In this document: positions 1 to 58,890 of the stretch, one piece after another
Layout: each line of letters starts with the position of its first letter
Numbering within the stretch: the first letter of the stretch is position 1
Source: Octopus bimaculoides
Taxonomy: Eukaryota
NCBI RefSeq assembly: GCF_001194135.2
Contig: NC_068990.1
Coordinates: 22,928,020-22,986,909, forward strand
Direction: 5' to 3'
DNA length: 58,890 nucleotides
Position numbers and translations under genes: made by a program
The notes under the pieces: generated by a model
The model's database searches: none
Told to the model about the DNA's origin: nothing
The model's input: only the letters and a program-made list of their open reading frames with translations

Positions 1-182
1 ATGGAAAATGGCCTCGTCTGCGCCTTATCCGTCGGTCTCCGTTCACGACGAGGCAATGATTGAAGGGAGCGATCGGGGCCACTCGTATTGCGACGTTAGA
101 GGTGAAATTCTTGGATCGTCGCAAGACGCACTGCAGCGACGGCGTGTGGCAAGTACGTTTTCCTCGATCAAGAGCGAAAGTC
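1..182 (+). rRNA. 18S rRNA fragment (end of V4 through V5), probably an rDNA-derived pseudogene; left end outside window
   Basis: Contains eukaryotic SSU landmarks ATGATT...CTCGTATTGCG...TAGAGGTGAAATTCTTGGA...GCAAGACG...GATCAAGAGCGAAAGTC. Helices still pair (GCGAC...GTCGC; CCTCGTC...GACGAGG). Similarity stops at about 182, where a SINE begins. Confidence 0.88.
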
Positions 183-475
183 CATTTTCAGGAACAGTCC
201 TCAGTCAAATCGTCCAACCCATGCTAGCATGGAAAGCGGACGTTAAACGATGATGATGATGATTATTTCAAATTTTTACCACAAGGGCAGCTTGGGAGAA
301 GGGATTAAGTCGATTACATTGACACCAGTGAATAACTGGTACTTATTTAATCAACCCCAAAAAGACGGAAAGTAAAGTCGACCTCGGGGGAATTTGAACT
401 CAGAACAAAGCGGCAGACGAAATACGGCTAAGCATTTCACCTGTCGTGCTAATGAATCTGCCAGCTTGCCATCTC

Positions 476-526
<51 letters not shown>

Positions 527-626
527 TGTCTAAGGTCCTTGTTGTGACGTGACAAACAGAACAAACCCCTGGTAGACACAATATCTTCAATCAACAACCT
601 CACAATATTGTATACTGTGTGACGTC

Positions 627-664
<38 letters not shown>

Positions 665-1442
665 TAATAATAATAATAATTTTCAACTAGCAATAACTCG
701 GATTTACCTCATTGGCCATGGTACCACCTAATAATGGTCCTTTCTACTATAGGTATAAGGCTAGAAAGTTTTGTTTTTTAGGAGAGGCAGGGCTAGTCGA
801 TTACATTGACCCTAGTGGTCAACTGGTACTGATTTCATCAAACCAAGAGGATGAAAGACCAAATCAATTTTGACAGAATTTGCTCTCAAAGCATAAAAGA
901 CAAACAAAATTCCTCTAAGCATGCTAATGATTCTGCAGGTTCGTCATCTTAACCATAATTATAAAACGATAACACTAATAAAAGAACAAAAACTAAAAGT
1001 ATTAAAATATCCATTTGCAATGAAGAATGTGTTGCTCAATTAGAAAACCATAGCCGTATCCGAGATGGGGGCAATTAGCAGGAATTAAGATGAGGAGAAG
1101 GTCATTAGTTTTGGCAGTGATCAGAATAATTTAAAGCATGCAAATTGCATATTTTCACCCAAGAAGTTATTTCGAAAGAAAAACAGGTAATATAAAGAAT
1201 TTATTTGTGGTTTTTATCTATATATATGTGTAGCATCGTTTAAAAATATTTTCAATTAGCAAAGGTGATTAAGAAGTTGACCTGACCGTTTCGGAGAAGG
1301 AGAGGACACGTTTTAGAAGAGGTAGATAGATGAGAACATGGAAGGTTGAGTTCGATGGCGAACGTAATTTAGATGCTAATTTGTAAACTGATCACATATG
1401 GGGAAACTAATCAGATTTCGTAAATATTCTTACTACCTCTGA

Positions 1443-1753
1443 CACACACACACACACAAATATTTATGTATATATATCTACACACAAACATATTTATACA
1501 TATGTACAGGCATAGACACACACACACTGCACACAAATATTCACATATATATATATATCTACACACAAACATAACATACATATATGCACACACATACACA
1601 CACACACATACAAATATTTATGTATATATATCTACACACAAACATATTTATACATATGTACAGGCATAGACACACACACATTACACACAAATATTCACAT
1701 ATATATATATCTACACACAAACATAACATACATATATGCACACACATACACAC
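1443..1753. repeat. Two-copy tandem duplication of an about 154-bp compound CA/TA unit
   Basis: caaatatttatg...gtacaggcatagac recurs at 1457 and 1611. Confidence 0.9.
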
Positions 1754-2054
1754 ATGTATAAATGTTATATAAATATACATGTATACATGGATGTGAACAC
1801 AGATAAATGCATATACAGATGAACAAGTACACACGCACAAACACATATATATATTTGTGGATATATATATATAAATTTTTTACATCTGTTCTTCCAAGCT
1901 GACATGTGCAAAATGAAACTTGTTGAAGGAGATTTTCTATGGTTAGACAAATTTCTTGATGCCAACCATATATATATATATATACACAAACACAAACAAA
2001 CATGTATGTATATACATATATATATACATACATACATATCTATATATATGTATG

Positions 2055-2153
<99 letters not shown>

Positions 2154-2483
2154 NNNNNNNNNNNNNNNNNNNNNNNNNNNNNNNNNNNNNNNNNNNNNNN
2201 NNNNNNNNNNNNNNNNNNNNNNNNNNNNNNNNNNNNNNNNNNNNNNNNNNNNNNNNNNNNNNNNNNNNNNNNNNNNNNNNNNNNNNNNNNNNNNNNNNNN
2301 NNNNNNNNNNNNNNNNNNNNNNNNNNNNNNNNNNNNNNNNNNNNNNNNNNNNNNNNNNNNNNNNNNNNNNNNNNNNNNNNNNNNNNNNNNNNNNNNNNNN
2401 NNNNNNNNNNNNNNNNNNNNNNNNNNNNNNNNNNNNNNNNNNNNNNNNNNNNNNNNNNNNNNNNNNNNNNNNNNNNNNNNNNN

Positions 2484-2523
<40 letters not shown>

Positions 2524-2538
2524 TATGTATGTATGTAC

Positions 2539-2570
<32 letters not shown>

Positions 2571-2571
2571 T

Positions 2572-3470
2572 TTGGAATTCAAGACGGGATGCCTCTGGGA
2601 GCTACTCTATCCTGATGACCTTGCTCTAATTGCTAAGTCACTCTCAGAACTGGAGGAAAAGTTTCAGGTGTGGAAGCAAGGATTAGAATCGAAGGGCCTT
2701 AGAGTCAACCTAGCTGAAACCAAAGTCCTAATAAGTAGGAAGACAGACAAACCACAAATCCCTTCAGGTAGATGGCCCTGTGCAATCTGTAGAAAAGGTG
2801 TAGGTAGAAACTCTATAAGATGTACCCAATGTAAGCTATGGACACATAAGAGGTGCAGCAATATCAAAGGGAGGCTAACTGGGAATATAGTTTTTGTATG
2901 TGGCAAATGTTCAGGTGCTATAAACACTGAAGATGTACAGAGAACAGCTTCTGTCACATTTCAGAGAGAAAAACTAGAAGTAGTCGATAGCTTCCGTTAC
3001 CTAGGGGACCAAGTCAGTAGTGTCACACCCTAGCAGTTGAGGGAACCTGTGGGAGAGGTAGACCCAGGAAAACCTGGGATGAGGTGGTGAAGCATGACCT
3101 TCGAACATTGGGCCTTACTGAGGCAATGACTAGTGACCAGGACCTTTGGAGATATGCTGTGCTTGAGAAGACCCAACAAGCCAAGTGAGACCATAGCTCA
3201 AGGCCTATGCCAGTGGGTGTAACCAGCCCATTTATGAATACCCCTCATTTATTGGACAATAAACCTTGCTTGTGAAGACACTGAGGCAAGGGAAATCAAA
3301 ATCGAAATTGCTGACGTGGCCGATGACAGTACTGCCTGATTGGCACTCGTGCCAGTGGAATGTTAAAAGCACATCTGAACATGGGGTGTAACCAACCCAC
3401 TTATGAGTACCCCTCCTTCACTGGACAATGAACTTTGCTTGCTTGCGAAGACCTATTGAGGCAAGTGTAA
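2572..3470 (+). mobile_element. RTE-clade LINE relic: RT domains 5-7 with PHD-type finger, internal deletion, C-terminus and 3' UTR
   Basis: Translates as LWELLYPDDLALIA (YADD degraded)...KGLRVNLAETKVL...EVVDSFRYLGDQ. After a jump at about 3020 it reads CHTLAVEGTCGRGRPRKTWDEVVKHDLRTLGL...DLWR* (stop 3188), the typical RTE C-terminal GRPRKTW motif. Confidence 0.88.
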
Positions 3471-3951
3471 ACAAATATATATGAGTATGTGGCATGATTC
3501 TCAAGAAGTAGTATGGCTTTCAATTAGTTAAGAGATTAAGGATATATATAAACTATGTTGCAAATTAATCTATTTTGATAGAATTTAGTGGAATTTTACC
3601 CTAATTTCTTTTTTTTTTCACCTTAAAAACCAAGGTTTAATAAATTGCTAAGAAAATATTCATTTCAAATTTATTCATATTCATTGCAATTAAGCGAATA
3701 AACCAAGAAGCTAATTGGTAATTAACATTAAGAAGTAAAGAAAGTAAACTCATTAAATTTTTAAATATCAATACTGAATTTCATTTCTGTAGTTTTGGCT
3801 ATTGATATTTGATAAAAATCATTGCAAATAGACATTTCAAATAGTCAATGCTTCATTTCCATACATGAAGTACACTCACACACATATGCAAACAGATACA
3901 ATCACACATACACACAGAAGCAAATGTGTGTGTGTGTGTGTGTGCGTGTGC

Positions 3952-3999
<48 letters not shown>

Positions 4000-4181
4000 A
4001 TATATTGTATCTGTTATTTACATCAGCCACTGGGCTGCAGTCAGGCTGGAGCGGCATCTGGAAGGGTCTTAGTCAAACAGATTGACCTCGGTAGAATTTG
4101 AACTCAAAACATAAAAACGAACAAACTGCCATAAGCATTTTGCCTGGTGCGTTAATGATTCTGCTAGCTTGCTGCCTTAAC

Positions 4182-4213
<32 letters not shown>

Positions 4214-4474
4214 TTTCATTTATTTGCCACCAGGGAAAGGACAAGGGGGACAATACAAAAGAGACATAGAGCGAGGGGGGATTACATATAATGAAATGAT
4301 AGAATAAATAAATAAATAATTTTAAAAATAATGATAATCCTTTCTACTAAAGGTACAAGGGCTGAAATTTTGGGGAAGGGGTAAGTCGATTTCATCAGCC
4401 CCAGTGTTTCACTGGTACTTAATTCATTGACCCTGAAAGGATGAAAGGTAATTTTTAAAAACACCCCCAACACA

Positions 4475-4540
<66 letters not shown>

Positions 4541-5069
4541 CGCGTGCGTGCGTGTGTGTGTGTGTATGCAGCATAATTTCAAGAGCAACATGGTCAGAGA
4601 AGGCTTGGCAAAAAATAACTATAGAAGCGGAATAAGGGACAGAGAGAAAGAGGTGTCCAGCCAATGTAAATAGAATATTAAGAATTTAAATTTGATGAAT
4701 TTGAAGACCAACAATTACAGAGAAATTTTTTTAAAAAACCCAGCACATTCATTGCTAAATAGTGAGTAATTGATTTCGTTTGTCTTTTAGGATTATTATT
4801 TATTATATATCTTTTTTTTTTCTTAACAGAGTTTTAAACTTTTAAGGATATAGCAGGAGGAACATGATGTAGCGATAACTTAAGGGCAACAGCATATTCC
4901 TTAAGTAGGGATGAAATTATAAAGAAATACACACCAGATCATATACACACACATATATATGTGTATGTATATGCATGTGGTTTTTTTCCCTTTTCTTTTT
5001 CACTACAAGATATATATCTCACAGAACATTAATCATTTGAAATATTGCTTTGATAAAAAGGTGAAATTT

Positions 5070-5114
<45 letters not shown>

Positions 5115-8100
5115 GTATTATCGTTTTTTTTATTTTTTTATTTTCTTCTTCTCTGGTGCTGTTTCTGTTAAAATATGTATGGCCTCAAGTAATTTTTAAT
5201 ATAATGTGAAACTGAATAGGTCTTAATGATAGCTTTAATTTAGAAATATGAAAAAAAAATAAAAGAAAGAAAAAAAGACAAAATGTACGAAGGAAAAGAA
5301 GAAAAAAAATAGTATCAATTGGTGGAGACGGGGAGGGGGTACGAGTATGAAGAGAATACCTTTTGTCTAATACACAGCNNNNNNNNNNNNNNNNNNNNNN
5401 NNNNNNNNNNNNNNNNNNNNNNNNNNNNNNNNNNNNNNNNNNNNNNNNNNNNNNNNNNNNNNNNNNNNNNNNNNNNNNNNNNNNNNNNNNNNNNNNNNNN
5501 NNNNNNNNNNNNNNNNNNNNNNNNNNNNNNNNNNNNNNNNNNNNNNNNNNNNNNNNNNNNNNNNNNNNNNNNNNNNNNNNNNNNNNNNNNNNNNNNNNNN
5601 NNNNNNNNNNNNNNNNNNNNNNNNNNNNNNNNNNNNNNNNNNNNNAAGAATGCACTGAAGATAATAATTTCAGTAGGAACACCATACTATGACAGAAATA
5701 CTGAGTTAATGACAGTCTCTATATGGTAGCTTGACCTGCATGAAATAGCAGCTAAATTACCTTTAATCCTGGAGTATTTATTTAACCCAGGGTGCTTGAC
5801 CTTTTTCCTTTTGTAGCCCCCGCCTACCTCCTTTTAAGTAGTTGTTATGCCTAGCACCCACCAAAGTGGTAAGTGAGGTGTCTTTTTTTTTTTGACCCCC
5901 TTCGGTCACGAATGACCATGGGATTGCACCTAGAAAATTACCCTCCAAGGCACAAGTCCGGACAAGGTTGTTTATGAAAGACCAGCAGTCGCCCATGCAT
6001 ACCGGCCTCTCCTCTCCATGCCACTGATGTTATCGAAGGGAAAGACAGAGGCCGGTACAGCTTGGCACCAGTGATGTCGCAACTCATTTCTACAGCTGAG
6101 TGGATTGGAGCAACGAGAAATAAAGTGTCTTGTTCAAGAACACAACATGCAGCCTGGTCCGGGATTCGAACTCACAACCTCACGGTTGTAAGATCGACGC
6201 TCTAACCACCGAGCCATGTGAGGTGTCACAACTAAACTAACTAAACATGGATAATAATTTATAAATTTTATTCTGAAAATGGATTCTATAAACTTTTAAC
6301 TGTGAAAGGACAAAAGTCCTAAATTTATTTCATACATTGCAAGTTAATGACTTCCCCATGCCTGATGAGATCATCATCATCATCATCATCATTTAACATC
6401 CGTTGTCCATGCTGGCATGGGTTGGATGGTCTGACCAGGGCTAGTAAGCTAGAAGGCTGCACCAGACTCCAGTCCCTTTTGGGCATGGTTTTCTATGGCT
6501 AGATGCCCTTCCTAATGCCAACCACTTCGAGAGTGTAATGGGTGCTTTTACGTGCCACCAGTATCTGCCACAACTGCAGTTTTCCTTGGCTCGATGAGTC
6601 TTCTTCTCAAGCATGGCATAATGCCAAATGGACATTGTCATTGCCTCCGTGAGGTCCAACACTTGAAACCTGGCATACGGTCAAATGGTCTCGGTCCTTG
6701 CCAGCATGAGGCCCAACACTCGAAAGGTGCCTTTACATGCCACTAGCATGGTGCCATTTATGTGACACACTGGCATCTGCCATGACTGCAGTTTTGATGG
6801 GTCTTCTCGTTTTATTTTAATAATCATAACTAGTTTTATCCTGTATAATATAAATACTACTACAAGTAAAATTTAGTATGTTAATTATGTTACCCCACTG
6901 CCCCCTAAAGGAAGGTGGCATCACCCACATTAAAAACCTTTGATTGGAACCTTTTAATACCAACCCACTTGAGTTTGTCCCCTGTTTTTATAATACAGAC
7001 TTTCTATCTTAACCCTTTAGTGTTCAGAATACTTTGGAAAAAGTCAAATGTAATGCTTGTTTATTCACATGGTTTTGAATTAATCAAGAATCATAACTAA
7101 CCACACCATCAAAATCTCGAAGCTACGAGATAATACGTGTCTAATTCAAAACAATGAGAACAAATAAGCTATACATTTGACGAGTGAAGGTACATGGCTC
7201 ACTGGTCAGAGTGTCGGGCTTACAATCATGAGGTAGTGAGTTCGATTCCCAGACCGAGCTGTGTTCATCTGTAGAAATGAATTGCCAAGCTGTATCGGCC
7301 TTTGCTTTCCCCTTGGATAACATCAGTGGCACGGAGAGGGAAGAATGGCATGCATGGGTGACTGTTGGTCTTCCATAAACAACCTTGTCTGGACTTGTGC
7401 CTCAGAGGATAACTTTCTAAGTGCTATCCCATGGCCACTCACGACTGAAGGGGCTCTTTACCCGTTACCCTATGTACATGTAACGATGTGGTGATTGGAG
7501 TTTGGTATGCATGGGCGACTGCTGGCCTTCCATAAACAACCTTGCCTGGACTTGTGTCTCGGAGGGTAACTTTAAGTGCAATCCATTCAAATTTTGCCAC
7601 AAGGGCAGCAATTTTGGGGGAGGGGATGAGTCGATTACATCAACCCCAGTGTTCAACTGGTAATTATCTTATTGACCCTGAAAGGATGAAAGGCAAAGTC
7701 GACCTCAGCAGAATTTGAACTCAGAACATAATGGAAGTTGAAATAACACAAAGCATTTCACCCGGCTTGCTAACAATTCTGCCAGCTCGCCCTGTTGATA
7801 ATTATATAGATGATGATGGTGATTTCAAATTTTGGCACAAGGCCGGCAATTTCAAGGGAGTGGGTAAGCCAATTATATCAACTACAGTGGTCTACTGGTG
7901 CCTATTTTACAGACTCTGAAATAATTGAAAGGTAAAGCCGACCTCAGCAGAATTTGGACTCAGAATGTCAAGATAGATAAAAAGCCGCTAAGCATTTTGC
8001 CTGGTGCACTAACAATTTTGCCAGCTTGGTACATAATAATAATAATAACAATAATAATAATAATAATAATAATAATAATTTTAAAATTTAAAAAAAAGAA

Positions 8101-8784
8101 AAAAACCCAAAACATGATCTTTCTTCAAAAGTAGACAGGAGAAAAGCTTGACAACTGTTAATAGAAGACAGAACTGAAGAATGGTAAATTGCATGGAAGT
8201 CTTGAAAGGATAATAAGTACACTTGGCAATTGAGATTTCTACGTTTGGCAAAACTAGACGATTCTTTTATTTCATTTCAATTACAGTCATTGAGCTAAAA
8301 ACAATTGAAACATTAAATGAATTTTAAAAACACCCTTCAAGACATTCTACTGTAACTTTTCTGTGCGTGTGTGTAAATAGTTACAGAAGAACAAAGTGAA
8401 ACAGACCTATGTGAACATGTATGTTTAATTTTGTACAAGGTATATTAGTGCATGCATTTATGCAAATCTGTGTGTGTGTGTATTATATATATCCACATAC
8501 ACAGATACATATATATATTCATACACACGCACATACATATATATATATTTATACACATGCACATATATAACTACATATCCACACATACACATACATGATG
8601 TGTCCCATAAGTCAGTCAGGATTTTGAATGTAAATTACTTCAATACATTATTCAGTGATTAGACACACTGAGCATATGTGTACATGTACACCCACATAAG
8701 AATTGAGAAAGCAAAAAATTCAATAGACTGTAAGTGTGTGCGTGTGTGTGTGTGTGTGTATATATACATATATGCATGTGTGTA

Positions 8785-8834
<50 letters not shown>

Positions 8835-9264
8835 CGTGCACATACACATACAAAGTTGGTAATGAGAAGGAACCAAGAAAATTTAACGAAACAAACTCTA
8901 TATTTCTTTCTTTCTTTAATCTCCCTCTCTTTCTCTCTCTCTCTCTCTTTATATACCATTATAGATTAAGTTCATTAAGTAATTAGCTCTATATGCAATA
9001 TTCTAAAAACTAAAAGAAACAGGAGGAAAAAAAGAGTTAACAATTAGCAGCTTTTGTTTTAATTTATCTTGAGGTACTTTGCAGCAAAAATTACATCAAA
9101 ATATCTTTAAAAATAATGAAAATAAAAAAAATTTATTTATTTTCTTTCAAATTCCAAATTCTACAGGGCAAATGGTAAAATAATGTTCATACCATAAATG
9201 AAAATAACTGGTTTTGATGAAGCAAGAATATAATTTTCCTTTCTTTGTCAAGAGGTGGGTGACG

Positions 9265-9308
<44 letters not shown>

Positions 9309-10355
9309 AGTTAGATAAAGATAGATTACAATATTAGTGCAACTCTTTGTTAATTCTGGCAGTATAAGCGATGCCAATGCCGGAAAATGTAAGAGGCACT
9401 ATAAAGCTAAGCCTGCAAGAAACAGCAGTCAGATCTCCCTCAAAAGAAGAGGAAGGACAGGCGAAATAAAGTAATCTTAGATTATGATAGTCAAAGATGT
9501 AATGTTTAACTCAGGTTATTTTGTCAAATTCAATATTTACTTATCCACATTGTTTTGAATTAATCGTGCATTATTTGGTAACTGAGATTTTGATAATGTG
9601 ATCAATTATTTCCGGAATGACATCACAGGGTTGGCATGTGAAGTTTGGACCTGGCTAGATTAACCGTAAAAGAGATAGAATATTTGGGCTGAATATGGCT
9701 GACTGAAATGCTAAAGGGTTAACTGGGAGCTAAGCAACAGCTGATATTGTAAAACATTCGAATCAACACTTTGCACAAAACAAAACCATTTTTTATGGTA
9801 TACAGGTCGAAATGTCATGGTCAGTATTTACACCCCAAAAATGTAGGTCAATTTTTATATCAAAATGATTTGGGAGGACCAAAAGCTTATTCAAAATGCA
9901 GCAGGATTTGATAAAATAGTAAAGATGTTTGAAAGCTGACACTACATTCTTACAAAGTAGTAAGAAACTCTCAGCTGAAGGTCTTCAAAGGAGTAACCCA
10001 CCAAAGGCTCATGTTTTGGCCCTGGACTTCTTTCATTCTAAGGGGGCAGGCCACATTCAGGTCATGACTCCTGGGTGCCATTCTGCTGACATTTTTTTAA
10101 CCAGTTGGATATTAGAGACTTGGGCATTTAAACTGCTTGGAGATTTTATTTAGCTGTATCTCTTCTCCGTTGACTCAGCTTCCAAACATGAAGAAATAAC
10201 ATTGGTTGTCATGGAAACAGTGAAATGTCAACACTGTTACATTGACTCACTTGAGAATTTCTTACCACCAGCTTGTACTTCAGAAAATAGAGAATCCAGA
10301 CTGAGTTCCTGGCAGTCCCAAAATAAGTGAATTGCAAAACACCATACTTATGGTA

Positions 10356-10565
10356 ACTCTTTACTCGTTTTACTTGTTTCAGTCATTTGACTGTGGCCAT
10401 GCTGGAGCACTGCCTTTAGTCGAGCAAATCGACCCCAGGACTTTGTAAGCCTAGTACTTATTCTATTGGTCTCTTTTGCCAAAGCGCTAAGTTACGGGGA
10501 TGTAAACACAACAGCATCAGTTGTCAAGCGATGTTGGGGGGACAAACACAGGCACACAAACATAT

Positions 10566-10650
<85 letters not shown>

Positions 10651-10822
10651 CATACATATATACGACAGGCTTCTTTCAGTTTCCATCTACCAAATCCACT
10701 CACAAGGCTTTGGTCGGCCCGAGGCTATAGTTGAAAACACTTGCCCAAGGTGCCACGCAGTAGGACTGAACCCGGAACCATGTGGTTCGTAAGCAAGCTA
10801 CTTACCACACAGCCACTCCTAC
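10356..10822 (-). mobile_element. tRNA-derived SINE family A, full copy with internal (TA)n expansion
   Basis: Minus strand starts gtggctgtgtggtaagtagcttgctt...ggttcagtcct (Pol III A/B-box-like). The same body recurs more than 10 times in the window. Confidence 0.85.
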
Positions 10823-10967
10823 TTTGCATATTTTATGTAAAATACTTTCCATGTAGACAAAATCAATGTCCTAGGACTTGAGTAATATCCAGGGGTCCAT
10901 GATGAAAAAAAATTATAAAGTGTTGAAAAAAAAAAAAAAGAAAAGCATACAATCTGTTATTACTCAC

Positions 10968-11199
10968 CAAATCAATAGTTTTTGCATTTTTCAATTCTTT
11001 TGTACTGCACCAAGTCTCACACCAGAGCCATTCCTGAGGTAACGATTTGATAGCCACTTGGTGGATCATGTTATTAGGCAGATCTTGATCTAAATTGGCA
11101 AGGCTGTTTGGATCTTGGCTCAAACCTTGGTACTGGCCTCTCAAACGATCTCCAGCTGCTATCCGACGGAATTTTTTCAAATCAACAACATAGAGGGCA
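10968..11199 (-). CDS. UGGT: UGGT exon (232 nt, phase 2 to phase 0), contains DQD motif
   Basis: ccaccacag|T GCC CTC TAT...GAT TTG|gtgagt encodes [77 protein letters not shown] (inside ORF 10863-11390). Confidence 0.97.
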
Positions 11200-12311
11200 C
11201 TGTGGTGGTAGAAGAAGAAGAACAACAATAACAACAATAATAATAAAACAAAAGTTTCATGAGCTTTGAGAAATAAAAGAAAATAAACATAACAAGAAAC
11301 ATGCTGTGGAAAACAGTAGTGTGGAAGGGGAAGGAGACAGTCCCCTCCAGTGACGCTTTTATAAGGGAAATACTTTTGGACCTGATGCATAAAGCTCTAT
11401 AGGCTGGGGAGGTGGGACGATGTTGGGGGGAGATCATGGGCTATCCTGGGTGCCACTCTCTCACTATACCACTGGTGTTTCAAGCAAATTCCCTTTTCTC
11501 TAGGAGAAAGCAATTTAAACACTTGAGGATAGATGCAAGCATATAAGGTTTTAGATTACGAGGATTATGGGAGTGTTTTTCTCATTAGAAACTTTGGCAT
11601 TGATGAGAAAGTATGTGATCTGATCAAAGTTGTAAACACATCTTTTAATACAATTCTTTTAGTGTCTCCATGCAGTCATGTGGTTATCGAATGAGATTCC
11701 TGTACACCAACCCATAACTATTTCATTTTCTTGACTTATTCACTTGTTATTTCAATTTTCAGACTTGCTGACCAAAAGTCTATGCAAACAAAGAACTGTT
11801 TACATACAAGAAAATGGTACCGCCTCTTGATGATAAAGGGTAGCACTACACCACAGTAGTAGAAGTGAAGGAAACAAGAGTGGGATAGATATTTTAAGAC
11901 ACTGAATGAAACACGCTCTATGTGAATAATCCGCATGGAGAGTACCACTGGCAAAAAAGAGCTGTAACTCAGGACTGCAAATTTCCTGTAGCAAACAGAA
12001 ATAACACACTCAAGCAGAATGGTTACAATTAACATTTTAAGTTTACACAAGTTAGAGCCTTTAGTCTAACAACAATTATTTCTTGGTGAACCGCTTCGTT
12101 ACCATATTTCTGTTGAAACACTTCACCTTTGTTTCAACAATTAATTTTGAAAATAATGAAGTATTTAGTAAAGTAACTTTGTTGTCATTAATCTAGAGTT
12201 TGGAGCATAAATTAACATGGAATTTTGATGGCCGGCTTTTAATGTGAAAGAATGATGAAGAACTAAAAAGAAAAAGGAAAAAAAAAAGACAAGAAATTTC
12301 AAACACTTTAC

Positions 12312-12368
12312 CTGATATGATATTTACGGCCACCTAAGTGACTTGCCCAATATCCTGATTTCCAGAAT
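12312..12368 (-). CDS. UGGT: UGGT exon (57 nt, phase 2 to phase 2)
   Basis: ccatttcag|A TTC TGG AAA TCA GGA TAT TGG...CAT ATC AG|gtaaag encodes FWKSGYWASHLGGRKYHI(S), the conserved UGGT FWKxGYW...YHIS motif, with compatible phases on both sides. Confidence 0.96.
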
Positions 12369-12686
12369 CTGAAATGGTATATAGATAGGTTTTAGGACAT
12401 TTTCATTTCTGACATGAAAAGAAGAATGAAATAAAGAAACTAGTAATTAACAGGTGACTGAGTAGATTTTCATTTCACCTATAAATACTATACAATCACC
12501 TAAAACTCACAGTAATTCTCAATACTTGAAACATATATAATGTAGATAACTTTATAGTTATTTATTTGAAAGCCTTAGTTATGATAATAATAATCCCTCA
12601 TCATATCGTGGTTTATTATTTAAGCTTGTGTTGATTCCTCCGTGCTGTTGTTTTGGATTTATAGTAAAATATATACAAATTATAAT

Positions 12687-13073
12687 ACTCTTTCACTTGT
12701 TTCAGTCATTTGACCGTGGTCATGCTGGAGCACCGCCTTTAATCGAGCAAATCGACCCCAGGATTTATTCTTTGTAAGCCTAGTATTTATTCTATTGGTC
12801 TCTTTTGCCGAACCACTAAGTTACGGGGACATAAACACACCAGTATTGGTTGTCAAGCAATGTTGGGAAGACGTAGACACACATACATACATATATATAC
12901 ATATATACGACGGGCTTCTTTCAGTTTCTGTCTACCAAATCCACTCACAAGGCTTTGGTCGGCCCGAGGCTATAGTAGAAAACACTTGCCCAAGGTGCCA
13001 CACAGTGGGACTGAACCTGGGACCATGTGGTTCGTAAGCAAGCTACTTACCACACAGCCTCTCCTACGCCTAT
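12687..13073 (-). mobile_element. SINE family A copy
   Basis: Near-identical to 10356-10822 except for a shorter internal microsatellite. Confidence 0.85.
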
Positions 13074-13132
13074 GATAATTAAAATAATAATAATAATTTT
13101 AAAAATAGTATACAGTACTGTACTGTTTCTAC

Positions 13133-13202
13133 TTTGCAGATTTTTACTTATCGCGGGGTGGGTTTGGAATGTAACACCCGTGGTAGTCGAGGGATTACTG
13201 TA
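13133..13202. mobile_element. pogo/Tigger-like DNA transposon terminus
   Basis: ttatcgcggggtgggtttggaatgtaacacccgtggtagtcgagggattactg-TA resembles Tigger/MER-type ends (…CGAGGGATTACTG-TA); recognised from memory. Confidence 0.5.
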
Positions 13203-13267
13203 GTAGCAACTAAGATAAGAATATTAGAATTACTAATCATGTAGAAACAAAATAGAAAGATACTGAC

Positions 13268-13371
13268 CTGAAGCCGTCCATTTCAGTCCGGCTACTACAG
13301 AATGGCGTATAACCATATGGTGCCCCACCCAAGTCTAGATCATACAGCTCTTGCAAATCTGTTCGTACAAT
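13268..13371 (-). CDS. UGGT: UGGT exon (104 nt, phase 0 to phase 2)
   Basis: ttctttcag|ATT GTA CGA...GGC TTC AG|gtcagt encodes [34 protein letters not shown](R). It continues the previous exon in frame and matches the UGGT motif [10 protein letters not shown]. Too short to appear in the ORF track. Confidence 0.96.
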
Positions 13372-14611
13372 CTGAAAGAAAAGAAAGTTTCAAAGAATGA
13401 GTTTATAAGTCATAAGTTATATTAACAACATGTTCAAATTGGCCATATGCAGCCTAAATAGTCTACTTGTTTTATATTCAAACTGACCAGATCCAGCCTT
13501 TCACTCCTACCCTGCAATGTCATTCTAAGAATAAACAATCACATCATCAAAATCTCAAAAACTATGAGATGATGCAGGACTGATTCTGAACAATAAGCAT
13601 TGAATTTGACAGAGAAAATCTCAAATGCTAAAGGGTTAGACTCTTTCTCTCTCTGACACACACAAGCATGTATTTGTCCACATTTGTGAATGTCAGGAGT
13701 TATAATGAGTAATGTCACTTCTGTCGACAAATAATCTGCTCACTTCACGTTTCCCAATACATGGAATAAGAGACCCTTTATTAAGGGTTAGTGACAGGAA
13801 AGGCATATTGAAATATTGATATGATAAAAAACAACAGAGAAGAAACACAAAACAAATGAATGCACACTCATGCATGCATACATACAAAAACAAATGTTTT
13901 AACTGAAGAAGATGATGTCTAAGAGATTACTTTCTTTCTATCCACTGCGTAATGGTCTGAAATGTATGTACTAAATGTATTCAAAAGATTATTTATTTCT
14001 CTTTATTATATAACATCATCATCATCATCATTTAATGTCTGTTTTGCCATGCTGGCATGGGTTCGATGGTTGGACAGGGGCTGGCTAGACAGGGGACTGC
14101 ACCAAATTTCACAGTTTGTATTGGCAGGGTTTTTACAGCTGGTTGCCCTTCCTAACACCAACCACCCGAGAGAGAGAGAGAGAGAGATAGATAGAGAGAG
14201 AGAGAGAGACAGACAGAGACAGAGAGAGAGAGAGACAGACAGAGAGAGAGTGTGTGTGTGAGGACACACAAACAAACACTCACATGCTAATATCGAACAG
14301 TGAGACTGAAAGCTCAATACTGCATTGGTGTATAAATACTCATTTATTTGCAGGCTAACAAGGTTACCAATAGTTTCATACCTAGAATCTTTATACATGA
14401 ACTTACTGGTAGCTTTGTTAACCCACAAATAATGTGTGTGTGTATGTGTGTATATATATACAGACACCTTTAAACTTTTACTCATTTTAGTCAAACAAAT
14501 TGGCCCTGGCGCTTATTTCAGCCTGGTACTTATTTTATTGGTCTCTTTTGTTGGACCGCTAAGTTAGAGAGATGTAAACAAGCTAACAAGTGATGGTGGA
14601 GGACAAACACC

Positions 14612-14651
<40 letters not shown>

Positions 14652-14789
14652 GTGTGTACATGAATCACTGTGTATGTGTGTGTACAAATCACCTTGTTTG
14701 TGTGTGTGTGATAAAGGGAGGGAGAGAGAAGTACTGTGTGTATGTGAGAGGGTGAGAATTGGTGTGTGCGTGAGAGGGAGAGAGAATCA

Positions 14790-14915
14790 CTGTGAATGTG
14801 TGTAGAATCGGTTTGTGTGTGTGTGGAGAATCGGTGCGTATGTGTGGAGAATCGGTGTGTGTGTGTGTGGAGAATTGGTGCGTGTGTGTGTGTGGAGAAT
14901 CGGTGCGTATGTGTG
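14790..14915. repeat. Minisatellite, about 20-26-bp unit gtgtgtggagaatcggtg(c)
   Basis: About five degenerate copies embedded in (TG)n. Confidence 0.8.
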
Positions 14916-15637
14916 AGGGAAAGAGAATTGCTATGTATGTGTGTGAGAGAGAAAAAGTTGCTGTGTGTGTGTGTGAGTAGTGTGTATGAGAGAGAGAGAT
15001 AACCATTTGGTATGTGTTTGAATCATCCTTGTGTGTGCGCGTGTGAGTGAGTGAGAGTGTTTGAATCATCCTGTTGTGTATTTGTATGTATAAACAATAC
15101 AGAAAGAATTATGATGGTTAACGCAGAAAACAAGAAGCCTGATAAGCTACGTGAATATGTTAATAACACCTGTGCCATCTGTAAAGTGAGAAAACAATGG
15201 AGCCTGTCAATAGATCCTCGACTGAAAGGACGGGAGTAGGAAAACACAAGGACCAGAGACACAACAGAACACACACAGACAAGATAGAGACACAACAGAA
15301 AACGCCAATCAATCAATCATCGGGTCAATGAAGCATGGTATTTTGACAAGTTGAATCTAGTTGTAAAATTTCAGTTCCATTGTCGTCGTTTAGAAAGCAT
15401 GCACACAAGCCATTGTGCAGAGTACATGGACGTGAAACTGGTGTCACACGAACTGTCGTGCAGAGAACAACGAAAAAAATTTTTTTAACAAGCTGGTTAA
15501 ATTAATCTTCACAAACAAAAAAAAAAAGAAGAAAAACATTAATGGATTGAAGTGAGATGAAACTTATTAAGAAGAATAAACAATAGCTCAGATCAAACCA
15601 TGTATAAAACAATATAGAAACTATAATTGACAATGTT

Positions 15638-15697
<60 letters not shown>

Positions 15698-15844
15698 CAC
15701 ACATTATAGGTTGGGGAGAAAAAGAAAACATTAAAAGAATACCAAAACAAAAGAAAAAATAATAGCTCTGGTTGGAAAACAATATGCGAGTGTGTGTGTG
15801 TTATATATGAATGTACATACATGTTTTATATAACGCATACAGAT

Positions 15845-15878
<34 letters not shown>

Positions 15879-16030
15879 GTATGTATATCATCATATATAT
15901 ATATATGTGAAGTTTTCCAGCGGTCACATGGGTAACACAGTGTGTGCATATATGTACACACACACACACACACACACACAATATCTGTTTATCTAGGTGA
16001 ATCAACATGTAAGTGTGTGTAACATTACGT

Positions 16031-16081
<51 letters not shown>

Positions 16082-16734
16082 CACACATACATTTGTATGT
16101 GTGTGTAGCTATCTATCTATCCTATTTATAAACACATACACACATATATTAAATGCGTTTATCCAAGGAAACAGACGTGTGTGTGTGTGTGTAAGTGTGT
16201 GCCATGTCAGGTTGAAGAGAAAATTGCAAACTTGTGCAATCAGCCTGAAAAAAATATATTTCAACACAGACCTGCTTTTATTGATTGAAATAATAGCCAT
16301 TAGAATCTACACATAATGTCAAAATAACAAACATAGGGATTTATTCTGTCTGCAATAGAATTTCCAAATCCCAAAAACTGATGACTTCTTTGAAGGCATT
16401 CTGACATGCTGCTTCCTAGACACACACACACACACACACAGACGCATACTAATATCAAACAGTGAAAATGAGTGCTTAACACTGCATTGGTGGATAAATA
16501 CTCTTTTTTTTTTGTGGATTAGCAAGGTTACCAATGGTTTCATGCATGATCATTCTTTACAGTTGTTCAAGTATGGCACATGCAAACACTGGTACTCATC
16601 GCCATTTTGGATGAGAAAAGAGACTGGAGATGAGAAGTCTTGGGAGAAAGCCGGCCAAAGTAGTTTCGTAGCTTACTGCAGTTATTTCAGTGGAGAGGAA
16701 TTGGTCCTTTTTTTATGGATTCATAATCTTACTT

Positions 16735-16861
16735 CAGGGTGTCCACAAGGTCTGGGTACATGGAGTAAATAAAATCATAACATAAACAATTAAATATAAG
16801 AAATAATTATTTCTGAAAGTATGTGTTAATCCCCGAGTACCCAGACTTTGTGGACACCCTG
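16735..16861. mobile_element. 127-bp Tc1/mariner-type MITE
   Basis: 25-bp TIRs with one mismatch: cagggtgtccacaaggtctgggtac and gtacccagactttgtggacaccctg; TA on the right flank. A similar GGACACCCTG end occurs at about 44103-44112. Confidence 0.8.
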
Positions 16862-17689
16862 TATAATGAGTGTTATGTCCAGCTGTCTGTCTTTTCCCTT
16901 TTCACAGTCAAACGTCTGGACCAATGGTCACAATGTTTTTCGGGATTACGAAGAAGATAATCAGGAAGGTTATTAGCAAACAAAAAAACGAAAAAAGTGA
17001 AAAAGTATGATTATTTAGTAGATATTAAGGGTAATTGTTCAGTTTATAGGTGTAAAAAAAATTAAATAGGAATTAAGGAGGAGATAACTAATAAAAGTAG
17101 CAAAGGGAAGCAAGTCAGCTTAATTTTAATTCTGCATACACAACTGATACAGCATTCAAACAGTGAACAGATATTTTATTCTTCTCCACTGAATTATGCT
17201 ATATAAATTCGTGCAAATATGAAACAAATGAAGCCTCTAAAGTGCTGAATTGACAGCGTAATTTGTGTTTAACACACATCCATGTTTCCCATATTTTCTT
17301 CATATACAATCACCTAAGTGTATGTACCACCATTTAAAATTCCACTATTATGGTATGATCAATGGCCATCTTCTAACTATGTGACTTCCGTGCAGAATTC
17401 ACCACTGAATTAATGCTGTGAAAGTCTGCTCAGGACAATCAGGTACTTTCACTAAGAAACATTTCTTAGAAACTTTCTCTATTCTGCTGAAGACCCACTC
17501 ACCCTTAATTTTTATATTCTTTTTTAATCCCGTAAAGTGAACAATTACCGATATTGAGTTTTGTATTAGTAAATCACCTTTGACTTTTTTTTGTTAAAAT
17601 TCGGGCGATGAGGATTAACTCTGGATTTCTACCCAGTATTGCTCATGTATAGATAGTTCAAATTTGTGATACTCTCCTTTTATTTCCCA

Positions 17690-17901
17690 TTGTAGAAGAG
17701 CATATTCCTAAAGATTCCGCTCACGCATTCACAGCAAACAAGGCACAAGGCCAGACTTTAGATCGTGTAGGTGTATTTTGACCCACTCCGATGTTTACAC
17801 ACAGTCAGTTATATGTTGCTATGAGTAGAGCAACAGACTCCAGTAATGTGAAAATTAGTGTCAACCAAACAGAAAATATCATCTACAAAGAAGTTTTGTA
17901 A
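17690..17901 (+). mobile_element. Helitron Pif1-like helicase C-terminal relic
   Basis: Frame from 17701 reads ...AHAFTANKAQGQTLDRVGVF*PTPMFTHSQLYVAMSRATDSSNVKISVNQTENIIYKEVL*. This matches the Helitron Rep/Hel ending AxTINKSQGQTL..VG..L..PVFSHGQLYVA.SR...TxNIVYKEVL, with one internal stop. Confidence 0.85.
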
Positions 17902-18132
17902 TCATATTGCTATTATCGAAAGGAATATGATTCATAATTTAAATAAGGAAATGTGTGAACTTTGAATGTAAAAGAGTATAAACAAGTGTAAAATAGTTAG
18001 TGTAGACAACTAAAATACAAGTATATCTAAATAACATTTTTTCTTAATACTTTTTACGTAGTGGCTGCAGGCTAATGACTGAAAAACACAAAAATTAAAA
18101 GAGGAAAAATCCAAATATTTTGAATGCATTCA

Positions 18133-18554
18133 ATCACAATAATGGCTCTCAACTGCTTGTTGATGGATCATCCATGAAGTTTCTGTATCATCAAGGGTCT
18201 CGCTACAACTGCATAAGTTTTGGAACCAGCATTTAGCTGTACAAATGCCGTCACTCCACTTGCTAGCCAAATGATTGCTTAATTATTGCAAGCTGTCTTC
18301 TCTGATTAGCATTCCATTTTAAACTCTTCAAATAAATCGCTCAAATCTGTTTCCTTTCCACCACCATCTAAAATTTGACAGCCGAAAATAAACCAAAATA
18401 AACAATGAAAGTGCTACTATTACCATAAACCAACAGACTGAGATTTGTTCTTCAAAACAGTAGTATTACATGAATATTTCCACCCCACACAAAAAAAGCA
18501 CCAGAGTTTAAAATAATAAATAAGAGATGCAATTATTTTGGCACCGAGTTAATA
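18133..18554 (-). mobile_element. Mariner (Hsmar1/cecropia-like) 5' fragment: TIR plus N-terminal HTH of transposase, decayed
   Basis: TIR-like tattaactcggtgccaaaataattgcat at 18527-18554, ending in TA. From the ATG at 18367 it reads MVVERKQI*AIYL/EFKMEC*SEKTACN/KQSFG...TAKCWFQNLCSCSETLDDTE.../NKQLRAII. From memory, Hsmar1 reads MMLDKKQIRAIFLFEFKMG...TVQWWFKKFCKGDESLEDEE...DNDQLRAII. Confidence 0.8.
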
Positions 18555-18576
18555 TAAACATACACGCACACAGACC

Positions 18577-18652
<76 letters not shown>

Positions 18653-19501
18653 NNNNNNNNNNNNNNNNNNNNNNNNNNNNNNNNNNNNNNNNNNNNNNNN
18701 NNNNNNNNNNNNNNNNNNNNNNNNNNNNNNNNNNNNNNNNNNNNNNNNNNNNNNNNNNNNNNNNNNNNNNNNNNNNNNNNNNNNNNNNNNNNNNNNNNNN
18801 NNNNNNNNNNNNNNNNNNNNNNNNNNNNNNNNNNNNNNNNNNNNNNNNNNNNNNNNNNNNNNNNNNNNNNNNNNNNNNNNNNNNNNNNNNNNNNNNNNNN
18901 NNNNNNNNNNNNNNNNNNNNNNNNNNNNNNNNNNNNNNNNNNNNNNNNNNNNNNNNNNNNNNNNNNNNNNNNNNNNNNNNNNNNNNNNNNNNNNNNNNNN
19001 NNNNNNNNNNNNNNNNNNNNNNNNNNNNNNNNNNNNNNNNNNNNNNNNNNNNNNNNNNNNNNNNNNNNNNNNNNNNNNNNNNNNNNNNNNNNNNNNNNNN
19101 NNNNNNNNNNNNNNNNNNNNNNNNNNNNNNNNNNNNNNNNNNNNNNNNNNNNNNNNNNNNNNNNNNNNNNNNNNNNNNNNNNNNNNNNNNNNNNNNNNNN
19201 NNNNNNNNNNNNNNNNNNNNNNNNNNNNNNNNNNNNNNNNNNNNNNNNNNNNNNNNNNNNNNNNNNNNNNNNNNNNNNNNNNNNNNNNNNNNNNNNNNNN
19301 NNNNNNNNNNNNNNNNNNNNNNNNNNNNNNTATATATATTCACTATGAGGATATTCAGACCTCTTATAGAGATATTTTTATCCAAGATACACTGGTTTAA
19401 CATATTGTATTTTGAAGAGATATTTCTTCAAAGAATATATTATATAAAATATCATAAAATATCAAATATTATTAAGTTTGAAAATGAAGGAATCTAATGG
19501 T

Positions 19502-19796
19502 TACAAATTAATTTATTAGTTAATTAATTAACATCTTCACCTACAATTGTTTCATTTCTCAACCAAAATTAAAGCTACAAAACGTACATAAATATATAAT
19601 CTTGCATTTTAAAATACTTTGGGTGGAAAATCATCAAGGTGTACAAAAGGACAATACAAGGATTACATTATGATTTCCCACCCCAGGTATTTTAAAATGC
19701 ATGATTATATATCTATATGTTTTGTAGTTTCAATTTTGGTTGAGAAACAAAACAATTGTAGATCAAGATGTTAATTGATTAATAAATTAATTTGTA
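19502..19796. repeat. AT-rich foldback element (about 130-bp imperfect arms), MITE-like
   Basis: tacaaattaatttattag...ctacaattgttt...ttctcaaccaaaatt...gcattttaaaatac...gggtgg pairs with ccaccc...gtattttaaaatgc...aattttggttgagaa...aaacaattgtag...taataaattaatttgta. Confidence 0.85.
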
Positions 19797-20624
19797 TCCA
19801 TTAGATCTCTCTGTTTTCAAACTTAAAAATTATTTATGTATGTGTTCTTTCCTTCTAGTGGTTATGATGATGACTGTTCCAGTTGATACAATCAACCGAA
19901 CAGCCTGCTTGTGAAATTAATGTGCAAATGGCTGAGCACTTCACAGATACAAACACCCTTAACATAGTTCTCTGTGAGATTCAGCAATGATACAATAGTG
20001 TGACAAGACTGGTCCTCTGAATCACAGGCACAACACATTTTTGCCAGCTGAATGAACTGAAGCAATGTGAAATAGAGTGTCTTGCTCAAGAACACAATGA
20101 ATCAAACCCATGACCTTCTATTTTTTACATACTTTGGTCATTGGGCTGTGGTGTTGCTGGGACACCACAATGAAGAGTTTAGTCAAATAAATTGACACCA
20201 GGACTTATTTTTTAAGCCTGGCACTTATATTGGTCTCTCTTGTTGAACTACTAAGTTAAGGGCAGATAAGCAAATCAACACTAGTTATCAAGTGATGGTA
20301 GTGACAAATATACACACACATATATTCATATATGTGTGTATTAAGTTAAATTGTTGAGTATTAATTGAAACAGCTCTAAGAAGCAAAGATGACCAATTTG
20401 TTGTTAACAATAAACAATTATTAACTTCCTAATCTCCATTTTCTTTTCGTCTTTTAAATGGATATGAAGGAATGGTTATAATTTACTTACTGAATTTATT
20501 TATCAATACATTTTTACATCTTTTAATTTGCATTACTTTCCCAATTGTAACACAAATAAAATGAACCAATCATCTTTTTAATTTTTCTTCTCCATTTTCT
20601 TTTACTGACCTTTTAATTATCTAT

Positions 20625-20660
<36 letters not shown>

Positions 20661-21137
20661 NNNNNNNNNNNNNNNNNNNNNNNNNNNNNNNNNNNNNNNN
20701 NNNNNNNNNNNNNNNNNNNNNNNNNNNNNNNNNNNNNNNNNNNNNNNNNNNNNNNNNNNNNNNNNNNNNNNNNNNNNNNNNNNNNNNNNNNNNNNNNNNN
20801 NNNNNNNNNNNNNNNNNNNNNNNNNNNNNNNNNNNNNNNNNNNNNNNNNNNNNNNNNNNNNNNNNNNNNNNNNNNNNNNNNNNNNNNNNNNNNNNNNNNN
20901 NNNNNNNNNNNNNNNNNNNNNNNNNNNNNNNNNNNNNNNNNNNNNNNNNNNNNNNNNNNNNNNNNNNNNNNNNNNNNNNNNNNNNNNNNNNNNNNNNNNN
21001 NNNNNNNNNNNNNNNNNNNNNNNNNNNNNNNNNNNNNNNNNNNNNNNNNNNNNNNNNNNNNNNNNNNNNNNNNNNNNNNNNNNNNNNNNNNNNNNNNNNN
21101 NNNNNNNNNNNNNNNNNNNNNNNNNTAGCTGTTAAAG

Positions 21138-21778
21138 CAGTGGTCCTCCACTGGGGTCCATATAACATTTTGTTGTTGAAAATTAGGTGCAATATGTTGG
21201 TTATACTTCTACAACACAAAATATTTTGTCAATTGTTTAATACAGTTTCTAATAATATTATAAAAGTATAATTTTGTTTTTACTGGTTTCGATCATTAGA
21301 CTGTGGCCTTGCTGGGGCACTGCCTCGAAGAATTTTCAGTTGAATGAATCGACCCCAGCATTTTTTTGTTTTCTTTTTAAGCTTGGTACTGTTTCTAGTG
21401 ATCTCTTTTGTTGAACTGCTAAGTTATGGGGATGTAAACACACCAACACCAGCTACCAAGCAGAGTGGGGAACCAACACAAAGACACACACACACACACA
21501 TCTATACAGAAAGGCTTCTTTCAGTTTCTGTCAAGCAAATCCACTCACAAACCTTTGGTTTGGTCTGAGGCTATAGTAGAAGAGACTTGCCCAAAGGTGC
21601 CACTAAGAAGGACCGAACCCAGAACCATTTGGTTGGGAAGCAAGCTTCTAACCACTCAGCCATGCCTGCGCCTATAATGGAATTTGTTTTTTAAAACATC
21701 AAATGTCTAAGGGGGTCCAGTAGAGTAAAAGAGGAATCAAAGGGATCCACAGGTAGAAAATGGCTGGGAATCCCAATG
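21138..21778. mobile_element. Possible hAT-type MITE interrupted by a SINE (21284-21676)
   Basis: Left end cagtggtcctccactggggtccat; right part ggggtccag...gggatccacagg...ggctgggaatcccaatg. The TIR match is poor. Confidence 0.3.
21284..21676 (-). mobile_element. SINE family A copy
   Basis: Same head, body and tail blocks (ggctatagtagaag..acttgcccaa; gctaagttatggggatgtaaacacacc). Confidence 0.8.
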
Positions 21779-22667
21779 CTTAAGTGTATTCTGAAGGAAA
21801 TTTTCTCAGCTATTTCTAACAGCTCAGGAGGCCATGTAAGAGCCTCCTTCATTAGCTCAGAAAGAACATCTTAACGAAGCTCGTGTATTTTATTGCAAAC
21901 TTAACTGTATTTCTTGCAGAAAGAAACACTGAAGGCATAATTAGTACAAAATGGAAATATCTGCTTATGGATCTAATGCAGAGAGAAAGGAGGGGATCGT
22001 AAACATAGGTGGTGGAAGGGATGGGTTGGTGGGGTGAATCAATCTAACTATCTTTTGCTGTTACAAGGGGTTTCAGTAGAGACAAAGGGAAGACTACAAA
22101 CACAACGGGAGACTTAGTTAGCACTGAGCCAAAAAAAAAAAAAAATCTTAACCATAAATACCAATAAGTGACTTAATTAAAACGACATGTTCTATTCTTG
22201 CCAAAGTGTTATGCTATCATTTGCTGATTCGTGTGTTATCAGTAAACAGTCTGAATAAACACAGAATGGTAAGAATGGTAACAATTAGAAGAGAGTAAAG
22301 AGTTTAAGATAACAATACGGAGTGTTTACAACAGAGTCTTGATATCAGGATGCAGTGAAATGATTCTCCATCATCACCAATATCTCGTTAGTGTCTCAAA
22401 AGAAATCAACACCCAATGGTGGAAGAATTTTCTTTTCTTCATGTTTTGCAATTTTTCTTTAAATTTAAAAACATTTTTGTTTATTTATTTAATTATTTTC
22501 TGTAAATGATAAATAAACCAAAATCTACAAAACAAGTCAGCCAAAACAAAATGATGTTTTTCCTTAACGATTTTAATTACCAGTGAGTCACTTATTTCCT
22601 CACTATTCTCTTTTTTATTTTTCAGTCACAAATTAAGAGTAGGAAAAAATAATGTATATACATATAT

Positions 22668-23314
22668 ATAGGTGCAGGTGTGGTTGTGTGGTAAGAAGCT
22701 TGCTTCTCAACTACATGGTTCCGGGTTCAGTCCCAGCGTGTGGTACTTTGGGTAAGTGCCTGTTTTTATTATAGCTTTGGACTAACTAAAGCCTTGTGAA
22801 TGGATTTGGTAGATGGAAACTACAAGAATCCGAGATGGCAGAAACGTTAGCACGCCGGGCGAAATGCTTAGTGGTATTTTGTCTGCCGTTACATTCTGAG
22901 TTCAAATTCTGCCGAGGTCAACTTTGCCTTTCATCCTTTCGGGGTCGATAAATTAAGTACCAGTTATGCACTGGGGTCGATGTAATCGACTTAATCCCTT
23001 TGTCTATTCTTGTTTGTCCCCTCTTTGTGTAGTCCCTTGTGGGCAATAAAGAAATAGGAAACTACAAGAAGCTTGTTGTATAATTATCTATGTGCGCGTG
23101 TGTATTTGTTTCTGTGTTTGTTTTTCACCACCACTTGAAAACAGGTGTTGGTGTGTTTACATCCCTGTAACCTAGTGGTTCAACAAAAAGAGTCAATAAA
23201 ATAAGTAGTAGGCTTAAAGAAATAAGTATCAGGGTTGATTTGTTTGATTAAAAATTCTTCAAGTCCGGCACCCCAGCATGGCCACAGTCTAATGACTGAA
23301 ACAGGTAAAAGATA
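22668..23314 (+). mobile_element. SINE family A copy containing a nested family B SINE (22829-23056)
   Basis: Family A sequence is interrupted by family B, flanked by a perfect 14-bp duplication ggaaactacaagaa (22815-22828 and 23057-23070). Confidence 0.85.
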
Positions 23315-23689
23315 AATAATAATGACTTGTAGGCCCATGATATTTCATTATGCAACCATAATATACTATTAAAGTATATTAAACGCTTTTATAAGTCAAT
23401 ACTGTGTACTTCTGTGTTAGCAGTGCCATTACATCACTTGTTAAGGTCATCTCTTCAGATTTTCTATAGAAATTATAGCCAGCACTGGATTTGTTAAATT
23501 TCATGTCTGAGATGTCACATGTAAACGAACAATGAGAAAGAAGATGAAAAAATGGGTAATGGGCATATATGCCATATTTTGGGAGATTTTACTCCTTCAT
23601 CAGCACCCATCCAACTCATTTAATCATACACTCATTACCCATCTTTTCATCTTCGATCTCATTATTTGTTTGCCTGTGATATCTTGAAT

Positions 23690-24081
23690 ATGCTTGCTTC
23701 CCAACTACATGGTTCTGGGTTCAGTCCCATTTCATGGCACCCTGGACAAGTGCCTTCTACTGTAGCCTCAAGCCAAATGAAGCCTTGTGAGTGGATTTGG
23801 TAGATGGAAACTGAAAGAATCCCATCATATTCATATGTTTGTGTGGTGAGTGCGTGTGTGTATCTATGTGTGTGTGTCTTTGTGTCTGTGTTTGTCACCC
23901 CACCCATCACTGCTTGACAACCAGTGTTGGTGTGTTTACGTCCCCGTAACTTAGTGGTTTGACAAAAGAGACCGATAAAATAAGTACCAGGCTTCAAAAA
24001 TAAGTCCTGGGGCTGATTCATTCAAGGCAGTGCCCCAGCATGGCCGCGGTCTAATAACTGAAGCGAGTAAAAGTGATAAAA
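23690..24081 (+). mobile_element. SINE family A copy (slightly 5' truncated)
   Basis: gcttgcttcccaactacatggttctgggttcagtccc...gtgccccagcatggccgcggtctaataactgaagc. Confidence 0.8.
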
Positions 24082-24997
24082 GAGTATATGCAAACATGCT
24101 TCAGCACATATATACATATATACTTTATATACACACAAACATACAGACACACACACACACACATATGACCCCCACTGCCACCCCCATTGATGTTACCTTC
24201 ATTCCAATGAGTGCTTTGCTTCTAGGTTAGAAATAAACCCTTACCCAATTGGTGAGAAATTCAAAAAAATTAAACCAGAGAAATATATATATATACCACA
24301 CACACACACACACACACACACATTCACACATACAATCACACAGATGCGTGTGGGTAAGTGTGTGTAAGTATGTGTGTGTATATGCACATGCAGGTATGTG
24401 TGCGTGTGTATATGTATGAATACTCGCGCGCATGCCTAGGATATTTTTTTTGCATGTAAAGCTATATTGCTTCCAGAGTAATTTTAATTTCAAACTCACC
24501 TGCAAATGGTAGGGAGGACAGATGGAAGAACAAATTTATTTTATCAACATCAGAAACCACGCTTTCTTCCTTTTCCAAAAAACACCAATAAGATTACAAG
24601 TGAAAATTCCTCGAAAACATTTCCCAAAACTCAGAAATATACTTTGCTCATGAGGTTTAAAAACACAACAGTCTTAAGGCCATATAACTCGGAAATATCT
24701 TCAACAAACATAAAATAAACATTTATTCCTATTCATTTTATCCTTCTAACTCTGGAACTTCCAAATCACTGCCAACTATCAGCTTAAATTTAGAAATTAC
24801 AAGAATCTGAAATACTGACAGGCTCTTTTTAATTTTATTTCTTTTTCATAGGTGTAGCTGTGTGGTAAGTAGCTTGCTTCCCAACCACAAAATTCCGGTT
24901 TCAGTCCCACTGCATCTTCTCAAACAGCCTTCGGCCAACTAGAGCGTTGTGAGTGGATTTGGTAGGCAGAAACTGGAAAAAGCTTGTCATATATACA

Positions 24998-25034
<37 letters not shown>

Positions 25035-25616
25035 NNNNNNNNNNCATATGATAATAATATTAGGGAAAAAATTCCAAATTTACAGGGAAAATTCAATTTA
25101 ATTTATCAAAAATTAAATTTTACAATATATAATATATAAATATATAATTTAGAGAAAAAAAACACAATTATTCAATTCATCCATGAAAATCCACAATCAC
25201 ATATAGAAAATTTTATAAAAGTAATAAATATTAATTATTTTAATATTTAATATTTATTACTTTGTACTTTTCAGTCAAATAACTCCTAATAACGAATAAA
25301 ATCCATAAAACTACACTAATAAACATTTTCCATATATATATATACATATATACACATACATTTACAGGGGTTGGACATCATCATCAACATTATCATCGTT
25401 TAACGTCTGCCTTACATGCTAGCATGGGTTGGACGATTTGACTGAGGACTGGCGAACCAGAAGGCTGCAACAGGCTCCAATCTGATCTGGCAGAGTTCGA
25501 TTGTAGTCGTGGCCAATGACGGTGTCACATAACTAGCACGTCAAAGCACCCATTGCAGTCTTGGAGTGGTTGGCATTAGGAAGATCATCCAGTCATAGAA
25601 ACCATGCCAAAACTAT

Positions 25617-54062: not shown

Positions 54063-54590
54063 GGAGCCGGAGTCGGTAAAACTATACAGACTCCAACGTT
54101 GATTGAAAATATTGTGTCCACCAGGAGTTTGTAGTGTTTGTCAAATCACAACAAGGACCTCAGACAGACAGTGCTTTACGCAATATATGTGCAGTTCTAA
54201 GTAATGCCGACTTTTGCAATACATCTAGATTATAGGGTTCCTCTAAGGTTTTCAGATATTTTCTCAGATTGGGTGGGACTGAACCAAATGCTCCGATGAT
54301 AATAAGGATAACCTTTATGTCTGACTCTCGTAACTGCCACATCTTAGCGATCTCAATTCTCAGACCTCCATATTTATCAACCTTTTCTCTTTCTTTCATG
54401 ATGATGTGTTGATCTCCTGGCACTGCTATGTCGATTATTAGGCACTCTTATTTGTCCCTCCTAAAGGCTAACATATTCGGCCTTCGGCGCTTCAACACTT
54501 TGTCTGTCTGGAAATCAAAGTCCCAGAGGATTTTTGCCTTCCCCTTTTCGTCCATTACCTTTTCCGGTGTGTATGTTGGTACCAAGCACC
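54063..54590 (-). mobile_element. Restriction-like endonuclease (RLE) non-LTR retrotransposon 3' fragment, R4/Dong/Rex6-like
   Basis: WYQHT/PEKVMDEKGKAKILWDFDFQTDKVLKRRRPNMLAFRRDK*ECLIIDIAVPGDQHIIMKEREKVDKYGGLRIEIAKMWQL...IIIGAFGSVP...LQKSALLRTAHILRKAL. Classic RLE C-terminus, with RRPD changed to RRPN, one stop and one frameshift. Confidence 0.85.
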
Positions 54591-54786
54591 CATAACCTCA
54601 TATCCAGTGGAGGTTTGGGGCTACTTTGCCTTGTCCATCAACAACTTTCAGACCATGGGCCTATAGTAGGAATGGATTATTGTCATCGCCATCATGATTT
54701 ACTGTCGTCGCTGTTATCAATTTTTTCCATTTTAACTCAACCGACAATTAGTCATTCACAGCACCAAGATTAATTCTAATGAGAGA

Positions 54787-54823
<37 letters not shown>

Positions 54824-55624
54824 CCAGACAGAAAAACATACAATATTGGTTTGTTTTCAAATGAAATATTTTAAAAGGTTCAAATCAATTAATACAAGAA
54901 CCTACAAGCTATGTTGTTGCCAATCTGTCTTTTTATCAAAAAATTTAAATAGAGTTTAAATTTTTGTAAAAAAAAAAATTTTTTTTTTTTAAATAAAAAA
55001 GCACCAATTTTAATCCCTCACCCCTCTTCTCTTCTCATCACAGTTTCATCCGCATAGTAAAGTATTAGTTGCATTTTTTTTTTATGTGTGTTTTTTGTCT
55101 TTTTTTTCTCTGTAGAACAATCTTAAAAGGTATTCAATGTATTGTAGTTATTGGCGACTGCAAACATCATATCAGTGGTGGTGGTCATGGAGGCGGGGAT
55201 TGTTGCTGTTAGTGGTAGGAGATTAAGCGTAAGCATGCATGCACACACACATACATACAGATGGATACACACATACACACAAAGGCAAACACACTCAAAC
55301 ACAAAGCTAGGCAGACACCCACACAGAGATAGACACACACACACACAAAGAAAGACACACACGCATACATAGACAGACAGACATACACACCAAGACAAAC
55401 AGACGCACACAAAGATAGACAGTCAGGCACACATAGACAGACAGACATACACACTAAGACGGACAGACAGACACACACACACAAAGATAGATACACGCAC
55501 GCACGCACACACACACACACTCATGCACAGCCACGTGCATACACACAGAAAGGTAGACATACACGTGCCCACACACAAACGTGAAACCACACACACTCAC
55601 GGATAGACAGACAAGCGCACACGC

Positions 55625-55660
<36 letters not shown>

Positions 55661-56104
55661 AGACACACAAACACATATACACAGTCAGACAGACAGATAC
55701 ACACACACAGACACACACACACAGGTAGACAGACAGACACACACACACACACAGAGGTAGATAGACAGACAGACAGACACAGAGATAGACACATTCTGAG
55801 AGGTTTCAATACCCCCGTCACCACCACCTCTTTAAACTTCCACCCCCNNNNNNNNNNNNNNNNNNNNNNNNNNNNNNNNNNNNNNNNNNNNNNNNNNNNN
55901 NNNNNNNNNNNNNNNNNNNNNNNNNNNNNNNNNNNNNNNNNNNNNNNNNNNNNNNNNNNNNNNNNNNNNNNNNNNNNNNNACGATAATACAATGGCAATA
56001 ATAGTTATGAGGCAAAGAAAACCGACTAGAGAAGTAAAAAAGAAAAAAGACAAAAAGTAGAAACAAAAATGACAATAATAACAATGATGATAATAATAAT
56101 AATT

Positions 56105-56135
<31 letters not shown>

Positions 56136-57447
56136 AATAAAGAAAGAAATAAAGAAATCGTGTGACTATCTATCTTAGTTTTGCATTGTCTCAGTTGCTT
56201 TCTCGTCTTCAAATTGAAAAAGGTCATTACATCTAAGTGACAAATAACTTATTGGCAGGTTTCTCGTTCAATGTAGAATGATGTCAGCAAAAATACTGCT
56301 GGCTTCTGTGTCAGCTATTCATTGCCGAGTCTTGGTAACAAGTGTGACACAGACAAACACACACATACGCCACGCACGCATACAGATATACACGTGCACA
56401 TGCACGCATGCATGCACACATATGCGAGCGGGCGCACATTAGAGACAAACACAAACATCTTAATTAGACATTCTAATCTGAATTATTTATACAGAGGACG
56501 TGTGTGTGTGTGAGTGAGTAGTCGAGAGAATTAATGAGAGTCGAGGGTGAAGCGGGATGAAAAAGGCAGATGTATGATGAGGGATGAATGGATGAATGGA
56601 TGGATGGATGGATGGAGATAGGGCTGGAAGAGGGGACCGGGCAGGGGTGGTGAGGGTGGTGGTGAAGAAACCACAACAACTGAACGACAATGGTGGACAA
56701 AGTTTTAATCGAAACGAAAGCGCGATTTCAACTGAATTCCTTTCCAGGAGCACGAAAAGTGCTGCCGATACTGCAAGTGTCGAGAACAATAGACTAAGCT
56801 GATTAATAGAGCAAAGATAAAAATCCACTGCAAGCACACACACACACACACACGCACACGTGTGCACACATGCGTGCGTATACGCACTTTCTAGTATTGG
56901 CATATAATGACAAAATAAGCAAGTTCTATCATTGCATTTAGTCACTACTTATCAGTTGGGAGGTCAGTATCTCGTTTGGATTGCCCCTCGAGCTATTGAG
57001 ATAACCGAGAGACGTAAGTCTCAGGAACAGCAATAGAGAACAGTGTTTTAAAATCACATCACCCCCCCACCACCAACGCCAGCCCCACACCCTCCCTCGC
57101 TTCAACGACACCCACCTGCCGTCACCGCCATAGCCGTCGCCAGTCTTTCACTGCACACCTCGCGATACTACGCCATGCCACACCACACCGAACTGCAGCA
57201 CGCCGAGCCAAGCCATACCCAGCCTCATAGGCTCTTTATCCTCGACAAAACAGACATAGGCACAATGGCCTGTGTAATTAGCAGATAAAGGTGCCAGAGC
57301 CAACGGCAAGTGATACAGGCAAGATATATATTATTTCAGTTGGTTTTGTGTTGGAGATAAAGTCCAGACAAACACCCTCGCACACAACGCACACACACAC
57401 AAACACCAACACAGACATGCATGCACAAACAAACACACACGCACAAA

Positions 57448-57487
<40 letters not shown>

Positions 57488-57935
57488 CGACACCATCGCC
57501 CCTGCTGGTGTTTTGCAAGAACAGAGAAGCCATAAGAACCCAGTAAAAATAGCTAAGCTGTCCATTAGAAAACAACAGCCAGGGAAGAAACGAAATAAAG
57601 AGCCGGAATTGAATAAAAGCTTCGGAGAAATAAACAGCCTGAAATTCTATACAGCAGAGATTGATGGATGAATATCCCAAAAACATTCAGCTTCTAAAAG
57701 AAGAATAGAAATACCAGATTTTTTCAAAAAACACATACACAAACAACCATGAAAGATTCAATATCTATTTCTCCTTATTATTATTCTTATTCTCTTTCCT
57801 CCTCTTGTATTTTGTATTCCTTTTTATTTCGCTTTTTGTTGTTATTGTTTAACTTTTACCTTTGTTTGTTTTGTTTTTTTTTGTTTTTTTTTTTGAAAAA
57901 GGTTCTTTTATTTAAAAGGAGTTTCTATATAAGAG

Positions 57936-58125
57936 AGAGAGAGAGGAGAAAGAGAGAGAGGAGAAAGAGAGAGAGGAGAAAGAGAGAGAGGAGAACGAGA
58001 GAGAGGAGAAAGAGAGAGAGGAGAAAGAGAGAGAGGAGAAAGAGAGAGAGGAGAAAGAGAGAGAGGAGAAAGAGAGAGAGGAGAAAGAGAGAGAGGAGAA
58101 AGAGAGAGAGGAGAAAGAGAGAGAG
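57936..58125. repeat. 15-bp purine-only tandem repeat (AGAGAGAGAGGAGAA), about 12.5 copies
   Basis: Read directly from the sequence; a single A>C variant at 57996. Confidence 0.95.
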
Positions 58126-58401
58126 AATTTAGGTTAATAATATTGTAGTGAATAACAGACAGGAAAAATAAATAATTCTTAACACTATGAAGAATACTGT
58201 ATATAAAGGGAAAAGTTCTCCGATTCCACACACATATACCACCCACCCACCCACCAAATGGTTGAGAGTTTTGCTATTATGTTTGGAAAAACTGAACGGC
58301 TACATTAGAGAATTATTCATTATTATTATTATTATCATTATCTATTATCATTATCATCATTTATTACTATTATTATTATCATTCTCATTATTATTATCAT
58401 T

Positions 58402-58436
<35 letters not shown>

Positions 58437-58795
58437 CATCATTATTGTTGTTATTATTTGTTTATTTTCTGTTATAATAGATTTCACAATTTCCGGGATT
58501 GTATTTCACTGAAATTTGAATCTTTTCACTATCTTTCAGTTAATGAAAGCAGACTTACGAACCAGTCATTATCTTCATCCAAATAGCCATGGGCCGATTC
58601 CTTCATGAATAGGGCAATGACAATAACAAACATAATAACTGTGATAATATTGATAATAACAAACAATGTAGATATGTTTGCTTTCCCAAACAATTACGAT
58701 TTTGCTTTTACTAAAAAGTAACTTAACAATTTGTATTTTTTGGTGGGGTTTCATTTTGACTTTTCCATTTCTTTTTTTACATATTTTCTCGGTTG

Positions 58796-58831
<36 letters not shown>

Positions 58832-58890
58832 ACACACACACATACACACACACACACATACACACACACACACATACACACACACACACA

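What the first reader, a model, noticed from the sequence alone, without database searches (positions are those of the whole stretch)
24491..24540. Candidate recursive splice site (zero-length exon, AG|GT) inside the 29.6-kb UGGT intron
On the UGGT (minus) strand the sequence reads aataaatttgTTCTTCCATCTGTCCTCCCTACCATTTGCAG|GTGAGTttg. That is a long polypyrimidine tract ending in CAG, followed immediately by a consensus donor GTGAGT (junction 24500/24499). It lies in non-repetitive sequence, 18.4 kb from the donor and 11.1 kb from the acceptor. By eye it was the only site of this quality in the intron. This is the architecture of Drosophila ratchet points and vertebrate RS sites (established knowledge). 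I know of no description of recursive splicing in cephalopods, whose repeat-bloated introns would make it useful. Function is inference.
Basis: partly seen in the sequence, partly recalled or inferred. Interest (0 to 1): 0.75.

Follow-up and report, generated by a model that had tools for sequence, protein, structure and literature searches.

The report
Candidate recursive splice site, UGGT intron
A sequence that looks exactly like a fly-type "recursive splice site" (an acceptor fused to a donor) really sits in the middle of a 29.6-kb intron of a UGGT gene, but only its sequence could be checked here, so whether the cell uses it to remove the intron in two steps is still unproven.

Summary
On the minus strand at 24500/24499 the sequence reads ...ttcttccatctgtcctccctaccatttgCAG|GTGAGTttg. 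It lies inside the phase-0 intron (42948..13372) between the UGGT exons ...FVDADQ and IVRTDL.... By a crude PWM it is by far the best AG|GT of 286 on both strands. Its donor score is unbeaten in the window, and its acceptor beats three of the four real UGGT acceptors. Chance predicts about 0.004-0.01 such sites on the sense strand of this intron. The site is unique within the window. It has TT at -6/-5 and G at -4, like validated Drosophila ratchet points, and it scores within their range. The two segments (18.4 and 11.1 kb) are fly-typical.

The defining evidence could not be obtained: junction or lariat reads, a saw-tooth profile, and conservation. No related genome was reachable. No short cryptic RS-exon donor is present (nearest decent one at +255). 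The intron holds ten assembly gaps.

Verdict: a good sequence-level candidate. Recursive splicing is the best single explanation (about 0.4), a chance unused pseudo-site is close behind (about 0.35), and an unannotated exon boundary is less likely. If real, it is a new member of a known kind.

The parts
24500..24530 (-). Acceptor half. A 31-nt stretch, ttcttccatctgtcctccctaccatttgCAG, made of a pyrimidine tract (24 of the 30 nt before CAG are Y), TT at -6/-5, G at -4, and CAG.
   Evidence: PWM 3'ss score is 8.47, higher than 3 of the 4 real UGGT acceptors in the window.
24491..24499 (-). Donor half, GTGAGTttg. After ligation to the upstream exon (...GATCAG) it regenerates CAG|GTGAGT.
   Evidence: PWM 5'ss score is 9.37, with no higher-scoring GT on either strand of the window.
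24502..24561 (-). AG-free zone upstream of the acceptor (nearest upstream AG at -64). It contains two branch-point-like yUnAy motifs: TTGAT with A at 24544 (-45) and CTGAT with A at 24550 (-51).
   Evidence: sequence scan. Branch-point use is inferred.
24245..24499 (-). Only plausible cryptic 'RS-exon'. It is 255 nt, in frame and open, runs through a CA microsatellite, and ends at a weaker donor TGG|GTAAGG (G at 24244, score 4.45).
   Evidence: No PWM-positive donor lies nearer than +178.
24424..24825 (.). Island with no other copy in the window. It carries the site and lies between a CA microsatellite and an interspersed-repeat copy.
13372..42948 (-). Host intron of UGGT: phase 0, 29.6 kb as assembled, containing 10 N gaps.
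42949..43021 (-). Upstream UGGT exon (..[24 protein letters not shown]), with donor CAG|GTAAGT.
   Evidence: Pfam PF18404 on homologues.
13268..13371 (-). Downstream UGGT exon ([35 protein letters not shown]). Its acceptor, ttctttcag|ATT, scores only 3.58.

Best explanation
The AG|GT at 24500/24499 is a recursive splice site (ratchet point) of the UGGT pre-mRNA.

Proposed mechanism (inferred):
1. RNA polymerase transcribes the first 18.4 kb of the intron. The strong acceptor (pyrimidine tract, TTGCAG) then pairs with the exon donor at 42948.
2. Exon ...GATCAG is ligated to GTGAGTTTG. This releases a first lariat and regenerates a perfect donor, CAG|GTGAGT.
3. The regenerated donor is spliced to the true acceptor at 13372/13371, removing the remaining 11.1 kb.
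4. The mature mRNA is the same as after one-step splicing.

What is shown: the motif, its strength, its rarity, its position, and the exon context. What is inferred: that the spliceosome uses it, in what fraction of transcripts, and that it is maintained by selection.
For: - The motif is exact and on the sense strand.
- It is the best of 286 AG|GT sites in the window. Its donor score is unbeaten and its acceptor is stronger than 3 of 4 real acceptors, including the one it would pre-empt (3.58).
- Chance expectation is about 0.004-0.01 per intron, and 0 of 300 shuffles reach it.
- TT at -6/-5 is present in 99.5% of fly ratchet points and in 36 of 36 sampled fly sites. G at -4 and GTGAGT are both common in fly sites. 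The combined score falls at 14/36 of validated fly sites.
- A 62-nt AG-free zone with yUnAy motifs lies upstream.
- The intron length (29.6 kb) and segments (18.4 and 11.1 kb) fall inside the fly ranges: introns 11-133 kb, segments 2.6-64 kb with a mean of 18 kb, sites near midpoints.
- The site lies in sequence that is unique within the window.
- There is no usable upstream acceptor that would make the GT an ordinary exon donor.
- The only downstream donor is weaker than the regenerated one, as the donor-competition model requires.
Against: - No RNA evidence and no cross-species conservation could be obtained.
- In mouse, a large genome where long introns are the norm, fewer than 0.06% of expressed introns longer than 5 kb are recursively spliced. 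Those are introns longer than 51 kb, among the first introns of long neuronal genes. This intron is 30 kb and lies near the 3' end of a housekeeping gene.
- Fly sites normally have a short (about 50 nt) cryptic exon donor. Here the nearest decent donor is at +255.
- Branch-point-like motifs lie at -45 and -51, outside the fly peak of -21 to -36.
- In a Gb-scale genome, hundreds of equally good sites are expected by chance.
- The carrying contig is bounded by assembly gaps.
Confidence: 0.4

Rival explanations
1. This is a chance juxtaposition. A pyrimidine-rich stretch happens to precede CAGGTGAGT in neutrally evolving intronic DNA, and the site is ignored by the spliceosome or used only as rare noise.
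For: - The chance rate is 0.14-0.38 per Mb per strand, which implies hundreds of such sites in a Gb-scale genome.
- The finding was picked by eye as the best site in one window.
- In mouse, strong AGGT motifs vastly outnumber the roughly 20 real sites.
- There is no short cryptic exon donor to support exon-definition recognition.
- The pyrimidine tract is C-rich rather than T-rich as in fly sites.
- The surroundings are microsatellites and repeats, typical of junk intron.
Against: - Expectation within this intron is only about 0.004-0.01.
- Every extra fly-specific detail is also matched: TT at -6/-5, G at -4, a near-middle position, and a 62-nt AG-free zone.
- An acceptor stronger than the real one, transcribed 11 kb earlier, would be hard for the spliceosome to ignore. 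This last point is inference.
Confidence: 0.35
2. The site is a boundary of an unannotated ordinary exon. Either the AG is the acceptor of a cryptic, poison or alternative terminal exon that starts with GTGAGT (for example the 255-nt open exon ending at 24245). Or the GT is the donor of an alternative first exon or of another minus-strand transcript.
For: - In mouse, 46 of 84 junction-supported AGGT candidates turned out to be unannotated exons, against 19 recursive sites.
- A moderate donor, TGG|GTAAGG, lies 255 nt downstream. The interval is in frame and open.
- ATTAAA lies 13 nt downstream of the junction (read by eye).
Against: - No acceptable acceptor lies within 500 nt upstream of the GT (best score -1.0).
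- The 255-nt interval is mostly CA microsatellite. It would insert 85 residues between DADQ and IVRTD of the catalytic domain, which are contiguous in all homologues.
- ORFs around the site have no homologue or Pfam match.
- A perfect donor abutting the acceptor would out-compete the weaker downstream donor.
Confidence: 0.12
3. This is an assembly artefact. The 3.9-kb contig carrying the site (21126-25034) is misplaced or inverted in the scaffold, so the motif is not on the sense strand of this intron.
For: - The contig is bounded by N runs on both sides.
- The window has 17 gaps totalling 5.4 kb.
Against: There is no positive sign of misassembly. Repeats of the same families occur throughout the intron.
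Confidence: 0.05

Closest known systems
Drosophila zero-nucleotide-exon ratchet points (Ubx, kuz, Bx, luna; Burnette 2005, Duff 2015, Pai 2018, Joseph 2018/2021)
   Same: - Juxtaposed acceptor and donor around AG|GT on the sense strand.
- TT at -6/-5, G at -4, and a CAG|GTGAGT core. The 16-nt core TTTGCAGGTGAGTTTG is shared with a validated fly site.
- Host intron of 30 kb split into 18- and 11-kb segments near the middle.
- The regenerated donor is stronger than the nearest downstream donor.
   Different: - A different phylum.
- The pyrimidine tract is C-rich rather than T-rich.
- No roughly 50-nt cryptic RS-exon (nearest donor at +255, in frame).
- Branch-point-like motifs lie further upstream.
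- The host is a housekeeping ER enzyme gene rather than a developmental or neuronal gene.
- Use and conservation are not shown.
Vertebrate recursive splice sites with RS-exons (CADM1/2, HS6ST3, LSAMP etc.; Sibley 2015; Moon & Zhao 2022)
   Same: An AGGT with a U1-complementary donor, a pyrimidine-rich 20 nt upstream, and a high 3'ss score.
   Different: - Vertebrate sites lie in introns longer than 51 kb, usually the first or second intron of brain-expressed genes longer than 294 kb, and are highly conserved.
- Here the intron is 29.6 kb and lies in the 3' catalytic-domain region of UGGT.
Motif-predicted recursive site in the 230-kb NPF1 intron of the migratory locust (Wang et al., EMBO Rep 2022)
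   Same: A large-genome invertebrate outside Drosophila, with the site predicted from the fly motif matrix.
   Different: The locust site has some experimental support (U2AF65 RIP). The present site has none.
Cryptic or poison exons and pseudo-splice sites in long introns
   Same: Strong splice-site-like sequences occur deep in introns, and many arise by chance or from repeats.
   Different: Here the acceptor and donor abut with zero spacing. No partner site defines an ordinary exon.

Membership tests
Zero-length-exon recursive splice site (fly-type ratchet point) | [quoted passage not shown] | tested here: met
   It is the best of 286 AG|GT sites. Scores are 3'ss 8.47 and 5'ss 9.37, within the range of 36 validated fly sites.
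Zero-length-exon recursive splice site (fly-type ratchet point) | Prominent pyrimidine tract with TT at -6/-5 (99.5% of fly ratchet points) | tested here: met
   24 of 30 positions are Y. Positions -6/-5 are TT and -4 is G. The tract is C-rich, unlike the fly tracts.
Zero-length-exon recursive splice site (fly-type ratchet point) | Functional 5' splice site regenerated after ligation to the upstream exon | tested here: met
   The upstream exon ends ...GATCAG, so the product is CAG|GTGAGTTTG. This was shown at sequence level only.
Zero-length-exon recursive splice site (fly-type ratchet point) | Long host intron (fly: 11-133 kb), segments of about 3-64 kb, site near the midpoint | tested here: met
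   Intron of 29.6 kb with segments of 18.4 and 11.1 kb; the site is 62% of the way along. Lengths include 10 N gaps.
Zero-length-exon recursive splice site (fly-type ratchet point) | Short downstream cryptic RS-exon bounded by a weaker donor (about 50 nt; usually frame-breaking) | tested here: inconclusive
   No PWM-positive donor lies before +178. The best is TGG|GTAAGG at +255 (4.45 against 9.37), and that interval is in frame and open.
Zero-length-exon recursive splice site (fly-type ratchet point) | Branch point 21-36 nt upstream of the AG | tested here: inconclusive
   yUnAy motifs occur only at -45 and -51. The AG-free zone of 62 nt is compatible with a distal branch point.
Zero-length-exon recursive splice site (fly-type ratchet point) | Exon-to-site junction reads, saw-tooth nascent-RNA profile, and lariats to and from the site | not testable with these tools
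   No RNA-seq access. No window ORFs are in the assembly or protein collection.
Zero-length-exon recursive splice site (fly-type ratchet point) | Evolutionary conservation of the AG|GT core above its flanks | not testable with these tools
   No close relative was reachable. The best UGGT hits are 85-90% identical, from unrelated animals with a 0.5-3 kb orthologous intron. The intronic ORF has no homologue, and the 25-mer is absent from metagenome contigs.
Vertebrate-type RS site | Very long intron (>50 kb), early intron of a long neuronal gene | tested here: not met
   The intron is 29.6 kb and lies within the C-terminal catalytic-domain exons of UGGT.
Ordinary cassette or poison exon | A separate acceptor upstream of the donor (or a donor downstream of the acceptor) at exon-like distance with usable strength | tested here: not met
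   The best upstream acceptor within 500 nt scores -1.0. Downstream there is only a moderate donor at +255, reached through microsatellite sequence.

The most novel reading that the evidence does not exclude
This lineage (apparently a cephalopod) uses fly-type zero-length-exon recursive splicing routinely to clear repeat-expanded introns of only about 30 kb, even in housekeeping genes. That would make ratchet-point splicing a pan-bilaterian solution to intron bloat, rather than a dipteran speciality plus a few vertebrate neuronal cases.
Probability: 0.2. Interest if true: 0.6.

Novelty: new member of a known kind. Interest (0 to 1): 0.4.

Why it matters
Recursive splicing is documented genome-wide only in Drosophila and in a small set of vertebrate neuronal genes. 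The literature searches run here found nothing for cephalopods or other lophotrochozoans.

The same intron is only 0.5-3 kb long in three other animals and 29.6 kb here. This locus is therefore a clean case of lineage-specific intron expansion.

If the site is used, it would show that a ratchet point can arise or be retained as an intron inflates. It would also give a simple RT-PCR-testable entry point for asking how large-genome invertebrates keep splicing accurate. If it is not used, it shows that a site indistinguishable from fly ratchet points can be ignored. That would bear on what besides the motif defines a recursive site.

Tried and rejected
1. Conservation through protein searches. 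Two UGGT peptide queries returned only 85-90% identical fragments from unrelated animals and no close relative. The 70-aa ORF lying over the pyrimidine tract (24506-24718, plus strand) has no homologue. Ten window ORFs are absent from the collection.
2. Orthologous introns. They were fetched from three ENA contigs and two Logan contigs. Only the exons align, and the introns are 0.55, 1.2 and 3.1 kb, or more than 1.3 kb in the Logan contigs. They say nothing about the site.
3. An exact 25-mer scan of metagenome contigs gave 0 hits.
4. Rfam on 23000-26000 gave only sub-threshold miRNA-like hits on the CA microsatellite and nothing at the site.
5. RNA folding of 24420-24600 showed no unusual structure (z +0.64).
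6. Ordinary-exon reading. It was rejected for lack of an upstream acceptor.
7. Repeat-derived origin. No other copy exists in the window. A low-copy genome-wide repeat cannot be excluded.
8. MaxEntScan was not available. A PWM built from remembered consensus frequencies was used only for ranking, and it was calibrated on real sites in the window and on 36 fly sites.
9. The organism could not be identified. 'Cephalopod/octopus' rests on recollection of the repeat content and was not tested.

Full report
**What is there.**
- On the minus strand the window reads ...gataaaataaatttgttcttccatctgtcctccctaccatttgCAG|GTGAGTttgaaattaaaatt..., with the junction between 24500 and 24499.
- The host gene is a UDP-glucose:glycoprotein glucosyltransferase (UGGT) on the minus strand. 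tblastn with a remembered human UGGT1 C-terminus, plus direct reading, place four exons at 43021-42949, 13371-13268, 12368-12312 and 11199-10968. Database homologues carry Pfam PF18404.
- Exon 43021-42949 ends ...FVDADQ (GATCAG|GTAAGT). Exon 13371-13268 begins IVRTDL. These residues are contiguous in homologues, for example ...FVDADQIVRTDL... in P0009 and P0013.
- So 42948..13372 is one phase-0 intron of 29.6 kb as assembled. The site lies 18,448 nt from the donor and 11,127 nt from the acceptor.

**Caveats on the assembly.**
- The window has 17 runs of N (5.4 kb). Ten of them (about 3.5 kb) lie inside this intron.
- The site sits on a 3.9-kb contig (21126-25034) bounded by gaps on both sides.
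- Lengths are therefore estimates, part of the intron is unseen, and the orientation of the contig depends on scaffolding.

**Is it more than chance?** I scored every AG|GT on both strands with a simple acceptor PWM (16-nt pyrimidine tract, -3, +1) and a donor PWM (-3..+6). Both were built from remembered metazoan consensus frequencies and used only for ranking.
- The candidate scores 8.47 (acceptor) and 9.37 (donor), a sum of 17.8. The next best of the 286 sites sums to 10.8.
- No GT on either strand has a higher donor score. The four real UGGT donors score 8.66, 5.46, 3.76 and 4.91.
- The four real acceptors score 10.45, 3.58, 0.93 and 7.14. The candidate acceptor therefore beats three of them, including the true acceptor of this intron (3.58).
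- None of 300 dinucleotide-preserving shuffles of the window produced a site as good.
- Analytically, CAG|GTRAGT to YAG|GTRAGT is expected at about 5.7-15.5 per Mb per strand, and 2.5% of real 16-mers in the window are as pyrimidine-rich. This gives 0.14-0.38 sites per Mb per strand. That is about 0.004-0.01 for the sense strand of this intron, but hundreds across a Gb-scale genome.

**Context.**
- A self-comparison shows that 24424-24825 has no other copy in the window.
- The island is flanked by a CA-rich microsatellite (24281-24423) and by a partial copy of an interspersed repeat that occurs many times in the window (24826-25034; another copy at 23692-24166).
- Rfam finds only sub-threshold, microsatellite-driven miRNA-like matches at 24300-24445.
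- The RNA around the site is not unusually structured (z +0.64).
- ORFs over the site have no homologue and no Pfam match.

**Anatomy compared with known recursive sites.**
- Duff et al. report that fly ratchet points look like fused 3' and 5' splice sites. They have a prominent pyrimidine tract, and 99.5% have TT at -6/-5. They lie in introns of 11-133 kb and cut them into segments of 2.6-64 kb (mean 18 kb). Their branch points lie mostly at -21 to -36, and they are conserved.
- Pai et al. find them in 63% of fly introns longer than 40 kb and biased toward the midpoint.
- The candidate has TT at -6/-5, G at -4, C at -3 and GTGAGT. I scored 36 validated fly sites from Pai et al.'s S1 table with the same PWM. 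All 36 have TT at -6/-5, 21 have G at -4, and 11 use GTGAGT. The candidate's acceptor ranks above 10 of the 36, its donor equals the maximum, and its sum ranks above 14 of the 36.
- One fly site shares the 16-nt core TTTGCAGGTGAGTTTG with the candidate.
- Upstream of the candidate AG there is no other AG for 62 nt. yUnAy motifs lie at -45 and -51. That is compatible with a distal branch point but lies outside the fly peak.
- After the first step the upstream exon end, GATCAG, would regenerate CAG|GTGAGT.

**What does not fit.**
- Joseph et al. describe a short (about 50 nt), usually frame-breaking cryptic exon with its own weaker donor as part of the mechanism.
- Here no PWM-positive donor occurs before +178 (score 1.03). 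The only moderate one is TGG|GTAAGG at +255 (score 4.45).
- That 255-nt interval is in frame, open and largely microsatellite.
- The donor-strength relation (9.37 against 4.45) is as expected. The distance and the frame are not typical.
- The pyrimidine tract is C-rich (8 T, 9 C) where fly tracts are T-rich (mean 13.9 T, 4.2 C).

**Rival readings.**
- *Ordinary exon ending at the GT.* This needs an upstream acceptor, and the best within 500 nt scores -1.0.
- *Exon starting at the AG.* It would insert 85 microsatellite-encoded residues between DADQ and IVRTD of the catalytic domain. Still, in mouse 46 of 84 junction-supported AGGT candidates were unannotated exons against 19 recursive sites. 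An unannotated exon boundary therefore keeps some weight.
- *Chance.* This is the main rival. Its weight depends on how common real recursive sites are in this lineage. In flies about 6% of introns longer than 11 kb and most introns longer than 40 kb have one, so real sites would outnumber chance sites of this strength several-fold. In mouse fewer than 0.06% of expressed introns longer than 5 kb have one, and those are introns longer than 51 kb in long neuronal genes, so chance would dominate. A genome where long introns are the norm may behave more like a mammal.
- *Weighing (inference).* I put recursive splicing at about 0.4, a chance unused site at about 0.35, an exon boundary at about 0.12 and an assembly artefact at about 0.05.

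**Attempts to get decisive evidence.**
- Conservation could not be tested. The two UGGT peptide searches found only 85-90% identical fragments. Ten window ORFs are absent from the collection. The intronic ORF has no homologue. A 25-mer spanning the junction is absent from metagenome contigs.
- Three ENA contigs from unidentified animals carry the same four exons with the same intron position. There the intron is 0.55, 1.2 and 3.1 kb, and only the exons align.
- This shows the intron is old and has expanded roughly 10- to 50-fold here. It says nothing about the site itself.
- No RNA data are accessible.

**Novelty.**
- Searches for 'recursive splicing' with cephalopod, octopus, squid and genus names found no relevant paper. 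The single co-occurrence comes from two unrelated references in one reference list.
- A motif-predicted, partly validated site exists in a locust.
- If the site is real, it would be a new member of a known kind in a new phylum.
- That the organism is a cephalopod was not verified. It rests on my recollection of the repeat content.

**Verdict.** Interest is moderate.

Noticed in passing
window 13372-42948 compared with L001 4661-5207, L002 8857-10024, L003 6944-10009: The phase-0 intron between ...FVDADQ and IVRTDL... is at the same position in three unidentified ENA eukaryote contigs. There it is only 0.55, 1.2 and 3.1 kb, against 29.6 kb here. The four-exon structure of the catalytic domain is also shared.
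   Followed up: partly
window 23692-24166, 24826-25034, 12690-13096, 10356-10798, 31065-31496, 21278-21660, 45939-46201 and others: An interspersed repeat of about 400-480 bp is present in many copies (68-78% identical) on both strands. It looks like a tRNA-derived SINE by eye, but ARAGORN finds no tRNA. It was not classified.
   Followed up: partly
window 2570-3033 (+): A retroelement fragment. The ORF has a weak match to the C-terminal end of reverse transcriptase (RVT_1) followed by a PHD finger (PF00628, E 5.6e-06). It is interrupted upstream by an N gap.
   Followed up: partly
window 45540/45541 (-): The third AGGTRAGT on the sense strand (ctcctaag|GTAAGTTCT) is a strong donor-like site (7.66) with no pyrimidine tract (-3.58). 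The sequence upstream of it does not encode the expected preceding UGGT exon. No UGGT exon was found upstream of 43021 in the window, so that exon is more than 15.8 kb away or lies in a gap.
   Followed up: partly
window 24300-24445: The CA/TG microsatellite gives sub-threshold Rfam matches to repeat-derived miRNA families (mir-3149, mir-297, mir-466; 24-53 bits against gathering scores of 75-100). These are almost certainly low-complexity artefacts.
   Followed up: yes
window, 17 N runs (e.g. 41263-42158, 18653-19330, 44145-44784): Assembly gaps total 5.4 kb. Nearly all are flanked by TA or CA microsatellites, which suggests the assembly breaks at simple repeats. Gap sizes, and so intron lengths, are estimates.
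   Followed up: no
window 32614/32615 and 32356/32357 (-): These are the next-best sense-strand AG|GT sites in the same intron: cggcag|GTTAGT (4.29/4.63) and tttgag|GTAAGG (1.2/7.35). Both are far weaker than the candidate and score below the weakest of the 36 sampled fly sites on the acceptor side.
   Followed up: yes
window 28598-29078: Overlapping low-complexity ORFs on both strands (poly-Val on one, poly-Thr/Pro/His on the other) lie in a GC-richer patch (44% GC). This is probably a trinucleotide-type simple repeat. It was not examined.
   Followed up: no
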